Origin: a virus | Taxonomy: Duplodnaviria > Caudoviricetes | DNA length: 54,769 nt | Strand: one strand, 5' to 3' | IMG/VR virus record: IMGVR_UViG_3300005532_000251 | Coordinates: 1 to 54,769 of that record | Shown here: positions 1 to 54,769 of the stretch, piece after piece | How positions within the stretch are numbered: the first letter of the stretch is position 1 | How the letters are laid out: each line of letters begins with the position of its first letter | The notes under the pieces: model-generated | Seen by the model: only the letters and a program-made list of their open reading frames with translations | Told to the model about the DNA's origin: nothing | Databases searched by the model: none | Position numbers and translations under genes: made by a program

Positions 1-1941
1 ATGGCGACCTACCCTCGCTGTCTTATTGAGCGGCTTGACCCCAGATTTTTTAAGCTGCGCGATGATTTACTCTACCTCTCCCCGCGCTGCGACATGGCGA
101 ACGCCGGAGCACTGCGGGTGCTGGAGACGAAGACCGATCAGCGCATTCAATACATTGGCGAGAAATACGGCATTCCCGATGGCTACATTCCGCCCGACGA
201 CTATCTCTGGCTTGATATATCGCTCCACGAATTTGAAAAGCTCTCATTGGGACTGCGCAAGCGCGCCTCCTATGCCCGCGCCCTCGCTGATCGCGCACCA
301 GAGACTGAGGTGCCTTCCCTCATCCAGCTTGGCTATGTCAGAGCGCGCATCGTCGCCTACTATGACCGGCTCGACAAACCAATGGCTGCGACCAGGATCT
401 ACCGCGATCATCTTGGTCGCTCGTTTGTCATCGTCGCTGATATGGCCGGGCAGTATTTTGGCCGCGATGGCCGTGTACACAATGCGATAGCCGAAGGCTT
501 CACACGGGTTTCCCGGCAATTTCTGCTGCTCTCTGATAATGTCAACGCAGCCATCGCGGCCCTTGATGACCGTGACCCGCCAGAGCCGCTGCCGCGCTGG
601 GAGATAGAGGACAGCGGTGGCAGAAGACACAAGAAAGGCACTGTCAATCAGGCGACGACGAATCCCAAGCTTGACAGCGCCCCGACATTGAATGACTCTT
701 TGCAGATCTCTGCCAACGAGATCCACGCCAATCGAGGGGGTATCCTTGAAATGGCAGGAAGTTCATTCATCTCAGAGAATATCACAGCCGTCGATGATCT
801 GTCTACCTCTGAGGCTGCCCCGGAAGCCCAAAATTCTCAGGGTTTCGACGGAAATTCATCAAAAACAGCGCTGTCCAAAAATGCATGGGGGGCCACTAAA
901 AATGCATGGGGGGGTGATGAAAGTGCAAGGGGCGCGCCTAAATCTTCCGGGGCCTCGCCCAAAAAGGCGCCCTTAAAGAATCAGAATCATTACAGAGATC
1001 TCACAGGAGATTCTAAGAAAGATTCTGCGCAGGCGCCTCTTTCTTTCTCTCTTTATCGAGAGAGCATTGATTTTGAAAAACTCCGCCAGGCCGAATGGTG
1101 CCCGGAAACCGTCGTCGGCCTCTTATCGCACATCCTCGCCATCCCTGCACAATCTGAGGTAAGCCCGGATGCCTGGCGCGCCGAGTGCCTTGAGCCTGCG
1201 GCGCGGCTCATGGAGCAGACGGCGGGCATGGCGCCTTCGCGCGCCTGGGAACGCATCGATACCGTTGCGCGCTATATGGCAACGCCGGGATCGCCGTCGT
1301 GGTGGCAGCAGCCTGTCACGGGTGGCGGGCGTACCACAAAGTCGCCTGTGACACCTAAAAACGTCGCTGACAACTTTGAACGGCAATATGCCGACTATGA
1401 CCGTCATCGCCATCTCTGGCATCCTACAGACTGGACACCCTACGATGGCCCGCCGCTCACCGAGTACGAGCGTGGCTATGGCGGCATCGATCCTGCTCCG
1501 CCTGTCGAAGATACAGCGCCCACCGCCGTACTCGGCGAGCAGGCGGAGTTGGGCGAAGCATTGCCCACAACCGACGAAGTGCCGATAGTCGAGATCGCGC
1601 CGGCCTCCCAGGCGATGGCGCAGCCTTTGTACGCCATGTCACGCGAGGAGGCCGCTGATCTCGCCGATCTCATCGCGGCGCAATATCCGATGCTTTCGCT
1701 CGGCTATCGCGAGGATTACGAGGATGGCAGTGTCGCGCTCTGCGTCGAGCATGCAGAGGACGCGTGGATTACGCTGCGTAGCCACAACGATTGGTATAAT
1801 CCGCCGCCGATTGTACAGCGCCTTATCAAGGCTGCCATTGCTTTCGGCGAAAGCCGTGCTGGCGAAGCTAGCGAAGGGAACAAGGAACACGATGGAGGCG
1901 CCGAGACTGGCGCTATATGCGAGGAAATGAGGACAACATGA
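1..1941 (+). CDS. Putative phage replication initiator (lambda O-like layout)
   Basis: 646-aa ORF with a low-complexity central linker carrying 21-bp-periodic DNA repeats followed by an AT-rich patch, the usual layout of initiators with an intragenic origin. No catalytic motif recognised. Confidence 0.5.
   Translation: MATYPRCLIERLDPRFFKLRDDLLYLSPRCDMANAGALRVLETKTDQRIQYIGEKYGIPDGYIPPDDYLWLDISLHEFEKLSLGLRKRASYARALADRAPETEVPSLIQLGYVRARIVAYYDRLDKPMAATRIYRDHLGRSFVIVADMAGQYFGRDGRVHNAIAEGFTRVSRQFLLLSDNVNAAIAALDDRDPPEPLPRWEIEDSGGRRHKKGTVNQATTNPKLDSAPTLNDSLQISANEIHANRGGILEMAGSSFISENITAVDDLSTSEAAPEAQNSQGFDGNSSKTALSKNAWGATKNAWGGDESARGAPKSSGASPKKAPLKNQNHYRDLTGDSKKDSAQAPLSFSLYRESIDFEKLRQAEWCPETVVGLLSHILAIPAQSEVSPDAWRAECLEPAARLMEQTAGMAPSRAWERIDTVARYMATPGSPSWWQQPVTGGGRTTKSPVTPKNVADNFERQYADYDRHRHLWHPTDWTPYDGPPLTEYERGYGGIDPAPPVEDTAPTAVLGEQAELGEALPTTDEVPIVEIAPASQAMAQPLYAMSREEAADLADLIAAQYPMLSLGYREDYEDGSVALCVEHAEDAWITLRSHNDWYNPPPIVQRLIKAAIAFGESRAGEASEGNKEHDGGAETGAICEEMRTT
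877..932 (+). repeat. Intragenic iteron-like repeats (candidate lytic origin)
   Basis: AAAAATGCATGGGGGG at 877 and 898 and degenerate GAAAGTGCAAGGGG at 919; exact 21-bp spacing; AT-rich tract about 970-1080 follows. Confidence 0.55.
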
Positions 1942-2456
1942 CGATGCGAGCTACGAAACCAACGAGTGGCAAGGCCACGAAGGCGGCGCCGCGCCTCAAA
2001 AACTATGCGAGCGAGGCAAGCCTTGAATCGATCTTCGCGGCGATCCGCACGACGCTCGCCACGCATAAGGCAAAGCGGATTATGTTTGATTACGACGAAG
2101 CTGGCCGCGCCACTGCCATCGAGTTCGTCGTGGAACTGGGCCGGACGCCGTATACGTTCCGGTTGCCTGCGCGCTTTGAAGCAGCGAAACCATTGGTGAA
2201 GAAAGCGCGCGAGGATGCCGGGGCATGGCGGATTTCCGAAGAGAAGCTTGATGAGCAGGCATATCGCGCTGTCTGGGCAACGATCCGCGACTGGGTGAGC
2301 GCTCAGATGGCGCTGATCGACATTGGCGCATCGAGGATGGAAGAGGTCTTTATGCCGTATCTCATCGTTGAGCCGGGGGTGACGATGTTTGAGCGCTTTG
2401 CAGAGCAGCGTCAGCTTCCGGCGCCAAAATTCAGCATCACGGAGGAAATGACGTAG
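1938..2456 (+). CDS. Conserved phage hypothetical protein
   Basis: ATGA overlap with the upstream stop and GAGG RBS. Pattern NY..K..IM.DY..F..RLP..QAYR.VW..I.DWV.AQMA..EEVF.PY resembles a widespread phage replication-region family. Confidence 0.7.
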   Translation: MTMRATKPTSGKATKAAPRLKNYASEASLESIFAAIRTTLATHKAKRIMFDYDEAGRATAIEFVVELGRTPYTFRLPARFEAAKPLVKKAREDAGAWRISEEKLDEQAYRAVWATIRDWVSAQMALIDIGASRMEEVFMPYLIVEPGVTMFERFAEQRQLPAPKFSITEEMT

Positions 2457-2476
2457 TGCGTTGAACAGGAATGCGC

Positions 2477-2545
2477 CTGGCAAGGTGAAAGCTGCCAGGC
2501 GACGATCCGGCGCATGGGGATGCTCGGATCGAGGACATTATAGCA
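2477..2545 (-). promoter_or_regulatory. Antisense extended -10 promoter over two hairpins
   Basis: Perfect TGCTATAAT on the minus strand (2537-2545) firing across the CGATCCG/CGGATCG and CGCCTGGCA/TGCCAGGCG stems. Confidence 0.45.
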
Positions 2546-2567
2546 AAGCATGGGAAAGGTTAGCACA

Positions 2568-2885
2568 ATGACGGATCTCGTTCCCTACACCTTTGGGGAA
2601 AGCATGCTCCCCGCATCAGCGGGTGGCGCATTGCCGCCGGGGCAACTTCAAGGCGTTCACTTTACCGTGACAGCTCAAATTTCCTGGATTTTGGAGAAAC
2701 TTGAGCAGTGGTTTCGTGACCGCAATGAAGTCATCCTGGTCGCTCATGGATCAACACGGCAGGGCTTAGGCTTTGTCATCCTTGAATGGGAGGAGTGCGA
2801 GGTTGACCCGCTCTTCCTGGCTATCTTAGAGCATGAGGACATCGTGGCAGATTACGCCGTCTACACCCGCACGGCGGAGGTGTAG
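2568..2885 (+). CDS. Hypothetical protein, first gene of the putative transfer module
   Basis: AAAGG upstream of ATG 2568; tightly coupled to the next two genes. Confidence 0.6.
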   Translation: MTDLVPYTFGESMLPASAGGALPPGQLQGVHFTVTAQISWILEKLEQWFRDRNEVILVAHGSTRQGLGFVILEWEECEVDPLFLAILEHEDIVADYAVYTRTAEV

Positions 2886-2887
2886 CC

Positions 2888-3445
2888 ATGCGAGGAGCGA
2901 CAACGAACACGGCGAAAAGCGGCGGCGAGCCTCTGGCTCCGACGTTTCTCTATGGCTTACTCGAAGTTGGCACGGGCCTATTCTGCTCATTTCAGCAGCT
3001 TATGACGACGCATGACAGCATCGTCGGCATTCTGCAAGGTGGAATCATTGTCCCCTCGCACATGAGCGCGCAGGCTCTGCTCGCGTTCATTCAGAGCAAT
3101 ATGGACAAAGATAATCGTATTGCCTGGACGGTAGCAATCGTCACACAGGTTCTGTATTGGGGCGCGATGCTGCACGCCGGGCCATTCCAGCGAAGGCTCC
3201 TACACCGGCTGACGATCTGGGGATTCTTCGGCCTGGAGATTGTCACCGACCTCTGGTATAGCATCGCAACGAACACGACGCTCGGCGGCGCGTTCGTATG
3301 GATCTTTAATTTTGGTAACGGCGGCTGGCTGGTCAGCCTCTGCTATATCGCAGCGATGAGTGCCGGATCGATCTTCCTGGTATGGCGCGGCCTCTCGCGG
3401 CTCGGCAAGTGTGCAAGTGTGGTCTTTGCGAGCGAAAACCACTAA
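2888..3445 (+). CDS. Multi-pass membrane protein (Spd-like candidate)
   Basis: GGAGG RBS; 3-4 hydrophobic segments; lies directly upstream of the ATPase. Confidence 0.6.
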   Translation: MRGATTNTAKSGGEPLAPTFLYGLLEVGTGLFCSFQQLMTTHDSIVGILQGGIIVPSHMSAQALLAFIQSNMDKDNRIAWTVAIVTQVLYWGAMLHAGPFQRRLLHRLTIWGFFGLEIVTDLWYSIATNTTLGGAFVWIFNFGNGGWLVSLCYIAAMSAGSIFLVWRGLSRLGKCASVVFASENH

Positions 3446-3458
3446 GGAGGGATACGAG

Positions 3459-4970
3459 ATGGGCGATGAGCACGAAGAGGACAATGATGGCTTTGTCCCT
3501 CTCTCCACGGGAACCGAGGCGGGCATCGCAGCGTTCTTCGTGGGCGCGCCGTTTCTGGGCATGGCTTCGGCCATGCTCGGACTCGGCGAGGCTGGTATCC
3601 TGGCCGGCGTTATCGGCGGCGGGGCGCTCGCAATCGCCGCAAAGGTCGCGGTTGATGGCAATGCAGGAAAGAATCCTCACGTTACCCTGCCTGGGCTTAC
3701 ACAGCTACGCTCAGCCAACTGGCGCGCGCTGTTCGTGCCTACCGATATCGATGACCAGGTGCAGACCTTGACAACGAACGAAGCGTCGAGTCTTTCTCAC
3801 AATGAAAGCGAAGAATACATGGATCTTGGCAGCACCTTGCGTCCGCATGCCAACGCGATCTTCTCTGGCCGCAAGGCGCTCTTTGGTGCTTCGGATGCCG
3901 GCAAGTCGAATGCTGTCGCCGTGATCTGTGAGGAGATCGCGAAGTTCGGCGCGCCGCTCTTCCTGCTCGATACCGAGGATGAATACCGCGCGCTCTGCGA
4001 TAAGCGGTACTTTCCGCGCCCGGTGTGGGTGGAGAGTGCTCGCATCGCGCCATCGCAGGCATACGACTTTGCGCAGTGGGCGATGAATAAGCGCGCCCAG
4101 GTCGTCGTTAACCTGCAAAGCTACGAGGATGACGAGGCGGCCTGGCTGATGATCGATCTTATCAAGGGTATCCGAGCATGGGAGGAATCGCATGATCGCA
4201 TCCCATGCGAGGTCATCTTAGACGAGGCGACGGTGTGGCTGCCGCAGAATGTCGCTGAGAGCACCCTTGCACGCATCATGGTCGCTGATCCAGAGGCAGG
4301 CGAGGAAGGCAAGCAGATCTCATTGCTGGCGCTCTTACAGCGGGCCTTCTTTTCAGTCGTCGTGCGCAGAGGACGCAAGCGCGGCATGGGCTTTACCTTC
4401 GCTGCGCAGCGCATCGCTGAGATCGACAAGCGCGCGCTGCAAGCATCCTGGCTGATCCTGATGAAGCAGGCACAGCCGGCGGATTTCCGCATCTACAAGG
4501 AATTTGGCATCGAGGGAGACGCAGCGCTCTCTCTTGCCAAAGGCGAGGCGTTCGTCCAGGCCCCAGGCAAAACAATGGAACGACATCAATTCCGGCTGCG
4601 TCGCTCCCCGCATGGCGCCCACGCGCCGGGATTGGCGGAGCTGCGCAAGGCCGTTTCCGCGAGCGTTTCCCAACCTGGAAACAGCGGAAACGACGGAAAC
4701 ACCAATGGAAACAGCGCGGAAACGCCTCTACAGGCCAATGCAGCCAAGATCATTACGGATGTGTTTCCTGTTTCCCAGGATGGAAACGACGACCATTCGA
4801 GCGCAGGCAATGGCCTCCCTGTTTCCCCGGAAACGCGGAAACACATCGCCGCGATGCGCGAGGCAGGATACCCAGATCGGGACATTGCGCAGCTCGTTGG
4901 CTTATCCGGGCGCAAGTATGCGCTCTATCGGCAAGTCGTGGCATCGCTTGGCTCTACCCGCGAAGCATAG
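3459..4970 (+). CDS. Membrane-anchored FtsK/HerA-superfamily (DUF87-like) ATPase with C-terminal HTH
   Basis: AAGGAGG RBS; N-terminal TM pair; Walker A GASDAGKS; Walker B VILDEA; RRGRKRG arginine-finger region followed by AAQR; C-terminal REAGYPDRDIAQLVGLS HTH-like segment. Confidence 0.8.
   Translation: MGDEHEEDNDGFVPLSTGTEAGIAAFFVGAPFLGMASAMLGLGEAGILAGVIGGGALAIAAKVAVDGNAGKNPHVTLPGLTQLRSANWRALFVPTDIDDQVQTLTTNEASSLSHNESEEYMDLGSTLRPHANAIFSGRKALFGASDAGKSNAVAVICEEIAKFGAPLFLLDTEDEYRALCDKRYFPRPVWVESARIAPSQAYDFAQWAMNKRAQVVVNLQSYEDDEAAWLMIDLIKGIRAWEESHDRIPCEVILDEATVWLPQNVAESTLARIMVADPEAGEEGKQISLLALLQRAFFSVVVRRGRKRGMGFTFAAQRIAEIDKRALQASWLILMKQAQPADFRIYKEFGIEGDAALSLAKGEAFVQAPGKTMERHQFRLRRSPHGAHAPGLAELRKAVSASVSQPGNSGNDGNTNGNSAETPLQANAAKIITDVFPVSQDGNDDHSSAGNGLPVSPETRKHIAAMREAGYPDRDIAQLVGLSGRKYALYRQVVASLGSTREA
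4653..4842. repeat. Cluster of 13 GGAAAC/GTTTCC hexamers (clt-like)
   Basis: GTTTCC at 4653, 4665, 4763, 4770, 4821; GGAAAC at 4677, 4686, 4695, 4707, 4718, 4782, 4829, 4837; they fall in different reading frames. Confidence 0.8.
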
Positions 4971-4971
4971 G

Positions 4972-5069
4972 GACAAGTACCGAACAAGCGCGGTACTTGT
5001 CTGTAGTAGAACACGCAATACCAGCAAAATAACACAGATAGACAAAGCAGTACCGCGCAAGTTCGGTAC
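4972..5069. promoter_or_regulatory. Paired palindromic operators / parC-like centromere
   Basis: GACAAGTACCG-N8-CGGTACTTGTC (4972-5001) and GTACCG-N8-CGGTAC (5050-5069), near-inverted copies of each other, upstream of parM. Confidence 0.65.
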
Positions 5070-5093
5070 AAGTTCAGAGCAAGGAGGAACACA

Positions 5094-6182
5094 ATGAACA
5101 TGAGATGGTATGGCTATGGGCATGACTTTGGCAACTCGGAGATCGGCGGCGTCACCGTCTGCGATGGCAAGATGCTCTCCGCATCTATTCCGACTGCCAT
5201 CGCAAAGATCGATACGGCAGCCATGCGCAATCTCGGCATCGACATCGCGGCAAGAGATGCACACATCATAGGGTTCGCCGATGAGGAGAGCACCTGGGCC
5301 GTCGGCGATCTCGCTTTACAACAGACGAGCGCCGCCTGGCATGGACGTGGCGATATCCAGAGATATGCGAGCAAGCAGAGCCTGCGCGGCTTGCTCACGG
5401 TGGCGTCCTCGCTCATCCCTGATCGCGAGTTCGGTCTCTACGTCGTCACCGGGCTGCCAGCGGAGATCTACATGAAAAACGATGCGTTGCGCAAAGACAT
5501 CAAGGCAGCCCTGGAAGGTCGGCATGTCTTCACGACTGACGGCGGCTCTACATGGCGCATTGCCCACGTTGAGGTTGCAAAAGTTGTCATGGAGGGCGCC
5601 GGGGCACTCATCGCCTACGGTAGCCAGCAAGAGCAGAATAGGTACGCTGCTGTCATCGATGTTGGAGGCCGCACAACGGATCTCTATGTGGCCCGTGCAG
5701 GCGTGCCGCAGGCTGAGTTCTGCCGTGGCAAACCGCTGGGAGTTGCCACGGCTGCTGAGGCGATCAAGGCTGCCTTCGAGGAGAAGCACGAGTATCCGCT
5801 GACGGACCTGGAGGCCCGCGACATTCTTCATGCCTATGTCAGTCATGGGAGCAAGAGCTACCCGGAGATTACCGCGTATGGCAAGGAAATCAATCCGCTT
5901 GCCATCGAAAAGGTTGTAAAGCAAGCCGTTACCGATGTTGGCGCCGAGATCGTCTCGTTCACAGCCAGCTCCTGGCGGCAAAGCGAGCGCGGCGCTGTCG
6001 CGGTGAGCTTTAAGCCAGTGCTCTGCATCGGCGGCGGGACCTTCTACTTCTATTCGTCGCTCAAAGAGCGCATACCGCATATCTCGCGTGTCAGTAATCC
6101 GGTGCATGCCAATGCTATCGGGTATTGCACACTCGCAGCGCAGCTCTATAACCGTCGTCCAACGCAGAGCGCAGCATCGTAA
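5094..6182 (+). CDS. parM: ParM/StbA-family actin-like partition ATPase
   Basis: Actin phosphate-1 GHDFGNSEI, VVTGLP, MEGAGA, phosphate-2 IDVGGRTTD, IGGG, ANAIGY; AAGGAGG RBS. Confidence 0.88.
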   Translation: MNMRWYGYGHDFGNSEIGGVTVCDGKMLSASIPTAIAKIDTAAMRNLGIDIAARDAHIIGFADEESTWAVGDLALQQTSAAWHGRGDIQRYASKQSLRGLLTVASSLIPDREFGLYVVTGLPAEIYMKNDALRKDIKAALEGRHVFTTDGGSTWRIAHVEVAKVVMEGAGALIAYGSQQEQNRYAAVIDVGGRTTDLYVARAGVPQAEFCRGKPLGVATAAEAIKAAFEEKHEYPLTDLEARDILHAYVSHGSKSYPEITAYGKEINPLAIEKVVKQAVTDVGAEIVSFTASSWRQSERGAVAVSFKPVLCIGGGTFYFYSSLKERIPHISRVSNPVHANAIGYCTLAAQLYNRRPTQSAAS

Positions 6183-6184
6183 TC

Positions 6185-6490
6185 ATGGAGATCGTCATGC
6201 CGAAAGATCGTGAAAAGTTTCAGTACTATGAGGTCGGAATCCTGCGCGATTCCGACCTGCACCGAGATATCCTTGCCGATGCTGAGGCATCGCAGATGCC
6301 GGGGCATATTCCGTTGCTGCTCGCCGCTCGGCTCTCTGAGTACTATGCATTGCGTCGAGCTGGCGCGATCCCTGCTCTGTCAGCCACGGCCTCAAAACAA
6401 GGAGAGCATATCGAAGAGAGCGATGTCGTCACAGAGGCACCGCCAGGCGTGGCTGCGCAGTCAGCCCTCGGCTATGAGTGGCCGGATTAA
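6185..6490 (+). CDS. Putative ParR-like adaptor
   Basis: Small ORF directly after parM, with an ordered N-terminus and acidic flexible tail. Assigned mainly by position. Confidence 0.55.
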   Translation: MEIVMPKDREKFQYYEVGILRDSDLHRDILADAEASQMPGHIPLLLAARLSEYYALRRAGAIPALSATASKQGEHIEESDVVTEAPPGVAAQSALGYEWPD

Positions 6491-6509
6491 TCGAAGATTG
6501 GAGGGAATT

Positions 6510-6815
6510 ATGCCAATACAAACAATGACTTACGAAGCCCCGCTCGGCTCGCCGACGTACTGGCAGCGCAATGACTGGCCTGACGAGCTGCGCCGGGCCA
6601 TGAACGCATTTCTTCACCGACACGCGATGACTGCCGCGCAGATCGCGCTCGTCCGGGCGTATTTGCAGTATTACGTCGAGGCGCCGTGCTGGATCGTCGA
6701 GGACAAAGAAGAGCAGTGGCAGCGACTGCGTGAACGCGCAAAGACCGCCAGGAGCGCCGTCGAACTGCGCGATATCATCAATATATGCAAGGCGCTCGAC
6801 ATCGATCCGCTGTAA
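6510..6815 (+). CDS. Hypothetical protein
   Basis: GGAGG RBS before ATG 6510 (MPIQTMTYEAP...). Confidence 0.65.
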   Translation: MPIQTMTYEAPLGSPTYWQRNDWPDELRRAMNAFLHRHAMTAAQIALVRAYLQYYVEAPCWIVEDKEEQWQRLRERAKTARSAVELRDIINICKALDIDPL

Positions 6816-6831
6816 TGCGCGAGGAGGAATA

Positions 6832-7359
6832 ATGGATATTCAAGCATTGACGCAGCACGCCAAAGAATTTTTACTCCAGGACAGGGAACTCGCGCCGGTA
6901 CTCTTTGCCGAGCTTTCCGGCAAGGAGATCACACTGCATTTCTTTGCAACCTTCCCGAATAGCTTGCGTGCGCAGCGAGCAGCGATGTTCGAGCTTGGGC
7001 GCTCGCATGGCAAAAGGCATAAAAACGCAGAGATTACGCAACTCTGTCTTATTCAGGAAGTCTGGGGACAGACCTCAGCCTGCGGCGCGCCGATCCCGCC
7101 ATACAAACCATCGGAAGATCCGGCGCGCAAGGAATATCTGCTCGTTCATGTGCTCAATGTAGGGCCGGGCCAGCAGTATGAGTATCAGGGCCGTTTCATC
7201 GAAATCCTGAGAGCCGGTGGGAGCATTGATCTTGCGCCGGAGAGCGAGCCTTACGAGGCCAAAGAAGGATTGCTGGACTATTTCCTCGCTGGCTTTAGGA
7301 GCCGCGATCTCTCAGAGAAGAAGCTGAGAAAGCTGTTGAAAGCAGCGGTTTCACGATGA
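6832..7359 (+). CDS. Hypothetical protein
   Basis: GAGGAGG RBS before ATG 6832 (MDIQALTQH...). Confidence 0.7.
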   Translation: MDIQALTQHAKEFLLQDRELAPVLFAELSGKEITLHFFATFPNSLRAQRAAMFELGRSHGKRHKNAEITQLCLIQEVWGQTSACGAPIPPYKPSEDPARKEYLLVHVLNVGPGQQYEYQGRFIEILRAGGSIDLAPESEPYEAKEGLLDYFLAGFRSRDLSEKKLRKLLKAAVSR

Positions 7360-7431
7360 TGGTCCGGGATCCGATCATAAACGCAAATGGTCGGCGTGCG
7401 CGAAGTTTGAGCAGTATACGCGAGAAAATCA

Positions 7432-7746
7432 ATGAATGTATTGACAACCATAGAAAATCCTTACTGGGACGAGGTAGCAGAACTTTTCACGCTGCCACCA
7501 ATGTCGTATGGCGACGATCTCGGAAGCCTCGCCTGGCGTCATCGTATAGATGCCCAGATACAGCAGTTCAGAGCGCGCGATGACTTTGTACGCCGCTATG
7601 CCTGGGCCGTGTCTGACCCGGCATCGCTCGACTTTGTGGCAGAGTGGCTTGGCGAGCGTGCCATTGAGATCGGCGCCGGCACAGGATATTGGGCCTGGCA
7701 GCTTGCGCAGCGCGGCACGGATATCATCGCCGTGGACGACGAATAA
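7432..7746 (+). pseudogene. Truncated class I SAM-dependent methyltransferase-like ORF
   Basis: Motif I IEIGAGTGYWA and the following strand IIAVD are present, then a stop codon; the rest of the Rossmann fold is missing. Confidence 0.55.
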
Positions 7747-7800
7747 AATCGAAGCGAGCAGCAATCCCGCTGCTTCTCATTAAAAATCGAGGGGGTAACT

Positions 7801-8262
7801 ATGACCACAGCACTTATCGCAACACCATCACCGAATGACACTGACGCGCAACTCCAGGCCGTTGCGGCAGAGCAAGCATCGAAGACGCCGGGGGCGTCAT
7901 TATTTCCGAAGGTCTACATTATTGCGCCGATGCCGAAGACGAGAGGCTCACGCGAGGCCGTCTTCAATCTCGAAACAGCGCCGCCAAAGGTCTTCGATGG
8001 CTGGCTCTACCAGCGCTGTGTTGAAGCGAAGATTACGCACCCCGACTTCATTGCCAAAGTAGGCAGCCTCGACTGGACAGCATGGAGCCTCGCTGATCGC
8101 TGGACGGCTATCGAGGCCCTGGCGAAGCATCTTGCCGAAGAGGGCAAAACGCTGCCCCTCTATGAGAGCAAGGCGGCAGCTCAAGCCGTGCTCATCGCCA
8201 AAGAAGCCCAGGCACAGCATTCCGCGTGCAATGAGAGCGAGGCCGTCGATGAGCAGCCATGA
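7801..8262 (+). CDS. Hypothetical protein
   Basis: GAGGGGG RBS; coupled to the downstream gene. Confidence 0.65.
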   Translation: MTTALIATPSPNDTDAQLQAVAAEQASKTPGASLFPKVYIIAPMPKTRGSREAVFNLETAPPKVFDGWLYQRCVEAKITHPDFIAKVGSLDWTAWSLADRWTAIEALAKHLAEEGKTLPLYESKAAAQAVLIAKEAQAQHSACNESEAVDEQP

Positions 8263-8617
8263 TGATTTGGGGGCCGTCGAGAAGATCGCAGAGGAAGTTG
8301 CGCGGAAAGCCTGGGATGACGCGGAGCGTCGCGAGCAATGCATCGAGGAGCGAATCCGAGCGGCAGTCGGCGCCCATCTTGAAAGCAATGGATGGCCTGG
8401 CTATGAGATTATCCACGTCTGTAAGCATGTGCTCCCTGATGGAAGGCCAATCTATGTGATCGGTGAGGTGCTTAAAACAACATTCTGGAAAGGACAAGAC
8501 CGCTATCAGAGCATCGAGATCGGCCATGACCTGGTGCTCTCCGATGGCGAAGGCTTTGTTATTTTGCCGAAAGCTGCGATGAGCAGCAAGAGTGAGGACG
8601 CCGATGGACAGCAATAG
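8249..8617 (+). CDS. Hypothetical protein
   Basis: GAGG RBS; overlapping operon arrangement. Confidence 0.6.
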   Translation: MSSHDDLGAVEKIAEEVARKAWDDAERREQCIEERIRAAVGAHLESNGWPGYEIIHVCKHVLPDGRPIYVIGEVLKTTFWKGQDRYQSIEIGHDLVLSDGEGFVILPKAAMSSKSEDADGQQ

Positions 8618-9035
8618 CCTGCTCTTTGCCGCACGCGCCTACACCGAGCTGATCGTCGTGCTCTTCGCGATCTGTATTGGCTGGCGCTATGCACAGCGCC
8701 GGAAAGTCCTCACCTGGTGGACGCTGTGGATCGGCGTGATCTTAGTTCTTGCGCTTGGCATTGAGCACATGCCGCCCATACCTCTACGGGGCTACCTTGT
8801 TGGCGCGGCCATCGTCCTTTTCGTGGTCTTTCTTCCCGGCTGGCTACGCGATGGAGGAGAGCGCGATCTGCGCCCGCGCTCCCTGTCCTGGGAGACCGAG
8901 CAGTTCATCGGCTTCATCGTGACAGATCGCGAGCGCGATGGATGCCGCATTATCCAGATCGACCTCGTTGACAATGATGGCAATACTCGCGTCGTCTATC
9001 GATGCGACAAAGAGGAAGCGAGGCCGAAGGAATGA
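8604..9035 (+). CDS. Membrane protein (about 3 TM)
   Basis: GAGG RBS; hydrophobic N-terminal half. Confidence 0.6.
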   Translation: MDSNSLLFAARAYTELIVVLFAICIGWRYAQRRKVLTWWTLWIGVILVLALGIEHMPPIPLRGYLVGAAIVLFVVFLPGWLRDGGERDLRPRSLSWETEQFIGFIVTDRERDGCRIIQIDLVDNDGNTRVVYRCDKEEARPKE

Positions 9036-9208
9036 TGCTTGTCGGCGCAGCAGCGCTCGCACTCTTGCCCAGCGCTGCATTCTTCAGCTATGGCCTGTGG
9101 CGCTATAGTGGTCGCCGTCTTCCCTGGCGCGATCTTGGCTTAGCTCTGCTCTGGGCAGCGTTCGCGGCGATATTTCTCTGGTTCGCAGTGCAGGTCCTTT
9201 TGCATTGA
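9032..9208 (+). CDS. Small 2-TM membrane protein
   Basis: ATGA overlap with the upstream stop; two hydrophobic helices. Confidence 0.55.
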   Translation: MMLVGAAALALLPSAAFFSYGLWRYSGRRLPWRDLGLALLWAAFAAIFLWFAVQVLLH

Positions 9209-9240
9209 CGCGTGGATGGCGCGCGCGGTATACTACGCGC

Positions 9241-9316
9241 ATCCATATCATTTCTCCGTTCTATCGCCGAAGCCGCTGCGTCTGCCGGGGGGAGCGCAGC
9301 GGCTTCGGCGTTTTTT
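9241..9316 (+). ncRNA. Candidate small RNA (promoter, 24-nt leader, 16-bp hairpin, U-tract)
   Basis: TTGACG(9205)-18-TATACT(9229); stem 9265-9280/9295-9310 followed by T6; no ORF inside. Confidence 0.6.
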
Positions 9317-9327
9317 ATGGTTGGACA

Positions 9328-9374
9328 TCGAGGAGCGATGCTCCTCGACAAGAGGCAACACCATCTGCTATACT
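9328..9374 (+). promoter_or_regulatory. Promoter and operator of the XRE regulator
   Basis: Inverted repeat TCGAGGAGC-GAT-GCTCCTCGA overlaps TCGACA-18-(TGC)TATACT. Confidence 0.5.
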
Positions 9375-9439
9375 TTCATTGATAAAAATGAATGAACCGT
9401 CTTCCAGGCAAGCAGAGTTGTTGCGGAGGGAGCGATAAC

Positions 9440-10804
9440 ATGGAACGGGCACAGTTATCAGCAGCACGGCACAAAAAGCACTGGTCTCTCGACGAGGCAG
9501 CCGCAGAGATCGGCATTGACCGCTCAACGCTCCTGCGTTGGGAGAAAGGGAGGACATCACCTCAGCCGATGCATATTCGCAAGCTCTGCGAGGTCTATGG
9601 GAAATCTGCGCATGAATTGGACCTGGAGGACGAACCCCCTCCGGTGCATCATATCCAGGGCGATATCGGAGACAATGAGGTCATCGCCGAATTCTCGCGC
9701 CAAGATCTTACCATGCGTCTCCTACAGATTGCCTGGAATTGGTCTGCACGCACTGCCCGATATCAAGACCTCCAGCGACTGATCGTCCTGGAGGTGGAGG
9801 GTAGCGATATGTCTGATGACCTCATCAGCCGGCGCGATGCACTGCGACGCCTGGCGCTGTTCCCCGTCGAGTTTTGTAGTCTTTCGGCGCTTATCCCTGT
9901 ACTCTCACGTCCCACCGAGGAGATCCTGACCTCCTGCGCAGCAGGCATTACTGCCTGCTGGGAATTGCGCAAGGGTCACGATCTCGCCTTTGCAGGCGAA
10001 GTCATTGAGAGATATCTGCCTACCTTGCAAGCTCTCTCTCAGCAAGGATCAAGCCACAACAGAACCGAGGCGGCGCATTTGCTCACCCAGGCGCTGCTCC
10101 TCAAGTCTATCCTGGCCCGGCATCTTGCTGGCTCGGCGCAGGCACTGCATTACGCAAAGCAAGCAGCCATGATCGCGCATCAGGCACATGACTCAGTATT
10201 GGAGATCGTCGTTGCCAGGAATGTCGCAACGGTCTACGATTCAATGCAGGATGTGCGGCCCTGGCGCGATGCGGCAGAGCGCACCGTGATGCTTGTCACA
10301 AACGCCTCGCACGTCCCTCCGGCCATTGCCAGCACCGCATATATCGGCCTGGCGAATGCCCTGTCCTATACGGGAGAGAAGCAAGATGCGCTCTCAGCGC
10401 TCAAAAAAGCAAAGGCGCTCTTTTTTGCCCAGGACCCCGGCGCGACACTTCCGATCTTCGCTGACTATGGCTGGGCAAATGTCCTTCTCAATGAAGGACA
10501 TGTCTACTACCATCTCGGCGATCCTGCGCCTTCCATTGCCGCCCTCGATCAATTACAGGAAGAGCGTGCCGCCAACGCCACCTGGAAAGCACAAGCCTAT
10601 ACCGAGCAGACCCTGGCCGAACTGATGCATCCTTCGCGTGATATGGAGTATGCCATTGATCGCTGGATAAAAGGAGCGCAGATCGCGCGCCAACTTTCCA
10701 GTCAGCAGCGTCGCCGTGAGAGTCTTTCGGCGCTCGTTGCTATGCAGTCTGCCTGGCCGGGTGAACGACGCATAGCTGAGCTTCGCGAGCACATCGTGCG
10801 CTGA
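9440..10804 (+). CDS. XRE-family HTH regulator with long helical-repeat (TPR-like) domain
   Basis: N-terminal LSAARHKKHWSLDEAAAEIGIDRSTLLRWEKG..PQP HTH_3 pattern; Ala/Leu-rich helical repeats follow. Confidence 0.85.
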   Translation: MERAQLSAARHKKHWSLDEAAAEIGIDRSTLLRWEKGRTSPQPMHIRKLCEVYGKSAHELDLEDEPPPVHHIQGDIGDNEVIAEFSRQDLTMRLLQIAWNWSARTARYQDLQRLIVLEVEGSDMSDDLISRRDALRRLALFPVEFCSLSALIPVLSRPTEEILTSCAAGITACWELRKGHDLAFAGEVIERYLPTLQALSQQGSSHNRTEAAHLLTQALLLKSILARHLAGSAQALHYAKQAAMIAHQAHDSVLEIVVARNVATVYDSMQDVRPWRDAAERTVMLVTNASHVPPAIASTAYIGLANALSYTGEKQDALSALKKAKALFFAQDPGATLPIFADYGWANVLLNEGHVYYHLGDPAPSIAALDQLQEERAANATWKAQAYTEQTLAELMHPSRDMEYAIDRWIKGAQIARQLSSQQRRRESLSALVAMQSAWPGERRIAELREHIVR

Positions 10805-10810
10805 AATTCG

Positions 10811-11173
10811 TTGATATCAGAGCATGTGAGGCGCCTCACATGCTCTTTCTTTAACGATATCACCATGCGCGCACTGTTGGAAGGCGCCGGAATTATACCA
10901 GAAAAAGCGCACCCCGCGCATTTTCGGGCTAGCATCATGAAAGCGCTAGAAGACTTGACGAAGCAAAGAGGGGATAAGCCGCCGGTTGTGGGTAGCTACT
11001 GGCGCGTAGTGGATAGCTCACCAGACTGCGAAGAGAGAGAGAAGGCAGTACGTGAGCAGGCGTATGGATGGCTGGATTTGTGGCTTGAACAAGAGTGGAA
11101 TTTTGCGCCGCCAGAGTCGGTGCTAAAGCAATATCGGAAAATGCTTAGAGAGGCGCCAGAGCAGGGATCATAA
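10811..11173 (+). pseudogene. Possible C-terminal fragment of a plasmid-type Rep protein
   Basis: No RBS and starts right after the XRE stop in the same frame; protein-like W-rich C-terminus; directly followed by iterons. Family identity is inferred from context only. Confidence 0.3.
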
Positions 11174-11196
11174 GCCTGTAATCTTGTCCTGATAAG

Positions 11197-11259
11197 TCCA
11201 GAATGAAACGCGCAAATTCCAGAATGAAACGCGCAAATTCCAGAATGAAACGCGCAAAT
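11197..11259 (+). repeat. Three perfect 21-bp tandem repeats (iterons)
   Basis: TCCAGAATGAAACGCGCAAAT x3, then an AT-rich palindrome ATTTAAC-GAA-GTTAAAT at 11284-11300. Confidence 0.9.
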
Positions 11260-11315
11260 TGAGCGAGAAAGGGGGGGTAATAAATTTAACGAAGTTAAAT
11301 GTGCACTCGCGCCGC

Positions 11316-11455
11316 TTGCTACGCGCGGCGCGGCGCGCTATGCTGCGGAAGGGCTACCTGCTGAGGCAGGCAAAGAAATTTTACCCCGCGCCTGCAAGAA
11401 GCGCATCAGGCGCGGGGGCTGTAACCAATAAGCGGTACGGGTATACCGCTTAGAA
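11316..11455 (+). promoter_or_regulatory. Sigma70-type promoter with structured leader
   Basis: TTGCTA-17-TATGCT (11316-11344); hairpins CCCCGCGCCTG/CAGGCGCGGGG and TAAGCGGTA/TACCGCTTA precede the AAGGAG RBS. Confidence 0.5.
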
Positions 11456-11469
11456 AAGGAGTAACGCCA

Positions 11470-12054
11470 ATGGTTGACAATTCTACTCCTCATTCTGAGG
11501 ATACCACAATCGCGCAACTGACGGCCAGCCTGGAATATGCCAATAAGCTTTTGAGCAGTATTGAGGGCATGCAGAACACGCTGGCGAATGCCAAGCGGCG
11601 CCATGATGGCGGCTTAGAGGCCGATCTGACGAAGGCGCTAGAGGCTGCGCAGAAATCGCTCTCTGATATAGAGCGTCAGGTAAGCACCTTTCCAGGCCGG
11701 CGCGGCGCGCTCAATGTTACCGATGTGTCCGGGTGTCTTATAAGCAAGCAGACATGCAACAAGATGCGCACACTATGCATCATGCCCCGTCTCTGCTTGA
11801 TCTGTTCCCCTCATCTGCAATCATCTGCCTGCACTTCATCGGCTATACTGATCTGTGGCGCTGCCCTTTATGGGCAGGGCTGGCGCGGCGATGACCGCCC
11901 GTTCTCGTCGCCGCGTCCCAGTAGTCGCAGCGCCGCGCGGCATATGGACCGTCACGCGCAGCGATGTGGCCGCCCAGGCAGCGATGCGCGCTCCGTTTCT
12001 GTGTTTCCAGAGTGCGCGCATGGGGATCGCTGCCTCTCTTTGATCGTGTTGTGA
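11470..12054 (+). CDS. Hypothetical protein; coiled-coil N-terminus, C-terminal half probably spurious read-through
   Basis: Strong RBS; the first ~75 aa are coiled-coil-like and the remainder runs over regulatory-looking DNA. Confidence 0.4.
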   Translation: MVDNSTPHSEDTTIAQLTASLEYANKLLSSIEGMQNTLANAKRRHDGGLEADLTKALEAAQKSLSDIERQVSTFPGRRGALNVTDVSGCLISKQTCNKMRTLCIMPRLCLICSPHLQSSACTSSAILICGAALYGQGWRGDDRPFSSPRPSSRSAARHMDRHAQRCGRPGSDARSVSVFPECAHGDRCLSLIVL

Positions 12055-12075
12055 GTGCAAGGAGCATGATATGGT

Positions 12076-12315
12076 ATGGAAGAGTTACTCGATTACAGTA
12101 ACGAACTTGGCTGGCATTATTTCAAAGATGGCATGCTCTGTCTGCGCATGACAGACGCTGTGTTTCAGCGCCATGTCGAGGCGTATTTGAAACAGCAAGG
12201 GATCACGGAACCGACACAGGAGCAACGGATAGCAGCCAGGCAACATTGCCGGCGCGTGGCGTTCTGGGAAGGGTGTAGCGATCCAGAGGTAAAGCGGCGT
12301 ATACTCAAGAAATAA
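12076..12315 (+). CDS. Small hypothetical protein
   Basis: AAGGAG RBS. Confidence 0.6.
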   Translation: MEELLDYSNELGWHYFKDGMLCLRMTDAVFQRHVEAYLKQQGITEPTQEQRIAARQHCRRVAFWEGCSDPEVKRRILKK

Positions 12316-12343
12316 CTCAGCTTCTTTAAGGGGGTATCCTGGA

Positions 12344-12574
12344 ATGGCTATGAATCACAGCGAAGTGGCGCGCATCCGTGCGGCCATTGAGGCGGAATGC
12401 GAGGGCATGCGGCGCGGGCTTTCGGGCTATGCGATCACGGCCCAGCATCGGTTTATCAATGCGCGCTATGATCGCCTGGGAGAGTTACAAGACAAGCTCG
12501 CGGCGCACGTTGGAGAGCATGAGGCGACCAGGCAGGTCGTTGACCTCTACATCAAGGCGGTGGATGGCGATTGA
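12344..12574 (+). CDS. Small helical protein of a Ktedonobacteria-type family
   Basis: SEVARIR..IE.E.....RGLSG.A..A.H.FI.AR pattern, recalled from Ktedonobacteraceae genomes. Confidence 0.6.
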   Translation: MAMNHSEVARIRAAIEAECEGMRRGLSGYAITAQHRFINARYDRLGELQDKLAAHVGEHEATRQVVDLYIKAVDGD

Positions 12575-12593
12575 GGTTCAAGGATTTCGCAGT

Positions 12594-12628
12594 ACTCCCC
12601 TGCTTCCAAAGAGAAGCAGGGGAGTTTT
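12594..12628 (+). terminator. Intrinsic terminator
   Basis: ACTCCCCTGCTTC / GAAGCAGGGGAGT stem followed by T residues. Confidence 0.7.
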
Positions 12629-12689
12629 ATCTCATGGTTCAGAAACACCATGAGATTTGATGAAAATCTCAGAAATAGAGCGAAACCCC

Positions 12690-12770
12690 TTGACAAACCA
12701 CAAACCATCGTGTATCATTAGTGTAATTAACGAGGCATAGATCCCGGAGGACTATGCCTTTTTTTGTTTT
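12690..12770 (+). promoter_or_regulatory. Strong promoter followed at once by a terminator (pR'/tR'-like late control)
   Basis: TTGACA(12690)-17-TATCAT(12713); stem AGGCATAG..CTATGCCT (12733-12759) plus long T run; lies upstream of the terminase operon. Confidence 0.65.
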
Positions 12771-12814
12771 TAGCTGAGTTTTTCTACGACCTCACTGTGA
12801 AAGGCGGGGCCTCC

Positions 12815-13045
12815 ATGACCTCTCTTGAATCGTCTGCTGTTTCTTCACCGTCAATCATGGAGGCGCTGCGTCAGTTCAGCGGCTTCTGTGGTATCTCCTT
12901 GCAATTCGCTGTCGATCTTGCTGACGATCTCAAGCGGCTGGTCGCAGAAAAAGCGTATGCTGAACTGCACATTGAGATCAAGGCTGGCCGCGTCTTTCGG
13001 TGTGGTCTCATGGAGACAAAGCAGTACAGCGATACCGCGCTGTGA
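12815..13045 (+). CDS. Small protein, possibly DUF2292/YezD-like
   Basis: C-terminal helix plus YAELHIEIKAGRV..C...ET resembles the DUF2292 pattern (weak, from memory). Confidence 0.35.
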   Translation: MTSLESSAVSSPSIMEALRQFSGFCGISLQFAVDLADDLKRLVAEKAYAELHIEIKAGRVFRCGLMETKQYSDTAL

Positions 13046-13097
13046 GTGATTCCTATAGCCTGTCCACTATTTCCGATGAAAACTGGAGGAAACCCTG

Positions 13098-13553
13098 ATG
13101 TGTGGTTTATGCGGGAATCCACTGGCTCTTCATTTCAGTACTGGGAGCAGCCCACTCTCACCCTCGCCCGCTCCGTCTCTTTCTACGCCACAAGGCATCG
13201 CGGCGGCTATCGGCGCACTCGATAAAAGCGCTGACATTACGCCGATTGCAGAGAAGGTCAAGCAGTGTGAGGCAGAGCACAAGAGTCGCATTGAAAAAGA
13301 CCTCGCTGGCCTGGCTGACCTGGAACTGCTTGGTGGCGCGAAGGGCCGCCGCTTTGTCCTTGCGTACTGGTATGAAAATGCCGCCCATATGACGCAGGGC
13401 ATTGAATATCCCAAGAGGGCATCGATCTACACGGTCTTCATCCTGGAAGCAAGATATCCGCTCCGTAGCGAGTGCTCTTCGATGGAAGATCTATGCAAGC
13501 GCCTTAATGAGCACAAGATTCCCTATCACATCGCTTACTTCGATAACAAATAG
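13098..13553 (+). CDS. Hypothetical protein
   Basis: GGAGG RBS. Confidence 0.6.
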   Translation: MCGLCGNPLALHFSTGSSPLSPSPAPSLSTPQGIAAAIGALDKSADITPIAEKVKQCEAEHKSRIEKDLAGLADLELLGGAKGRRFVLAYWYENAAHMTQGIEYPKRASIYTVFILEARYPLRSECSSMEDLCKRLNEHKIPYHIAYFDNK

Positions 13554-13564
13554 CCTGGAGAGCC

Positions 13565-14119
13565 ATGAATGCCGATGAGCAGCCCTGGGAACGACGAGCA
13601 GGTGAAAGTAATCTCTGGTATGATCGCTTTTGCCGCTACGTTCAGATGGGCGCGGCGCGCTCTGTGCGCGCGGTTTACAATGCTGAGAAAAATCATCCAC
13701 AAAGTAAACCGACGCCCTCTGCATGGACAGAAGCTGCGCATCGCTACGACTGGCGTGCTCGCGCCGAAGCCTACGATACCTGGTGGCGCGCGGTGCAGTT
13801 CGCGACAGGCAACGCGCAGGACACGGAGCGGATCAAGAAGCTCGATGCGCTTACGGAGCGCATGTACAGCCGTCTCATGGCAGACATCGACCAGGTGCCC
13901 GTCAACGAGAAATTCCTTGAACGCTTCGCCCAGGTCGTTGATCTCCTCGCAAAACACACCGGCGGCTATGCGCCACAGCGCGTCGAGCACACCGGCAAAG
14001 ACGGCAAAGCTATCGAGGTCAGCGAGGAGCGCAAAGTCGATGTCATCTTTTATCTGCCTGAAACAGAGCACATCGAGGAGAGCACTGATCGCGCAGAAGA
14101 TCAAGGCGGCGCTGTATAA
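13565..14119 (+). CDS. Terminase small subunit (putative)
   Basis: PWER..GES..WY.RF..Y and W..RA.AYD N-terminus; C-terminal RVEHTGKDGKAIEV typical of TerS; precedes TerL. Confidence 0.7.
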   Translation: MNADEQPWERRAGESNLWYDRFCRYVQMGAARSVRAVYNAEKNHPQSKPTPSAWTEAAHRYDWRARAEAYDTWWRAVQFATGNAQDTERIKKLDALTERMYSRLMADIDQVPVNEKFLERFAQVVDLLAKHTGGYAPQRVEHTGKDGKAIEVSEERKVDVIFYLPETEHIEESTDRAEDQGGAV

Positions 14120-14274
14120 CATCGCACTCGCTCTGGCTGTCATCCTGCTCTTTGTGCTGATCGGTGTTGTATTGGTGCTCAGGGCTACACCGATGCCGTA
14201 GCGCCGGGCTCTATGAATCACTCAGCCATAATTTCGTACACATAGAATTCCTTGTAGCATCCTGAGATCCCCGC

Positions 14275-15723
14275 ATGACCTTCGCCGCTCGCAGCATTCC
14301 ACGGCCCGTCGAGGCCCTGGTCAGGGAACAGCAGAGCTTAGGCGTTGAGGTCATCGGGCCGCAGCGGGGGCCGCAGGAGCGATTCTTAGCCAGCCCTGCA
14401 AAGGTGGCAGTCTTTGGTGGCGGCGCCGGTGGCGGAAAATCGGTGTCACTGCTCCTCGATGCTTTGCGCTATGCGGCATTGGAGCCGCGCCCAGGATATC
14501 GGGCGGTGCTCTTTCGCCGCGTCATGCCGCAGATTACGCAGCCCGGCGGTCTCTGGGATGAGTCGCAGCGATTCTATGCAGAGGCCGGCGGCCATGCCAA
14601 CCAGAGCCGCTATGAGTGGCGCTGGCCCAAATTTGACACAAAGATCAAACTGGCCTCGATGCAATACGAAGCAGACCGCTTCGCCTGGCAAGGCAGCCAG
14701 CTTGCTTTTATCGGTTTCGACGAACTCACCCATTATACATCTGAGCAATTCTTTTACCTGTTTTCCAGGCTGCGCACAACCAGCGGCGCACCGGCGCGCA
14801 TCAGGGCAACGACGAATCCCGACGCAGACTCATGGGTCAAATCGTTCCTTGCCCCCTGGGTCGATGCGACCTATGAGCATCCGGCGCGCTCCGGGGAGAT
14901 TCGCTGGTTTATCAGAGATGGCGGCGCGATCCATTGGCTTGCCCCTGGCAAGCGACACCCCGACGGGGTATCCGTTACCTTCATCGCCGCCAGCATCTTC
15001 GACAATCCAGCGCTTCTCAACGCTGATCCATCGTATCTCTCATCGCTCAAAGCCCTGCCGCTCGTCGAGCGACAGCGCCTGCTCTATGGCGACTGGAATG
15101 CCAGGAACACCGGCAGCCTCTTTAAGCGTCACTGGTTCCCGCTGCTCGAAGCGGCGCCGGCGACAGACGACATCGCGCGCGCTGTGCGCTACTGGGACTT
15201 AGCCGCGACAGAGCCTTCAGAGAGCAGCCCAGATCCTGACTGGACCGTCGGCATCAAGGTGGCGCGCACAAAGGATGATCGCTATGTCGTCCTCGATATG
15301 CGCCGTGAGCGCACGACGCCGGCGAACGTCGAGGCGCTGGTGCGCAGAACGGCAGAGCAAGACGGCCATGATGTCGCCGTATTCATCGAGCAAGAGCCTG
15401 GTAGCTCAGGGAAAACGCTGATCGACTACTACCGGCGCAAAGTCCTCGCTGGCTTCGTCTTCACTGGCATCAAGACCACCGGCGACAAAGTATCGCGGGC
15501 GCAGCCAGTGTCGTCGCAAGCGCAGGGCCAGAACATCGCACTGCTGCGAGCGCATTGGAATGATGCGCTGCTCAGCGAGCTTGAAGCGTTTCCAACAGAA
15601 GGCGTCCACGATGACGCCGCAGACGCTCTTTCTGGGGCAATGGAACAATTATTCTCACGGAGCGCTGAAGGCCATGTGGCCTGGACGAAGAGATATCTGG
15701 AAGCGAGGCAAGGCAAGCCATGA
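14275..15723 (+). CDS. terL: Terminase large subunit
   Basis: Walker A GGGAGGGKS, Walker B FIGFDELTH, ATTNP, nuclease motifs YWDLAAT..DPDWTVG, EQEPGSSGK, HDDAADA. Confidence 0.95.
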   Translation: MTFAARSIPRPVEALVREQQSLGVEVIGPQRGPQERFLASPAKVAVFGGGAGGGKSVSLLLDALRYAALEPRPGYRAVLFRRVMPQITQPGGLWDESQRFYAEAGGHANQSRYEWRWPKFDTKIKLASMQYEADRFAWQGSQLAFIGFDELTHYTSEQFFYLFSRLRTTSGAPARIRATTNPDADSWVKSFLAPWVDATYEHPARSGEIRWFIRDGGAIHWLAPGKRHPDGVSVTFIAASIFDNPALLNADPSYLSSLKALPLVERQRLLYGDWNARNTGSLFKRHWFPLLEAAPATDDIARAVRYWDLAATEPSESSPDPDWTVGIKVARTKDDRYVVLDMRRERTTPANVEALVRRTAEQDGHDVAVFIEQEPGSSGKTLIDYYRRKVLAGFVFTGIKTTGDKVSRAQPVSSQAQGQNIALLRAHWNDALLSELEAFPTEGVHDDAADALSGAMEQLFSRSAEGHVAWTKRYLEARQGKP

Positions 15724-15911
15724 CAGGCGGCAGGCGCTATCCATTCACGCATAGCAAGCAGAATGAGATCCGCACCTATGGCCTGCGCTATCACGCTGGA
15801 GGCTGGATTTACTTCGAGTATCAGCGCCGGCGCATTCGTCGCATATGGCGTAAGCGCGCCAGACGCGAGGCGAAACGCTCTCTAGAGGAGCAATGCTATG
15901 CCGGGCGATGA
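15720..15911 (+). CDS. Small basic hypothetical protein
   Basis: ATGA overlap with the terL stop; Arg-rich. Confidence 0.5.
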   Translation: MTGGRRYPFTHSKQNEIRTYGLRYHAGGWIYFEYQRRRIRRIWRKRARREAKRSLEEQCYAGR

Positions 15912-16089
15912 TACCTTCGTTTCCTCCGCTATCGATGCCGCGATCAGGACCCTCGTCGAGCTGGAGGCCACGCTTTCCGTCGCCAATATCCGCAAAATCC
16001 TCCTCATCGCCGGCGTTGGCGCTGTGATTTCGTCGAAAGCCATTGATGAGCGATTATCCCGGTATTTAGCACAGCATAAGGAGCAATAG
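15898..16089 (+). CDS. Small hypothetical protein
   Basis: GAGGAG RBS. Confidence 0.55.
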   Translation: MPGDDTFVSSAIDAAIRTLVELEATLSVANIRKILLIAGVGAVISSKAIDERLSRYLAQHKEQ

Positions 16090-16091
16090 CC

Positions 16092-17165
16092 ATGACAGTC
16101 TATGGCGTCACCGTCGGCTCAAAAGGGCCGCAACTCAACCCGCAAGTCATCACAGCGATGCGGGATCTTGGTCTTACCTCGCTGCGCTTTAATCTGTCGG
16201 CCACAGTGCTGACCGATGGCCGTGGCAGCTATAACTGGGCTGTCGCTGATAACTTTGTGCAGCAGTGTAACGAAGCCGGCATCGAAGCCTACTATGTGCT
16301 CAAGGATTTGCCGGCGGCCTGGCTTGACAGTCAAGGATTACCGACGCCTGCCGGGATGCTCGCGTATGCTTCGGCGGTAGCGAGCCGCTATAACGGCAAG
16401 ACTGGACATGGCAAGATCGGCGTCCTTGAGGTCGGCAATGAGGCGTACAGCCTCAGCTCGACGTTTTACGGCGCGCAGCTCGCCGCTGCGATGAACGCAG
16501 TGTACCAGCCTATCAAGAATATCAATGCTGATCTCCTGGTTGTCCCTGGCGCGCTCTTGCAGCGCAATACGCAGACCATTGAGAATGGCACGGCGACGCT
16601 TTTACAGCAGGCTGCGCACAGCATGGATGCGCTGAATTGCCATACCTACTTCGGTATCCCTGGAAACGGCCATATCGATCCCTCAGATGGCAGTCTCCCA
16701 AATATTCCCAGCTTCCCACAGTACATCGAAGCGATGCAGGGTGTGCTGGCCCAGCACACCATAAGCCTGCCGATCTGGGTGACAGAGTTTGGCTGGGCCA
16801 CCACGGCGAACTTTGGCCGCGCATTGCGCACCGTCGTCACTCCTGAACTGCAATGGCAATATGAGAAGTATTGCTACGACCAGGCGGCAAAGCTCGGAGT
16901 TCAACGCATGTACGTCTTTACCCTCGGCTTTGCGAACCCGCCTGACGGCACATCGCTGGTCCAGGCAGGCGGCGCGAAGACGGTGGCCTACAACGGTCTC
17001 AAGGCATACATTGCCGGCCAGCCGAGTAGCGACCCACCGCCGAATAATGGGAACGACGGCGGCAATGGTGGGAACAGTGGAGGCGGATCAGGGCCAACGA
17101 GCGCGCAGATCGCGCAGGCGGTATCGCTGCTCGATGAGGCGAAGCAGTTGCTGAGTGGTTCCTAG
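16092..17165 (+). CDS. Clan GH-A glycoside hydrolase (GH5/GH39-like)
   Basis: Acid/base EVGNE, DALNCHTY, nucleophile PIWVTEFGW; Gly/Asn linker and short C-terminal helix. Confidence 0.75.
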   Translation: MTVYGVTVGSKGPQLNPQVITAMRDLGLTSLRFNLSATVLTDGRGSYNWAVADNFVQQCNEAGIEAYYVLKDLPAAWLDSQGLPTPAGMLAYASAVASRYNGKTGHGKIGVLEVGNEAYSLSSTFYGAQLAAAMNAVYQPIKNINADLLVVPGALLQRNTQTIENGTATLLQQAAHSMDALNCHTYFGIPGNGHIDPSDGSLPNIPSFPQYIEAMQGVLAQHTISLPIWVTEFGWATTANFGRALRTVVTPELQWQYEKYCYDQAAKLGVQRMYVFTLGFANPPDGTSLVQAGGAKTVAYNGLKAYIAGQPSSDPPPNNGNDGGNGGNSGGGSGPTSAQIAQAVSLLDEAKQLLSGS

Positions 17166-18121
17166 ATCCCGAACATTTCTTCGAGTTTGTCGCCGTAGGG
17201 GTTCTCAGCGCTGTGGAGCTGCTTCATATACATGGAGGTGGTTTTGAGGTCATTGTGACCGAGGCGTTCACCGATTTCAGAGAGTGAGGCGCCGGCCTTC
17301 TCCATATTGATCGCAAACGAGTGGCGCAGAACATGACCGCGCGGATCGTCCAGATACCTGTCGCAGATATCGGAGATGGACTGTGATGAGAGCGGCCCGC
17401 CATAGTTGTTGTGCGAAAGCGAAATCCAAATCGGCGAATCATTCTCGATGGAAAGCAAGGCTTCACCATAGACGGCGTGAAGGTATTCCATGAGTGCAGT
17501 TGCAGTCTTCGGCTTCAAGACATCGTGCATCACTTTGCCGCCCTTACAGCGGGGCCATGTAACCAGGATGCGCCGCGCTGAAATTGAGAGATGTCCATAG
17601 CGCATCGCCGCCAGCTCTCCGATGCGTCGCCCGGTCGTAAATCCAACGGAAAGCAGCGCGAAGTCACGCATGCCAGCAAGAGTTCGGCGATCAATCAAGG
17701 CAAGTCGCGCTGCAATCTCCTGGCTTGTCATGGGGAGGGCCGCATGCACGCTCACGCGTGGGCGACGCTCTGCAAGGTCAATAGGGTTCACGGCGACGAT
17801 CCTCCCGGTTCTGGCATAGCGATAGAAGCTACTGAGTATCGCCAGGCGCTGATTATGCGTTGCTGGCGCAATAGCGCGGCCATCGCGGCCTATCGATGCC
17901 CATGTCTCAGCAAATCGCGCTACCAGTGTAGCATCACTGTCGAGATCGCGTCCAGCTCGTTGCAACGCGGCGCGAAACTCTCGAATGGTCCATTCATAGG
18001 CTGTCTTCGTCTTCTCACTGCCAGAACGTCGCGTTTTCGTGGCAAGCCAGGTGGTAATGCACTCTTCAAGCGCACGAAGCCGGTCTGGAACAGCCTGGAG
18101 CATCCCGGAATACTCATCCAT
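17162..18121 (-). CDS. Tyrosine recombinase (XerC/D-like)
   Basis: Catalytic set TTGRRIGE (R), KGGK (K), HVLRH, LGH, TTSMY; N-terminal core-binding domain and no arm-binding domain. Confidence 0.93.
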   Translation of the reverse strand: MDEYSGMLQAVPDRLRALEECITTWLATKTRRSGSEKTKTAYEWTIREFRAALQRAGRDLDSDATLVARFAETWASIGRDGRAIAPATHNQRLAILSSFYRYARTGRIVAVNPIDLAERRPRVSVHAALPMTSQEIAARLALIDRRTLAGMRDFALLSVGFTTGRRIGELAAMRYGHLSISARRILVTWPRCKGGKVMHDVLKPKTATALMEYLHAVYGEALLSIENDSPIWISLSHNNYGGPLSSQSISDICDRYLDDPRGHVLRHSFAINMEKAGASLSEIGERLGHNDLKTTSMYMKQLHSAENPYGDKLEEMFGI

Positions 18122-18167
18122 CTAGGCACCTGTCCCAAGTACAACTAATCACCGTTCTTCCAAGTTC

Positions 18168-18196
18168 AGCTTAATTCAACACTGTCAATGTGTCAA
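18168..18196 (-). promoter_or_regulatory. Recombinase promoter
   Basis: TTGACA-17-TAAGCT on the minus strand, with a second TTGACA inside the spacer. Confidence 0.55.
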
Positions 18197-18226
18197 GCAA
18201 GCAGGCGCCATTTTCAAGGAGATCCG

Positions 18227-18439
18227 ATGAAAACAACGCTCATCACAAAGCTCGCGACGAATGTCACCGACTTTTCGCCGGCGCAAATCGAAGCCTACAA
18301 AGCCTTCATGCTCGCCAGCTTCGCCGATACCTTCAAGATCAGCTTCGAGGTCCTTCACGAAGACGAGGAGGCCCGCGCAACAGCGCTGCTCGACCAGGTG
18401 CGCGCCGAGTTCAAAGAGCATGACGAGGCCAGCCAATGA
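18227..18439 (+). CDS. Small hypothetical protein
   Basis: AAGGAG RBS. Confidence 0.6.
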   Translation: MKTTLITKLATNVTDFSPAQIEAYKAFMLASFADTFKISFEVLHEDEEARATALLDQVRAEFKEHDEASQ

Positions 18440-18618
18440 AGACGAGGATGACGCACAGGATCGTCGTGTCAACCGACATGTCAACCTGGAGCTATGAACA
18501 GATCGCCGAATATCAGCGCCGATGGAAAGAGATCATCAAGGATCTCGATTATGACGTAGAGGTCACGACGACTATCGAAGAGCATACGCCTGCGCTGCGT
18601 GCGGAGGATGAGCTATGA
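18436..18618 (+). CDS. Small hypothetical protein
   Basis: ATGA coupling at both ends. Confidence 0.55.
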   Translation: MKTRMTHRIVVSTDMSTWSYEQIAEYQRRWKEIIKDLDYDVEVTTTIEEHTPALRAEDEL

Positions 18619-19127
18619 ATGCCGAGACCTCCTCTGATCTCAATGGGAATAAATCTAACGTCAAAACCGAAACGATGCCGCCGAAAATACTGATTACGCC
18701 GCGCAAACACGATGCGCCCGTTGTCCTGAACCGCGCACAGCGCCGCGCGCTCGCGAAGTACATTCGAGGCCGCGCCGCGCCGATGCGCAGATTACAGCGA
18801 GAGACCCGTGCGCAGACGACGTGCCAGCGCTGCGGCAAGATTGTCATTCTGGCAGCACAGACGCTGTTTGAAGTCGGCCTCAAGGACCGCATCGAGCGCT
18901 GTCAGTGCCCGGCAGCAGATCGGCATGCCTGCGCGATGTGTGGCGCTGTTTTCATGGCGTCACCGAAAGAATATCGCCGAACCAATGTGTGTGCACAGTG
19001 CGCTGAGCAGATCCGCGTACAGCGAGAACGCGAGGCGAAGAGCACAAGCGCTGCGCAAGAACGTTGGTATGCGCAGCGCTTGTGGGACGATGAGCAGCAC
19101 CGGCTTGCGCAGGAGAACAGGCAGTGA
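18615..19127 (+). CDS. Zinc-finger protein
   Basis: CQRC, CQC, CAMC and CAQC motifs. Confidence 0.6.
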   Translation: MNAETSSDLNGNKSNVKTETMPPKILITPRKHDAPVVLNRAQRRALAKYIRGRAAPMRRLQRETRAQTTCQRCGKIVILAAQTLFEVGLKDRIERCQCPAADRHACAMCGAVFMASPKEYRRTNVCAQCAEQIRVQREREAKSTSAAQERWYAQRLWDDEQHRLAQENRQ

Positions 19128-19519
19128 AGTACCGCGATCCTGTGACCGACGATGAGCTGTCGCGCGGCGAGTACATATCGTGGATGGTGCAATCGATCAT
19201 ACGGCGCTGGACCTTCCTCGGCGTCGTGACGCTGCTTACGCTCCTCGCCTGGTCAACGGTGTTCTGGCTGTCGCAGAGCGGCGCGGTGCTCACCTGGTGG
19301 AATCTGTGCGCGTCGTACCTCGCCATTGTGATCGAGTCTATCGTCGGCCTGGCGATGTTCGGCCAGACCAGGCGCGACGCCGTTATTTTGCGCCGCATTG
19401 CAAGAATGGATAACGTCAACGCAGCGCAGCTCGATAAGCTGGTCGCGCTGGAGGCCGCAACTTCGCAGCAGACCGCGATGCTCGTTGCGCTCTTAGAGAA
19501 GCATGAAGCGCAGGGATAA
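19124..19519 (+). CDS. Membrane protein (DUF1003-like)
   Basis: Two TM helices with W.F, NL..S..A and Q.RRD pattern, then a coiled coil. Confidence 0.55.
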   Translation: MKYRDPVTDDELSRGEYISWMVQSIIRRWTFLGVVTLLTLLAWSTVFWLSQSGAVLTWWNLCASYLAIVIESIVGLAMFGQTRRDAVILRRIARMDNVNAAQLDKLVALEAATSQQTAMLVALLEKHEAQG

Positions 19520-19590
19520 GCGCGGAGAGGCTGCGCTATTCAAGGAAAGACGCTGATTCTTTATTAGCGACGTGGCTTATTAAAGACTCG

Positions 19591-19908
19591 TTAAGATTCG
19601 AGGCTGGCAAGGTAGAGGGCGAGTTCCTGATAAATGGCATTGATATCGAGGTATGAGAGCGCTTCTGGATTGGTGATAGTGGTATCAATGCGCGCCGTAA
19701 AGCCGCACGGGAGAGGCATGAATTGCGCTGTCACGATGACTCCGAGATCTGGATAGTGCTCATCGAACCATCTCTGGATAACGCGAATGCGAATCGGCAG
19801 CCCTGCTTCGAGAACCTCGCGTGCACGCCGATACGCCTGTCGATATTCATGCTCATCGGTGAGGGCCTCGCCCGCCCGCGCGACTTGCAGCGCCTGCTCC
19901 TCGCTCAT
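19591..19908 (-). CDS. Hypothetical protein (antisense moron)
   Basis: GGGAG RBS on the minus strand; AT-rich upstream region. Confidence 0.55.
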   Translation of the reverse strand: MSEEQALQVARAGEALTDEHEYRQAYRRAREVLEAGLPIRIRVIQRWFDEHYPDLGVIVTAQFMPLPCGFTARIDTTITNPEALSYLDINAIYQELALYLASLES

Positions 19909-19977
19909 TCGCCGACTCCCTTGTAATCTTTGTGGTTATATTATCACATCCTTTTTAACAGCACCGGAGGACGCCGC

Positions 19978-21021
19978 ATGCCAGGCCCGCTCATCGTCCC
20001 CGTCACCACTATTTCAAAGATCAGGCCGCACAGTAACGCCGATTCCCTCGAAATCGCTGAGGTCTTGGGATGGCAGTGTGTCGTGCAGAAGGATCGCTAT
20101 AACGTCGGCGACAAAGTGGTCTATTTCCCTCCTGATACGATGCTCCCCAAAGACAAGAGCGACTCCTGGGGTATCACGCAGTATCTCGATAAGCAGCGTA
20201 TCAAAGCGACGCGACTGCGCGGCGAACCATCGTTCGGCCTGGTCATGCCGTGCGAGGATGAATCATGGCAGATCGGTGAGAACGTCGCCGAGTATTACGG
20301 CGCGACGAAGTGGGAGCCACCGACACGCGAGGCCGCCTGGGCGAAGGCGATGCGAGGGCAGGGAAAGTTCGTCGCCAACCCTGATGCACTCCCTGGTAAT
20401 CCGCTCTTCCCTGAGTACACGCACATTCAGAACCTGCGCCACTTCCCTGATCTCTTCGGCGCCGACGAGCTGGTCGTCGTCACTGAGAAGCTGCACGGCA
20501 CCAATTCGCGGATCGGCATCATCAACGGCGAATGGATGGCAGGATCGCACCGGGTGCGCCGTGGCGAAGGTGACGCGCTCTACTGGTCGCCACGAAAACA
20601 GCGAGGTGTCGAGGCGCTGCTTACAGCGCTAGCTTCGTATCACCGCCAGGTCGTGCTCTACGGCGAAATTCTGGGCAGTGATGTGCAGAGCTTAGATTAC
20701 GGCTATGCGGGCCACGCTGGCTACAGAGCATTCGATCTCATGATCGATGGCCGCTATGTCGAGTTCGATGTCTTCCGCATGCTCTGTGTGCGCTACGATG
20801 TTGCGATGGTGCCGATGCTCTCCTATGGCTATCCCTTCAACCTCGATGAGATCCGCATGGAGGCCAGCGGCAAAACGGCACTCGGCTCGAATCATCTTCG
20901 CGAAGGCGTCGTGGTGAAGCCGCTCATTGAGCGCACGGATCCACGCATTGGGCGCGCCATTGCCAAGTACGTCAGCGATGATTTTCTGCTCGCGAAGCAC
21001 AGCGATTTTGCGGAGGTGTGA
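19978..21021 (+). CDS. ATP-dependent RNA ligase, DRB0094/Rnl2-like family
   Basis: N-terminal H.NAD.LE..W..VV OB-like module; nucleotidyltransferase motifs TEKLHGTN, YGEI, AFDL, REGVVVKP, AKYVS. Confidence 0.9.
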   Translation: MPGPLIVPVTTISKIRPHSNADSLEIAEVLGWQCVVQKDRYNVGDKVVYFPPDTMLPKDKSDSWGITQYLDKQRIKATRLRGEPSFGLVMPCEDESWQIGENVAEYYGATKWEPPTREAAWAKAMRGQGKFVANPDALPGNPLFPEYTHIQNLRHFPDLFGADELVVVTEKLHGTNSRIGIINGEWMAGSHRVRRGEGDALYWSPRKQRGVEALLTALASYHRQVVLYGEILGSDVQSLDYGYAGHAGYRAFDLMIDGRYVEFDVFRMLCVRYDVAMVPMLSYGYPFNLDEIRMEASGKTALGSNHLREGVVVKPLIERTDPRIGRAIAKYVSDDFLLAKHSDFAEV

Positions 21022-21105
21022 TGCTGGCGCCGCGTACTTCTCGGCACACGACGCCGCTACTCTGCCTACGCATGGCAGGCGAGCTATGCGTAGTATACTC
21101 TACGC

Positions 21106-21504
21106 ATGAATGCTCTTGATGAACTGCTCGGTAAGTACTGCGATCCCGTTGCGCTGCATAAGCGCCAGTGGAAATCCGATGAGGTATGTAAAGCCGTCTG
21201 CGCGCTTTCTCTCGTCGTTCGCCATTATTTCTTCGGCTATTGCGACATCGCCATTGTCGCAGCGTCCCTCTTAGAGCAAAGCGAACCATTGGAGGCCCTT
21301 GACGCCTTTGCCCTGCCCGTGAAGAAAATGCAGGCACTCGCACACGTTGCCTATCGGCACTACGACGAAGCGCTGTGCATCCTCGATCCACTGCGCGCCG
21401 TGCATGCCGATGATCGCTTTATCACCGGGCTGCACAGCATATGTATGGAGCGACAGCCTGCGCGGCGCAGGCAAGGGCAACGTAGAGGCGGCGGGCCGAA
21501 GTAG
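21106..21504 (+). CDS. Hypothetical protein, probably leaderless
   Basis: TATACT (21094) lies 6 nt before the ATG; no SD. Confidence 0.5.
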   Translation: MNALDELLGKYCDPVALHKRQWKSDEVCKAVCALSLVVRHYFFGYCDIAIVAASLLEQSEPLEALDAFALPVKKMQALAHVAYRHYDEALCILDPLRAVHADDRFITGLHSICMERQPARRRQGQRRGGGPK

Positions 21505-21523
21505 CCGGGAGGGCGGTGATGTC

Positions 21524-21853
21524 TCATGGCTGCACCCAGGCGAGCGCTTCTTTCAACGTCTTCATCATTGCCTGTTCCTCGTCGGTCAGTGCAAGGTCGT
21601 CATCACCCAGGTAAGACGACAGATATGCAAAGGCAAGCCTGGTTGCCTCCTCGAACCTTTTGAGGCGCGTCGTTTGAGCGCTGCGCCAAATCGAGCGCTT
21701 TATCCAGTGTTGCCCTGCCTGACGCCGATCTGGCGTGATCTTATCGCATTCACGGCAAATCACCCAATCGCCAGGCCGTATGCTGTCTGCAACGTCTGCC
21801 TCTGCAACATCACGCTCACAGACAATGCAGATCATGAATAGCTCTTTGCTCAT
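21524..21853 (-). CDS. Small zinc-binding protein
   Basis: GAGGGG RBS; CIVC and CREC motifs. Confidence 0.55.
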   Translation of the reverse strand: MSKELFMICIVCERDVAEADVADSIRPGDWVICRECDKITPDRRQAGQHWIKRSIWRSAQTTRLKRFEEATRLAFAYLSSYLGDDDLALTDEEQAMMKTLKEALAWVQP

Positions 21854-21899
21854 GCCGCCCCTCGCTATTTTCCCCTGATTATTCCACGAAAGCCCCTCT

Positions 21900-24263
21900 A
21901 TGTCACGCCGATCTCGACGACAACCAAAGATCAGCCCTGCGCAGATTGACCGCCTCATTGACGCCGCAATCGAGCGCCGCATTGCGTCGATGATGGGGCC
22001 GCCCGCTGTACCGCGCAACCCACGCCAGGAGGCATTGTGGAGCCAAATGGTCGCGCAACAGGCGCCGGCGAAGCAAGGCACGCCGATGTTCCCACCCGGC
22101 GCGCCGCTTGCGCCTCAACCTGGCATGGCATTGCCACAAGGGCCTCGCCAGTTCGTCTATCCCGTCGGCTACAATATCTATTCGCAGCCGCGCAGTACCG
22201 AAGCGACGAGCTTCGAGACGCTGCGCAACCTCGCTGCGCTCTATGATGGCATTCAACTCTGCGAGCAAGTATGGCTCGACACCGTAGCAAAGCTCAATCT
22301 CGTCATCAAGCCACGCGATGAGATCATTAACGAGCAGGGCAAGAGCGCCGCAACGCAGAAGTACGCTGACAGAATCAGGAAATACAGCGACTTCTTCGCC
22401 ATGCCAGATCGCGGCAATGGCTATGATTTGAAGTCGTGGCTGCGCGCAGCAGTCAGAGATCAGCTTCAAATCGATGCCGTTGCGATCTATATGCGGCGGA
22501 ATCGAGGCGGCGGGCTGTACTCAATGGAGCTGGTCGATGGGAGCACAGTGAAACCCCTGATCGATCCCAGAGGCCGCAGGCCCTCGCCGCCATTCCCTGC
22601 CTATCAGCAATTCGTCTATGGCGTCCCTGCCGGCTGGTATTCCAGCGATGAGATGCTCTATCAGCGCGAAACAACGCGCACAGAGAGCGTCTTCGGCCTC
22701 AGCCGCGTTGAGCGTATCATTCTCAGAGTCAACCAGGCGCTGCGCAAAGAGAATAGAGATCTTTCGCACTACACTGAGGGCAATGTACCGCCTGGCCTCT
22801 TAGAGCCGCCGGATGATGGCTCGCAATGGACGCCAGAGCAGCTCGCTGCCTATCAAATGCTCTGGGATGCGCTGCTCGCAGGGAACGACCAGGCGAGATC
22901 GCGCGTCAAGGTCGTGCAGCCAGGCTCAAAGTATACGCCGCTTTCCGAAGAGATCCCGACGACAGACTTCGACAGATTTTTGTTCAATGTGACCTGCGCG
23001 TGCTACAGCATGACGATGGCCGATCTCGGCTTCACTGAGACGGTCAACAAGTCGAGCGGTGAGAGCCAGGAAAACGTCTTTTATCGTCGCGCGGTGCAGC
23101 CCTTGATGGATCGCTATGCGACGCTGTTCACGCAGGTCCTGCGAGAATACTTCGGCGAAAATGACCTCGTTGTCTCATGGAGCGGCTTTGAAGAGTCGGA
23201 AGACTTCAACGCAATGGCAGCGTCCTACGTCGCGCTCACTGGCGCCGGCATTACATCGCCAACGGTGGCTGCACGGCAACTCAATATTCCCTGGACCGGC
23301 CCTGAGATCCCCAATTACGTCCTCACCAAAGATGGCCCTGTCTTCTTAGAGGACGCTGCCGATCCGCAGGTACGCAAAGCTGCCAATGACGCAAAGCTCG
23401 CCGGCTTGCAATTCACACAGCAGAATCCAGGTGGGCCACCGAAAGAGCAGCCAGGCGATGATGAGCAGGGGGACGACCAGGCGCCACCCAAAAAGGCAAC
23501 GGAAAGCAACGGAAAGCAACGCGCTCAAAGCAAACCGAAGCAACCATCATCTGCTCCAGATAGCGAAGATGATGCGGAGGGCGACAATGCGCAGCGTATA
23601 GAGCGCAGCGACGCCTGGCGCCGCCCATCGCAGCAGCAGATTACGCTGGAGGTGCAGCTTGCGCAGGCGATCCGCGACTTCATCGACCAGACGAAGCTCA
23701 GCAGCGATGGCGCGCAGATGCCCGATGAGCAGGCGCAAGAAACATTGCTCGACATTGTGAGCACATTGTTAGAAGATGCTGTGCATGAAGGCCGGCGAAT
23801 CGCAACCGGCATCGATGAGCGCGGCTTGATCTCCGCCGCCAAAAACGTCGCAGGTAGAGCGGTGCAAGCAGTCTCCGGCATCATGACGCAGCTCCACGAC
23901 AAAGCACAGCAGATTATCGATGCCATCTTCCATAGCGGAGAAATCAGCGATCCCGATGGCGCGCTCGACGAGGCCCAAGATCAGCTCGACTTGTGGCGCA
24001 TGCAGTATGCAGTAATGGTCGCGGAGACTGAGATCCACGCCGCCGTTGAAAGCGCAGTCCTCGATGAACTGCGAGCGCAGGGTGTGACGAAGATTGCTTG
24101 GGTGACGGACGGAGATCCCTGCGAGGTCTGTGTGAAGAATGCTGCTGCGTCGCCGCTGCCCATTGATGCGAAGTGGCCGTCAGGGGATACAGCGCCGCCA
24201 GCGCATCCTCGCTGTCGCTGCACAGTCACGCCGGCGGCATTGAGAGCAGGGGACGGGACTTGA
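21900..24263 (+). CDS. Portal protein fused to a C-terminal MuF-like minor head domain
   Basis: Portal-like motifs (VDGSTVKP, GLSRVE, EGNVPPG, LGF); acidic linker; C-terminal WVTDGDPCEVC..PPAHPRCRC MuF signature. Confidence 0.88.
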   Translation: MSRRSRRQPKISPAQIDRLIDAAIERRIASMMGPPAVPRNPRQEALWSQMVAQQAPAKQGTPMFPPGAPLAPQPGMALPQGPRQFVYPVGYNIYSQPRSTEATSFETLRNLAALYDGIQLCEQVWLDTVAKLNLVIKPRDEIINEQGKSAATQKYADRIRKYSDFFAMPDRGNGYDLKSWLRAAVRDQLQIDAVAIYMRRNRGGGLYSMELVDGSTVKPLIDPRGRRPSPPFPAYQQFVYGVPAGWYSSDEMLYQRETTRTESVFGLSRVERIILRVNQALRKENRDLSHYTEGNVPPGLLEPPDDGSQWTPEQLAAYQMLWDALLAGNDQARSRVKVVQPGSKYTPLSEEIPTTDFDRFLFNVTCACYSMTMADLGFTETVNKSSGESQENVFYRRAVQPLMDRYATLFTQVLREYFGENDLVVSWSGFEESEDFNAMAASYVALTGAGITSPTVAARQLNIPWTGPEIPNYVLTKDGPVFLEDAADPQVRKAANDAKLAGLQFTQQNPGGPPKEQPGDDEQGDDQAPPKKATESNGKQRAQSKPKQPSSAPDSEDDAEGDNAQRIERSDAWRRPSQQQITLEVQLAQAIRDFIDQTKLSSDGAQMPDEQAQETLLDIVSTLLEDAVHEGRRIATGIDERGLISAAKNVAGRAVQAVSGIMTQLHDKAQQIIDAIFHSGEISDPDGALDEAQDQLDLWRMQYAVMVAETEIHAAVESAVLDELRAQGVTKIAWVTDGDPCEVCVKNAAASPLPIDAKWPSGDTAPPAHPRCRCTVTPAALRAGDGT

Positions 24264-24316
24264 ACCCGCGTTCCCGAGCTGGGATGCCCGATATCCTGCC
24301 ATTGAACGACACTGGC
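24245..24316 (-). tRNA. Degenerate tRNA-Gly-like element
   Basis: D arm GTTC-AATGGCA-GGAT and T arm GCGGG-TTCAAGT-CCCGT are intact; CCC in an irregular anticodon loop; three acceptor-stem mismatches; no CCA. Confidence 0.6.
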
Positions 24317-24517
24317 CTATTGATCACTTTGTTCCGCCTGGAGGAGCAGCGATTGTAATTTTGCTGCGAGAAGCGCTGACATGAGACCGACCATCCCTAG
24401 CCGATCCTCGCTTGCAGGGCGAGCCGAAGCTTTTGCCATGAGATCCTCGATTTGTTGCTGCACCGCGCGGCGATTCCTCTCCGAATGCCGGCGTTCACGC
24501 TTGCTCTCTTTGGACAT
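24317..24517 (-). CDS. Small basic protein co-transcribed with the tRNA-like element
   Basis: GGAGG RBS; own promoter TTGAGA-17-TATACT at 24544-24572 on the minus strand. Confidence 0.55.
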   Translation of the reverse strand: MSKESKRERRHSERNRRAVQQQIEDLMAKASARPASEDRLGMVGLMSALLAAKLQSLLLQAEQSDQ

Positions 24518-24573
24518 CGCTTCCCCTCCGTCGTGGTGGCGCTAGTATACCGCAATTTCCACGAAATCTCAAC

Positions 24574-24852
24574 ATGATTAAGCAACACAGCCATCTTCGC
24601 ATCGAGCGCCTTCCCATCAGCGCCCTACACGTCACTGAATGTCAGCCGCGCTACGCTGATCGGCTGCTGCATTACATCGATCTCATGCAGAGATACCCTG
24701 ACGATGCGCCGGGCCTCATCTCTGTGCAGCCATCAAAGTACTACCCCGGCCTCTACGAACTTCTGGACGGACATCACAGGTACTGCGCGCATATACTCTG
24801 TGGCCGCAGCACAGTGCTCTGCCTGGTCATTGAAGAGCCTGAAACCGCATAG
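24574..24852 (+). CDS. Stand-alone ParB/Srx N-terminal domain protein
   Basis: LPISAL..QPR ... YELLDGHHRY.A motif. Confidence 0.7.
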   Translation: MIKQHSHLRIERLPISALHVTECQPRYADRLLHYIDLMQRYPDDAPGLISVQPSKYYPGLYELLDGHHRYCAHILCGRSTVLCLVIEEPETA

Positions 24853-24898
24853 ATTCCCCGCATACTTCCGTACTACCTAGCCTTCCCTGGAGAACTAC

Positions 24899-26413
24899 AT
24901 GCCCCCAACGAAATCAAAGCAGCCTGTAGAGCACCTTGATCCCGATGACATCTATCGGGCAAAGTGGACGACTGCGAAACGCGAAGCCTATCTCAAAGAA
25001 CACCCGGAGAACTTTGCCGGCCCAGATGGCAGCTACCCAATCGAGGATGCCAGCGATGTCAATGATGCCTGGCGTCTTGCCGGCCACGCTGACAACCCCG
25101 ATGCTGTGCGCCGCAAGATCAAGTCCATCGCCAAGCGTCTTGGTCTTGAGTCAGGGCTTCCTGATACGGCCAAAGAGGACAAAGATTCCTCTGAGCGCGC
25201 TGACCAGACTGATGAACACGCCGATACCTCCGATGCACAAGAGACACTCGGCGAACTCATCGAGCGCACGATGCCCGCCCCGGATGTGCATTACTACGCG
25301 CCAATCATCAGGGTCAACCAAGAGCGCCGGGAGGTGATCGGTGTCGCCACCGTCGAGACCAAAGACGCGTACCGCACGGTCATCGGCTACGAGGCCAGCA
25401 AGGATGCGTTCAACCGATGGCGCGGCAATATCAGAGAGATGCATGATCCCAAGAAAGCCGTCGGGCGCGCATTGGAGATCACGCCTGACGATGAGCATAA
25501 GCGCATCATTGTGCGTGCAATGATCTCGAAGGGCGCCGAGGATACGTGGCACAAAGTTCTCGACGGCACGCTCACCGGCTTCTCTATCGGCGGCAAAAAT
25601 GGCAAGTGGACGACGCGCGTCATTGAAGGCGAGGAGCTGCCGTATCTTGAGCGCTATGATGCTGTGGAACTCAGCCTCGTTGACAACCCTGCCTGCCCTG
25701 GCTGCAATGTGGAAGTTGTGCGCGCCGACGGCGTAGCCAGCGCGGTTCTCGCGTCAGCCTCAGAAATGGAGAAAGCAGCGAAGCCCTCGCAAGCCCCGCC
25801 CACTACCGAGAGCGTCGAGCGTGCCGGCGCCAGAATCAGCGCCGAGACCAGGGCTGCGATGCATATGGCGCGCGACCACGCGCACAATGCCCACATGGCG
25901 GCGGCCCAGACCTGCGGCTGCGATGAGTGCCAGGATCATATCGATGCGCTGAACCAGATCGGAAGGTCCGATGACAACGATGGCGACATGGACGCAAACT
26001 ATGTGTCGCCGGCTTCGATGCGGCGCCTGGTCGCTGACATTGTGCGTGCTGAAATCAGTGAGGCCCTGCGCGACCAGGTGGCGCCCATGACTGCCCGCGT
26101 CAATGCCCTGCTCGCCGCTGATGCGCAGCGTTCCGAGGATTCGCCAGAGATCACGCGGCGCGTCGATGGCATCGATGAGCAACTTAAAGCGATCAAAGAT
26201 CTCGTTGAGAAGATCGCCGCGCAGCCTACAGATGGCGGCCCGGTACTGCATGGTGCGCCTGTCGATAAACGCCTCGCGACACAGGCGACATCGCGTAGCG
26301 CCGATGACGCCGAGATTATGCGCCGCGCGCTTGAGCTTGGCTTCGCACCTCCCAGCAATCCCCAGGACCAGGTGAAGGCCGCAGCTCGCCTCATGCGTCC
26401 TATTCCCCGCTAA
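24899..26413 (+). CDS. Prohead protease/scaffold with an extra N-terminal domain
   Basis: IREMH, TGFSIGG and ELSLVDNPACP protease motifs; N-terminal FA.PD..YPI.D module; C-terminal coiled coil. Confidence 0.85.
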   Translation: MPPTKSKQPVEHLDPDDIYRAKWTTAKREAYLKEHPENFAGPDGSYPIEDASDVNDAWRLAGHADNPDAVRRKIKSIAKRLGLESGLPDTAKEDKDSSERADQTDEHADTSDAQETLGELIERTMPAPDVHYYAPIIRVNQERREVIGVATVETKDAYRTVIGYEASKDAFNRWRGNIREMHDPKKAVGRALEITPDDEHKRIIVRAMISKGAEDTWHKVLDGTLTGFSIGGKNGKWTTRVIEGEELPYLERYDAVELSLVDNPACPGCNVEVVRADGVASAVLASASEMEKAAKPSQAPPTTESVERAGARISAETRAAMHMARDHAHNAHMAAAQTCGCDECQDHIDALNQIGRSDDNDGDMDANYVSPASMRRLVADIVRAEISEALRDQVAPMTARVNALLAADAQRSEDSPEITRRVDGIDEQLKAIKDLVEKIAAQPTDGGPVLHGAPVDKRLATQATSRSADDAEIMRRALELGFAPPSNPQDQVKAAARLMRPIPR

Positions 26414-26482
26414 CTATGCTGTAAGCATAGGAAATACCCCCAGATCGTCCCCGTTTAGCAATGCCTTAAGCATAGCCTCATC

Positions 26483-28177
26483 ATGGAGACCTCCTTGAGT
26501 AACACCCCGAAACTCCCTCAGAAGTACGATGCGCTCATTGAACGGGTGCGCGGCCTCGATCCACAGCTTGCAACGCAGATGGTCGATGCCTTTGCGCCAG
26601 TTGTCAATGCCAGCATCGCGCAAACGCCGATCACTGAGCATCGGCAAGCCGTCGGCGACATCTATCGCAATACCACGCCGCCCAACGTGAGCGATCCGAA
26701 ATCCGATCTCTCCCAGGCAACCATCGATCTTGTCAAGAATAGCCAGGCCGATATTACCCGCGCCGGAACCAACCTCGCAACGGGCTTCCTGGGCTACGAT
26801 TTGCAGGCGCCGGCAGCGATGCTCGTTCCCTACCTCACGCCGCTCCTCAACATGACACCGCGTGAGCAGGGCGTGGGCATCGACACCCACCACTGGAAAG
26901 CGGTCACGGACCTCTTCGGCGGTAACGGTCCACAGAGCGTCATCGGCGCCGTTGATGACGGTGGCAATCCGCAGTTCGTGTCGCGCAACGTCGTACCGAT
27001 GTCGAACACGTTTCAGACCATCGGCCTCCAGGATAGCCTGACCTTCCAGGCCGAATGGCGCGGTCAAAGCTTCGAAGGCGATCTGCGCGCACTGCTCACG
27101 GCGCAGCTCCTCTACGCCTTGAAGCTCGTCGAGGAAAACTGGCTCATCAATATGAGCGATTACCTCTGGGCGCCGCCCTCGCCACTGGCTACCGCTGCCT
27201 CCACCGGCGGCACGATTGCCGCCGGCTCGTACTGGATCCAGGTCACAGCGACGAACGCGAACGGCGAGTCTCTGGCCTCGAAGATCATCGGCCCGATTGC
27301 GACGAGTGGCAGCACCTCCAGCATTGCCCTCACGCTCTTTACCGTGCCGAATGCCGCCGGCTACAACGTCTATGTTGGCTCTGGCGCCACGCAACCCGCG
27401 AACGGCGCCATGTGGAAGCAGGTCGCAGGCAATTTCCAGGGCGGCGCAACCCCCGTGCAGCCGGCAACGCCAACCACTGGCAACTTCGCCGCGACATTGA
27501 CCAGCCTTACCTCTAGCGGTGCCAATCCTCCCGCGACGAACACTGCCGCCGTCGCCCTCGGCGCATCCTCGCAGCCGCTGACCTTCCAGGGCGTACAGGC
27601 GATGATCTACGCGAATGCCGGCAACATCAACAATATCGTGACCGGCACGGGCGCCCTGAAGGCGCTGATCTCGCAGCCAGCAGCATCCACTGGCTACCTC
27701 GCACTCAGCGATATTCAGAACCAGTTCTACAACATGTTCACTGCGTCGCGCGCCGATCCTCGCTACATCTTCGTCAGCCCGCTCGACGCCATCACCATCA
27801 CCAACCTCGTCAGCAATGCCGGCAATACGCGCGTCGTGGTCACAGCGGATAACCTCAACGAGCAGAACAACCTCATCGCCGGCTACCGGGTGGCGAAGAT
27901 CCTCAACGAAGTCACCAATAACGTCGCGACGATCATCTCGCTGCCCTACCTCGCACAAGGCACGATGATCTTTGGCAGCCTGGAATTTCCCTATCCCGTC
28001 GCTGGCTACAATAAGCCTCCGTATCGCGTGATTTACAACCGCGATTACTACGGCGTCGATTATCCACCGACGCAGCAGAACCCGACAAAATGGGGCTTTG
28101 GAGATTTTGTGGATGAAACGCTCTGTATCGAGTTCCTCGGTGGCTGGGGAATTTTAAACGGCGTCGTGTATCATTGA
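26483..28177 (+). CDS. Major capsid protein with an inserted Ig/FN3-like domain
   Basis: Position after the protease; YDL.APA..L.P..TPL.N..PR capsid-type motif; insertion GGT.AAGSY..QVTA.NANGES..YNVYVG. Confidence 0.85.
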   Translation: METSLSNTPKLPQKYDALIERVRGLDPQLATQMVDAFAPVVNASIAQTPITEHRQAVGDIYRNTTPPNVSDPKSDLSQATIDLVKNSQADITRAGTNLATGFLGYDLQAPAAMLVPYLTPLLNMTPREQGVGIDTHHWKAVTDLFGGNGPQSVIGAVDDGGNPQFVSRNVVPMSNTFQTIGLQDSLTFQAEWRGQSFEGDLRALLTAQLLYALKLVEENWLINMSDYLWAPPSPLATAASTGGTIAAGSYWIQVTATNANGESLASKIIGPIATSGSTSSIALTLFTVPNAAGYNVYVGSGATQPANGAMWKQVAGNFQGGATPVQPATPTTGNFAATLTSLTSSGANPPATNTAAVALGASSQPLTFQGVQAMIYANAGNINNIVTGTGALKALISQPAASTGYLALSDIQNQFYNMFTASRADPRYIFVSPLDAITITNLVSNAGNTRVVVTADNLNEQNNLIAGYRVAKILNEVTNNVATIISLPYLAQGTMIFGSLEFPYPVAGYNKPPYRVIYNRDYYGVDYPPTQQNPTKWGFGDFVDETLCIEFLGGWGILNGVVYH

Positions 28178-28249
28178 TCGCGCTGCATAGTTGCGTATAC
28201 ACACAACTGACAGAGTGAGAATGATTCTCACTCTGTCGAGGAGAAGACT

Positions 28250-28612
28250 ATGGCAGCCAGGAACACGAAGCCAGCCAAAGCAGTGCCAGGCACTCCCGAA
28301 TCCACAGAGAAAGCATCACCTATCCAGAATGAACGGCGCAATGTGAGCGCAGAAGCCGCCGCCACAAGCCCGGCAAAAGCCATGCAGGCCACATCGTCCT
28401 CGCCGCCGGCCTCTGAGCCACGCCTGGCCGTGACGCTGCGCGCGCGCAATGGCTTTGAGTACCACATCGACATGGCGCGCTCCGTTGCCGAGGCGCTCAT
28501 CGATCCCGATGTCCCCGATGCCTTCATCGAAGTACCAGGCCCGCGCGAGGGCATACGGCGCTTCCTGCATACCTCTGAAATCAAAGAGATCGACGTGCGC
28601 GGCCTCGAATAG
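28250..28612 (+). CDS. Hypothetical head-associated protein
   Basis: GAGGAG RBS; disordered N-terminus. Confidence 0.6.
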   Translation: MAARNTKPAKAVPGTPESTEKASPIQNERRNVSAEAAATSPAKAMQATSSSPPASEPRLAVTLRARNGFEYHIDMARSVAEALIDPDVPDAFIEVPGPREGIRRFLHTSEIKEIDVRGLE

Positions 28613-28649
28613 CGCTGCGATCTCTTTGCCCCCATAAAGGACCTCATCG

Positions 28650-29486
28650 ATGCAAGAACTCATCAATATCCCCGATTACTGGCGCACGACCCAGGTGCGC
28701 CCACGTGGCTTCCTGGAAATCTGCGACATGGTGGAGACGCATGGCCGCATCACTGGTATCTGGGAAATAAAGCAGTGGAATCCGAAGACCGGCGAGATTG
28801 TGAAGCGTGTCGTCAACAAGAACGTCGTCACCGACAACGGCGCGATCAACATGTTAGAGCGCGCGATCAACTCCTCATCGGCGACGCTGCCGGCGCTCTT
28901 CAACAACCTGCTGATTACCAATAACAGCGGATCGACGACGCTGACTACGGGCTTAACGAATGGTCAGACCGGCATCACGAGCTTAGCAGTCGCAGCGCTG
29001 CCAGCGGCGATCCCCAGCGGCACCAACCTTACCATTGGGTACGGCGGCGGCTCGACGCAGACAGTAACGACCAGTGCGCTAGCCTCGCAGGGTGCAACCT
29101 CGATTTCTGTGACCAGCTTTACCAGCAACGCGACCTATGCGGCTGGCACCGCCGTTGTGCCACAGCCAAACGTCACTGACAATCCGACGAATACCCAGCT
29201 CACCGGCAACGCGACAACGCCGCTCACCAGCTACAGCGGCAATCTTGCAACCGGCGCCTTCACCTTCACACAGACGAGCGGCGCCGGCAACCGCTCCTGC
29301 CTCGTCAGCTTCACGTTTACCAATAGCGGCGGAAGCAACACGGCTGTCGGCAATTACACGGATTGTTGGATAGTAAACGTCAGTTCTGGCGCAACGACGA
29401 ATAACTATGTGGCGCATGAAATAAACACTCCGATGCGCTGTGACTCCTCAAATAACATAACGGCCTCTGTGACCATCAAGATCTGA
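28650..29486 (+). CDS. Virion structural protein (paralog-like to 45796..46314)
   Basis: G...I..NVV.D.G N-terminus; T/S-rich beta insertion; ends in a beta strand. Confidence 0.6.
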   Translation: MQELINIPDYWRTTQVRPRGFLEICDMVETHGRITGIWEIKQWNPKTGEIVKRVVNKNVVTDNGAINMLERAINSSSATLPALFNNLLITNNSGSTTLTTGLTNGQTGITSLAVAALPAAIPSGTNLTIGYGGGSTQTVTTSALASQGATSISVTSFTSNATYAAGTAVVPQPNVTDNPTNTQLTGNATTPLTSYSGNLATGAFTFTQTSGAGNRSCLVSFTFTNSGGSNTAVGNYTDCWIVNVSSGATTNNYVAHEINTPMRCDSSNNITASVTIKI

Positions 29487-29493
29487 GAAGTCC

Positions 29494-32292
29494 ATGACGA
29501 CGGCGTTATCGGTCTATGGCCTCAATGCCTCGGCAACTTCGCTCTCGACGGCCTATCAGCTCGCCACGGCCACCGGCGGCACTGGCGCCAATATCAGCAC
29601 CAAGCTCGGAACCGCGACGGGATGGGGCGAGGTCGATGGCACCTCCAATCCCTGGGCTGCCGGCAGTTCCATTGGCAGTCAGAGCGGGCTGGGCTGGCTG
29701 CTGGACAGCACTGTCTTAGAGGGCCAGCAGATCATTGCCGGGACGTGGAGCGCGTCGATCAGGCTCTCAGTCAGCACAGGCAGCATCGTCTGCACCATCA
29801 CGATGCGCGCCAGCAAGTGGAATGCCAGCTCCGGGTATACCACGATTGGTAGCCTCACCAGCAATAGCACGACGATCAATACGACATTGACGACCTTCAC
29901 GCTGAATAGCGCTTCGCTTTCAGCGATGAACTTCTCGACAGGCGATAAGCTCTATGTCGATGTATGGCTCGACATTACGAGCAATAGCACCTCGTCAACG
30001 TCGTCAATCAACTGTTCGGTGTCATCGACCACGACTGGCCTTGCTGGCCGTGTCGAGATGGACACGCCCGGCTACCAGACCGGCACGACGAACAATCTGA
30101 TGAGCTTCACTGACAGCCTGGTTGTCGCCGATAGCAATACCTTCGCCTATGTTGACCTCCCTACCGATGGCCTCACAGCGAGCGATGCCCCCACAGCCAC
30201 AGGGGGAGCATCGATCACCGATGCCCTCGCGACAGCCGATGCACTCCTCGGAACAGCGCAGGGGCTGCCCACCGATACGCTGAGCGCCGCCGATAGCTCT
30301 GCGCAAGTTGCGATCACGTTCCCCGTCGAAGCCTACCCGGTAGCCGATGTCCTCCTCGCAACAGACAGCGAAAGCTGGATAGATATGGCGAACATCAGTG
30401 ATAGCAGTGCATGGGCGGCCCTGGCAATCCCCGTCGAGGCACTCCAGGCCGCCGATGCAATGGCGCAGGGCAACACCTATCAGCCCATTGATGCCGGGAA
30501 TATCCTTGATAGCCTGGCTGGCACAGCAGGAAGTCAGGCCTGGCTTGATCTGCTCACCATCATTGACAGCCAGGCAGGCGGTGATGTCTACATTCCGCTC
30601 GATGCGCTGACAGCCTTCGATAGCTTTGCCTATTCGCCGACGACGCAGAATCTGATGGCGTTCCTCGATGCGCTGGTCATCGCCGATCAATCGTCGTGGA
30701 TCGTTGCATATCTGGCAACGGATGTACTCTCCGCGCTTGATCTCGAAGCGTATGCAGACAGCGTATCGGCCACAGATTCGCAAAGTATCGTCGAGGCAGC
30801 GCAGTGGCAGAACCAGGAAAGTGCTGTAGAGATCCTCGCAGTGCAGGATAGCAGCGTTTCGGCTGAAAGCTATTCCCCCGTCGATGTGAGCGCTATCAGT
30901 GACAGCCAGGCTGAAACGCAGATTGCGCAGGCAGGCGAGCAGATCCCGGCCTCCGATGTCATGCTAGGAGCTGGGCAAAGCCAATACAGCGAGCAGCCTG
31001 GCATCATCGATGTGCTCATTGCTCTCATCGCCGGCCAGCTCCTCGATGCTCTCACGGCAAGCGATGCCTACAACGCCACAGGCTCTGTTTCGCTCATTGA
31101 TATCGCCGGCATCGTCGAGAACATGACGAGCGCAGACAGTGCGGCACTCATTGAGAGTCTTTCCGCCGGCGATATTGGGAATTTGCAGCAGTGGGGCATC
31201 GATGCCGAGAGCATCCTTGATCTTTTTGCCGCAATGGAAGGCGTGACCGCCGTCGATGTCGCGGCGCTCTCTGATGTTCTGGGAAGCGCTGAAAACTATC
31301 AGGCCACAGATGCGCAGAGCATCGCCGATGTTACACAAGGAACGGCTCAGAATAACGCTACGGAGACCATAGCAGCCGCTGATCTCTTTGGAGATATCCA
31401 GCAACTCTCCGATGTAGAAAGCCTTGCTGTCATCGATCTTGATAGCTCTGCCGGGCTGTTTTCTGCGCAGGATGCATTGCCGCCCGGCGACCAGGCAGCA
31501 TATATCGAGGCGCTTTCAGAGACCGAATCCCTGCCACTTGCCGAAAGCTTCATACCTGCCATCGATTACAGCGTAGCCGATGCTGTGCCGCCAACTGACA
31601 GCGTGGGCTATGCCACGACCTCGATATCTACAGAGCAACTCGCCGCCCTCGATGCATTCATGGCAAGCCTGGCAAGCGCCTATAGCGAGGCGCTCACGGC
31701 AAGCGATAGCGTAGGCAACGCACCTACATTGCAGGCCGCCGAATCGTTGCCGGTCCTTGATGCTTTCCTTGCGCAGCTCTCCACAGCATACAGCGACGCG
31801 CTCACGATCCTCGATGCGCCAACGATGACGCAGCGCAGTCAGGCGAGCACATCGCTCACCCCGACGGACAGCGCCTCATACAGCACGGCGGCGATCCCAG
31901 TGGAGGCGATGACCGCCGTCGATCTCCTCATCGCGCAAGGCAGCAGCACATACAGCGACGCCCTCAGCGCTCTCGACGCGCTCTCGATGAGCGCGGTGCT
32001 TACCTCCATCGATGTGCTCATTCCCGGCACCAACATCGCCTATGGCAAGCTCTATGTTCCCGTCGAAGCATTGCCAGCCCTCGATGCGATGCTTGCCCAG
32101 GATAACGTGGTCGCGCTCGATGCCCTCACCGCCATCGATGGCTTTGTGTTTGTGCCAAACCCCTACATCGCGCCGCCACTCTTCCTCGTTGTCGCCACAG
32201 GCCGCGATGGCGATATTCAGGCAACGGGCCGCGATGGCTTCCTGGTCGGAAGCGCGCGCGATGGACAGCTCACGACCAGAGGAGGACGATGA
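29494..32292 (+). CDS. Fibre-like protein: N-terminal beta domain plus ~700 aa of acidic D-x-L-x-x-x-D repeats
   Basis: Dozens of D/E-x-L-x-A-x-D units; terminal GRDG repeats. Confidence 0.7.
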   Translation: MTTALSVYGLNASATSLSTAYQLATATGGTGANISTKLGTATGWGEVDGTSNPWAAGSSIGSQSGLGWLLDSTVLEGQQIIAGTWSASIRLSVSTGSIVCTITMRASKWNASSGYTTIGSLTSNSTTINTTLTTFTLNSASLSAMNFSTGDKLYVDVWLDITSNSTSSTSSINCSVSSTTTGLAGRVEMDTPGYQTGTTNNLMSFTDSLVVADSNTFAYVDLPTDGLTASDAPTATGGASITDALATADALLGTAQGLPTDTLSAADSSAQVAITFPVEAYPVADVLLATDSESWIDMANISDSSAWAALAIPVEALQAADAMAQGNTYQPIDAGNILDSLAGTAGSQAWLDLLTIIDSQAGGDVYIPLDALTAFDSFAYSPTTQNLMAFLDALVIADQSSWIVAYLATDVLSALDLEAYADSVSATDSQSIVEAAQWQNQESAVEILAVQDSSVSAESYSPVDVSAISDSQAETQIAQAGEQIPASDVMLGAGQSQYSEQPGIIDVLIALIAGQLLDALTASDAYNATGSVSLIDIAGIVENMTSADSAALIESLSAGDIGNLQQWGIDAESILDLFAAMEGVTAVDVAALSDVLGSAENYQATDAQSIADVTQGTAQNNATETIAAADLFGDIQQLSDVESLAVIDLDSSAGLFSAQDALPPGDQAAYIEALSETESLPLAESFIPAIDYSVADAVPPTDSVGYATTSISTEQLAALDAFMASLASAYSEALTASDSVGNAPTLQAAESLPVLDAFLAQLSTAYSDALTILDAPTMTQRSQASTSLTPTDSASYSTAAIPVEAMTAVDLLIAQGSSTYSDALSALDALSMSAVLTSIDVLIPGTNIAYGKLYVPVEALPALDAMLAQDNVVALDALTAIDGFVFVPNPYIAPPLFLVVATGRDGDIQATGRDGFLVGSARDGQLTTRGGR

Positions 32293-32293
32293 T

Positions 32294-32620
32294 ATGCAGC
32301 AGCCGATCATGTGGGCCATAGGGCAGCTCGAACCGTTCTGGACGGTGCAGATCATCCAGGACAACAATCAGCCTCTTAATCTCGCCGGCGTCCAGACTTC
32401 CCAGCTTGCCTTTATCATCTACAATGCAAACTTTGCACAGATCGCTGTCGGCAATGGGGGCTGGACGATCATCAACGCCGCCGATGGGATTGTGCAGTAC
32501 GCCTTCGCCACCAATGATGTGCCGACGGTGCCGGGGACGTACTATGTCAGGATCAAGGTCAACTTTAATGGCAGCACGCCGTTTATGACTGACTACATCA
32601 AGTGGGTGATTCAGCCATGA
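32294..32620 (+). CDS. BppU N-terminal-like adaptor protein
   Basis: PLNL.G..IINAADGIVQY....D....GTY...I.V.F pattern. Confidence 0.6.
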   Translation: MQQPIMWAIGQLEPFWTVQIIQDNNQPLNLAGVQTSQLAFIIYNANFAQIAVGNGGWTIINAADGIVQYAFATNDVPTVPGTYYVRIKVNFNGSTPFMTDYIKWVIQP

Positions 32621-33516
32621 CGAACACCTACATCGATCCCTTTGCCTACCTGCGCGCAGCGCCCGGCCTCGACACCGCGACGGTCATCGGGAATCTTTGC
32701 CGAGTGAGCACCAACGTTTCCGCCGGCGCCACGTCGATCTCGCTGTCTACTCCGCTGGTCTCGCAGCTCAACCAGTACGACCAGGTGTACATCTTCGATG
32801 GCGCAAATTCCGAGATCGTCACAGTGACTGCCCAGGCCAATGCGCTTACCTCGACGATCACGGTCTCGGCAACGATTTTCGCGCACAGCGCCGGCACGCC
32901 GATTTGCTCTGATGGCATCAAAGGCAGCTTAGCCTCAATGATCTGGAACGCGAGCGCCGATCTCGAAGCCTATTGCCGGCAGCCGCTCTTACAGGCATCG
33001 TATAGCAATGAGATGCTGCCACTGCGCTCGATGCGCGCCGCAGTGACCAGAGATTACACTTTGATGCTGCGCCCGAAACGCTTCCCGGTGACAGCGATCT
33101 CCGCTGCAACACTTGTGCTCACAGAGACAACGGTCAACCTCGACGTATCGAAGGCCGACATCGATGCCGATGCTCAGGTCGTACAGTTCCTTGACATGAC
33201 TTCGACGGGCGGGGCCAGCGGCACGCCATTCTGGGGCATTTTTAGCCCGCCGGCGAGGCAAACGACGCCCGGCTATGTGCAGATTACCTACAGTGCAGGC
33301 TATACTTACGGCGCTTTGCCCTACGATGTGCGCCAGGCCGCGATCTGGCTGACCTCCGATCTTCTTGCAGATCGGCGTAATCCAACGGGCGCCGCTGAGG
33401 TCGGCCTGGGCAAGAGCCGCGTCGTGACCAGGCTGCGCGGCGACACCTCTGGGCTTTCATTGCTCGCACTGCGCGCCTATCGCAACCTCGAACCATACCG
33501 GCAGAAGCCATTCTAG
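32617..33516 (+). CDS. Head-tail adaptor (gp6/gp15-like) with an inserted beta domain
   Basis: AS..LEAYC.Q, ITYSAGY..LP.DVRQA..L, L.PYR. Confidence 0.75.
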   Translation: MTNTYIDPFAYLRAAPGLDTATVIGNLCRVSTNVSAGATSISLSTPLVSQLNQYDQVYIFDGANSEIVTVTAQANALTSTITVSATIFAHSAGTPICSDGIKGSLASMIWNASADLEAYCRQPLLQASYSNEMLPLRSMRAAVTRDYTLMLRPKRFPVTAISAATLVLTETTVNLDVSKADIDADAQVVQFLDMTSTGGASGTPFWGIFSPPARQTTPGYVQITYSAGYTYGALPYDVRQAAIWLTSDLLADRRNPTGAAEVGLGKSRVVTRLRGDTSGLSLLALRAYRNLEPYRQKPF

Positions 33517-33524
33517 GAGCATCG

Positions 33525-33833
33525 ATGGCAAAAGATATTACCGTCACTGTGAGGCGCGCTGGCAACATCGTCAACCCTGCGCTCGATTTGCGCCTCGACA
33601 ACATCAGTCCCATCGTCATCGCAGGCAGCGGGGGAGCCATACCATACAATTCTTATCTCGCCTTCACGCTCGGCGCCGTCTACGACGCGCTGGGCAATAT
33701 CCTCGTACAGCAAGGCGATCTCTGGACAGATATTGTGAGCGGCGAGCAGTACCGCGCGAGCGGCAATCCAGAGGTTTTCGATGAAGATCACATCGAGGTC
33801 CTCGCAGAGAAGACGAAAGTGAGCACGCCATGA
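33525..33833 (+). CDS. Head closure/stopper protein (putative)
   Basis: Position and size; QGD..TD...YR...P..F..H.E pattern. Confidence 0.55.
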   Translation: MAKDITVTVRRAGNIVNPALDLRLDNISPIVIAGSGGAIPYNSYLAFTLGAVYDALGNILVQQGDLWTDIVSGEQYRASGNPEVFDEDHIEVLAEKTKVSTP

Positions 33834-34270
33834 CTGGCAGCTTTACCCTCAGCGTTATGGTCGATCCTGCGGCGCTGGCTGCCGCGCGCTCCATGCAGAA
33901 CTGGCTGCCAACTTTGCAGGCAGAGCTTGAGCCAGCCATCGAGACCTCCCTGCAAACGATGGAAACGACAGCCATCGGCTTCTGCTATGACCATTTCGCA
34001 AATCCCAGCGGCTACTTAGAGGGCAGCTTTACCATTCAAGGACCGACGACGAGCGGCAATGCAGTGCAGGGCTACCTCTCAAACGATGCGCCCCATGCCT
34101 GGCGCCGCGAGTATGGATTCAGTGGGATGACGGATTCGCTGGGCCGCTACTTTCCTTATGATCCGGGGATTATGTATCTGAACAATACGCTCACGAACAC
34201 CATGTCACAGACGTTGCTCGCTGTGCAGAACGCTGTAGAGATGGCGATAGCGAAGGTGGGCGCCGTATGA
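33830..34270 (+). CDS. HK97 gp10-like neck protein
   Basis: SG.L..S, APHA...EYG, YL..T pattern; synteny. Confidence 0.65.
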   Translation: MTGSFTLSVMVDPAALAAARSMQNWLPTLQAELEPAIETSLQTMETTAIGFCYDHFANPSGYLEGSFTIQGPTTSGNAVQGYLSNDAPHAWRREYGFSGMTDSLGRYFPYDPGIMYLNNTLTNTMSQTLLAVQNAVEMAIAKVGAV

Positions 34271-34941
34271 ACGCGCCAAACACCACGGCGATTGCCAATG
34301 CCATCAAGGCGATACAGGCCGGTATGCCATCGCAGCTCCTGGGCTTCTCTTCGACGCCCATCGCCGCTTCGCCATCCCCGCAAGCGGTGACGCCGGCGTC
34401 GATGCTCGGTATCAGCGTCGGCCAGCAACTCAGCGTCGATGTCACGAACCCGGAGATTGTCACGGTTACAGCCGTGACCGGCTCGACGTTTAGCGCTGTG
34501 TTCCTCAAAAATCATGGCATCAATGGTGTGCAGTGGACTATCGGGATCGGCGCGCCGCTCTATACGCTGGTCAAGGTTGGCGCAGTCACAGATCCCACTG
34601 ATGTTGTAGCATTCTGCGCGATCACCTTCGACCAGGGCGCGACGAAGCGCTATGCGAGCGGCTGGCGCGTCGATGATCGGCCTGTGTTTCTCATTGAGAG
34701 CGGCTTCGATATGAGCGACTCGACGATAGCAGAGCAAGCAGTGATGACGGCGCGCGATGTGCTCATTCCGATCTACTTAGCTCAGATCAGCCTCAACGCC
34801 ACGCCAGGCGTCTATATCACGCTGCTCCCGCAGCCAGACAAAGCGGCCTATAAAGTGTATCCCCAGGGCCGTATCTATCGCGTGCATCACCTCATGGTCC
34901 AGGCCGCAGCCCAGTACAACATCGCCGTGGCGGCAATCTAA
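34267..34941 (+). CDS. Tail terminator-like protein with an inserted beta domain
   Basis: Synteny before the tail tube gene; insertion with EIVTVTA shared with the adaptor. Confidence 0.55.
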   Translation: MNAPNTTAIANAIKAIQAGMPSQLLGFSSTPIAASPSPQAVTPASMLGISVGQQLSVDVTNPEIVTVTAVTGSTFSAVFLKNHGINGVQWTIGIGAPLYTLVKVGAVTDPTDVVAFCAITFDQGATKRYASGWRVDDRPVFLIESGFDMSDSTIAEQAVMTARDVLIPIYLAQISLNATPGVYITLLPQPDKAAYKVYPQGRIYRVHHLMVQAAAQYNIAVAAI

Positions 34942-34950
34942 AGGAGTTCT

Positions 34951-35166
34951 ATGAAGATCATCACCATCGAAGGCGGCGGCTTCCATCCTGGCATCCCAGC
35001 GAGCGCAGCCGGCGGCAATTGCCGCGTAAAGCTGGGTGACGCCGGAGAAATCATCGAGGTCGTACCGCTGGGAAGCCTATTCAGCGATGAGCAGCCAGCG
35101 GCATCTTCGATGACAGAGCAGCCGCGGGAAGCCCCGCGCAAAGAGCGCAAAACCTCGCAATCTTAG
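34951..35166 (+). CDS. Small hypothetical protein
   Basis: AAGGAG RBS. Confidence 0.55.
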   Translation: MKIITIEGGGFHPGIPASAAGGNCRVKLGDAGEIIEVVPLGSLFSDEQPAASSMTEQPREAPRKERKTSQS

Positions 35167-35214
35167 TCCTTCCACCGATTATCCCCACACCACATAGCCC
35201 CATAGGAGATCTCA

Positions 35215-36843
35215 ATGGGATCAGTAGCACGAGGAACCTTAGCGCTTGCTTTGGAACCGACGACGAACCAGGGCCGCCAGGTCCTTCTCCCGGCCACCAC
35301 CGTCGCGGCCTCGATGAGCCTGACGACGCAGCCATCCTCGATAGTCCCTGCCGGCCATATGCACCTCATGATCGTCATTGCAGGAGCCACGGCGAGCGGT
35401 ACTGTGACCATCGCCGGCAAAAAGGCCGATGGTACAACGGCGGTCAGCGAGACCACACCGACGATCAACGCTGCGACAGCGAACCAGGCGCAGACCGTGT
35501 ACTGCACGGCGGCCAGCTATAACACCGTGAACGCCAATGGTATCACCACGACTGGCCTGACCAACGCAACCATCACGATCTACGGGGTCATCCAGGGCAC
35601 AAAGCTCGTCCCCGTCACCTTCGAGGTCAACGAAAAATTTGATTATCATGACCCCGCCGACCATCGCGGCATCGCCTACGGCCACTTTCGATACAATCAG
35701 CTCAACAAGCACGTCACGCTCTCGAAGCTGGACTCAGCATTTTACCCGGACACCGATCTCTGGCTGGCGCTCATGGCCGTCAATAACAATCCAACGGTGA
35801 CAACGATCCCATCGACGCCGACATCGCTCTTGTCGGCAACCGCTGTGAGTGGATCGCCGCTCTCGCTCACGACGCAGCCGACATCACCAGGGATGATGCT
35901 GGTGTTTACCGTGACCGGCACCAGCGCCTACGGCACCATCACCATCACCGGCACCACGGCAGCCGGCGCTGTCACTGAGACCGTTGTCTGTCCTGGCGGC
36001 GCCGGGACGTTCTATAGCAGCAATGTCTACACCAGCGTCGCAGCGTCCGGCATCAGCGTCACCGGCTTAACCTCTGGCAGCGTTGCCGTCGGTGGCATCT
36101 TCGGCACCGACTGGGTGTTTACGCTGCCAGGCAGCAACCTCTACACAGCAGCCTTCGGCATCTTCACCGGCACGGATTCCAGTGTGTACCCCTTCGGCTT
36201 CCTGGAAAGCGTCGAGATCGATCATGACGTGACAAAGGAAATGTCGCTGGTGATGAAGGCTGTGACGCAGGACCAGGTGATCCTCGGCAATCGCGCGACC
36301 TCGCCGCTCACACAGTCCCTGCTGCCCAGCCTCGGCCAGCCCTACGACATGCCGTATGCATCGTGGCCTGCGCAGATTTACCTTGATCCGCTGGGATCGA
36401 CGCCGTTCACGACGATCTACAACGACCTCATGAGCTTGAAGCTCACGATCAGCACTGGCCTCACGCCGACCTTCGTTGCCAAAGCGCAGCAGGTCTATGA
36501 TCGCGTCTACCAGGATGGTCCCAAAGTCGATGTGAAATTCGACGGTCAGATCGATTTCCGCGATGTCGTGCAGTACGAGCAGTTCCGCCAGAATCAGAAG
36601 CAGCTTCTCGGCATCAAATTCGCCAATCAGCAGTATGGTTACATCGGCAATGTCGGCGGCACGCTCTACTACAAATCATGGAGTTTCACGCTGCCAGCGA
36701 AATACAGCACCTTCGACGAGGATCGCAGCAAAGAGAAGGTCGAAGCGAAGATTTCAGGGATTGCCGAGTACGAGCCGACGCTGGGCTATGCGATGCGCTT
36801 AGAGGTGATAAATCAAGCAAGTCCAGCATACGCCACGACGTAG
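35215..36843 (+). CDS. Major tail (tube) protein with two copies of an inserted domain
   Basis: Position before the chaperone and tape measure; starts L.LA.E.T; duplicated LL.AT.V...SLTTQP...GT.TI.G...GI..TGLT segments. Confidence 0.75.
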   Translation: MGSVARGTLALALEPTTNQGRQVLLPATTVAASMSLTTQPSSIVPAGHMHLMIVIAGATASGTVTIAGKKADGTTAVSETTPTINAATANQAQTVYCTAASYNTVNANGITTTGLTNATITIYGVIQGTKLVPVTFEVNEKFDYHDPADHRGIAYGHFRYNQLNKHVTLSKLDSAFYPDTDLWLALMAVNNNPTVTTIPSTPTSLLSATAVSGSPLSLTTQPTSPGMMLVFTVTGTSAYGTITITGTTAAGAVTETVVCPGGAGTFYSSNVYTSVAASGISVTGLTSGSVAVGGIFGTDWVFTLPGSNLYTAAFGIFTGTDSSVYPFGFLESVEIDHDVTKEMSLVMKAVTQDQVILGNRATSPLTQSLLPSLGQPYDMPYASWPAQIYLDPLGSTPFTTIYNDLMSLKLTISTGLTPTFVAKAQQVYDRVYQDGPKVDVKFDGQIDFRDVVQYEQFRQNQKQLLGIKFANQQYGYIGNVGGTLYYKSWSFTLPAKYSTFDEDRSKEKVEAKISGIAEYEPTLGYAMRLEVINQASPAYATT

Positions 36844-36964
36844 TACGGTTCATTCTGGAAATTGCAATGTTCATTCTGGCAACCGCGTCATTCCTCGATT
36901 AGCTCCACAGGCCGATGCATGCGATGTCGAAACACCGGATAACGTCGCGGTTGCCATTACTTCA

Positions 36965-37381
36965 ATGAAAGCAGAGTACCCTATGCCCCGACGCAGAACC
37001 TTCGCCCCCAAAGAAATCCACGCCGACTGGTGGGACAGCCATGAAGTCGTCATTATCCGGCCCCTCAGAGAAGAAGACAACGAAGTCATTCAGGATAATC
37101 TCAGCGAAATGATCGCAGGAGACGCGAAGAACGCCTCGATGGCCTTGAAGCTCGGCACCTCACGTCGGCTGACGATGCTCAGAGCAATACAGTCCTGGAC
37201 ACTCACTGATGAGCATGGCCGCGCGCTGCCACTCAATGAGCAGTCAATCAAGGATCTCGCGCCAGAGGACGCTGACTACATTTACAGCGAAATCAACGCC
37301 CTCAATGCGCCGATGAGTGAGGCCGAAAAAAAAGCCTCTTCGATGACTGCTACGCCTGGTTCGCCGGCAAGTCCCGCATAG
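36965..37381 (+). CDS. Tail assembly chaperone (G-like)
   Basis: I.SW.L.DE.G..LP....I..L pattern; slippery A8 near the end. The start may be 36983. Confidence 0.8.
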   Translation: MKAEYPMPRRRTFAPKEIHADWWDSHEVVIIRPLREEDNEVIQDNLSEMIAGDAKNASMALKLGTSRRLTMLRAIQSWTLTDEHGRALPLNEQSIKDLAPEDADYIYSEINALNAPMSEAEKKASSMTATPGSPASPA

Positions 37382-37554
37382 TTCCCGCCGCCATTATCGA
37401 ATCAGCAATGATCGAGCTTTTCGGCGGCTGGCAGAGCTATCAAAGCGCGCCGGCCATCGTTGTCGAAGAGCAGAGACTTGTATGGCTGGCCCGGCGCAAA
37501 GCTGAGTCAGACCGCGCCTCCGAAGAACGCTACGCCCTCGATACTCCTCGATAG
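37325..37554 (+). other. Programmed -1 frameshift site and GT-like extension
   Basis: GAA AAA AAA GCC; the -1 frame is open for 73 codons (SLFDDCYAWF...FGGWQSY..AP...) to TAG at 37552-37554. Confidence 0.85.
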
Positions 37555-37566
37555 TTCCAGACACAC

Positions 37567-37597
37567 AAAAATGCCCCGGCTTGTATTGCCGGGGCAT
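37567..37597 (-). terminator. Intrinsic terminator of the antisense moron
   Basis: ATGCCCCGGC/GCCGGGGCAT stem with T5 on the minus strand. Confidence 0.7.
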
Positions 37598-37608
37598 GGA
37601 TGGCGGAG

Positions 37609-37953
37609 CTATGCGCCGAGGCGGATGATTTTTTCCATATGCTTCATCTCACCACCGCCAGGGCGATTTGTGAGATGAGCATAGCCGCCATAGAAGTCAA
37701 TGAACTGCCTCTCAAGCCTATAGATCATCGATGGATCTCGTTGCGCATCGTCATGAATTGGAATAATAGTCACGATAGGCTCGCCGCCTTGCGCCCAGAT
37801 ATTACGGATGACCCTGTACCGCTCCTGCTGGCTGTGATTGCCCCTGGCGGCATAAAGATGAGAACGGATGCGACCAAGATATCCACAGCCAGAACCTTTG
37901 CCAACATAGAACACGTTGCCATTAGGATCTGCAATGGTGTAAACATAGCTCAT
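37609..37953 (-). CDS. GIY-YIG nuclease domain protein
   Basis: YVY..DP..VFYVGKG..R..SH, LERQFI and LTN..GG motifs. Confidence 0.85.
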   Translation of the reverse strand: MSYVYTIADPNGNVFYVGKGSGCGYLGRIRSHLYAARGNHSQQERYRVIRNIWAQGGEPIVTIIPIHDDAQRDPSMIYRLERQFIDFYGGYAHLTNRPGGGEMKHMEKIIRLGA

Positions 37954-38372
37954 GATGAGATCTCCTTTGCCCGCTCTCTGCGCAGTAATTCGCGGACAAA
38001 TTTTGATCCTCCTCGCTTGAGTACCCACTCTTTGAGCGATGGCTCAAGGCGTATAAGCAGTTGAGCAGTAAATTGTGTCTCTTCTAGCATCGCCACCTTT
38101 GAAAGAGACTTCGCTTTTTCCTGATAGTAGCCCAGTGGAAAATCCGCCTGGTCGGATGGTGACAAGGGCTGCCCATCAAAGGCATCCATCGGCAGCGTAT
38201 TCATCACGTCGATGATGGTATCAGCTTTCCCCATCTCGGCGAGGCGAGGCAAGGCAGGAACAATGATCTGCGTTGGACTCATGCTGGCAACCTGGTAATC
38301 CTGCGTATGCACTGCACCCTCGCGTTCGAGCTGAGCAAAAAGCTTGCCCAGCAAGTATCCTTTACTTGGCAT
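37950..38372 (-). CDS. Cas11c (Cas8c/Csd1 C-terminus)-like protein fused to a ribbon-helix-helix domain
   Basis: GYLLGKLFA.LE, Y..AS.SP.Q, LS..DQ..F.LGYYQ match the Csd1 C-terminal consensus as I recall it; C-terminal QLLIRLEPSLKEW...GGSKFVRELL is RHH-like. Confidence 0.65.
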   Translation of the reverse strand: MPSKGYLLGKLFAQLEREGAVHTQDYQVASMSPTQIIVPALPRLAEMGKADTIIDVMNTLPMDAFDGQPLSPSDQADFPLGYYQEKAKSLSKVAMLEETQFTAQLLIRLEPSLKEWVLKRGGSKFVRELLRRERAKEISS

Positions 38373-38775
38373 ACGCCGCCTCCCATTCCTCTGCGAAGAT
38401 TCTGATACCCTCGCTACGATGATCGATCCAGAAACGAGCATCGCTACGACGGTTGATGATCGCCATGAATGTAGTCCTCGCCCGCACTGCCTCCTCCGGG
38501 CTTCCTTGTGCCTGCGCAAAGCGGCGCTCGAACTCATTCACAAATTCCTGGCGAATGGTCGCGGCCCAGGCGATTTGCTTCTCTGAGCCAATCAACGCGG
38601 CCAGCCCCAACTCTGCTGCCTGTGCGCTGGCTCGTGCCACCTGCTCACTGCGTTTGCATGCAGAACAAGGCTCTCTTTGTAGCCAGGTGATCTTACGCTC
38701 TCGCTCAGCCTCTTTGCCATAAAGTTCAACCTGCTCACTATGGCTGCAACTGTGAATTACCATGTATTTTGCCAT
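38362..38775 (-). CDS. Conserved phage protein (Zn-ribbon plus GSEKQ.AWA..IR)
   Basis: AAGGAG RBS; H.C.H..C..C, GSEKQIAWA.TIR and A.FWID.R motifs. Confidence 0.75.
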   Translation of the reverse strand: MAKYMVIHSCSHSEQVELYGKEAERERKITWLQREPCSACKRSEQVARASAQAAELGLAALIGSEKQIAWAATIRQEFVNEFERRFAQAQGSPEEAVRARTTFMAIINRRSDARFWIDHRSEGIRIFAEEWEAAYAK

Positions 38776-38806
38776 TGCCTTACATCTCCTTGTTTGTAGT
38801 AACGTT

Positions 38807-38846
38807 TGTATATACATATTGTATATCAATGGCGCTTACTTGTCAA
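38807..38846 (-). promoter_or_regulatory. Moron promoter with palindromic operator
   Basis: TTGACA-17-TACAAT (38846-38818); palindrome TGTATATACA at 38807-38816 and a related TGTATATCA over the -10. Confidence 0.75.
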
Positions 38847-38889
38847 CACTTTCCTTGACCACTTTTGAATTCTCGCTGAAAGTCACTGC

Positions 38890-41800
38890 ATGTCTGATCT
38901 CGCGCTGAACATCCTCATCAACGCTCAAGATTCGGCGAGCGCGATCCTGCGCAATGTCGGCACCGCGATCTCCGATCTCGGTTCTGGCAACGTGCTCGGC
39001 GCTGTCGCGGCTGTCGGTACGGCTGTCGTTGGCATTGGCGTCGGTGCGGTCAAAGCTGCCGGCGATTTCCAGGCTTCGATGACAAAACTTGTCACCAGCG
39101 CTGGCGAGAACAGCAACAATCTCCAGCTCATCAGCAATGGCATCAAGCAGATCGCCGTCGATACTGGAACTTCCACCGATCAGCTCGCGGCGGGCATGTA
39201 CTACGTGGAGAGCAGCGGCATCCATGCAGCCTCCGCACTCGCGACGCTTCGTGTGGCGGCGGAGGGCGCAAAATCAGAGAACGCCGACCTTACCACCGTC
39301 AGCAAGGCGCTCACGACGGTGCTCACCGACTATCACATGGATACCTCGAATGCCGCCGCAGCGACCCTGTCCTCAACGCAGGCGATGAACGGCCTCATCG
39401 CCACCGTCCAGAACGGCAAAACGAGCTTGCAGGAGCTGTCGTCAAGCATGGGCGCGGTGCTGCCGATTGCGTCATCCCTGGGCATCTCGTTTCCGCAAGT
39501 GGCCGGCGCGATGGATACCATGACCAATGCCGGCATGACCTCGCGACAGGCAGCGATGAATTTAGCCCATGTGCTCCTCGCGCTTTCATCGCCCTCTGGA
39601 GTTGCTGTCAAATCGATGGATGCGGTGGGCTTATCTGCGCAGCAGGTGAAGGACGCCCTCGTCCATCAAGGGCTGCCGGAGGCGCTGCAAATGATCGAGG
39701 ACGCCGTGGGGAAGAAGTTCCCGGCTGGATCGGTCCAGTATGAAACAGCGCTCAAGAACATTACCGGCGGTATCATGGGCTTCAAGCTCGCGGCCCAACT
39801 CACCGGCGACAGCCTCAAGCAAACCGAGGCAAACATTGAGAAGGTCACAGCGGCGATGGCTGGCGCGAAGAACGGCGTGCTCGGGTGGGATCTTGTTCAG
39901 CAAAATTTCAACTTCCAACTAGACCGGGCAAAGCAGGCGCTCCAGGTCCTCCTCATCAACATCGGTCAGCAATTACTTCCCGGACTCACAAAGATTGCCG
40001 CAGCGATCACGCCGGTCATTGTCGGCTTTGCCAACTGGGTATCGCAGAGCAATATCATTGGCAACGCGCTTTCCGCCGTCGGCACCGTCCTGCAATGGCT
40101 CTTTGGCCTGTTTCAGCAGGCATGGAGTGTTTTGCAACAAGTCGGCGCGGCCATTGCCCCGATCTTCGACAACTTAGCTTCCCAGGCGCAGACGTGGGGC
40201 CAGAACGTCATGGCGGGCTTCATCGCCGGCATCGAATCCCTCATCGGCGATCTTGAAAGCATCATGAACCAGGTCGCGCAGAGCATCGCTGATTTCATCG
40301 GTTTTGCTAGCCCGTCGAAGCGTGGCCCTGGGCGCAATTTGATGTCCTGGGGCCCGGCGATGGTCAAGGGCTTTGCTGATGGGATCCGTGCGGGCGCGGA
40401 CCGCGATATGGACGACGCGATCAGCCACGTCACGAAGCATTTCGGCAAGCTCCATGACAAAGATGATGCAAAGCGGCGAGGCAGGCGGCGAGCCGAGCAG
40501 GACCGCGATGCAGAAGTGCAGGCTGCGCAGACGAGCAGTGCCAGCAATGGCCCCAACTCAAACGGCGTGCTCGCTACCGTTTCGCTCGCCTCGTCTGGCG
40601 CCGGATCTGCGCACTCAAGGCTTACCAGCGCGCTGCATAGCAACACCTCGGCCTTAGCGCAGGCACGGCTTGCGCTCTCGGAGCAGAAACTGGCCCTCGA
40701 TCAGCACAAATTCGCCTTCACGAAAAGCCTCGATCAGCAGAAGCTCGCACTGGATCGCACGAAGGTCGCCTTGCAAGAGCATAAACTGGCCCTGGACCAG
40801 AACAAGCTCGCACTCACAAAGAGCGTCGATGCACAGAAGCTGGCATTGCAGGAGCAGAAGCTCCACCTGGAAGCGCTGAAAGCGAACACCAAAGCGCTCT
40901 CCTCGCGTGCCAAAGGCGGCGGCGCAGGCGGAGCGCTCGGCACTGCGAGCAATGCCGCAAAGCAGCTCTCGCAGATCAAAGTGCCTGATATTGGCAAGCA
41001 GATCAGCGATTCTGTGAAGCATGGCGTGGACCAGGCGAAGCAGCGCCTGACAGAGATGGTTTCGCCGATCACCAAAGATGTGAGCGTGGCTCTGAGTCGC
41101 CTTGCGCCGGCCTGGAAGAGCATCAAGGATGGCGCGATCTCCGTGTGGCAGGTTGTGCAGAGCGAGCTTATCCCATCGCTGAAACAGGTATGGCAGGCGC
41201 TCTCCCCTGCCTTCACTATGTTCAAGGAGCTTGCCGGGGATGCGCTGAAAGTGGGGCAAGCCATCGGGACCTGGCTGACAAAGGGCGGCGGCCTGGCTGC
41301 GATGTGGCAGGGCTTTATTGGCGTCGTGAAGATCGTCATTGCTGTCCTCTCGACGGTCTTCACCATCATCGGAAAGACGCTCGCGCCAGTGTTCCGCCAG
41401 CTTGCTCAGACGGTGCAGACACAGATTATGCCGGCGTTCAAGCAACTCTGGCAGGCGATACAACCTCTGCTTCCCACGCTCAGAGATATGGCTATCGTGC
41501 TCGGCGGGATTCTGCTTGCAGCGCTGGGGATTCTCCTCGGCGTCATCGGCGGCGTGCTACGCGGCCTGGCTGGCTTTATCTCTGGTATGATCCAGGCAGT
41601 CGGCGGCGTGATTCAGATTTTCTCTGGCCTTATCACGTTTTTCATCGGCTTTTTCCAGTTCATCATTGACCTTTTCAGCGGCAACTGGAGCAAGCTAGGT
41701 GACGATCTCAAAACGATGTGGAGTGGTATGGTCCTTATCGTGGAGGGCGCATGGAACACGATAGAGGGCATCATCAATGCCGGCATCGGGCTGGTCAAGG

Positions 41801-42516
41801 GCCTCATCTGGGGCTTCATCTCGACGATCATCACCTACTTCCAAAACCTCTACAATGCGCTCGTCGGACACTCCATCATCCCTGACCTCGTGAACGGCAT
41901 TCTGCAATGGTTTACAACGCTTATCACCGCCGGGCCACAGACGCTCCAAAAGCTGGTCGATTGGATGACCACGACTTTCAACAATCTTCTGAGTGACGCG
42001 ACGAACTGGGGCCGCAATCTCATTGGCAATATCATTAATGGCATCAATTCAATGCTGGGCAATGTTGCGCAGGCAGCCTCGAATGTCGCGCAGACCATCG
42101 CCAACTATCTCCACTGGGCTTCGCCAACGAAGAAAGGTCCTGGCGCCTCCTCTGATAAATGGGGCGGCAACCTTGTGAAGACCATCGCGCACAGCATGAC
42201 CGAGCACATCAGCTACATCAACGCCGCAGCAGGACAGATCGCCGCCGCTGCGAACCCCTGGGCCAGCCAGGCCAGCATTGTCAATGGCATCGAACTCCCT
42301 GATTACGCGACGGGAACTGGCTACTTCTCGATGAACACCCCGTATGCGCAGCCATCGCAGTCGGTCACCGTCGGCGCGATCCATGTCCACTTGAATACCT
42401 CAGATCGCGATGCTGAGCAGCACGGCAAAAAAGTCGCTGAGGTCGCAAAGCGCGAGCTAGCGAAGATGCTGCGCCAGCAGTCGATAGCGCCGCGCTACAC
42501 GTCGGGAGGGCACTGA
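38890..42516 (+). CDS. Tape measure protein (TP901-type)
   Basis: I.I.AQD.AS N-terminus; TP901 core domain; W/F-periodic amphipathic repeats. Confidence 0.93.
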   Translation: MSDLALNILINAQDSASAILRNVGTAISDLGSGNVLGAVAAVGTAVVGIGVGAVKAAGDFQASMTKLVTSAGENSNNLQLISNGIKQIAVDTGTSTDQLAAGMYYVESSGIHAASALATLRVAAEGAKSENADLTTVSKALTTVLTDYHMDTSNAAAATLSSTQAMNGLIATVQNGKTSLQELSSSMGAVLPIASSLGISFPQVAGAMDTMTNAGMTSRQAAMNLAHVLLALSSPSGVAVKSMDAVGLSAQQVKDALVHQGLPEALQMIEDAVGKKFPAGSVQYETALKNITGGIMGFKLAAQLTGDSLKQTEANIEKVTAAMAGAKNGVLGWDLVQQNFNFQLDRAKQALQVLLINIGQQLLPGLTKIAAAITPVIVGFANWVSQSNIIGNALSAVGTVLQWLFGLFQQAWSVLQQVGAAIAPIFDNLASQAQTWGQNVMAGFIAGIESLIGDLESIMNQVAQSIADFIGFASPSKRGPGRNLMSWGPAMVKGFADGIRAGADRDMDDAISHVTKHFGKLHDKDDAKRRGRRRAEQDRDAEVQAAQTSSASNGPNSNGVLATVSLASSGAGSAHSRLTSALHSNTSALAQARLALSEQKLALDQHKFAFTKSLDQQKLALDRTKVALQEHKLALDQNKLALTKSVDAQKLALQEQKLHLEALKANTKALSSRAKGGGAGGALGTASNAAKQLSQIKVPDIGKQISDSVKHGVDQAKQRLTEMVSPITKDVSVALSRLAPAWKSIKDGAISVWQVVQSELIPSLKQVWQALSPAFTMFKELAGDALKVGQAIGTWLTKGGGLAAMWQGFIGVVKIVIAVLSTVFTIIGKTLAPVFRQLAQTVQTQIMPAFKQLWQAIQPLLPTLRDMAIVLGGILLAALGILLGVIGGVLRGLAGFISGMIQAVGGVIQIFSGLITFFIGFFQFIIDLFSGNWSKLGDDLKTMWSGMVLIVEGAWNTIEGIINAGIGLVKGLIWGFISTIITYFQNLYNALVGHSIIPDLVNGILQWFTTLITAGPQTLQKLVDWMTTTFNNLLSDATNWGRNLIGNIINGINSMLGNVAQAASNVAQTIANYLHWASPTKKGPGASSDKWGGNLVKTIAHSMTEHISYINAAAGQIAAAANPWASQASIVNGIELPDYATGTGYFSMNTPYAQPSQSVTVGAIHVHLNTSDRDAEQHGKKVAEVAKRELAKMLRQQSIAPRYTSGGH

Positions 42517-45500
42517 TGTATACCCTGGTGGCAAAGCAAGACCGCACCTCCAATGTGCCCGCCGAATCCATCGATATCGAAGGCGTTGCTGGCGATCCTG
42601 TTGGCAAGGCAACCTTCCAGGTGCGCGATCCAGGCAGCCAGATCGCGCTGCATTGCCTCGATGAAGTCATCATTGTCGATGAGAATGTTGCGCTCACGCC
42701 GTCAGGCACCGTTCCACAGCCGATCAACGAGGCGCTGACGACCAACGACCTCGCGGCGAACTGGACCTCAACGAATAACCCCAGTGGCAACCCTGCGACC
42801 TGGACATACAATGCGGGCAGCGGAGGGACTGCGCTTTCGCTCTATGGCACAACCGCGACATCCTCGACGCTCACCACAGCAGCAAAACTCGCATCAACGA
42901 CAGGGGGCGCTGCCTCATCGGTCACGACGACGATCAACGCCGGCAACGGCTACTATGAACTGCTTGGATTAGGGGGTACCTCGACGGCTGTGGGGAGCTT
43001 GCCAGCACCGACAGGCAAAGGCTGGCTGTTCGATACCACAAGCTTAGAGGGACAGAGCCTCTCTAGTGGCAATTACACCTTCATCGGGAAACTCGCGGTA
43101 GGCTCTGGTACGCTTGGCCCGGCGACGCTCACCATTCGCGTCTACAAACGCTCAAGCTCCGGCGTCTATACCGCGATCACGAGTGCCACGACATCATCAT
43201 TTACGATCACGACGACAGCCACTGCCAAGAGCAGTTCGGTCACTGGCATTGCAGGGGTGAGCTTTAGCACTGGCGACAAGATCTATGTCGATGCCTTCCT
43301 GAATGCTGCACCAGGCTCCTCGCGCAACATCGCCTTCAGCGTCAGTTCAACATCCTCCGGTGTCGCCCAGGACCTCGAAGTCGATACGCCAGGCTACGGC
43401 GCCACATCGCCGGCCAATATCACGGCGAGCGGCGGCGCATCGGCGCTGCTTCTGTACAACAACTGGATGGCGCAGAGCGTCTCACTAAGCTGCACCATGA
43501 CGCAGAGTGACTTCGGCGGCCTTGCGTGGAACGTCGTTGATACCAGCGATTACTATGAGCTTGCGGTGCGCGATGCCAGTTCGCCAGTGCCGAATTCCTT
43601 GCAACTCTTCAAAACAGTGAATGGCGTGCGCAGCACTATCGGGCCATCGAATGTCGCGATCAGCTTTACGCGCGGCACCTCGCACACCGTCTCCGTCAGC
43701 GCCGCCTACGATGGCACGAATACCTCGATTCTCGTCAGCTTCGATGGCGTACAAAAGATCAGCTATGTCGATACACAGCCGCTCGCAACAGGCCAGGTCG
43801 GCCTGCGCAATGACACGTTTAGCGGCGCATCATCCTCGATCTACACGGCATTTTCGGCGACCAGCAACGATATCCCGACGCTCATGGTGAGTGTGCCGAC
43901 GCATAATTATCTTGGCGATAATAATTTCAATTTTGGCGCACAGAGCTGGCATGATGTCGGGACGCTCACTGGCCTCATCACCTACCCCAATGGCAGCTAT
44001 CCGAGCAATGGCGTCTACGGAGCCGCAGCCGTCGCAACGCTGACCTTTAGCAACAATGCCGTCGGCACCGCGCTCGCGGCGCAGACGATCACGAACGTGG
44101 GTCTCGCTGCGACGAACTATGCGGTGGCAGGGCAGCAGTATTGCCTGTCGGCGACGATCAACGTCACCGCGCCGCTGGTCAATGCCTACGCGGAACTGCA
44201 AATCGCTTTCCTCGATGTCTCCGGGAGCATCATCGCGAGCGCAACGAGCAGCCAGATCACCTCAACCAACGGGGCGCAGCGCTTTTCTGTGCAGGGCACA
44301 GCACCAGCAGGCGTCGTGCAGCTCCAGGCCGTCTTTGGTGGCGGAACGCTCTCATCGACGAACTCCGGCACCGTGACCTTCACAGCGCTCCAGCTTGAGC
44401 CGATGTGGTTCCCTGGCATCTATAGCTATCCATCGCCGATCTGCGACTTTCTGCAATCAGACAGCATCACGCTCCCTGATGGCACGGCCTGCCGCATGGA
44501 TCGCGTCTTTTGCGGCTATATCTCACATCTCACGGTGTCGTATCTTGGCACAACGAGGATCTACGACGTGGAGGCGACGGGTTTAGACGGCCTCATGGAA
44601 AATATCACGCTGGTCAACGCGAGCTACACCAACCAGACCGACCAGGCGATCATCACCGGCATTGTCAATTCCTTGACGCAGAGCGGCAATATCTACGCAG
44701 CAACGCCCAGCCTGCAAAGCAATACGCCGCAGTCGCTCGCGTATCGCAATGTGCCGATTTGCTACGCCGGCGCCAACATTGCGGCGATCCAGTTCGCCGA
44801 CAACACGCTCAGAGAAGTCATCAATGCGCTCACAGCCATCACCGGCTTCCTGGCAGGCATCGATAATTATTACAATGTGTTCTACTATCCGCCGTTCTAT
44901 AACGCCGCGCCATATGGATTCAGCGATAGCCCTGATAACGTCACGACCTTTGCCTACTATGACTACAGCATTGAATACGATGGCTCGCAAATTCAGAATG
45001 CGCTGCGCGTGCTGGGGGCGACGGTTTCGGTGCAGGTCACAGAGACCTGGCATGCGCAGGATGGATCGCACACCGAGGGCGTAACGGGCGGCAAGACGTA
45101 TTACTTTGTGCTGTTCCACGTTCCCAACGCGGTCCCGACGCAGATCAAGTTCGGCTCGACGGTGCTGCAATGCGGCGAAGACACCAATGCCGGCTCAAAT
45201 TCTGCGCCGCTTCTGTGCAATCTTGGCAGCAATCCGACTGGCCCGCTCGGCATGATCTACATCTGGAACTCTACTGACAATGTTTCCGCTGGCACACAGA
45301 TCAGCGTGACCTACACCTACGACCAGGATACCTATGTCGAGGTGCGTAGCCCGGATAGCATCGCGCAGTATGGCCGGCCTTTGTATTCAAAGCTCAATGA
45401 TAGCAACCTCACCAGCGTTGCCGCAGCGGTGGCCGCCGGCGAAGCGCAGCTCCAAAGCTATGAATTGCCGCGTATCACGGTGAAATTCAAAACACAAAAA

Positions 45501-45782
45501 TTGGTGCTGCCAGGCCAGGTCATTGAACTTACCAGCGCCCAGGACGGCTTGAACCGCGCGCATTATGCCGTCCAGAAAGTCACCGCGCGCTATCTTGGCA
45601 ACGCCATCAATGAGTACGAGGTCGAGGCCGGGACCTACATCGATGATTTCGTCGATTTCTTCAGGAACACGCAGAAGGCCATTAACCGCGTCGATCACAA
45701 CCCTGCTGACCCCGTGTTGCAAACGAATTTGACGATGATTGACAGCGTGAGCTACACCGACAGCCTCAACATCCACACCTAA
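42516..45782 (+). CDS. Tail tip/hub protein with inserted carbohydrate-binding-like domains
   Basis: Follows the tape measure; hub-like segments (RVFCGYI, IQNALRV.G, SIAQYG, PGQVI.L) interrupted by T/S-rich beta-sandwich domains. Confidence 0.75.
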   Translation: MYTLVAKQDRTSNVPAESIDIEGVAGDPVGKATFQVRDPGSQIALHCLDEVIIVDENVALTPSGTVPQPINEALTTNDLAANWTSTNNPSGNPATWTYNAGSGGTALSLYGTTATSSTLTTAAKLASTTGGAASSVTTTINAGNGYYELLGLGGTSTAVGSLPAPTGKGWLFDTTSLEGQSLSSGNYTFIGKLAVGSGTLGPATLTIRVYKRSSSGVYTAITSATTSSFTITTTATAKSSSVTGIAGVSFSTGDKIYVDAFLNAAPGSSRNIAFSVSSTSSGVAQDLEVDTPGYGATSPANITASGGASALLLYNNWMAQSVSLSCTMTQSDFGGLAWNVVDTSDYYELAVRDASSPVPNSLQLFKTVNGVRSTIGPSNVAISFTRGTSHTVSVSAAYDGTNTSILVSFDGVQKISYVDTQPLATGQVGLRNDTFSGASSSIYTAFSATSNDIPTLMVSVPTHNYLGDNNFNFGAQSWHDVGTLTGLITYPNGSYPSNGVYGAAAVATLTFSNNAVGTALAAQTITNVGLAATNYAVAGQQYCLSATINVTAPLVNAYAELQIAFLDVSGSIIASATSSQITSTNGAQRFSVQGTAPAGVVQLQAVFGGGTLSSTNSGTVTFTALQLEPMWFPGIYSYPSPICDFLQSDSITLPDGTACRMDRVFCGYISHLTVSYLGTTRIYDVEATGLDGLMENITLVNASYTNQTDQAIITGIVNSLTQSGNIYAATPSLQSNTPQSLAYRNVPICYAGANIAAIQFADNTLREVINALTAITGFLAGIDNYYNVFYYPPFYNAAPYGFSDSPDNVTTFAYYDYSIEYDGSQIQNALRVLGATVSVQVTETWHAQDGSHTEGVTGGKTYYFVLFHVPNAVPTQIKFGSTVLQCGEDTNAGSNSAPLLCNLGSNPTGPLGMIYIWNSTDNVSAGTQISVTYTYDQDTYVEVRSPDSIAQYGRPLYSKLNDSNLTSVAAAVAAGEAQLQSYELPRITVKFKTQKLVLPGQVIELTSAQDGLNRAHYAVQKVTARYLGNAINEYEVEAGTYIDDFVDFFRNTQKAINRVDHNPADPVLQTNLTMIDSVSYTDSLNIHT

Positions 45783-45795
45783 GCGAAGGGCCTCT

Positions 45796-46314
45796 ATGAG
45801 CAACAATATCCACTTTGAAGGCGTTGTGCGCGTCTACGAACTCAGCGATGCACAGCTCCTCGATGCTGATTTTCAGCGCTGGTGGCGGCGCTTTTCGCTT
45901 GCTGAGAAGGAACGCGAAGCGAGGCTGGTCGTCGAGACGCGCAATATGCTGATGAATGCCGGGCGCACGCAGCTCCTCAACTTCGTCGGCTCTAGCGGCT
46001 CGACGAATGCCTTTGCGCAGTACTATGCCGTCGGCACTGGCGCGATCTACACGGTGACGCCCTCGGATTCTTCGATTGCCGGCGAACTGTTCCGCGCGCA
46101 GCCGGCGTCGTACTCCATCGTCGGCAATGCGGTCACGGTCTCGACGAATTTCACGACAGCGCAGGCCAATGGCACGTACACGAATGCCGGGCTATGGGGC
46201 AACAATGCGACCTCGACGCTGGGGAGCGGTGTTTTAATGACGCATATGATCTATTCATATACGAAAACGAGCGCCAATGCCATAACATCGGATTATACGA
46301 TCACATTGACATAA
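45796..46314 (+). CDS. Minor tail/baseplate protein
   Basis: N.L.NAG..L, YYAVGTG, ELFR, ANGT.T.AGL pattern. Confidence 0.7.
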   Translation: MSNNIHFEGVVRVYELSDAQLLDADFQRWWRRFSLAEKEREARLVVETRNMLMNAGRTQLLNFVGSSGSTNAFAQYYAVGTGAIYTVTPSDSSIAGELFRAQPASYSIVGNAVTVSTNFTTAQANGTYTNAGLWGNNATSTLGSGVLMTHMIYSYTKTSANAITSDYTITLT

Positions 46315-46324
46315 GGATACTCCT

Positions 46325-46822
46325 ATGCCTCCACAGCATCGCGGCGACGATCTCTCCGCACTCGCCACCCTCATGCAATCCACGATTAATCCGCTGATCT
46401 CCAAGCTCCAGATCCTTGAGACCAAGGTGGACAGCTTGAACCAGGACCGTGTGACACGCACCGATCTCGAAAAGTTGCGCGGTGAGATCGTTGGGGGCTT
46501 TGTGGACCGGGCATCCTACGAGGCGCGGCATGCGGCGGTGGTTGATCGCTGTATGGCCCTCGATATGGCCGTCCGGGAACTGCGCAAGGATACCGAAGAC
46601 GAGTTCAAAAAGCTTATCGACATGGGGACCCAGAGCTGGCATCGCATTGATGCCAAACTCGATGCAATGGATAAGGTCATCGAAGATAAGCTGAAAGAGC
46701 AGCAGCAAGCACAGCTTTCAGCGACTGACCGCGCCTGGCTGCGCGCGACGCAACTGGCGAGCTATGCCGCGATTGGCCTCTCCGCCCTTGACCTCTTGCT
46801 GCGGCTCTTGCATGTGCAGTGA
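46325..46822 (+). CDS. Coiled-coil protein with a C-terminal TM segment
   Basis: Heptad-rich with a hydrophobic tail; sits at the end of the tail module. Confidence 0.6.
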   Translation: MPPQHRGDDLSALATLMQSTINPLISKLQILETKVDSLNQDRVTRTDLEKLRGEIVGGFVDRASYEARHAAVVDRCMALDMAVRELRKDTEDEFKKLIDMGTQSWHRIDAKLDAMDKVIEDKLKEQQQAQLSATDRAWLRATQLASYAAIGLSALDLLLRLLHVQ

Positions 46823-46916
46823 GTAATGCGGGCAGGCGGTGTTATCCCTGATTGATCTGTTCGTCATTGAATCAGATCAATGTATGATTTTTCAATGATA
46901 AGAGAGGGATAACACT

Positions 46917-47609
46917 ATGAATCAATGGAATACTCCGCCGTCTTCATCGCTCTTTCAGCCGCCATCCCAGCCCTATCCATCACAGCCCTATGCCGCCTAT
47001 CCGCCGCCGCCTCCGCCGATCTCCTCGTATCCGCTACCAGCGCAAGCGCAGCCATCCATGCCCTATCCTGGTCAGCCGCCGCAGTTCATGCCGCCCTACA
47101 TGGCAGCGCCCCAGATGATGCAACAAAGCATCAATGTGAGCGTGGCCGGTCCGCGCGGGCATGGTTTCGTTGTGCGAGCGCTGTATTTCATCTTTATCGG
47201 TTCCTGGCTCGGCTTGCTGTGGCTGCATATCGGCTATGCGTTCTGCGCAGGCATCGTAACGCTGCCACTGGGCCTCTATATGCTCAATCGCTTGCCGCGC
47301 ATCATGACACTTCGCCAGCCTGGGCAAACGACAAAAATCAACGTCGCCACGACGCAGGCGCAGTTCCCCGGCGCAGTTCCCTGGATGCCACCGGGAGCCA
47401 TACAAACGATGCATGTCAACGTCAACATTGGCGCCACGCAGCAGCGCAACTTCTTGCTCCGTGCGCTCTACTATGTCTGCATTGGCTGCTGGCTTGGCTA
47501 CCTCTGGGCTATCGCCGCATATGTGTGCTGTGCGACGCTCGTACTGATTCCTGTGGGCGTCATGATGTTTGATCGGCTGCCAGCGATCTTGACGCTGCGC
47601 AAGAATTAG
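46917..47609 (+). CDS. YccF-like duplicated membrane domain protein with Pro-rich N-terminus
   Basis: Two repeats of RALY...IG.WLG..W...Y..C....P.G..M..RLP.I.TLR. Confidence 0.75.
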   Translation: MNQWNTPPSSSLFQPPSQPYPSQPYAAYPPPPPPISSYPLPAQAQPSMPYPGQPPQFMPPYMAAPQMMQQSINVSVAGPRGHGFVVRALYFIFIGSWLGLLWLHIGYAFCAGIVTLPLGLYMLNRLPRIMTLRQPGQTTKINVATTQAQFPGAVPWMPPGAIQTMHVNVNIGATQQRNFLLRALYYVCIGCWLGYLWAIAAYVCCATLVLIPVGVMMFDRLPAILTLRKN

Positions 47610-47621
47610 CGGAGGTGCAGC

Positions 47622-48221
47622 GTGAATCCCTGGCCTCCAAAGCGGCCCTTGTTCCCAGAGGATATCCTGCTCGGCGCGGCTTGCCTGATCTTCCTCGTCG
47701 TCGTTGCGGTGGACATCGCTGTGCTCACGAGTCCTCGCGCGCCATCAAACGCCGCGCAAGTCTCGACGGCCACGACCACGCGAGGCGCGATGTCAGACGC
47801 TGCGCTATCGCCGGCGGCCACGGCGATCAAGGCGCCTTCACCGCAAGCCACAGCACAGCCCTCGACATCGCATACACAGCCGGCATCGCCTCCACAACCA
47901 ACACAGCCGCCTGCGACGAATCCAACGCAATCGACGCCGCCCACACAGCCGCCATCACAACCTTCGCCTTCGCCGTGTGCCAACGCGGTCAATGGTAATC
48001 CCTGGTGCTATACGTTCAGTGGCCCGATGGCGCGCCAGGTGATTACAAACCCGCCTGCCCAGTTCTGCGACGGGCAATACTTCAGTTGCGTCAGCGACTT
48101 CTGGACAGCTGATCGCGGCTATGTCGTCGAGTGCGCGAACGGCCTCTACAGCCATAGCGGCGGCGTTAGTGGCGCGTGTAGTCGCGATGGAAGTGTTGCC
48201 GCGACGCTGTATCAGCCATGA
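47622..48221 (+). CDS. Membrane-anchored Pro/Thr-rich protein with a Cys-rich extracellular domain
   Basis: N-terminal TM, PT linker, then NGNPW.Y.F..PP..FC..YF.C...FW...GYVVEC..G.YSHSGG..GACS. Confidence 0.7.
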   Translation: MNPWPPKRPLFPEDILLGAACLIFLVVVAVDIAVLTSPRAPSNAAQVSTATTTRGAMSDAALSPAATAIKAPSPQATAQPSTSHTQPASPPQPTQPPATNPTQSTPPTQPPSQPSPSPCANAVNGNPWCYTFSGPMARQVITNPPAQFCDGQYFSCVSDFWTADRGYVVECANGLYSHSGGVSGACSRDGSVAATLYQP

Positions 48222-48227
48222 GTACAC

Positions 48228-48270
48228 AAAGAACAGCCCTGGATCTCATCGAGATCCAGGGCTGTTTTGT
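48228..48270. terminator. Bidirectional terminator
   Basis: 16-bp stem 48232-48247/48251-48266 between convergent genes, with A/T flanks. Confidence 0.75.
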
Positions 48271-48277
48271 GTATCCG

Positions 48278-48739
48278 TTACTTCCACTCGTAGCGCCGCC
48301 TGGTCCTGCGCTGGCTTTCTTTGATCTTGCGTAGATCAAGGATCTGCTCAGAGATTTCAGCGAGCGCGAGGCTCCCGGTTGCGAATTCTCGATCTGCGTG
48401 GCCTCGCAGCCATGCTATCGGCTCGCATTGGAGCTTGAGTCCCATGTGACCGATGAAGGCGCGGTTTCCCTCGAACTCGCCAATGATCTCGTTGGTGCCA
48501 ACGATAATCTTTGCGGATTTGCCGGCAAATTCCGCGAGCGACATGCCGAGAGTTCCGAGGCGCACGCGAGGATTATCGGCGAGCAGATAGTAGTAGCGCC
48601 GGATGCCTTCGTGCTTTGGGGGATGCATGGGCTTGTGCGTCTTTCTCAGATAGTCGTCGATGACGCGCTGGTCAGGCTCGCCTGCGTCCTCGAAGGCGGC
48701 GACAAATGCCACGTCAATCGTGGTAATTTTCCAGATCAT
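48278..48739 (-). CDS. Hypothetical protein
   Basis: GGAG RBS; coupled to the upstream gene. Confidence 0.6.
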   Translation of the reverse strand: MIWKITTIDVAFVAAFEDAGEPDQRVIDDYLRKTHKPMHPPKHEGIRRYYYLLADNPRVRLGTLGMSLAEFAGKSAKIIVGTNEIIGEFEGNRAFIGHMGLKLQCEPIAWLRGHADREFATGSLALAEISEQILDLRKIKESQRRTRRRYEWK

Positions 48740-48741
48740 GC

Positions 48742-48987
48742 TTAGTTCTCCGCCTTTTCCCAGTACTCCAGCATCTCATCATCGAGCGCATGGTCCTCTT
48801 GCCAGCGCTTATTGAGTCGCAGGCACTTGCCATAGGCACTTTGCCGGTTGAGGTAGGTTTTACGCGGTCTTAGTTCTTCCCAGGTGTTGCTGTGATTGTC
48901 AACCATTTCAACGACCTCATAGACATCGCCGCCTACTCCGATATTCTTGACGCGGTAGGGGCCAAATACCTTTTGCTTTGCTGGCAT
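48742..48987 (-). CDS. Small hypothetical protein
   Basis: AAGGAG RBS; has its own promoter. Confidence 0.65.
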   Translation of the reverse strand: MPAKQKVFGPYRVKNIGVGGDVYEVVEMVDNHSNTWEELRPRKTYLNRQSAYGKCLRLNKRWQEDHALDDEMLEYWEKAEN

Positions 48988-49024
48988 AGCTTTTCTCCTT
49001 AATCAATATCAATGCCATCTTACT

Positions 49025-49103
49025 GACATCACTTTGATGTCTTCCACAGCTAAAGAATACCATGACATCACTTTGATGTCAATCCCTTACACCACGAATT
49101 TCC
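49025..49103 (-). promoter_or_regulatory. Promoter with twin palindromic operators
   Basis: TTGACA-17-TATTCT; GACATCACTTTGATGTC at 49025-49041 and 49064-49080. Confidence 0.8.
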
Positions 49104-49112
49104 TGAATAAGC

Positions 49113-49150
49113 AAAGAACCGCCCCGGATCGCATCGAGACCGGGGCGGTT
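49113..49150 (-). terminator. Intrinsic terminator
   Basis: AACCGCCCCGG/CCGGGGCGGTT stem. Confidence 0.6.
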
Positions 49151-49190
49151 GTGTGTCTTCAACCCATTCCATTTTGTAATGGGTTGAATT

Positions 49191-49565
49191 TCAGCGCCGC
49201 AAGGACCTGACGACATCTCTGATCCGGCGCAGTTCCGCCTCGACTTCTTTGCGCTGCCTCCCTGCGTACTCAGAGAGATCAATACCTTCGAGCGCAGACA
49301 GCGCCAGATCGCAGGCGGTACGCTGTGCCGCACGGATCTCAGCCTGGATCTCACGAGCACGCCTGGCACGCTTCTCATTCTTCGCGCGCAATGCTTCCTC
49401 AGAAAGCTGCGCCTGGCGCAGCCGATCATTGACCAGCTTCGCGCCGGCAGGATCGAGGGCGCGGCATTCCTTGCACCAGGGCATGATAAAGCCGGATCGG
49501 CCCTGAAAGAGCACAAGGAATTTCTCCTCGCCACAGCGCTCACATTTCTTTGTTTTCATATTCAA
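49191..49565 (-). CDS. Zinc-finger protein
   Basis: KKCERCGEEK...WCKEC then a coiled coil. Confidence 0.6.
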   Translation of the reverse strand: MNMKTKKCERCGEEKFLVLFQGRSGFIMPWCKECRALDPAGAKLVNDRLRQAQLSEEALRAKNEKRARRAREIQAEIRAAQRTACDLALSALEGIDLSEYAGRQRKEVEAELRRIRDVVRSLRR

Positions 49566-49789
49566 TATCCTGCATCGTAGAGCCAGGCTTTCAGAATCTC
49601 ATTCACTGCTTCATCGACGCCCTGAAAACCTCGCTCTTCTATGCATTCGTTGAGCCGGCGTAAGGTCAGCGGCTGGACCTTGCAGCAAAGTTCCGCGCTC
49701 AAAGGATCAGCCTCATGCGCGGCGAGGATTGAGGCGGCCAGGAGATATTCTTTGAGGCCGGGATCTTCATTGAGAGATTCGTCATTCAT
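49562..49789 (-). CDS. Small protein, possible RHH
   Basis: GAGG RBS; strand-helix-helix-like C-terminus. Confidence 0.5.
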   Translation of the reverse strand: MNDESLNEDPGLKEYLLAASILAAHEADPLSAELCCKVQPLTLRRLNECIEERGFQGVDEAVNEILKAWLYDAGY

Positions 49790-49796
49790 TATGGCC

Positions 49797-50045
49797 TCAC
49801 AAGATCATCGCTTTTTGATCTTCTGATCGTCTTCCATAGACCTGCTTGATCGCAAAGAGTACCGCATCTTGAAGCTCCGCGCGTGTTGGGAAAGGTACGC
49901 CCTGCTGCATGAAGAAATCATACAGCAGGTCTACATCCGGCTTTTTGATGCGGATGACGACACTCTCATGCTCTCCTGGCTTCTCGGCATTTTTATTGCC
50001 AGGGGGCGCGCCTGGCTTGCGATCAGAGGAAATGCTACGAGCCAC
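49797..50045 (-). CDS. Small DNA-binding-like protein
   Basis: GAPPGNKNAEK motif followed by an RHH-like segment. Confidence 0.55.
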   Translation of the reverse strand: MARSISSDRKPGAPPGNKNAEKPGEHESVVIRIKKPDVDLLYDFFMQQGVPFPTRAELQDAVLFAIKQVYGRRSEDQKAMIL

Positions 50046-50244
50046 GCTTCAACTCCTGTTCTACGACAGCATGGATAGCCGCATTCATCTCCGGGGGCAA
50101 TTCGTCACCGATCACCCCCGCTTCGCGTGCGAGGCGCACACCGGCCCCCGTCGCCATCCATTTGATATCTTCCTCATCCATCCCCTCTTCGCGCGCCAGG
50201 GCAATTTCGCCCTGGATGGCCTTGACCAACTCTGGATTAAGCAT
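50035..50244 (-). CDS. Small hypothetical protein
   Basis: AAGGAGG RBS. Confidence 0.6.
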   Translation of the reverse strand: MLNPELVKAIQGEIALAREEGMDEEDIKWMATGAGVRLAREAGVIGDELPPEMNAAIHAVVEQELKRGS

Positions 50245-50258
50245 TGATTCCCTCCTTT

Positions 50259-50882
50259 TTACCGTCGGATATACTGATCTCCCTGCTCATCACAGAGAAA
50301 TAATGATGCCGGGGACATGCGATTAGAAAGCGTGGCGCGAAGCAGTCGCCGTGCGCTGTCCAGGAGGAATGCATAATCTTCGCATTCCTCGTCATGGGGA
50401 TGGGCTGCATGCAACGCCTGCGCAAGTTGCTCGGCGGTAAAGATCGTCCCGGCAGGCATGGCCCGGACGGTTTCCGTCATTGTCTGGTCAGCGTCTACAC
50501 CGCGCTGATTGCGATAAAAAACGCTCATCACTTCGATGTGGGCGCTCTGCTGCGCATGTGCCTCTTCAACGACTGATTCTGCCTGCTGCTCGCTCGTTTC
50601 TGTCTGAGGGGCTGGTGGCTCCGGCGCAGGCCGGGCGACGATCACAATACGCTGACCAGCATCGGGACCGCGCATCTTTTCGTAGCGAGCCAGTTCAGCT
50701 TCGGCTTTGGCCTGATCCGTGGTCTCATAGCCGTTCCACCAGCATTGGCGATCTTGGTACCAGTACTGCACTGAAAAGAAGGTATCGGGCGTATCAGGCC
50801 CGAAGAAACTCAGATCACCAGCCTGATAGGCATTGGGCGCGCGGTTATTCAATTCGTTGAGGGCGATAACTTCGTAGGTCAT
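50259..50882 (-). CDS. Hypothetical early protein
   Basis: AAGGAG RBS before ATG 50882. Confidence 0.65.
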   Translation of the reverse strand: MTYEVIALNELNNRAPNAYQAGDLSFFGPDTPDTFFSVQYWYQDRQCWWNGYETTDQAKAEAELARYEKMRGPDAGQRIVIVARPAPEPPAPQTETSEQQAESVVEEAHAQQSAHIEVMSVFYRNQRGVDADQTMTETVRAMPAGTIFTAEQLAQALHAAHPHDEECEDYAFLLDSARRLLRATLSNRMSPASLFLCDEQGDQYIRR

Positions 50883-50930
50883 TGTTGTTCTCCTTACTTT
50901 TCTCTGTCCCGATTTCTCAGGTACAATTGA

Positions 50931-50980
50931 ATTGTAACACAACAATTCGATGCTGTCAACCCCTTGTGCCACGAATTTCC
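50931..50980 (-). promoter_or_regulatory. Leftward promoter with conserved upstream element
   Basis: TTGACA-17-TACAAT; GGAAATTCGTGG 9 nt upstream of the -35. Confidence 0.75.
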
Positions 50981-51119
50981 CCGCCTCCGCAAAAACTCAT
51001 TGATCCTCATGGATATCACCATAATGCCCTGATTTTGCCCTGATTTGTGCGAAATTCGTAGAACTTTTGTGCAGATCATTCGTTATACAAAGCAGAGCAG
51101 CAAGGAGACGACGAATCCC

Positions 51120-52088
51120 ATGCAATTCATCGCATCGCCGAACTACTGGGCAGGCCGGGCGGGGTATCGCCCGCGTTGGCTCATTGTGCATGGTACTGCC
51201 GGCGGCAGCTCCGCCGCAGGTATCGCCGCCTGGTTCGCGAATCCAGAGAGCCAGGTCAGCGCTCACTACGTTGTGGACCAGGCCGGCACGGTGATCTGCT
51301 GCGTCGAGGAGCAGGACACCGCCTGGTCCAACGGTATCATCACCGGGGCGCCGGCGACCTTGCCGTTCCGCACTGCCAGCGATGGCATCCACCGGGACGC
51401 CTGGTGGAGCGATGCCGTGAACCCCAACTATCTCACGATCTCCATTGAGCACGTCAAGCCCAGCACGGATAACAGCGATGCTTTGACGCAGGCGCAGCAG
51501 GCGGCGAGCTTTGCGCTTATCAAAGCGATCTGCGAGCGCTGGGGCATTCCAAAGCGATTCGCAGATAGCAATGGGGGCATCACCGGCCACTTTAGCATCG
51601 ATCCTCTGAACAGATCGCACTGCCCAGGGCCGTATCCGTGGTCGGCATTGTGGGCTTATTTACAACGAGGGGGAAGTATGGTTCCGCAAGGATGGAGCGA
51701 TGACGGCACGACACTCACTGCTCCCAATGGCGTCAAAGTCATCAAGGGATTCCGCGATGTTGTGCTCTTCAGCGCCTGGGATCCGCAAAATTATCCGCTG
51801 GAGGCGGAGCGCGGCGCCGATCCTTTGGAGGTCGGTAATCCATCGCTTGGCGCCGGGACACGTCAGACCTTCCGCTGGAGTCGCTTAGAATGGACGCCCT
51901 CACGCGGCGTCTTTCAGTGCTGGCTTGGTCAGGAGGCGCTGGCATTGGAAGCGAAGCTAGCGCAGCTCCAGCCGGCGCCAATCACCGCTGCGCAGGCGAG
52001 CATCGTCATCGCCGATCTTAAAGACATTGTAGAGAGTGCCGAGGGTGCCTTGCAGCAGCTCGGCGCCGGCACATCGTCATCATCGTAG
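51120..52088 (+). CDS. Endolysin, N-acetylmuramoyl-L-alanine amidase (Amidase_2)
   Basis: IVHGTAG, SAHYVV, ISIEH and GH..IDP..R..CPG Zn-ligand motifs; C-terminal VPQGW.DDG..LTAPNG domain. Confidence 0.92.
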   Translation: MQFIASPNYWAGRAGYRPRWLIVHGTAGGSSAAGIAAWFANPESQVSAHYVVDQAGTVICCVEEQDTAWSNGIITGAPATLPFRTASDGIHRDAWWSDAVNPNYLTISIEHVKPSTDNSDALTQAQQAASFALIKAICERWGIPKRFADSNGGITGHFSIDPLNRSHCPGPYPWSALWAYLQRGGSMVPQGWSDDGTTLTAPNGVKVIKGFRDVVLFSAWDPQNYPLEAERGADPLEVGNPSLGAGTRQTFRWSRLEWTPSRGVFQCWLGQEALALEAKLAQLQPAPITAAQASIVIADLKDIVESAEGALQQLGAGTSSSS

Positions 52089-52152
52089 CGCGTCCTTGTA
52101 GTGCGTCCTCGTAGTTTTCCACAGCTTATCCACAGAGAAAGCAGGTATTTCA

Positions 52153-52491
52153 ATGACAGACACTGCGCTTACCATCCCTGCCAGAACGTCCACCTCTGGT
52201 GAAATTACGCCGCAGGGCATCGTACCTGTGCCGAGTATCGGCGATCAGGTACTCTTTGTGCTCGACACCGGCCACTCTGCCGGAGAATCGCGCCCGGCTA
52301 TCGTCACCAGGACCTTTGCGGAAAAGACGGGCATGGTGAATCTCCAGGTCCTCACCGATGCCCTCAACGATTTCTCAGCGGGTGATCCCGGCTGCACAGG
52401 GATCATGTGGAAGACAGCGGTGCCCTACAGCGAAACCGGCGAGCGCGGCACCTGGCGCTATGGTACGCCATCCTATACCATCACTGGATAG
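52153..52491 (+). CDS. Conserved small phage protein (PSIG..V..PAIVT..VNL.V..W family)
   Basis: Motif pattern; a paralog lies at 53449..53709. Confidence 0.65.
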   Translation: MTDTALTIPARTSTSGEITPQGIVPVPSIGDQVLFVLDTGHSAGESRPAIVTRTFAEKTGMVNLQVLTDALNDFSAGDPGCTGIMWKTAVPYSETGERGTWRYGTPSYTITG

Positions 52492-52495
52492 CGCC

Positions 52496-52960
52496 ATGAC
52501 GGTTCCACAGCCCTTCACATTGCTCCTGCCAGCACTGGCCTCAATGATCGCCGGGTGGCTCAAGGATGATAATTTGCCTGCCTGGGCTAACTTCGCGATC
52601 ATCGTTGCGCTCTTCGTCGTCTCAGTGGCTGCGTGCATCCTCGTCGGCGGCGGCCTCAGTGGCAACCCTGGCGCCGACATCAGCCTGATTATCGCCGAGT
52701 GCGCCGCCGTCTTTGGCTTGCTGAAGCCGGTGATGGACAGAGCAGCGGCGACAGTGCCCTCGCCGATAGCAGCGCTCGCCGAGAGCCGCGCAGAGGCAGA
52801 GGCGGTCTTCGCGGCGCCGATCACGCCGGTAGCCGTGCGCGCCAGTGCTGCACCGATCAAAGAGCAAAGCCCGGTGAGGCCGCAGATCACGTTGCCGGCA
52901 AAGCCGCCACCGCCAGAGTCTCCACCACCAGCGCCAGGCGGGGACGGCTCGGCCTCGTAG
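52496..52960 (+). CDS. Holin (putative)
   Basis: 2-3 TM helices, Pro-rich tail, next to the endolysin. Confidence 0.65.
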   Translation: MTVPQPFTLLLPALASMIAGWLKDDNLPAWANFAIIVALFVVSVAACILVGGGLSGNPGADISLIIAECAAVFGLLKPVMDRAAATVPSPIAALAESRAEAEAVFAAPITPVAVRASAAPIKEQSPVRPQITLPAKPPPPESPPPAPGGDGSAS

Positions 52961-52984
52961 CCTCTGCCTCGCCTTACGCGCTGC

Positions 52985-53433
52985 TTGACATGGCGAGGCG
53001 ACGACTGCTATGATGGCGGTGTTTCCGAGACGGGAAGCGCGGGCCTCGACGATGCAACACGTCGAGGCCCGCGCTGCATTTTGGCACATTGACAGCAGTG
53101 CTAGCATTGATATCGATACCTCTACCATCTGGCGCAGGCGATCACGGCCATTCTACCGCCAAATTATCATGGCCGTGATCGTTGTCCTCTAAGATTGACA
53201 GCGCGGCCCACATCGCGTATTCTGTGAGCACGGGAAAAGTCAGGTATTTCAGTTGAGTACAGACACGATATGGCGCCTATCGACCAGCCCTCGATAGGCG
53301 CCATATCGTGTCTTGACGGAGCCTCTCTCGCATGCTACGATAGGGCTGCGATCCCATCGCGACTGCAATGTCATGCCAGGCGGCACCCAACACACAAAGA
53401 GGCCCTTGAAGCGCGGATTGCTTCAAGGGCCTC
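52985..53433 (+). ncRNA. Tandem array of four promoter-leader-hairpin units (candidate sRNAs)
   Basis: -35 boxes at 52985, 53089, 53195 and 53313, each followed by a -10 box (weak in unit 2) and a 13-23 bp perfect stem. Confidence 0.6.
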
Positions 53434-53448
53434 GATGATTCTCAACGC

Positions 53449-53709
53449 TCACACGATGATCGGCTCATCGCCCGCAAGGCGGGATTGATATGATGGCAGA
53501 TGCCACGTATCCGCCTTCGCTTTCGCCGAATACGCAACGCTTTTGACAACGCGCACGCCGTAGCCAGCGCTGACCAGGACATGGAGCTGGACGACGCCGC
53601 GCTCTTTGTCCTCAATGCCAGAGATGATGGCGGCGTACTCACGGCCTACCATGTCCACGTAGATCACGGTGCGGCCAAGCGCGGCGCCGGGGATCATCGT
53701 TGTTGTCAT
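53449..53709 (-). CDS. Paralog of the 52153..52491 family
   Basis: LGRTVIYV..YAAII..V.LHVL..VAYS...TW pattern. Confidence 0.6.
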   Translation of the reverse strand: MTTTMIPGAALGRTVIYVDMVGREYAAIISGIEDKERGVVQLHVLVSAGYGVRVVKSVAYSAKAKADTWHLPSYQSRLAGDEPIIV

Positions 53710-54056
53710 AGCGCACGCATCCTCTCTGTTTCCCTCGTTTCAACGAGGGCCGCCCGCGCGGCAGCGAGGGCCTGGGCGATCTTCGGATCGGCGGCGATCT
53801 CGTCGCAACTAAGCGACTGCACGGCATTCATGAGCGTCATCGCCTGCATGGATTCTGTGTTGTGCCGGCTGTCTTGCAGCGCGCGCACGAGGACGAGGAT
53901 ATGCTGTGGCATCGGCGCCTCGCTCCGAGGCCGTGCATGGAAATACTCCATGATAGCCATGAAGAGAGCGCGCAGGGCCTCGCTTGTCGCTGGAGGCGTC
54001 TGCTCTCGTGTGTTGCGCAGCGCGGCCAGGCGCGGCGGTGTGGTCGTCATGGTCAT
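53706..54056 (-). CDS. Hypothetical protein
   Basis: AGGAGG RBS; ATGA coupling. Confidence 0.6.
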   Translation of the reverse strand: MTMTTTPPRLAALRNTREQTPPATSEALRALFMAIMEYFHARPRSEAPMPQHILVLVRALQDSRHNTESMQAMTLMNAVQSLSCDEIAADPKIAQALAAARAALVETRETERMRAL

Positions 54057-54478
54057 CGCAGCGCCTCCTGGTTCACAATGAGTTCGCCAGTTGTCCGGGC
54101 CAGCGCGCGATCTGTGGCGCGATCAACAAGTGCTGCGTCGCATTGATCGATCATGAGATTATGCGTACAGCGCGGCACGAGCACCGCGCCGAGTTCTTCG
54201 GCGAGACCAACGCTCACCTCGAAGAGACCGCAGGCTACGATGTCATCGGCATCCCCACAGCGCATGATGATAGTCACCGTTTCGCCATCGTTGGCGGTAA
54301 GGTCAAGCTCCGAGTCCCCGGTGACCAACTCATGGCAAACCGGACCATCAATGTTGCGCTCGTGGATCACCGTGATGATGGTGTTCTCATCACTGAGAGA
54401 ACTGTGCAGATGCACAGAGGCGCTGTAGCTCGTCTGCTCCGTATAGAGCACACTGAGCCAGGCTAATTTCGTCGTCAT
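54053..54478 (-). CDS. Hypothetical protein
   Basis: AAGGGGG RBS; coupled operon. Confidence 0.6.
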   Translation of the reverse strand: MTTKLAWLSVLYTEQTSYSASVHLHSSLSDENTIITVIHERNIDGPVCHELVTGDSELDLTANDGETVTIIMRCGDADDIVACGLFEVSVGLAEELGAVLVPRCTHNLMIDQCDAALVDRATDRALARTTGELIVNQEALR

Positions 54479-54538
54479 TGGATACCCCCTTGATTGAATG
54501 CAGCGCGCGCGTAATTCGGCGCGCTGCGACTACAAAGA

Positions 54539-54769
54539 TTACATGTCGTTTTTTTCAGCAGATGGAGCAGCGCGCAATGGAAGCAGGCACTGCGTATTCA
54601 TCACCGATTGCGCCCAGATCCACAATGCTTCACCACGCTCGCCACGGAAAACCATCGCTTCTCGCAATCCGACACAGAGGACCTCGACGCGATCCTTGCA
54701 GTGGTAGATCGCAAGAATATTGTTGACGTAAAGGATAACGTTGCCAATTTGAATAAATGGTTTGTTCAT
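54539..54769 (-). CDS. Small hypothetical protein
   Basis: ORF starting at the window edge; upstream signals are not visible. Confidence 0.5.
   Translation of the reverse strand: MNKPFIQIGNVILYVNNILAIYHCKDRVEVLCVGLREAMVFRGERGEALWIWAQSVMNTQCLLPLRAAPSAEKNDM

Follow-up and report, generated by a model that had tools for sequence, protein, structure and literature searches.

In Streptomyces plasmids, TraB is described as binding 8-bp repeats in the clt locus via a C-terminal helix-turn-helix (HTH) (PMC4447253, PMC5365140), and the published account of pWTY27 gives its TraA two membrane helices and has clt, with its 7-bp direct and inverted repeats, overlapping the traA 3′ end (PMC3583192). HerA-like ATPases are likewise reported in DNA transfer, namely Thermus TdtA (PMC5365140) and Sulfolobales CedB (PMC9905601). 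As portrayed in those sources, TdtA, the product of an ICE-like element, has no domain for DNA binding and acts alongside a NurA-like nuclease (PMC5365140); the Ced system is described as including small membrane proteins as well as a polytopic partner in the membrane, and as importing DNA via a pilus-type apparatus (PMC9905601).

Here we describe a locus in a 54,769-nt stretch of tailed-phage DNA (the whole of which is hereafter called the window), the layout of which is like that of Streptomyces one-protein plasmid transfer; by this analogy, the phage may move DNA between host cells without virions. Tailed-phage genes in the window include those for TerS, TerL (phrog_979, 2.9e-139), portal, protease, tape measure and amidase. 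The record carries a provirus label and is 66% complete by CheckV, and contigs in two sequencing runs extend 2.8 kb past the window start.

Gene content and layout of the module

The module region spans positions 2568-6490 of the window and comprises genes for a small protein, a hydrophobic protein and an ATPase (orfA, orfB and the ATPase gene, all three on the + strand), followed by parC-like repeats and by the genes for ParM and a ParR-like protein:

2568..2885, + strand: orfA, 105 aa counted from the ATG at 2568; small soluble protein of the module
2888..3445, + strand: orfB, 185 aa; hydrophobic, about four candidate membrane segments by hydropathy
3459..4970, + strand: ATPase, 503 aa; membrane-anchored, with a HerA-clade core and a C-terminal HTH
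4977..5069, no strand: parC-like inverted repeats with GTACCG-containing arms (28-nt arms, 82% complementary), upstream of parM
5094..6182, + strand: ParM-like actin-type partition ATPase (ALP_N 4.3e-17, MreB-like_C 2.6e-8, phrog_691 2.8e-24)
6185..6490, + strand: small ParR-like gene, 101 aa, assigned by position alone

Gene and domain reading thus confirms the operon of the original prediction (i.e., a small protein, a hydrophobic protein and a TM-anchored ATPase with HTH, then parM), with the parM call upheld by the ALP_N and phrog_691 (partition protein) matches. The same prediction had recognised no relaxase or T4SS gene, which is borne out by the lack of any relaxase or T4SS Pfam family among the 65 window ORFs scanned.

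The orfA reading frame opens at an ATG at 2550, and its homologues begin at the ATG at 2568. These homologues (n = 23) include a Ktedonobacter racemifer hypothetical protein at 52%, and the gene lies upstream of the ATPase in 5/16 compared loci. OrfA has zero hydrophobic segments by hydropathy, and its AF2 model (pLDDT 83.9) adopts a ferredoxin-like b-a-b-b-a-b fold, for which a fold search was uninformative (best Z 8.0) and Foldseek gave no match at E ≤ 0.001. When an orfA profile was compared with PDB sequences, designed SAKe repeat proteins were rejected as spurious matches, and pLS20 Aux2 was not significant (E 0.093). Complex prediction for orfA with ATPase residues 112-503 gave no verdict (score 0.00).

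As to orfB, its earlier multi-TM label holds for hydrophobicity and is, for several TM segments, plausible, because four moderately hydrophobic 19-aa segments are present, one alone of which exceeds a Kyte-Doolittle value of 1.5; this weakness of its membrane segments by hydropathy counts against translocation. The protein has a counterpart at 73% identity in the viral contig L002, and hydrophobic ORFs at the same position form three BLAST clusters that together cover 11/16 loci. Neither Pfam, PHROG nor the ESM Atlas (threshold 0.9) gave an assignment, the best Atlas lead being YWFCY at 0.86. Homology to Spd proteins was shown for neither orfA nor orfB, leaving their proposed Spd likeness unsupported.

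Downstream, the ParM-like protein is 45% identical to the product of the gene following the ATPase in locus L054, where GTAC-rich repeats occupy the position of the parC-like repeats of the window. The ParR-like protein matched no Pfam or PHROG family and shares 44% identity over 48 aa (E 7e-8) with the product of the gene after ParM in L054. In a window that also has virion genes, ParM and the parC-like repeats argue for the putative phage-plasmid of the original prediction, whereas the provirus label of the record points the other way.

A membrane-anchored ATPase of the HerA clade

The ATPase ORF opens at a GTG at 3360, yet its alignment with 25 homologues begins at the ATG of 3459. Three parts of the protein can be distinguished:

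3507..3665, + strand: hydrophobic N-terminal hairpin with two helices at aa 17-39 and 43-69 (hydropathy, AF2 helices)
3804..4649, + strand: ATPase core, aa 116-397 (pLDDT mostly > 90)
4827..4946, + strand: C-terminal three-helix HTH, aa 457-496 (AF2 helices, pLDDT 50-73)

This architecture of hydrophobic N-terminus, pump core and HTH is kept in 26/26 aligned family members, and the Walker A (GASDAGKS) and Walker B (hhhhDEA) motifs read in the sequence are invariant across the alignment. Hydropathy, Pfam and AF2 hence support the membrane anchor, pump ATPase and C-terminal HTH claimed for this protein at the outset.

The ATPase belongs to the HerA clade and stands outside the TraB and FtsK families in which it had originally been placed, a call that rests on Pfam membership and fold ranking. 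At a threshold of E ≤ 0.01, a Pfam scan of the 26 family members matched DUF87 in 26/26 and FtsK_SpoIIIE in 0/26, and the best VIA-align superposition of the core was with HerA (4d2i; Z 24.0, rmsd 2.9 over 244 residues) as opposed to Z 15.4 for FtsK. Intermediate scores were obtained for other ring translocases, namely VirB4 (Z 20.0), the STIV2 packaging ATPase B204 (19.6), TrwB (17.7) and TcpA (16.6). The window protein itself matches the DUF87/HerA central domain at E 1.6e-6 (28.8 bits; cut-off 23.2), and a phmmer search of the PDB retrieves 4d2i (HerA) at E 5.1e-5. P-loop_TraG was matched by 1/26 members (E 0.003); T4SS-DNA_transf and TrwB_AAD_bind were not among the families matched by the 26. 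Many HerA-clade members are repair or defence ATPases, a point against translocation.

Fold alignments begin at about residue 114-117. An N-terminal HAS barrel is absent from the AF2 model, in which two long helices and a disordered linker precede residue 116. At the other end of the protein, HTH matches are weak (HTH_38, E 0.002; HTH_23, E 0.008) and both lie under the Pfam cut-offs, which likewise speaks against translocation. Relatives of the ATPase carry a winged helix as their tail, with FtsK_gamma matched in 3/26; the tail of the relative L010 scores E 9.8e-7 against this family (28.8 bits; cut-off 30.6).

A GGAAAC array in the ATPase gene

Inside the ATPase gene lies a dense array of short repeats:

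4653..4842, both strands (8 on +, 5 on −): GGAAAC array, 13 sites (bGGAAACRS); candidate clt-like loading/recognition site

These 190 bp hold 13/29 of the GGAAAC copies in the 54.8-kb window, in which the next most clustered hexamer reaches 7. The sites sit where the ATPase gene encodes the linker, occupy all three frames and both strands, and are arranged as direct repeats 9-12 bp apart together with inverted pairs. Resampling of synonymous codons with the protein held fixed gave a mean of 1.0 GGAAAC copy, and 0/5000 resamplings reached 13. A by-product of a Gly/Asn-rich linker is ruled out by the frame, strand and resampling tests. The array is under selection at the DNA level and provides a clear example of a cis-acting site shaping the amino acids of its host linker. 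Flanking positions that took no part in the search are also constrained, with a base other than A before 35/37 GGAAAC sites, R after 36/37 and then S in 34/37. Outside the array, 16 copies remain, which does not exceed the ~27 expected for any hexamer across the two strands of 54.8 kb; the array is therefore local rather than genome-wide. By likeness to Streptomyces clt, it is a candidate for the same role. Iterons and centromeres look alike in this respect, as arrays beside genes for DNA-binding proteins, which weighs against translocation. A pac-site reading was rejected: the array and terS are 9 kb apart, and L050 and L054 have this array too, in stretches where no terminase was seen.

L050 and L054 encode distant relatives of the window ATPase with the same HTH type, the tail motif GL[SRG]GRKY being common to all three proteins. 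Among these carriers of the GLxGRKY tail with the same linker-HTH layout, 3/3 have a GGAAAC array at this position (13/29 copies inside the array in the window, 16/25 in L050 and 8/9 in L054). L050 and L054 share the order of site orientations with the window, and neighbouring genes differ among the three. The array thus co-occurs with one HTH type. At locus L041, with a different tail, the array position is taken by GGGAAC in 12 copies (resampling P 0/5000 and 0.0002). Weaker cases at this position are ATTCACG in L046 and CCGAAA in L067 (within-region shuffle P 0.054 and 0.13); the L067 tail loosely resembles the GLxGRKY type and differs in motif. Within the wHTH group, HTH type and motif fail to track cleanly. 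Across 53 dereplicated loci, the top clustered hexamer fell within −450..+300 of the ATPase stop in 15/53 (6.5 expected; P 7e-4) and within −450..+1300 in 31/53 (11.8 expected), with the remaining 22/53 having their top cluster outside the latter zone.

Host and distribution of the module

Named homologues all belong to Ktedonobacteraceae or Ktedonobacter racemifer. Ktedonobacteria, as known from cultured members, are portrayed as mycelial spore-formers resembling actinomycetes (PMC5371077, PMC5064121), so that the phage host is probably a mycelial soil bacterium, in line with the filamentous host guessed at in the original prediction. The ATPase family, with 872 representatives in all, is present in 21/169 genomes of the class, where the neighbours of the module are replication genes and recombinases of the tyrosine or serine type. 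In two species, it is 94.7% identical over 3589 nt with different flanks. Locus L046 has the module between two integrases ~11 kb apart, and L051 consists of ~7.6 kb between cellular genes that encodes nothing but the ATPase, membrane proteins and a serine recombinase. No terminase, portal or capsid was found in 78 proteins scanned from such elements; rows with head or tail names were weak and came from L045 only, from the coiled-coil membrane protein encoded downstream of its ATPase, and the ATPases themselves gave one weak terminase-family row. The module therefore also occurs in small integrase-bearing elements without detected virion genes.

A membrane protein of 307-491 aa follows the ATPase in 10/16 loci; the window is without one, making the phage copy a reduced module. 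A related phage in genome G156 (TerL 73%) is without the module, which is thus dispensable, an absence that does not inform on its role. Tblastn of INPHARED phages with the ATPase gave zero matches at E 1e-3. An IMG/VR search with the single ATPase protein also gave zero, and one with the ATPase alignment yielded 8 loci, 2 of them close; a scan of genome contigs for the family added at least 3 loci. In PLSDB plasmids, the matches were 16 haloarchaeal DUF87 genes only (21-25% identity), with one neighbourhood (H3) that was uninformative. Sequencing-run matches comprised 13 rows from 7 studies, all of them contigs, with RNA runs not among them. In these contigs, no module-skipping joint was well supported, those seen having 20-32 letters per side at 90% likeness.

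Models for module function

At a probability that we put at roughly 45%, orfA, orfB and the ATPase would constitute an accessory module moving the element's own dsDNA across a membrane or septum; i.e., a sequence-directed translocation system, analogous to TraB/clt/Spd yet of the HerA clade, for virion-independent spread. We infer a mechanism, from HTH-array binding and ring formation through DNA pumping to transport direction and biological role, in which the N-terminal hairpin would anchor the ATPase in the membrane and the C-terminal HTH would bind the bGGAAACRS array within its own gene. A HerA-type ring would then assemble on the DNA and pump it, orfB and possibly also orfA serving as its partners in the membrane. 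By this route, the phage genome could reach neighbouring compartments or hyphae of a mycelial host without virions.

Vertical segregation, an unlikely alternative, would have the array tether the DNA to the membrane or load it and a SpoIIIE/FtsK-like ATPase clear or pump the prophage plasmid through closing septa or into spores, acting together with ParMRC and without transfer to element-free cells. Such a role would suit the gene order of the window and L054, in which parC-like repeats come immediately after the ATPase gene, with parM and a ParR-like gene next, as well as the FtsK_gamma-like tails of ATPase relatives and the local nature of the array (16 outside copies versus ~27 expected). 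However, the integrated elements L046, L047 and L051 carry the module and need no plasmid segregation, L050 has the same array and tail without ParM, and an adjacent ParMRC would make a second segregation device redundant.

We regard as distinctly improbable that the gene is cargo for defence or superinfection exclusion, with a membrane HerA-type ATPase blocking or expelling foreign DNA. No Sir2, DUF4297, NurA or other defence effector partner was found by Pfam in the 65 window ORFs, and a dense array of self-sites co-occurring with its own HTH type would be unexpected for a sensor of foreign DNA. This reading draws on (i) the Sir2-HerA and DUF4297-HerA defence complexes among the top Foldseek matches of the ATPase, (ii) a patchy distribution, along with occurrence in small islands and prophages with methylases adjacent, (iii) an ATPase gene ~4 kb from BrxL in L042, and (iv) weak PADLOC matches to HerA and mad8 models, although these PADLOC matches do not exceed 33 bits (best HerA E 6.1e-9) and cover the P-loop region only.

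Replication, in which the array would be a set of iterons and the ATPase a membrane-tethered origin-binding initiator or helicase, is very improbable. The module coexists with complete, separate replication sets, including a DnaD-like initiator, DnaB and clamp in L050, a PolA-primase in L049 and an AEP primase in L052, and in L002 an HTH_36/DnaD-like gene contains a separate cluster of repeats (CGAATC, 9/11 copies); moreover, we know of no replicative initiator from the FtsK/HerA superfamily. These points are set against the direct repeats 9-12 bp apart and inverted pairs located where a presumably hexameric, DNA-binding ATPase is encoded, the lack of a recognised initiator in Pfam and PHROG scans of the window, and the minimal element L051, in which no other replication gene was seen. 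Protein export by an EccC/EssC- or VirB4-like motor, or some other membrane process, is scarcely credible despite the fold scores of the EccC and EssC ATPase domains (Z 15-16) and VirB4 (Z 20.0) and the two N-terminal membrane helices, as in EccC, since a predicted sequence-specific DNA-binding tail and a DNA-level array would serve no role in it and the scan of 65 window ORFs recognised neither a WXG-like nor a T4SS partner.

Returning to DNA translocation, a broader reading, which we hold tentatively and at somewhat short of even odds, is that Ktedonobacteria possess their own one-motor dsDNA conjugation or spread system, of the HerA clade and with clt-like arrays in coding DNA, that has been captured by phages. 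Were this true, tailed phages would gain a second way of passing between cells or hyphal compartments, one independent of virions. Single-motor dsDNA transfer has hitherto been tied to the TraB of actinomycetes, with which Ktedonobacteria hosts share a mycelial body plan; should the module move DNA, such transfer would have arisen a second time, from another ATPase clade and in a distant phylum. A tailed phage could then spread as naked DNA through the mycelium, and in filamentous bacteria, infection, lysogeny and host range would have to be measured differently. The array model is directly testable, its targets being the 190-bp site, the tail of 60 aa and the Walker A lysine (K149).

Comparison with known systems

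Type IV coupling proteins such as TrwB/VirD4 and TcpA share with the module ATPase two N-terminal membrane helices and a P-loop core (the TrwB and TcpA folds scoring Z 17.7 and 16.6), but their T4SS-DNA_transf and TrwB_AAD_bind families are unmatched here and relaxase and T4SS are absent from the window. The best sequence and fold match of the core is with HerA of the archaeal/bacterial HerA-NurA pair and of the defence systems (Sir2-HerA, DUF4297-HerA). Unlike these, the module ATPase has a membrane hairpin and disordered linker in place of the HAS barrel, bears a C-terminal HTH, and has no NurA, Sir2 or DUF4297 partner in the window. Thermus TdtA (transjugation) and Sulfolobales CedB/CedA (import) are reported as HerA/VirB4-like systems that move DNA between cells (PMC5365140, PMC9905601), and were compared with the module ATPase at superfamily level.

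As in FtsK/KOPS and SpoIIIE/SRS, the module would combine a membrane-anchored dsDNA pump with a C-terminal gamma-type domain reading short words. It differs in ATPase clade, in having a two-helix hairpin as its anchor and in confining its sites to one local array, whereas KOPS and SRS are spread, polarised, over a chromosome. Among phages, SpdB2 homologues of actinophages and the Streptomyces plasmid pZL12, which is also a phage, represent actinomycete FtsK-type systems, unlike the HerA-clade module; for Chloroflexota, our literature search found no such phage case in print.

The fullest resemblance, by genes and predicted structure, is to Streptomyces TraB/TraA with clt and Spd (pSVH1, pWTY27, pJV1, pIJ101 and the AICEs). 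The module departs from these in its HerA-clade rather than FtsK_SpoIIIE core, in a host phylum that is Chloroflexota and not Actinomycetota, in an array lying within coding DNA in both orientations, in its tailed-phage carrier, and in orfA and orfB being without similarity to Spd as far as testable. Common to both are a membrane-anchored ATPase of the FtsK/HerA superfamily (its ring and C-terminal HTH being predicted for the module), direct and inverted repeats of 7-9 bp that sit at the 3′ end of the gene for that ATPase or overlap this end, an operon with small and hydrophobic proteins but neither relaxase nor T4SS, and carriage by small integrase-plus-replication elements of mycelial hosts.

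The module and its phage surroundings

The original prediction described a small protein, a multi-membrane protein and a membrane-anchored ATPase ahead of ParM in a tailed phage; this observation is confirmed, because the genes lie as described from position 2568 onward and a Pfam scan of 65 window ORFs returned no relaxase or T4SS component (0/65). The start at 2568 matches the N-termini of homologues. The module genes, the ParM gene and the 101-aa gene form the left end of the window, on the + strand throughout. The features are as follows:

2568-2885, +, orfA, soluble
2888-3445, +, orfB, four hydrophobic segments, moderate, with just one strong
3459-4970, +, ATPase, 503 aa
123-bp spacer between the ATPase and ParM genes, with 28-nt inverted repeats
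5094-6182, +, ParM (ALP_N, 4.3e-17; phrog_691, 2.8e-24)
6185-6490, +, 101-aa gene
17162-18121, -, tyrosine recombinase
19930-21021, RNA ligase (PF09414; phrog_968, 4.8e-47)
Tailed-phage genes: TerS; TerL (phrog_979, 2.9e-139); portal, head protease and tape measure
Amidase endolysin

A related 40.2-kb phage is present in genome G156 (G156:C1, ~5,045,900-5,126,300; loci L111-L116) as two head-to-tail copies in a 5.3-Mb contig, 99.98% identical over 40,219 bp. At its left edge, each unit has an opposite-strand ORF of 454 aa. This doublet represents a tandem prophage or else an assembled concatemer. The first window gene (1-1941, 646 aa) matches no family but has a conserved counterpart (33-36%) at the equivalent place of the G156 phage; it may encode a replication or early protein. 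The RNA ligase gene, between terminase and portal, is kept there (66%). The tyrosine recombinase gene, on the opposite strand between the terminase and RNA ligase/portal genes, is missing there and could encode an integrase or a plasmid dimer resolvase. Ahead of the ORF at 11470-12054, the gap contains three tandem 21-bp repeats (11194-11260; 25-nt unit, identity 96-100%), which may serve as an operator or as iterons.

A HerA-clade ATPase in an FtsK/TraB-like frame

An alignment of 26 family members revealed a common plan: an acidic N-terminus, two hydrophobic helices and a variable linker precede a P-loop core with invariant Walker A (GxxGxGK[ST]), Walker B (hhhhDEA) and an RRGRKRG block, beyond which a second variable linker leads to one to three small DNA-binding domains. 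In the AF2 model of the window ATPase (mean pLDDT 73.9; core mostly >90), the best fold match was Sulfolobus HerA (4d2i; Z 24.0, rmsd 2.9 over 244 residues), followed by a defence HerA (Z 23.4), the DndH C-domain (21.4), VirB4 (20.0), the STIV2 packaging ATPase B204 (19.6), TrwB (17.7), TcpA (16.6), EccC (15.9) and FtsK (15.4). DUF87, the HerA central domain, was matched in 26/26 members and FtsK_SpoIIIE in none (0/26), and the HAS barrel is absent. By Pfam and by this fold ranking, the ATPase has a HerA-clade core in an FtsK/TraB-like domain frame and is not a TraB family member. Three helices are predicted for its C-terminal tail, whose HTH_38 and HTH_23 matches are both sub-threshold. Across the 26 tails, Pfam detected FtsK_gamma in three, HTH_Crp_2 in three and MarR-type families in a few.

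The family comprises 872 representatives at E <= 1e-3 (104 at <= 1e-30), for which the only names are "hypothetical" or "HerA central domain". Five long forms (P0012, P0017, P0020, P0021 and P0024; 719-766 aa) have two or three copies of the wHTH at the C-terminus and, at the N-terminus, an extra ~90-aa domain (alignment A1, columns 1-100) with paired CxxC motifs and histidines, which looks HNH- or zinc-ribbon-like by eye; the scan of family members gave no Pfam match to HNH there.

An accessory, exchangeable module

Of the 16 loci that we compared, one is the window, two are viral contigs and 13 are genome stretches from the Ktedonobacteria class. Upstream of the ATPase gene, an orfA homologue was found at 5/16 loci and a hydrophobic orfB-like ORF at 11/16 (three BLAST clusters); downstream, a membrane protein of 307-491 aa, missing from the window, was found at 10/16. 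One viral contig (L002; 46-kb record, 96% complete) shares orfA, orfB and the ATPase at 59%, 73% and 44% identity, and in the other (L003) the module adjoins TerS, TerL and a portal.

Cellular modules neighbour tyrosine or serine recombinases, an excisionase, replication genes (DnaB, a DnaD-like initiator, a PolA-primase fusion and an AEP primase), methylases and DUF5131. No terminase, portal or capsid was detected among the 78 proteins scanned at these loci (PHROGs), save for weak rows: a terminase-family row for the ATPases themselves, and, at L045, minor head protein (1.2e-11) and tape measure (2.9e-5) rows from the coiled-coil part of the post-ATPase membrane protein. At L046, two integrases ~11 kb apart flank the module, and at L051 the ~7.6 kb between cellular genes hold membrane proteins, the ATPase, a small ORF and a serine recombinase, and nothing else. 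A short family member (L048, G116:C101; 380 aa) has as neighbours an HNH gene, a glucosaminidase-like gene, ParA, a VirD4-type coupling protein, a relaxase fragment and a Tn3 transposase.

Between two species, L047 (G062) and L051 (G083) are 94.7% identical over 3589 nt that cover the module only (orfB-like gene, ATPase, downstream membrane gene), with unlike adjacent serine recombinases and flanking genes. The G156 phage (TerL identity 73%) has most structural genes in common with the window phage but no orfA, orfB, ATPase or ParM. Given this sharing, the phage without the module and the recombinase-bearing cellular loci, the module is accessory to the phage, exchangeable between elements, and present without detected virion genes in the scanned stretches.

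A motif array selected as DNA

No other 6-, 7- or 8-mer in the window is as clustered as GGAAAC (both strands counted): 13 of its 29 copies fall within 4653-4842, whereas the runner-up hexamer reaches 7. This segment encodes the disordered linker from core to HTH. The eight + strand sites lie in frames 0, 0, 0, 0, 0, 2, 2 and 1, alongside five on the - strand, so that the motif is translated as Gly-Asn, Val-Ser, Pro-Glu-Thr or Arg-Lys-His. With the protein fixed, synonymous resampling from the core codon usage of the gene gave a mean of 1.0 site, and synonymous codon shuffling inside the array region 4.8; as neither reached 13 in 5000 runs, the motif is under selection as DNA.

The window's tail motif GL[SRG]GRKY recurs in two distant relatives, one in a cellular integrative element (L050; ATPase 737 aa) and one on a metagenome contig (L054; ATPase gene, then ParM). 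Both carry GGAAAC at the same place, where L050 has 16 of its 25 copies (counted over 17 kb) and L054 has 8 of its 9 (over 3.1 kb). Over the 37 sites of the three loci, the unsearched flanking positions are conserved, yielding the consensus bGGAAACRS, and the sites of the window and L050 follow a colinear order of orientations.

Among loci with different tails, L041 has 12 copies of GGGAAC at the same place (P 0/5000 and 0.0002); the clustering of ATTCACG at L046 and of CCGAAA at L067 is significant when judged by core codon usage but falls short in the within-region shuffle (P 0.054 and 0.13), and L002 and L078, of one wHTH type, have CAGAC-type repeats directly past the stop codon. The pairing of tail type with motif is clean in the GLxGRKY group (3/3) but not across the wHTH group. 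In 53 dereplicated loci, scored relative to the ATPase stop, the top hexamer cluster fell in -450..+300 at 15 loci versus 6.5 expected (P 7e-4) and in -450..+1300 at 31 versus 11.8; for clusters of at least 8 copies, the latter zone held 17/25 versus 4.5. One of the 53, L036 from the unpublished genome G078, has its cluster outside the zone. Of the downstream clusters, many fall within the coiled-coil region of the post-ATPase membrane protein, in both orientations, where GTGTCCA/TGGACAC is read as Val-Ser-Thr and Leu-Asp-Thr.

In this post-ATPase gene, dense 6-7-bp arrays occur inside coding DNA in both orientations at L040, L043, L044, L045, L056, L065, L066 and L094, with CTTGCA/TGCAAG 18 times at L040 and GTGTCCA/TGGACAC at L045, L056 and L066.

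Host and lifestyle

The named ATPase homologues (P0005, P0022, P0039) are all from Ktedonobacteraceae, and Ktedonobacter racemifer encodes an orfA homologue. At E <= 1e-10, the family occurs in 21/169 genomes of the class to which the Ktedonobacteraceae genome G001 belongs, a count that takes in G078, and in 7/401 of an even sample of the phylum, all seven within the 21. Judged by these homologues, the phage host is probably a member of the Ktedonobacteria. Excerpts of PMC5371077, PMC5064121 and PMC6497799 describe the class as actinomycete-like, with mycelia and spores. Window positions 2500-6500 were found in contigs of 13 runs from seven studies of mine and soil metagenomes.

ParM (45%, E 4e-98), the upstream inverted repeats and the downstream small gene (44% over 48 aa, E 7e-8) are kept as a set in L054, which fits a putative ParMRC locus and a plasmid prophage. 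The provirus label of the 54,769-bp IMG/VR record (CheckV completeness 66%) speaks against the plasmid state. In two runs, contigs reach 2.8 kb past the first base of the window.

Discussion

We favour, at a probability of about 0.45, a reading in which the module performs sequence-directed dsDNA translocation for lateral spread. The ATPase would be anchored by its membrane hairpin and its core would act as a ring translocase; the tail would recognize the local array of 8-9-bp sites in the 3' part of the same gene, and the small and hydrophobic operon partners would work alongside. Past the selection of the array as DNA and its travel with one tail type, every step is one that we infer. Purely vertical segregation together with ParMRC is an unlikely account, and defence or exclusion a more doubtful one. 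Replication with the sites as iterons is improbable, weakened by the separate replication sets of L049, L050, L052 and L002, and protein export or another process is very improbable. A small remainder of the probability goes to no named reading.

Lateral spread is preferred because the feature set matches TraB/clt/Spd logic and HerA-like motors already serve DNA transfer. In the literature consulted, seen in part, we found no description of this ATPase family or of conjugation-like systems in Ktedonobacteria; the same partial sources give a precedent for the general idea in actinophage SpdB2 homologues, proposed to spread phage DNA. According to excerpts of PMC4447253 and PMC5365140, TraB binds 8-bp clt repeats through a C-terminal HTH and pumps dsDNA, and in pWTY27 TraA has two membrane helices, with clt overlapping the end of traA (excerpt of PMC3583192). 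The likeness extends to (i) the membrane hairpin, ring-translocase core and sequence-reading tail predicted for the module, (ii) a local array of 8-9-bp sites in the 3' part of the pump gene, (iii) small and hydrophobic operon partners, and (iv) carriage by small integrase-plus-replication elements in a mycelial host. A difference lies in the core, which is HerA-clade and outside the TraB family; DNA transfer by HerA-like motors is described, in excerpts, for TdtA of Thermus (PMC5365140) and CedB of Sulfolobales (PMC9905601).

Follow-up and report, generated by a model that had tools for sequence, protein, structure and literature searches.

What does an array of thirteen copies of a single hexamer do inside the coding DNA of a phage ATPase gene? 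The window, by which the whole analysed stretch of 54,769 nt is meant, belongs to a tailed temperate phage of Chloroflexota and contains terminase, portal and tape-measure genes. The host is a filamentous, mycelial soil member of the Chloroflexota (Ktedonobacteria). The array, located at 4653..4842 (no strand assigned) by a hexamer scan and synonymous recoding, consists of 13 GGAAAC(R)/GTTTCC words arranged in three groups. Eight copies read GGAAAC on the + strand (starts at 4677, 4686, 4695, 4707, 4718, 4782, 4829 and 4837), and five read GTTTCC (starts at 4653, 4665, 4763, 4770 and 4821). Their orientations form the series --+++++ / --+ / -++. The numbers of both words within 190 bp, as given in the initial annotation of this DNA, were reproduced exactly, and its description of three groups, each running from GTTTCC to GGAAAC, agrees with the orientation series. 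Nine copies are read in frame 0 (GN five times, VS four times), three in frame 2 (AET, VFP and PET) and one in frame 1 (RKH); the frames listed initially, GN, ET, VS and FP, are correct, and RK was found in addition. In all 13 copies the GGAAAC word is followed by a purine.

The 13 copies within 190 bp compare with 16 across the other ~54.6 kb of the window. Dinucleotide shuffles yield 15.3 +/- 3.7 copies against the observed whole-window total of 29, a number reached in 0/100 shuffles. The array is the top hexamer cluster of the window, and the next unrelated word reaches 7 copies. Outside the array, the 16 copies (5 on the + strand, 11 on the - strand) stand against ~15 expected for the whole window, with no enrichment or clear skew. 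The parallel with FtsK and its KOPS words, which had been drawn at the outset, fails on this point: GGAAAC is neither enriched genome-wide nor clearly skewed outside the array.

The array occupies the DNA of a predicted disordered linker and extends into the first helix of the C-terminal three-helix domain of the protein. A tandem repeat of 9 bp (TRF, 2.8 copies) holds four of its copies. Comparison of 18-mers revealed a second conserved DNA word within the array, at 4718..4735 (no strand assigned), which consists of GGAAAC and the adjoining element ..CTNCACAGGC. The conserved core TTTGAGCTCAAA, common in the arrays of relatives, is missing from that of the window. The inverted copies give a stable RNA fold (z = -4.05), and an Rfam search at the array returned a chance-level match alone (E = 0.73). 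Scanned for promoters and terminators, the region 4300-5300 showed no promoter-like site on the + strand and nothing on that strand near the array. The GC content is 0.55-0.60 over 4401-5200, and no A+T-rich dip or skew turn is present at 4.4-5.2 kb. Matches were obtained in 13 DNA sequencing runs, with contig X7 identical to the window over the array (X8 and X9 outside the array); no RNA run matching the locus is among the sequencing runs listed.

The gene that carries the array lies at 3459..4970 on the + strand and encodes a putative membrane-anchored HerA-clade ATPase of 503 aa with a predicted C-terminal HTH. The ORF is open from GTG 3360. The start was placed at ATG 3459, the position at which the homologs begin (MGDE/MSDE), and AAGGAGGG is found 8 nt before this ATG. 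Pfam DUF87 is matched with 28.8 bits (gathering cut-off 23.2). HerA (4d2i) is both the best PDB profile match (E = 5.5e-9) and the top Foldseek match (8e-11), and the fold matches include HerA, STIV2 B204, SIR2-HerA and DUF4297-HerA. FtsK is absent among the PDB-profile and Foldseek matches listed, and Pfam gives DUF87/HerA alone. On these profile and fold matches, the motor is a member of the HerA clade and not of the FtsK/SpoIIIE/TraB group. Members of the HerA clade are associated more with end resection and anti-phage defence than with conjugation. The PADLOC HerA models match down to 6e-9 and cover the Walker region and nothing beyond it. Equivalence to the repair helicase HerA was rejected: the match to NCBIfam HerA_Thermprot reaches 22 bits where the cut-off is 800, Pfam and NCBIfam detected nothing NurA-like beside the ATPase gene, and the N-terminus is a membrane hairpin. 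A search of GenBank phages for the ATPase gave no match, and the PLSDB plasmids gave just haloarchaeal DUF87 proteins, which are 22-25% identical.

Two membrane helices are predicted in the AF2 model at residues 50-72 and 76-100 (numbered on the ORF from 3360; 3507..3659, + strand). Kyte-Doolittle windows of 19 residues with values >=1.6 start at 54-58 and 75-81, plus one at residue 185, and the membrane-helix segment is conserved across the ATPase family in the homolog alignment. The ATPase core, delimited by pLDDT, alignment and fold, spans residues ~150-415 (3807..4604, + strand) and contains the Walker A motif GASDAGKS. Its block-mean pLDDT lies at 83-95 for the greater part of residues 150-410 and drops locally to 75 and 58; G181, K182 and D204 are among the positions invariant in the homolog alignment. 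The core is followed by the linker, residues 420-488 (4617..4823, + strand), which is predicted to be disordered (pLDDT <50) and does not align among distant homologs. The protein would end in a three-helix HTH (4827..4949, + strand) with the recognition helix ..GLSGRKYALYRQ.., the AF2 model placing helices at 490-501, 506-512 and 517-530 with low pLDDT (56-66). The tail of the window's protein has weak Pfam matches to HTH_38 and HTH_23, both below cut-off, and no FtsK_gamma match; that of the nearest relative (locus L013; homologous loci are designated by L numbers) matches FtsK_gamma PF09397 with E = 1.8e-6 and 28.0 bits, below the gathering value of 30.6. This modelled anatomy fits a stationary membrane pump equipped with a DNA reader.

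Recoding of the same protein with phage codon usage produced 0.8 copies on average and never more than 6 in 20,000 draws, compared with the 13 observed. With the gene's own codon usage, the average rose to 1.55 and the highest count to 7 (5,000 draws). The array words use the rare codons GGA, GTT and TCC, each of which accounts for 12-13% of usage. In-gene arrays are present in the window and 8 other loci, inside coding DNA and 130-430 nt before the stop codon, and in 9/9 of these loci the recoding null is beaten, the observed count being reached in 0-4 of 5,000 draws. Between the window and L073, 67/78 motif columns are identical versus 50/127 other columns, and the spacing series 12, 9, 12, 11, 45, 7 is common to the two loci. 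An identical 18-mer is read as LETASQ in L073 and as RKQLHR in L018, that is, in different frames, and a close variant of it occupies the same place in the array of the window. For arrays located after the stop codon, the conservation of motif versus spacer columns is 0.77 vs 0.31, 0.91 vs 0.65 and 0.87 vs 0.80. At the protein level, 48/60 GN, VS and ET residues are kept in the closest relatives versus 32/72 other linker residues. These relatives, P0002 (77% identity) and P0004 (69%), are known as proteins alone, and a scan of viral and metagenome contigs with the single protein found no relative. Selection on the array acts on the DNA and not on the protein. The diversity of reading frames had already been interpreted in this way, and the recoding nulls together with the cross-frame 18-mer support that interpretation.

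Repeat arrays are a common property of the family. Between the end of the ATPase core and 350 nt past the stop codon, a significant hexamer array (reached by <=4/300 shuffles) was found in 18 of 28 non-redundant homologous loci, so that repeat clusters, whose absence from homologous genes would have counted against the initial proposal, are clearly present there. Five of the remaining loci score 8-12/300 and five are not significant; L035, one of the latter five, shows no array by eye either. Arrays are also carried by the distant genome loci L063, L064, L073 and L076. Relatives have their arrays in the linker DNA or just past the stop codon, with words that vary from lineage to lineage. In most of them, the short interval that separates the ATPase stop from the ribosome-binding site of the next gene is taken up by the array; in relatives, inverted repeat arms enclose a short core richer in A+T. 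In L019, L035, L036 and L043, hexamer clusters 600-800 nt downstream lie inside the downstream gene, resemble coding repeats and were left out of the counts.

The idea that the words of homologs might co-vary with the HTH is borne out across 47 non-redundant loci: different words occupy the same place and follow the HTH type. Of the three loci with a GRKY recognition helix (the window, L018 and L073), the window holds 12 GGAAAC (13 counted in full) and the other two hold 8 and 17, and L041, with a GGRY helix, holds 10 GAAAC; the other 43 of the 47 loci have <=3 GGAAAC. The word GACAGAC pairs with a GKDxA..KQL wHTH (L004, L019, L036, L059 and L061) and CCGAAA with NGDEYWMV (L038 and L039), the CACACA group of word and HTH comprises L013, L026 and L064, and the co-variation extends to CGAAGTGG versus CGAAGGGG in L005 and L076. 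The ATPase core of the window is 67% identical to that of L013 (CACACA) and 62-64% identical to those of L016/L017 (GTGGTA), all of which use other words. The window shares its word only with L018 (core identity 59%) and L073 (27%), and GAAAC with L041 (40%). Monophyly of the motif/HTH groups, which were named after inspection of the identity table, is rejected by the core tree, a "quick" LG+G4 tree, for GGAAAC (p-AU 2e-69), GACAGAC (8e-5), CACACA (3e-4) and GAAGKGG (5e-47). As judged from these loci, the array word goes with the C-terminal HTH type and not with the phylogeny of the ATPase. This does not prove that the HTH is the binder, because the array and the HTH-coding DNA lie <300 bp apart and would recombine together. 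Co-inheritance alone could explain part of the co-variation.

The genes surrounding the ATPase gene fall on either side of the array. Upstream, g3 (2550..2885, + strand) encodes a conserved small acidic protein of no family, the upstream partner of the ATPase gene. Its homologs, 42-59% identical, were found by tblastn just upstream of the ATPase homolog in L004, L005, L014, L015, L024, L025, L035, L036 and L041, of which L015 and L024 are duplicates of L014 and L004. The next gene, g4 (2888..3445, + strand), encodes a conserved hydrophobic, multi-pass membrane-like protein with long hydrophobic stretches in its translation; we infer its membrane topology from the sequence. With 69-73% identity in L004, L014, L015 and L024 and 36% in L026, g4 is more conserved than the ATPase itself. 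Neither g1-g4 nor the genes after parM match a family in Pfam, PHROGs, PADLOC or NCBIfam. Weak Atlas leads exist for g1, which opens the window, with scores of 0.87 to the DnaB_2, RepA_N and Phage_rep_O clusters; a PDB search with g1 was empty.

Downstream, a separate set of repeats, GACAAGTACCG..CGGTACTTGTC together with GTACCG-N8-CGGTAC (inverted repeats I1 and I11), forms a parC-like candidate at 4972..5069 (no strand assigned). In the same place in L018, GTACTGGTAC-type repeats flank a TTGACA-N17-TAAAAT promoter-like pair. The following gene (5094..6182, + strand) encodes a putative ParM/actin-like partition ATPase, whose product matches Pfam ALP_N (4.3e-17), MreB-like_C (2.6e-8) and PHROG 691 "partition protein" (2.8e-24). 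This actin gene with its own repeat set had been overlooked in the initial annotation. Directly after parM, a small gene (6185..6490, + strand) encodes a ParR-like candidate adaptor. It has no family match; a homolog in the matching place in L018 is 44% identical over 48 aa, and a ribbon-helix-helix is a candidate fold on our reading of the sequence. ParM is found near the ATPase only in the window, L014, L015, L018 and L041 (4 non-redundant of 5 loci). In most relatives a membrane/coiled-coil gene comes after the array; no homolog of it was detected in the window.

We propose that the array is a cis-acting protein-binding site written in the linker-coding DNA of a membrane-anchored HerA-clade pump. 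That the HTH has its cognate site in this array is likely. As the ring assembles, its HTH domains would bind the repeated words and thereby select the element's own double-stranded DNA, after which the membrane-bound motor would load at the array and pump DNA across a membrane or septum. Such an activity could be used for transfer, for spread between hyphal compartments or for segregation into the spores of the mycelial Ktedonobacteria host, and the pump would work beside a separate ParM/ParR/parC partition set. The mechanism is drawn by analogy with Streptomyces TraB/TraA-clt and FtsK-KOPS; we infer from it that the HTH is the binder and that loading for translocation is the purpose. The complete chain, in which the pump's HTH has its cognate site in the array and this site serves clt-like loading for translocation, is held with moderate confidence. 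A more far-reaching version is tentative and rather doubtful: the tailed temperate phage of a mycelial Chloroflexota would possess a conjugation-like, HerA-derived pump convergent with TraB, in which the HTH and the word array form an exchangeable cassette that marks the genome as cargo. The phage or plasmid-prophage would then move as naked dsDNA between hyphal compartments or cells without virions. Cassettes would be shuffled among pump lineages, which would keep co-resident elements from mobilising each other.

Several other explanations have to be weighed against a loading site. The repeats could have no function as DNA and be a slippage by-product of a GN/VS/ET-rich linker, or act through an RNA or DNA hairpin alone. 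The four copies in the 9-bp tandem repeat and the stable RNA fold (z = -4.05) are in line with this, as are the GN, VS and ET residues kept in close relatives, a pattern that selection on the protein could produce as well. This reading is largely refuted, and we regard it as highly improbable. The recoding nulls fail in 9/9 in-gene loci, the copies stand on both strands and in three frames, the same word and spacing recur in L073 with a core merely 27% identical, an identical 18-mer is read in two frames, and the arrays of many relatives lie in non-coding DNA; a hairpin alone would not need arms built of one repeated short word. It is also unlikely that the array is an operator through which the HTH or another repressor controls downstream genes or a possibly toxic pump. 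The controlled gene would be parM in the window and a membrane protein in most relatives. The arrays of most relatives do sit between the ATPase stop and the next ribosome-binding site, and kil/kor control is exerted on Streptomyces tra genes (PMC4447253). Against this, the array lies within coding DNA in the window and 8 loci, 130-430 nt before the stop, the 12-17 sites far exceed operator needs, the scan of 4300-5300 found no + strand promoter-like site, and the fusion of a transcription factor to a membrane ATPase would in our judgement be unusual. Self-recognition is quite unlikely as the function. In this case a HerA-like defence or exclusion ATPase would be switched off or titrated by the array of its own genome, similar to aba and BstA. 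HerA ATPases are common in defence, which is reflected in the PADLOC HerA match (6e-9) and the SIR2-HerA and DUF4297-HerA fold matches, the aba elements of BstA are homolog-specific and overlap the bstA gene (PMC8585504), and cognate protein-DNA pairs would yield the same co-variation. No effector partner (Sir2, DUF4297, NurA or other nuclease) was detected beside the ATPase, however; the conserved partners look like membrane proteins, the PADLOC matches are confined to the Walker region, and a ParMRC set adjoins in 5 loci including the window (4 non-redundant).

The lambda origin lies inside gene O, and inverted pentamers flank the SV40 core. The words of the array might accordingly be iterons for a ring-shaped initiator-helicase, which would agree with the A+T-richer core flanked by inverted repeat arms in relatives, with a number of sites (12-17) worth about two rings and with the helicase/translocase fold of HerA. 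We consider such a replication origin very unlikely: a membrane anchor is ill-suited to a moving replicative helicase, neither an A+T-rich dip nor a turn in skew is seen at 4.4-5.2 kb (GC 0.55-0.60), the ATPase has no Rep family match in Pfam, PHROGs and NCBIfam, and the weak initiator leads of g1 may place the replication module elsewhere. An extended parC, to which the small product of the gene behind parM would bind, is suggested by the start of parM 252 nt past the array and by the ParR-like gene that comes next; in known systems, parC sites are located upstream of parM. Yet most loci with an array have no ParM nearby, the L014 array is separated from parM by a small gene and a different palindrome pair, and in both the window and L018 parM is immediately preceded by GTAC-type repeats of its own, which leaves only a slim chance for the array as the centromere of the ParM/ParR set.

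If a loading site for the pump is indeed the function, cis-repeat-guided pumping of dsDNA would extend beyond actinomycete plasmids. It would have a second origin, in another ATPase clade and carried by a tailed phage, within the other major group of soil bacteria that grow as mycelia and form spores, which would bear on the way in which mobile elements cope with multicellular, septate hosts. The family would moreover provide a natural set of matched specificities, with at least 8 words and distinct HTH types on one scaffold, useful for studying how recognition of short words evolves. The array also illustrates clearly how a regulatory DNA code can be superimposed on sequence that encodes a disordered linker, a point of relevance to annotation and to recoding experiments. 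The comparative evidence leads to a hypothesis that can be tested with a small domain and a 190-bp fragment.

Among known systems, lambda O also has binding-site repeats within the coding DNA of its own inter-domain linker; it differs from the ATPase in its replication function, its protein family and its adjoining A+T-rich region, which is not seen here. FtsK gamma/KOPS and SpoIIIE/SRS resemble the present system in that a membrane-tethered dsDNA pump reads short oriented words through a C-terminal (winged) HTH, as the window's protein would do. Unlike KOPS, the words are clustered at one place and are not spread or skewed over the replicon, and the ATPase is of another clade. BstA is likewise a prophage protein with a homolog-specific DNA element overlapping its own gene. 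The aba element, unlike the array, consists of one 63-bp stretch at the 5' end of the gene, bounded by a CCCGCC repeat on each side, and BstA is no ATPase pump and has no membrane anchor (PMC8585504). A literature search, largely at the abstract level, gave no description of the system reported here.

A HerA-family motor has been connected with DNA transfer in Thermus thermophilus, where TdtA of ICETh1, a HerA-like ATPase, is needed for DNA donation in transjugation (PMC5365140). TdtA is a hexameric membrane-located ATPase of a mobile element and a proposed dsDNA exporter, in which it resembles the phage protein; its authors report that no DNA-binding domain could be detected in it and that no cis site is known, whereas a predicted HTH and a cognate-looking array are present here, and it works with the NurA nuclease, for which no counterpart was detected here (PMC5365140). 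The comparison with Streptomyces TraB and clt, which was made from the beginning, is a fair analogy. TraA of pWTY27 possesses two membrane helices at its N-terminus and recognises 7-bp repeats of a clt that shares 16 bp with traA (PMC3583192); more broadly, Tra proteins bind repeats of 7-9 bp in clt loci (PMC3583192, PMC4447253). The phage carrier differs from these plasmids in being a tailed temperate phage, and its motor belongs to the HerA clade (DUF87) and not to FtsK_SpoIIIE. Its whole array is inside linker coding DNA, whereas clt is mostly outside the gene (PMC3583192, PMC4447253). TraB (pSVH1) and TraA (pWTY27) share with the phage protein the combination of a membrane anchor, a ring ATPase and a C-terminal HTH (here predicted) in one protein, and the array resembles the clt loci of Streptomyces in its short direct and inverted repeats near or overlapping the 3' end of the gene, in words that differ between elements and in the mycelial host.

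The segment 4653-4842 contains eight copies of GGAAAC on the plus strand and five on the minus strand, the same numbers as in the initial annotation, and the words form the three groups described there, every one ordered GTTTCC then GGAAAC. The other ~54.6 kb of the window contains 16 copies. The total of 29 is higher than in every one of 100 dinucleotide shuffles (mean 15.3), and the clustering of GGAAAC (13 per 190 nt) exceeds that of the next unrelated word (7). The base following the word is a purine in 13 of 13 array copies, so that the array word is GGAAACR.

The array spans the linker DNA of the ATPase gene (3459-4970, plus strand) and extends into the first helix of the predicted HTH. 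Its words are read as GN (5), VS (4), xET (2), VFP (1) and RKH (1); the four readings noted initially (GN, ET, VS, FP) all recur, with RKH in addition. The accompanying claim, that selection acts on DNA and not on protein, is borne out by the use of three frames, by recoding and by the rare codons GGA, GTT and TCC, which each make up 12-13% of their codon family. With the protein fixed, recoding with phage codon usage gave a mean of 0.8 and a maximum of 6 copies (20,000 draws), and the conservative recoding with the gene's own usage a maximum of 7 (5,000 draws), versus the 13 observed. These values speak against the rival explanation that the array is a mere coding or hairpin by-product; the RNA fold of the region (z = -4.05) is expected from the inverted copies. 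Slippage could account for four copies only, which sit in a 9-bp tandem, but it leaves the inverted and out-of-frame copies unexplained. In the two closest relatives, represented by proteins only, conservation holds in 48 of 60 comparisons for word-coded residues versus 32 of 72 for other linker residues, which could reflect selection at either the DNA or the protein level.

The ORF containing the array is open from 3360 and probably starts at the ATG at 3459, which has AAGGAGGG 8 nt upstream and where homologs also begin. The 503 aa product divides into four: a pair of hydrophobic helices that resemble a membrane hairpin in the structure model and in hydrophobicity, an ATPase core that models well, a linker of ~70 residues with pLDDT < 50, and a C-terminal three-helix end (HTH) modelled with moderate confidence. 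The core is HerA-like. The Pfam DUF87 match exceeds the cut-off; the top matches are HerA 4d2i and further HerA entries in a profile search of the PDB, and HerA, SIR2-HerA and the STIV2 packaging ATPase in a comparison of folds. In a search of 1.84 billion proteins the family proved modest in size (104 representatives at E <= 1e-30); 18 of 169 genomes of the Ktedonobacteria class set contain a match at E <= 1e-20, and no close relative was found among annotated phages and plasmids. In a subfamily represented by the whole ORF of the relative locus L073 and the homolog P0018, the membrane helices are preceded by an additional Cys/His-rich segment (CxxC ... CxxC) at the N-terminus. Some members (tails of L023, L021, L025 and L014) have two tandem C-terminal winged-helix domains, with HTH_Crp_2 scoring 31.3 bits in L023.

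Relatives were gathered as 73 loci, of which 67 with an ATPase core by tblastn entered the analysis. The array test covered 28 loci (near-duplicates removed, core identity >= 34%, enough downstream DNA) and set the most frequent hexamer's count, from the core end to 350 nt past the stop, against the all-hexamer maximum in 300 shuffles. The count was reached by at most 4 shuffles in 18 loci and by 8-12 in five, and was not significant in five. Four of the latter (L004, L025, L028, L034) have short inverted repeat arms visible by eye; none were seen in L035. Arrays are also clear in four of 19 loci at greater distance (L063, L064, L073 and L076), and L066 scored as well by count (reached by 1 of 200 shuffles). 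L006 and L008 were not counted, since their scores come from scattered copies. Two layouts are found. In nine loci (the window, L018, L041, L058, L005, L038, L039, L040 and L043) the array lies in linker DNA ahead of a small HTH; all nine exceed recoding, with copies in 2-3 frames. In the other layout the array lies directly past or overlaps the stop codon and consists of a repeat arm, a core near TTTGAGCTCAAA and the same repeats inverted. This near-palindromic core (0-3 mismatches) lies past the ATPase stop in L013, L014, L016, L017, L019 and L026, and is conserved while the flanking arms vary by lineage. L018 and L058 have it too, within their in-gene arrays; a search of the window did not find it.

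The array word varies by lineage and matches the C-terminal domain type, and the suggested co-variation of hexamer and HTH among homologs is thereby observed. GGAAAC occurs with the tail ..G(R/G)(R/K)Y.(L/V/I)Y(R/K)(Q/K), CCGAAA or CGAAAT with NGDEYWM, CGAACT with AGDQFWQL, GGGAAC with GNRDYSRV, and GACAGAC with GKD.A...(I/L)KQL; CACACA, ACAACA, CATTCA, GTGGTAC, GTTCGAAC, GAGTGA, TGGTAAACC and CGAAG(T/G)GG each have a tail type of their own. The exact GRKY helix, the recognition helix of the predicted HTH, is present in 3 of 47 non-redundant loci, with 8, 12 (13 in the full count) and 17 copies of GGAAAC; L041 has 10 GAAAC, and the other 43 have at most 3. The median local score between tails is 190 for same-word pairs (n=19) versus 33 for different-word pairs (n=306). 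The cores closest to that of the window are those of L013, L016/L017 and L019, all with other words, and L073 has the window's word but a core identity of 27%. In a quick LG+G4 tree of the ATPase core (42 rows), grouping by word was rejected for four word groups (p-AU 3e-4 to 2e-69), which had been named after the identity table had been seen. On this sequence comparison, word sharing is more than common descent of whole genes. The HTH-coding DNA adjoins the array, so one recombination event moves both.

The aligned arrays of the window and L073 are identical in 67 of 78 motif columns versus 50 of 127 others, and have in common the spacing series 12, 9, 12, 11, 45, 7 and the doublet GTTTCCNGTTTCC. 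L073 and L018 share the exact 18-mer GGAAACAGCTTCACAGGC, which is translated as LETASQ in L073 but as RKQLHR in L018; a close variant occupies the corresponding place in the window's array. Motif columns are also more conserved than spacers in arrays past the stop codon.

The IMG/VR record is classed as a provirus with an estimated completeness of 66%. The element encodes a large terminase, a portal, protease/capsid-like proteins, a tape-measure protein and a tyrosine integrase (17162-18121, minus strand). Names of homologs point to Ktedonobacteria (mycelial Chloroflexota) as host, and the metagenomes containing the sequence are from soil and mine. Conserved upstream companions of the ATPase are g3 (2550-2885, plus strand) and the hydrophobic g4 (2888-3445, plus strand); the downstream companion in most relatives is a membrane plus coiled-coil protein. 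Dense CTTTCA and TGGACA repeats in this downstream gene (L036, ~+610 to +860; L035, ~+590 to +740 past the ATPase stop) appear to encode the repeats of a heptad-rich protein and were rejected as binding arrays. The first ORF after the ATPase gene in L041 and L026 encodes a small protein that starts MY(V/F)IYAL(V/I)DPRD...YVGQT and may be a GIY-YIG nuclease. At 9392-10804 the window encodes a 470 aa XRE-type HTH and TPR protein, built like a peptide-sensing regulator; L014/L015 encode a homolog (31% identical) on the opposite strand, upstream of the module. The 646 aa protein at 1-1941 has no family match, and an Atlas feature search gave weak leads (0.87) to the replication-initiator clusters DnaB_2, RepA_N, Phage_rep_O and HTH_36.

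The ATPase gene is followed by a complete ParMRC-like set (4972-6490), in which GTAC-containing inverted repeats directly precede a ParM-type actin gene (parM, 5094-6182, plus strand) and a small ParR-like gene. Together with the integrase in the same tailed phage, this set suggests a plasmid-prophage lifestyle, or both lifestyles. The array could be read as an extended parC. The GTAC repeats are distinct from it; L018 is organised likewise, with its repeats flanking a promoter-like TTGACA-N17-TAAAAT, and in L014 a small gene and a different palindrome pair separate array from parM. Since parM has separate repeats, and arrays are general whereas ParM is detectable in no more than 5 loci, the window among them (4 non-redundant), the array was rejected as the ParM centromere. 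Other rivals are an operator, a replication origin, against which speaks the lack of an A+T-rich flank at the array, and a self-recognition element of a defence ATPase, like BstA/aba (PMC8585504).

The reading best supported, by co-variation and anatomy, is that the array is probably bound by the HTH of the pump itself as its cognate site; this HTH would read the GGAAAC words in its own gene. We consider it about an even call, leaning slightly in favour, that this site marks the element's DNA and that the membrane-bound ring would load there and translocate DNA; this step is proposed by analogy with the Streptomyces Tra proteins. A literature search, with supplements outside its reach, found no published description of such a pump and array system. 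According to PMC3583192 and PMC4447253, Streptomyces Tra proteins bind 7-9 bp repeats of clt, the cis transfer locus, through a C-terminal winged HTH; in pWTY27 the Tra protein carries two membrane helices at its N-terminus, and clt starts within the gene. Thermus TdtA is described in PMC5365140 as a HerA-like ATPase that serves DNA donation and has no detectable DNA-binding domain. The window's protein differs from TraB/FtsK in failing the defining ATPase-family test, and it is therefore classed as working like Tra-clt and not as a member of that family.

Follow-up and report, generated by a model that had tools for sequence, protein, structure and literature searches.

The window analyzed here (the whole 54,769-bp stretch, a provirus record with a completeness estimate of 66%) contains an ORF-free spacer between two convergent operons, in which four perfect hairpins (H1–H4) alternate with promoter-like sites (P1–P4). 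The hairpins, the promoters, and their alternation are real and lie beyond chance, and a unit of the P4-H4 type is present at the junction of one relative. With slightly less than even confidence, the spacer is interpreted as three or four small, unrelated, independently promoted non-coding RNA units (U1–U4), or "RNA morons", of which U4 would resemble lambda oop. We infer transcription, termination, and stability of U1–U4, as well as any regulatory role. The first-pass annotation had described this region as a modular cassette of four like RNA units. Its non-coding, promoter-then-hairpin layout was borne out; the equivalence of the four units was not, because the -10 box of U2 is poor and H1 and H4 appear to double as operon terminators.

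Genomic setting and organization of the spacer

The gene layout of the plus strand was read from PHROG and Pfam searches (Table 1). The endolysin homologues carry the names Ktedonobacteria or Chloroflexi (P0002, 81% identical; P0003, 77% identical), so the host is a Ktedonobacteria-type soil bacterium. Beyond the spacer, the leftward genes m76, m141, m116, and m86 run from past the window end down to 53449. The last of them, m86, is a distant paralogue of the middle ORF of the lysis cassette (both hit phrog_2293; pairwise identity 28%, E 5e-5). For the function of the leftward operon, a Pfam search of its proteins in the window and in G155, a genome with a related phage (see below), gave zero matches, and a tRNA/tmRNA search of the whole window detected none.

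Table 1. Positions of genes, promoters, and hairpins in the window and of the junction elements in the relative G155.
Feature	Position	Strand	Description
ParB-like partition protein	5094	+	PHROG/Pfam
HTH regulator	9392	+	PHROG/Pfam
Large terminase (TerL)	14275	+	PHROG/Pfam
Portal	21900	+	PHROG/Pfam
Head protease and possible capsid protein		+	PHROG/Pfam
Tape measure	38890	+	PHROG/Pfam
Tail genes	up to 48221	+	PHROG/Pfam
Gene block between tail genes and lysis cassette	48278-50972	-	
Endolysin (Amidase_2), first lysis-cassette gene	51120..52088	+	Pfam PF01510, E 1.1e-22; PHROG endolysin/amidase families
ORF, middle position of lysis cassette	52153-52491	+	Hits phrog_2293
Holin-like membrane protein, final gene of rightward operon	52496..52960	+	N-terminal half hydrophobic; 34% identical homologue at the equivalent position in G155
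ORF-free spacer	52961-53448		488 nt; between rightward lysis cassette and leftward operon (convergent)
P1	52985..53014	+	TTGACA-18-(TGc)TATGAT; 11/12, with TG; between holin stop codon and H1
H1	53036-51/53060-75	+	16 bp, loop 8; tail GCATTTTGG; -40.7 kcal/mol, z -6.5; predicted end of U1 (~62 nt)
P2	53089..53117	+	TTGACA at 53089-94; weak extended -10 TGa-TATCGA; doubtful promoter; not reported by scans
H2	53139-51/53169-81	+	13 bp, loop 17; tail TTGTCCTC; z -4.6
P3	53195..53223	+	TTGACA-17-TATTCT; 10/12
H3	53261-83/53291-313	none assigned	23 bp, loop 7; -47.7 kcal/mol, z -7.8
P4	53313..53341	+	TTGACGG-N14-aTGcTACGAT (TTGACG-17-TACGAT); 9/12, with TG
H4	53399-412/53420-33	none assigned	14 bp, loop 7; minus-strand tail TTTGTGTGTT; z -4.7
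m86, last leftward-operon gene	53449..53709	-	Hits phrog_2293
m116 and m141, leftward operon	53706..54478	-	Homologues behind G155 spacer (m116, E 6e-7)
G155 spacer, element 1: terminator		+	10 bp including one G.U pair; tail TCTTTGTG
G155 spacer, element 2: promoter	L176 1955-1983	+	TTGACGG-N14-ATGCTACTAT
G155 spacer, element 3: hairpin	60 nt past promoter		16-19 bp; A5 before, TTGTTGTTCGTTGTCTT after (bidirectional terminator)

The promoter scan reported P1, P3, and P4, in agreement with the promoters proposed earlier for U1, U3, and U4. The -10 box of U2 had been called weak, and P2 indeed failed the scan, having at best TG-n-TATCGA. In 5000 dinucleotide shuffles of the spacer, at least three sites with at least 9 of 12 matches arose with P = 0.0006, at least two sites with at least 10 of 12 matches were never obtained (0/5000), and at least four TTGAC boxes appeared with P = 0.0014, so the -35 boxes are not chance occurrences, a possibility that the first-pass annotation had set against its own reading. 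The minus strand of the spacer contains neither promoter-like sites nor GTCAA. Three of the 17 plus-strand TTGACA sequences of the whole window fall in the spacer, which represents 0.9% of its length, and the strict order P-H-P-H-P-H-P-H is one of the 70 possible arrangements of four and four elements.

Motifs matching the consensus of P1–P4, often with TGn, were also found 45–60 nt before AAGGAG and ATG at real gene starts in the window (P50959, P49082, and P38846, each on the minus strand). Near-identical promoters (TTGACAAACC...CATCGTGTAyyAT) stand upstream of apparent tRNA genes, judged by eye, in three other genomes of the class (L188, L191, and L194). Because of these window gene starts, the promoters before apparent tRNAs, and a conserved promoter at 12690 (P12690), the TTGACA/TATAAT(+TG) consensus is taken to apply to the host group. 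The distance from the -10 box to the hairpin is 21, 21, 37, and 57 nt in units 1–4, respectively, and unit starts are 104–121 bp apart. Assuming about 7 nt between the -10 box and the start site, the predicted leaders are ~14, 14, 31, and 51 nt long, and the predicted RNAs ~60–100 nt.

The four stems were recovered where they had originally been annotated, with 100% complementary arms. They make up four of the 15 perfect hairpins (stem of at least 11 bp, loop of 3–20 nt) in the 54.8-kb window; across 170 Ktedonobacteria genome and metagenome loci (1.46 Mb), the density of perfect hairpins was 0.16 per kb. The fold of the whole spacer reached -229 kcal/mol versus -169 +/- 6 kcal/mol in dinucleotide shuffles (z = -10.1), and each of the predicted unit RNAs U1–U4 also folded better than its dinucleotide shuffles, with the z values listed for H1–H4 in Table 1. 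All 66 stem pairs of H1–H4 are Watson-Crick, with no G.U pair, and pairing does not distinguish RNA-level from DNA-level selection here. H3 is longer than the other hairpins of this phage, and its 3' end overlaps the -35 box of P4 by 1 nt. Long perfect hairpins are frequent in these genomes, 45 of the 202 distinct ones having at least 20 bp.

The 8-nt tails of H1, H2, H3, and H4 contain 4/3, 4/1, 1/2, and 3/5 T (plus/minus strand), respectively. The clear terminators of the phage, at 9265, 12594, and 48232, have 5–7 T directly at the stem. Since these are perfect stems of 13–16 bp too, H1–H4 are plausible as the ordinary terminator type of the phage. H1 is the first strong hairpin past the holin stop codon and thus the probable terminator of the lysis operon, and H2 is perhaps the end of U2 or a second terminator of that operon. 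The terminator scan identified H4 on the minus strand, where its T-tail lies, and H4 is thus first of all the likely terminator of the leftward operon. Compared with the 5–7 T of the clear terminators, the plus-strand tails of H3 and H4 are absent or weak, so termination there in the rightward direction is uncertain. The alternative of stacked terminators, which the first-pass annotation had itself raised, accordingly holds in part, for H1 and H4 as terminators of the flanking operons.

Related phages and homology searches

A search of genomes of the class retrieved one genome, G155, with homologues of the holin-like protein and m141 in convergent orientation. In G155, a phage whose gene order is collinear with that of the window is present twice, as identical copies spaced 40,187 bp apart, the amino-acid identity to the window being 72% for TerL, 68% for the portal, and 66% for the protein of ORF 26483-28177. 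The gene order at its junction is endolysin, holin, a 236-nt spacer (L176 1873-2108), m116-like, and m141-like. The G155 spacer contains a terminator, a promoter, and a second hairpin (Table 1). The -35 heptamer and extended -10 of this promoter are identical to those of P4 in the window (TTGACGG-N14-ATGCTACGAT); the spacer, leader, and hairpin sequences have otherwise diverged, and only the promoter hexamers are common to both. In shuffles of the G155 spacer, a promoter-like site with TG occurred in 1.2% of cases and a site of any kind in 11%. The window and G155 therefore share the layout of one promoter-to-hairpin unit that faces the putative terminator of the leftward operon. Relative to G155, the window has two or three extra units and an extra gene, m86.

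In L071, which is more distantly related (33% identity of the holin-like protein), the gap at the junction is only 47 nt long and contains just one bidirectional hairpin, so the promoter-hairpin units are dispensable. The junction thus measures 47 nt in L071, 236 nt in G155, and 488 nt in the window. Given the single unit of G155 and the single hairpin of L071, it is probably a variable accretion zone that has grown by addition, like moron sites. A census found 17 promoter-to-hairpin units in 1.56 Mb versus ~7.9 expected under independent placement; four of the 17 lie in the window, three of these in the spacer, and three in a row were seen nowhere else. A chromosomal convergent gap in L095 contains three stacked hairpins and no promoters, which means that hairpin stacks alone are not unique to the spacer.

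Scans of viral contigs with single proteins (m86, holin, endolysin, and P0003) and alignment scans with A3 and A4 gave no syntenic relative, and endolysin-anchored loci had hardly any flanking genes in common with the window. Several candidates were rejected: the hairpin cluster of L028/L154 lies inside coding sequence; in L162, two promoter-hairpin hits lie in promoter regions of minus-strand genes, one of the hairpins being a minus-strand terminator; and the other m141 hits (L179, L180, and L181) have a different gene context.

No RNA family was recovered for U1–U4 by the Rfam comparison that had been suggested as a check. The search of the window against Rfam 15 gave 0 matches at the gathering score, the E-value mode over 52800-53600 gave only sub-threshold miRNA-hairpin noise, and 0 matches were found in L176 and L184. 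Direct repeats of at least 16 nt and iterons are absent from the spacer, and U1–U4 are mutually unrelated in sequence. Second copies of, or complementary matches to, the spacer in the rest of the window were only short and at chance level. A DNA search of the phage collection gave no match, the search of 169 class genomes gave hits at chance level only, and nhmmer found nothing significant in ~180 retrieved loci (one hit, E 0.41). Because the hairpins have no other copy in the window and only chance-level hits in the 169 class genomes, they are not REP-like or MITE-like repeats, and the REP-like explanation considered in the first-pass annotation can be set aside.

The DNA contigs that cover the spacer (X7, X8, and X9, and partly X6; four sequencing runs) are identical to the window there, so X6–X9 provide no covariation, and several contigs of the sequencing runs break at the spacer hairpins. 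Among the sequencing runs listed as containing the locus, none was an RNA run. With X7, X8, and X9 identical and the G155 spacer sharing promoter hexamers only, the covariation proposed as a further check did not materialize. The leaders and the H2 loop were also compared with the 5' regions of 75 phage genes, and the predicted pairing was no better than that of shuffles (fraction as good 0.11–0.94).

Predicted RNAs and alternative explanations

In the favoured interpretation, the convergence spacer would be an accretion zone without essential functions, placed much like the lambda b region or moron sites, that has collected self-contained ORF-less transcription units. Host RNA polymerase of the sigma-70 type would start at P1, P3, and P4; weak starts at P2 may occur as well. 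A phage factor would not be needed, so that P1, P3, and P4 would fire in the lysogen too. Each transcript may stop at, or be trimmed to, the next perfect hairpin, and the predicted products are three or four unrelated non-coding RNAs with a single-stranded 5' leader and a protective 3' stem. H1, with H2 as a back-up, could double as the terminator of the lysis operon, and U1 would accordingly be an RNA of the 3'-UTR type that has a promoter to itself. U4 would be an oop-like convergent RNA, because H4 probably also ends the leftward operon, and through its 3' stem U4 would be complementary to the leftward mRNA at the 3' end. The likeliest working parts seem to be the leaders, which may pair with host or phage RNAs. 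A more detailed version is unlikely: three or four units would have been added one at a time, as RNA morons, where the late operon ends; the lysogen would express them, and they would have trans-acting roles towards host RNAs or proteins, whether as regulators, as sponges, or as anti-defence decoys. U4, an oop-like partner to the leftward operon, would in this version have kept its layout in diverged phages.

Several other explanations were weighed. Less probable than the set of RNA units, and not very likely in itself, is a transcriptional insulator, in which the hairpins would form a terminator stack separating the convergent operons (H1 and H2 for the plus strand, H4 for the minus strand, and H3 as an extra barrier), the promoters would be secondary, at most loading polymerases that collide or block read-through, and the short RNAs would be by-products. 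The position and tail orientation of H1 (+), H2 (+), and H4 (-) do resemble the tandem or bidirectional intrinsic terminators of convergent operons. H1 is where a lysis-operon terminator would be expected, as the first strong hairpin beyond the holin stop codon, the relatives carry a terminator at these very places, and a promoterless stack of three hairpins exists in L095. The conserved promoter-proximal late terminator downstream of P12690 (see below) further suggests antiterminated late transcription, which, if real, would make strong stops useful at the end of the late operon and lends the insulator some weight. Unlike in terminator stacks, however, a near-consensus promoter stands ahead of each of three spacer hairpins, all on one strand, and insulation leaves these promoters unexplained; moreover, H3 has no U-tract and no T-tail on either strand, and L071 manages with one hairpin and G155 with two. 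The units would instead be leftovers if they were promoter/terminator pairs of accessory genes whose ORFs had been deleted, maybe still transcribed and neutral. The variable length and content of the junction among relatives, the lack of sequence relationship between units, and the absence of conservation and of predicted targets are consistent with such decay. Nevertheless, it is judged unlikely, as the stems are perfect and the promoters near-consensus with no decay visible, the unit lengths are tight and without recognizable ORF remnants, and P4-type promoter elements have been retained in G155 amid diverged surroundings.

The all-Watson-Crick stems would also suit palindromes acting as DNA, as protein-binding or recombination/replication sites (an operator, an att-like core, or an origin hairpin), with the promoters as part of a control region. 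This applies above all to H3, the longest hairpin type of the phage, which lacks a T-tail and touches the -35 box of P4. Such a role is very unlikely, since arms of 13–23 nt with spacers of 7–17 nt are unlike known operators, iterons and direct repeats are absent, no other copy such as an att partner exists in the window, the integrase is 35 kb away, and perfect hairpins of such length occur often in these genomes. Finally, the units might encode very short peptides, for example in a frame of 46–60 aa at 53010-53192 or one of 72 aa at 53270-53488; open frames are present, and in one of them GAGG lies ~11 nt upstream of the start codon. We consider this extremely unlikely. The frames cross the perfect hairpins, the start codon at 53010 falls within the P1 -10 box, most frames lack a gene-like GC pattern across codon positions, and no Pfam or PHROG match was found at E<=0.1 (the best was one PHROG match, E 0.33), in line with the earlier statement that the spacer has no credible ORF.

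Comparison with known systems and promoter–terminator units elsewhere in the window

Stand-alone sRNA genes of bacteria and prophages can be recognized from an orphan promoter and a terminator where no ORF is present. The anti-sRNAs AsxR and AgvB of EHEC prophages are short and located at moron sites (Tree et al. 2014, PMC4104026). The sRNAs at moron sites of lambdoid prophages are 51–60 nt long, with variable 5' ends, and in EHEC prophages they occur as convergent pairs within a spacer of this type (PMC4104026). The Pas sRNAs are similar (bioRxiv 10.64898/2026.05.13.724894). The spacer units are like these genes in having their own sigma-70-type promoter, a predicted length of 50–100 nt, a 3' stem-loop, and a variable 5' part, and, like the EHEC prophage sRNAs, they occupy an accessory position of the moron type, beside the late genes of a temperate phage. 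In contrast to the EHEC anti-sRNAs, which share a conserved 3' region, U1–U4 show no such kinship. They further differ from those systems in that the host is a Chloroflexota bacterium and that they are predicted RNAs, and from standard sRNA genes in their weak or absent U-tracts and the lack of a sequence or structure match in Rfam.

Lambda OOP RNA is a short antisense RNA that starts at pO and converges on the 3' end of cII. Like OOP, U4 and its G155 counterpart are predicted short RNAs with their own promoter that would meet an operon head-on at its 3' end and would share its terminator hairpin. The T content of the H4 tails is higher on the minus strand (5/8 versus 3/8), and the G155 counterpart is clearly T-rich on both sides. 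Unlike OOP, the predicted U4 covers only the 3' untranslated hairpin and not coding sequence, because H4 ends at 53433, 15 nt before the m86 stop codon (53449-51); an overlap with the coding sequence of m86 would require read-through of H4.

The spacer units do not form a new class. They add a new, lineage-specific case to a kind of element already known, orphan promoter–terminator units or candidate phage sRNAs at accessory junctions. In a literature search, part of which covered the host group, no paper dealt with how Chloroflexota phages regulate their genes or with RNAs that they encode. If transcribed, the units would be the first candidate phage sRNAs for Chloroflexota, and the spacer would be a clear case of non-coding accessory units piling up at a variable junction in the manner of protein-coding morons. 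Its practical value is modest; at this size, the spacer can be cloned and tested.

Two further promoter–terminator units were observed in the window. P9205 (TTGACG-18-TATACT) has a -35 box that overlaps the stop codon ending a small membrane ORF, and this promoter runs into a 16-bp hairpin (9265-9310) with T6, just ahead of P9345 and the HTH regulator gene. P12690 (TTGACA-17-TATCAT) is followed by a short hairpin and T7GT5 within ~45 nt, directly upstream of the genes leading into the terminase, and resembles the promoters standing before apparent tRNA genes (tRNAs read by eye). The unit has been kept in G155 with its promoter, its TAACGAGG leader, and its U-run, and the stem is altered from GGCAUAG/CUAUGCC in the window to GGUAUGGCC/GGCCAUGCC.

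In lambda, the pR'-tR' region (6S RNA) consists of a late promoter and a promoter-proximal terminator that is read through under the control of Q. P12690 is similar in being strong and constitutive-looking and in firing into a terminator within ~45 nt upstream of packaging and structural genes. This analogy suggests late control by antitermination at P12690, and no Q-like protein was identified. Unlike P12690 and pR'-tR', the spacer units face no downstream genes, only the antisense strand of the leftward operon. The P12690 unit may be the more useful lead on late-gene timing in these phages.

Promoter-hairpin units and a shared upstream box

Feature coordinates are listed in the table below. 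A short hairpin with a T7GT5 tail lies within ~45 nt of a late promoter, and the resulting unit (12690-12775) is placed directly upstream of the genes running into the terminase. The unit is kept, with an altered stem, in the collinear phage of the Ktedonobacteria-class genome G155 (L184 14325-14400). The promoter, including its spacer, is also similar to promoters preceding apparent tRNA genes, read by eye, in three loci of other members of the class (L188, L191, and L194). A late promoter firing into a promoter-proximal terminator has a layout similar to lambda pR'-tR', and by this analogy the unit is a candidate for antitermination control.

In the orphan unit at 9205, the -35 element overlaps the stop codon of the small membrane-protein ORF 9034-9206; the hairpin and T6 tract of the unit are followed by a second promoter at 9345 and an HTH regulator gene at 9392. 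Upstream of the predicted leftward promoters P50959 and P49082, the same box (GGAAATTCGTGG) was found, and the spacer of P24572 contains the related TTTCGTGGAAATT. This box may be a regulator binding site.

Coordinates of the features detected in the window
Feature	Position	Strand	Description
Orphan promoter-hairpin unit	9205-9316		TTGACG-18-TATACT, then 16-bp hairpin and T6
Late promoter and terminator unit	12690-12775		TTGACA-17-TATCAT, then short hairpin and T7GT5
Tyrosine integrase	17162-18121	minus	inside 15724-19930
Box GGAAATTCGTGG	~50969-50980 and 49092-49103	minus	9 nt upstream of the -35 of P50959 and P49082
phrog_2293 paralogue pair	52153-52491 and 53449-53709	plus and minus, respectively	28% identity, phrog_2293 match in both

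Stacked hairpins and contig breaks

Three perfect hairpins (13, 28, and 11 bp) were found stacked in a chromosomal convergent gap of a Ktedonobacteria genome (L095 11223-11441), and a promoter-like site was absent from this gap. Long perfect hairpins are common in the loci surveyed, with 45 of 202 reaching at least 20 bp. At 52965-52999 and at the perfect hairpins H1 and H3 of the ORF-free spacer, contigs from public metagenomes are broken or folded back where inverted repeats occur; one joint falls at 52965/52999, and contigs end at 52973, 53060, 53068, and 53274. These breaks and fold-backs are an assembly effect caused by the palindromes, not biology.

Comparison with the G155 phage

The related phage is present in G155 (C1:5062000-5121999; L183-L185) in two identical copies 40,187 bp apart. 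Since a homologue of ORF 1-1941 of the window comes after its leftward operon, the right end of the window probably runs on into its left end, the record being circularly permuted or cut. From the large terminase gene to the homologue of ORF 19930, the window spans ~4.2 kb (15724-19930), and the corresponding G155 interval is just ~1.1 kb; the integrase-bearing stretch looks like a module inserted amid the packaging/head region. The two phrog_2293 ORFs are distant paralogues that bracket the holin gene plus spacer in inverted orientation. A tblastn search of the G155 region located neither of them, and the ORF map of G155 leaves no room for either.
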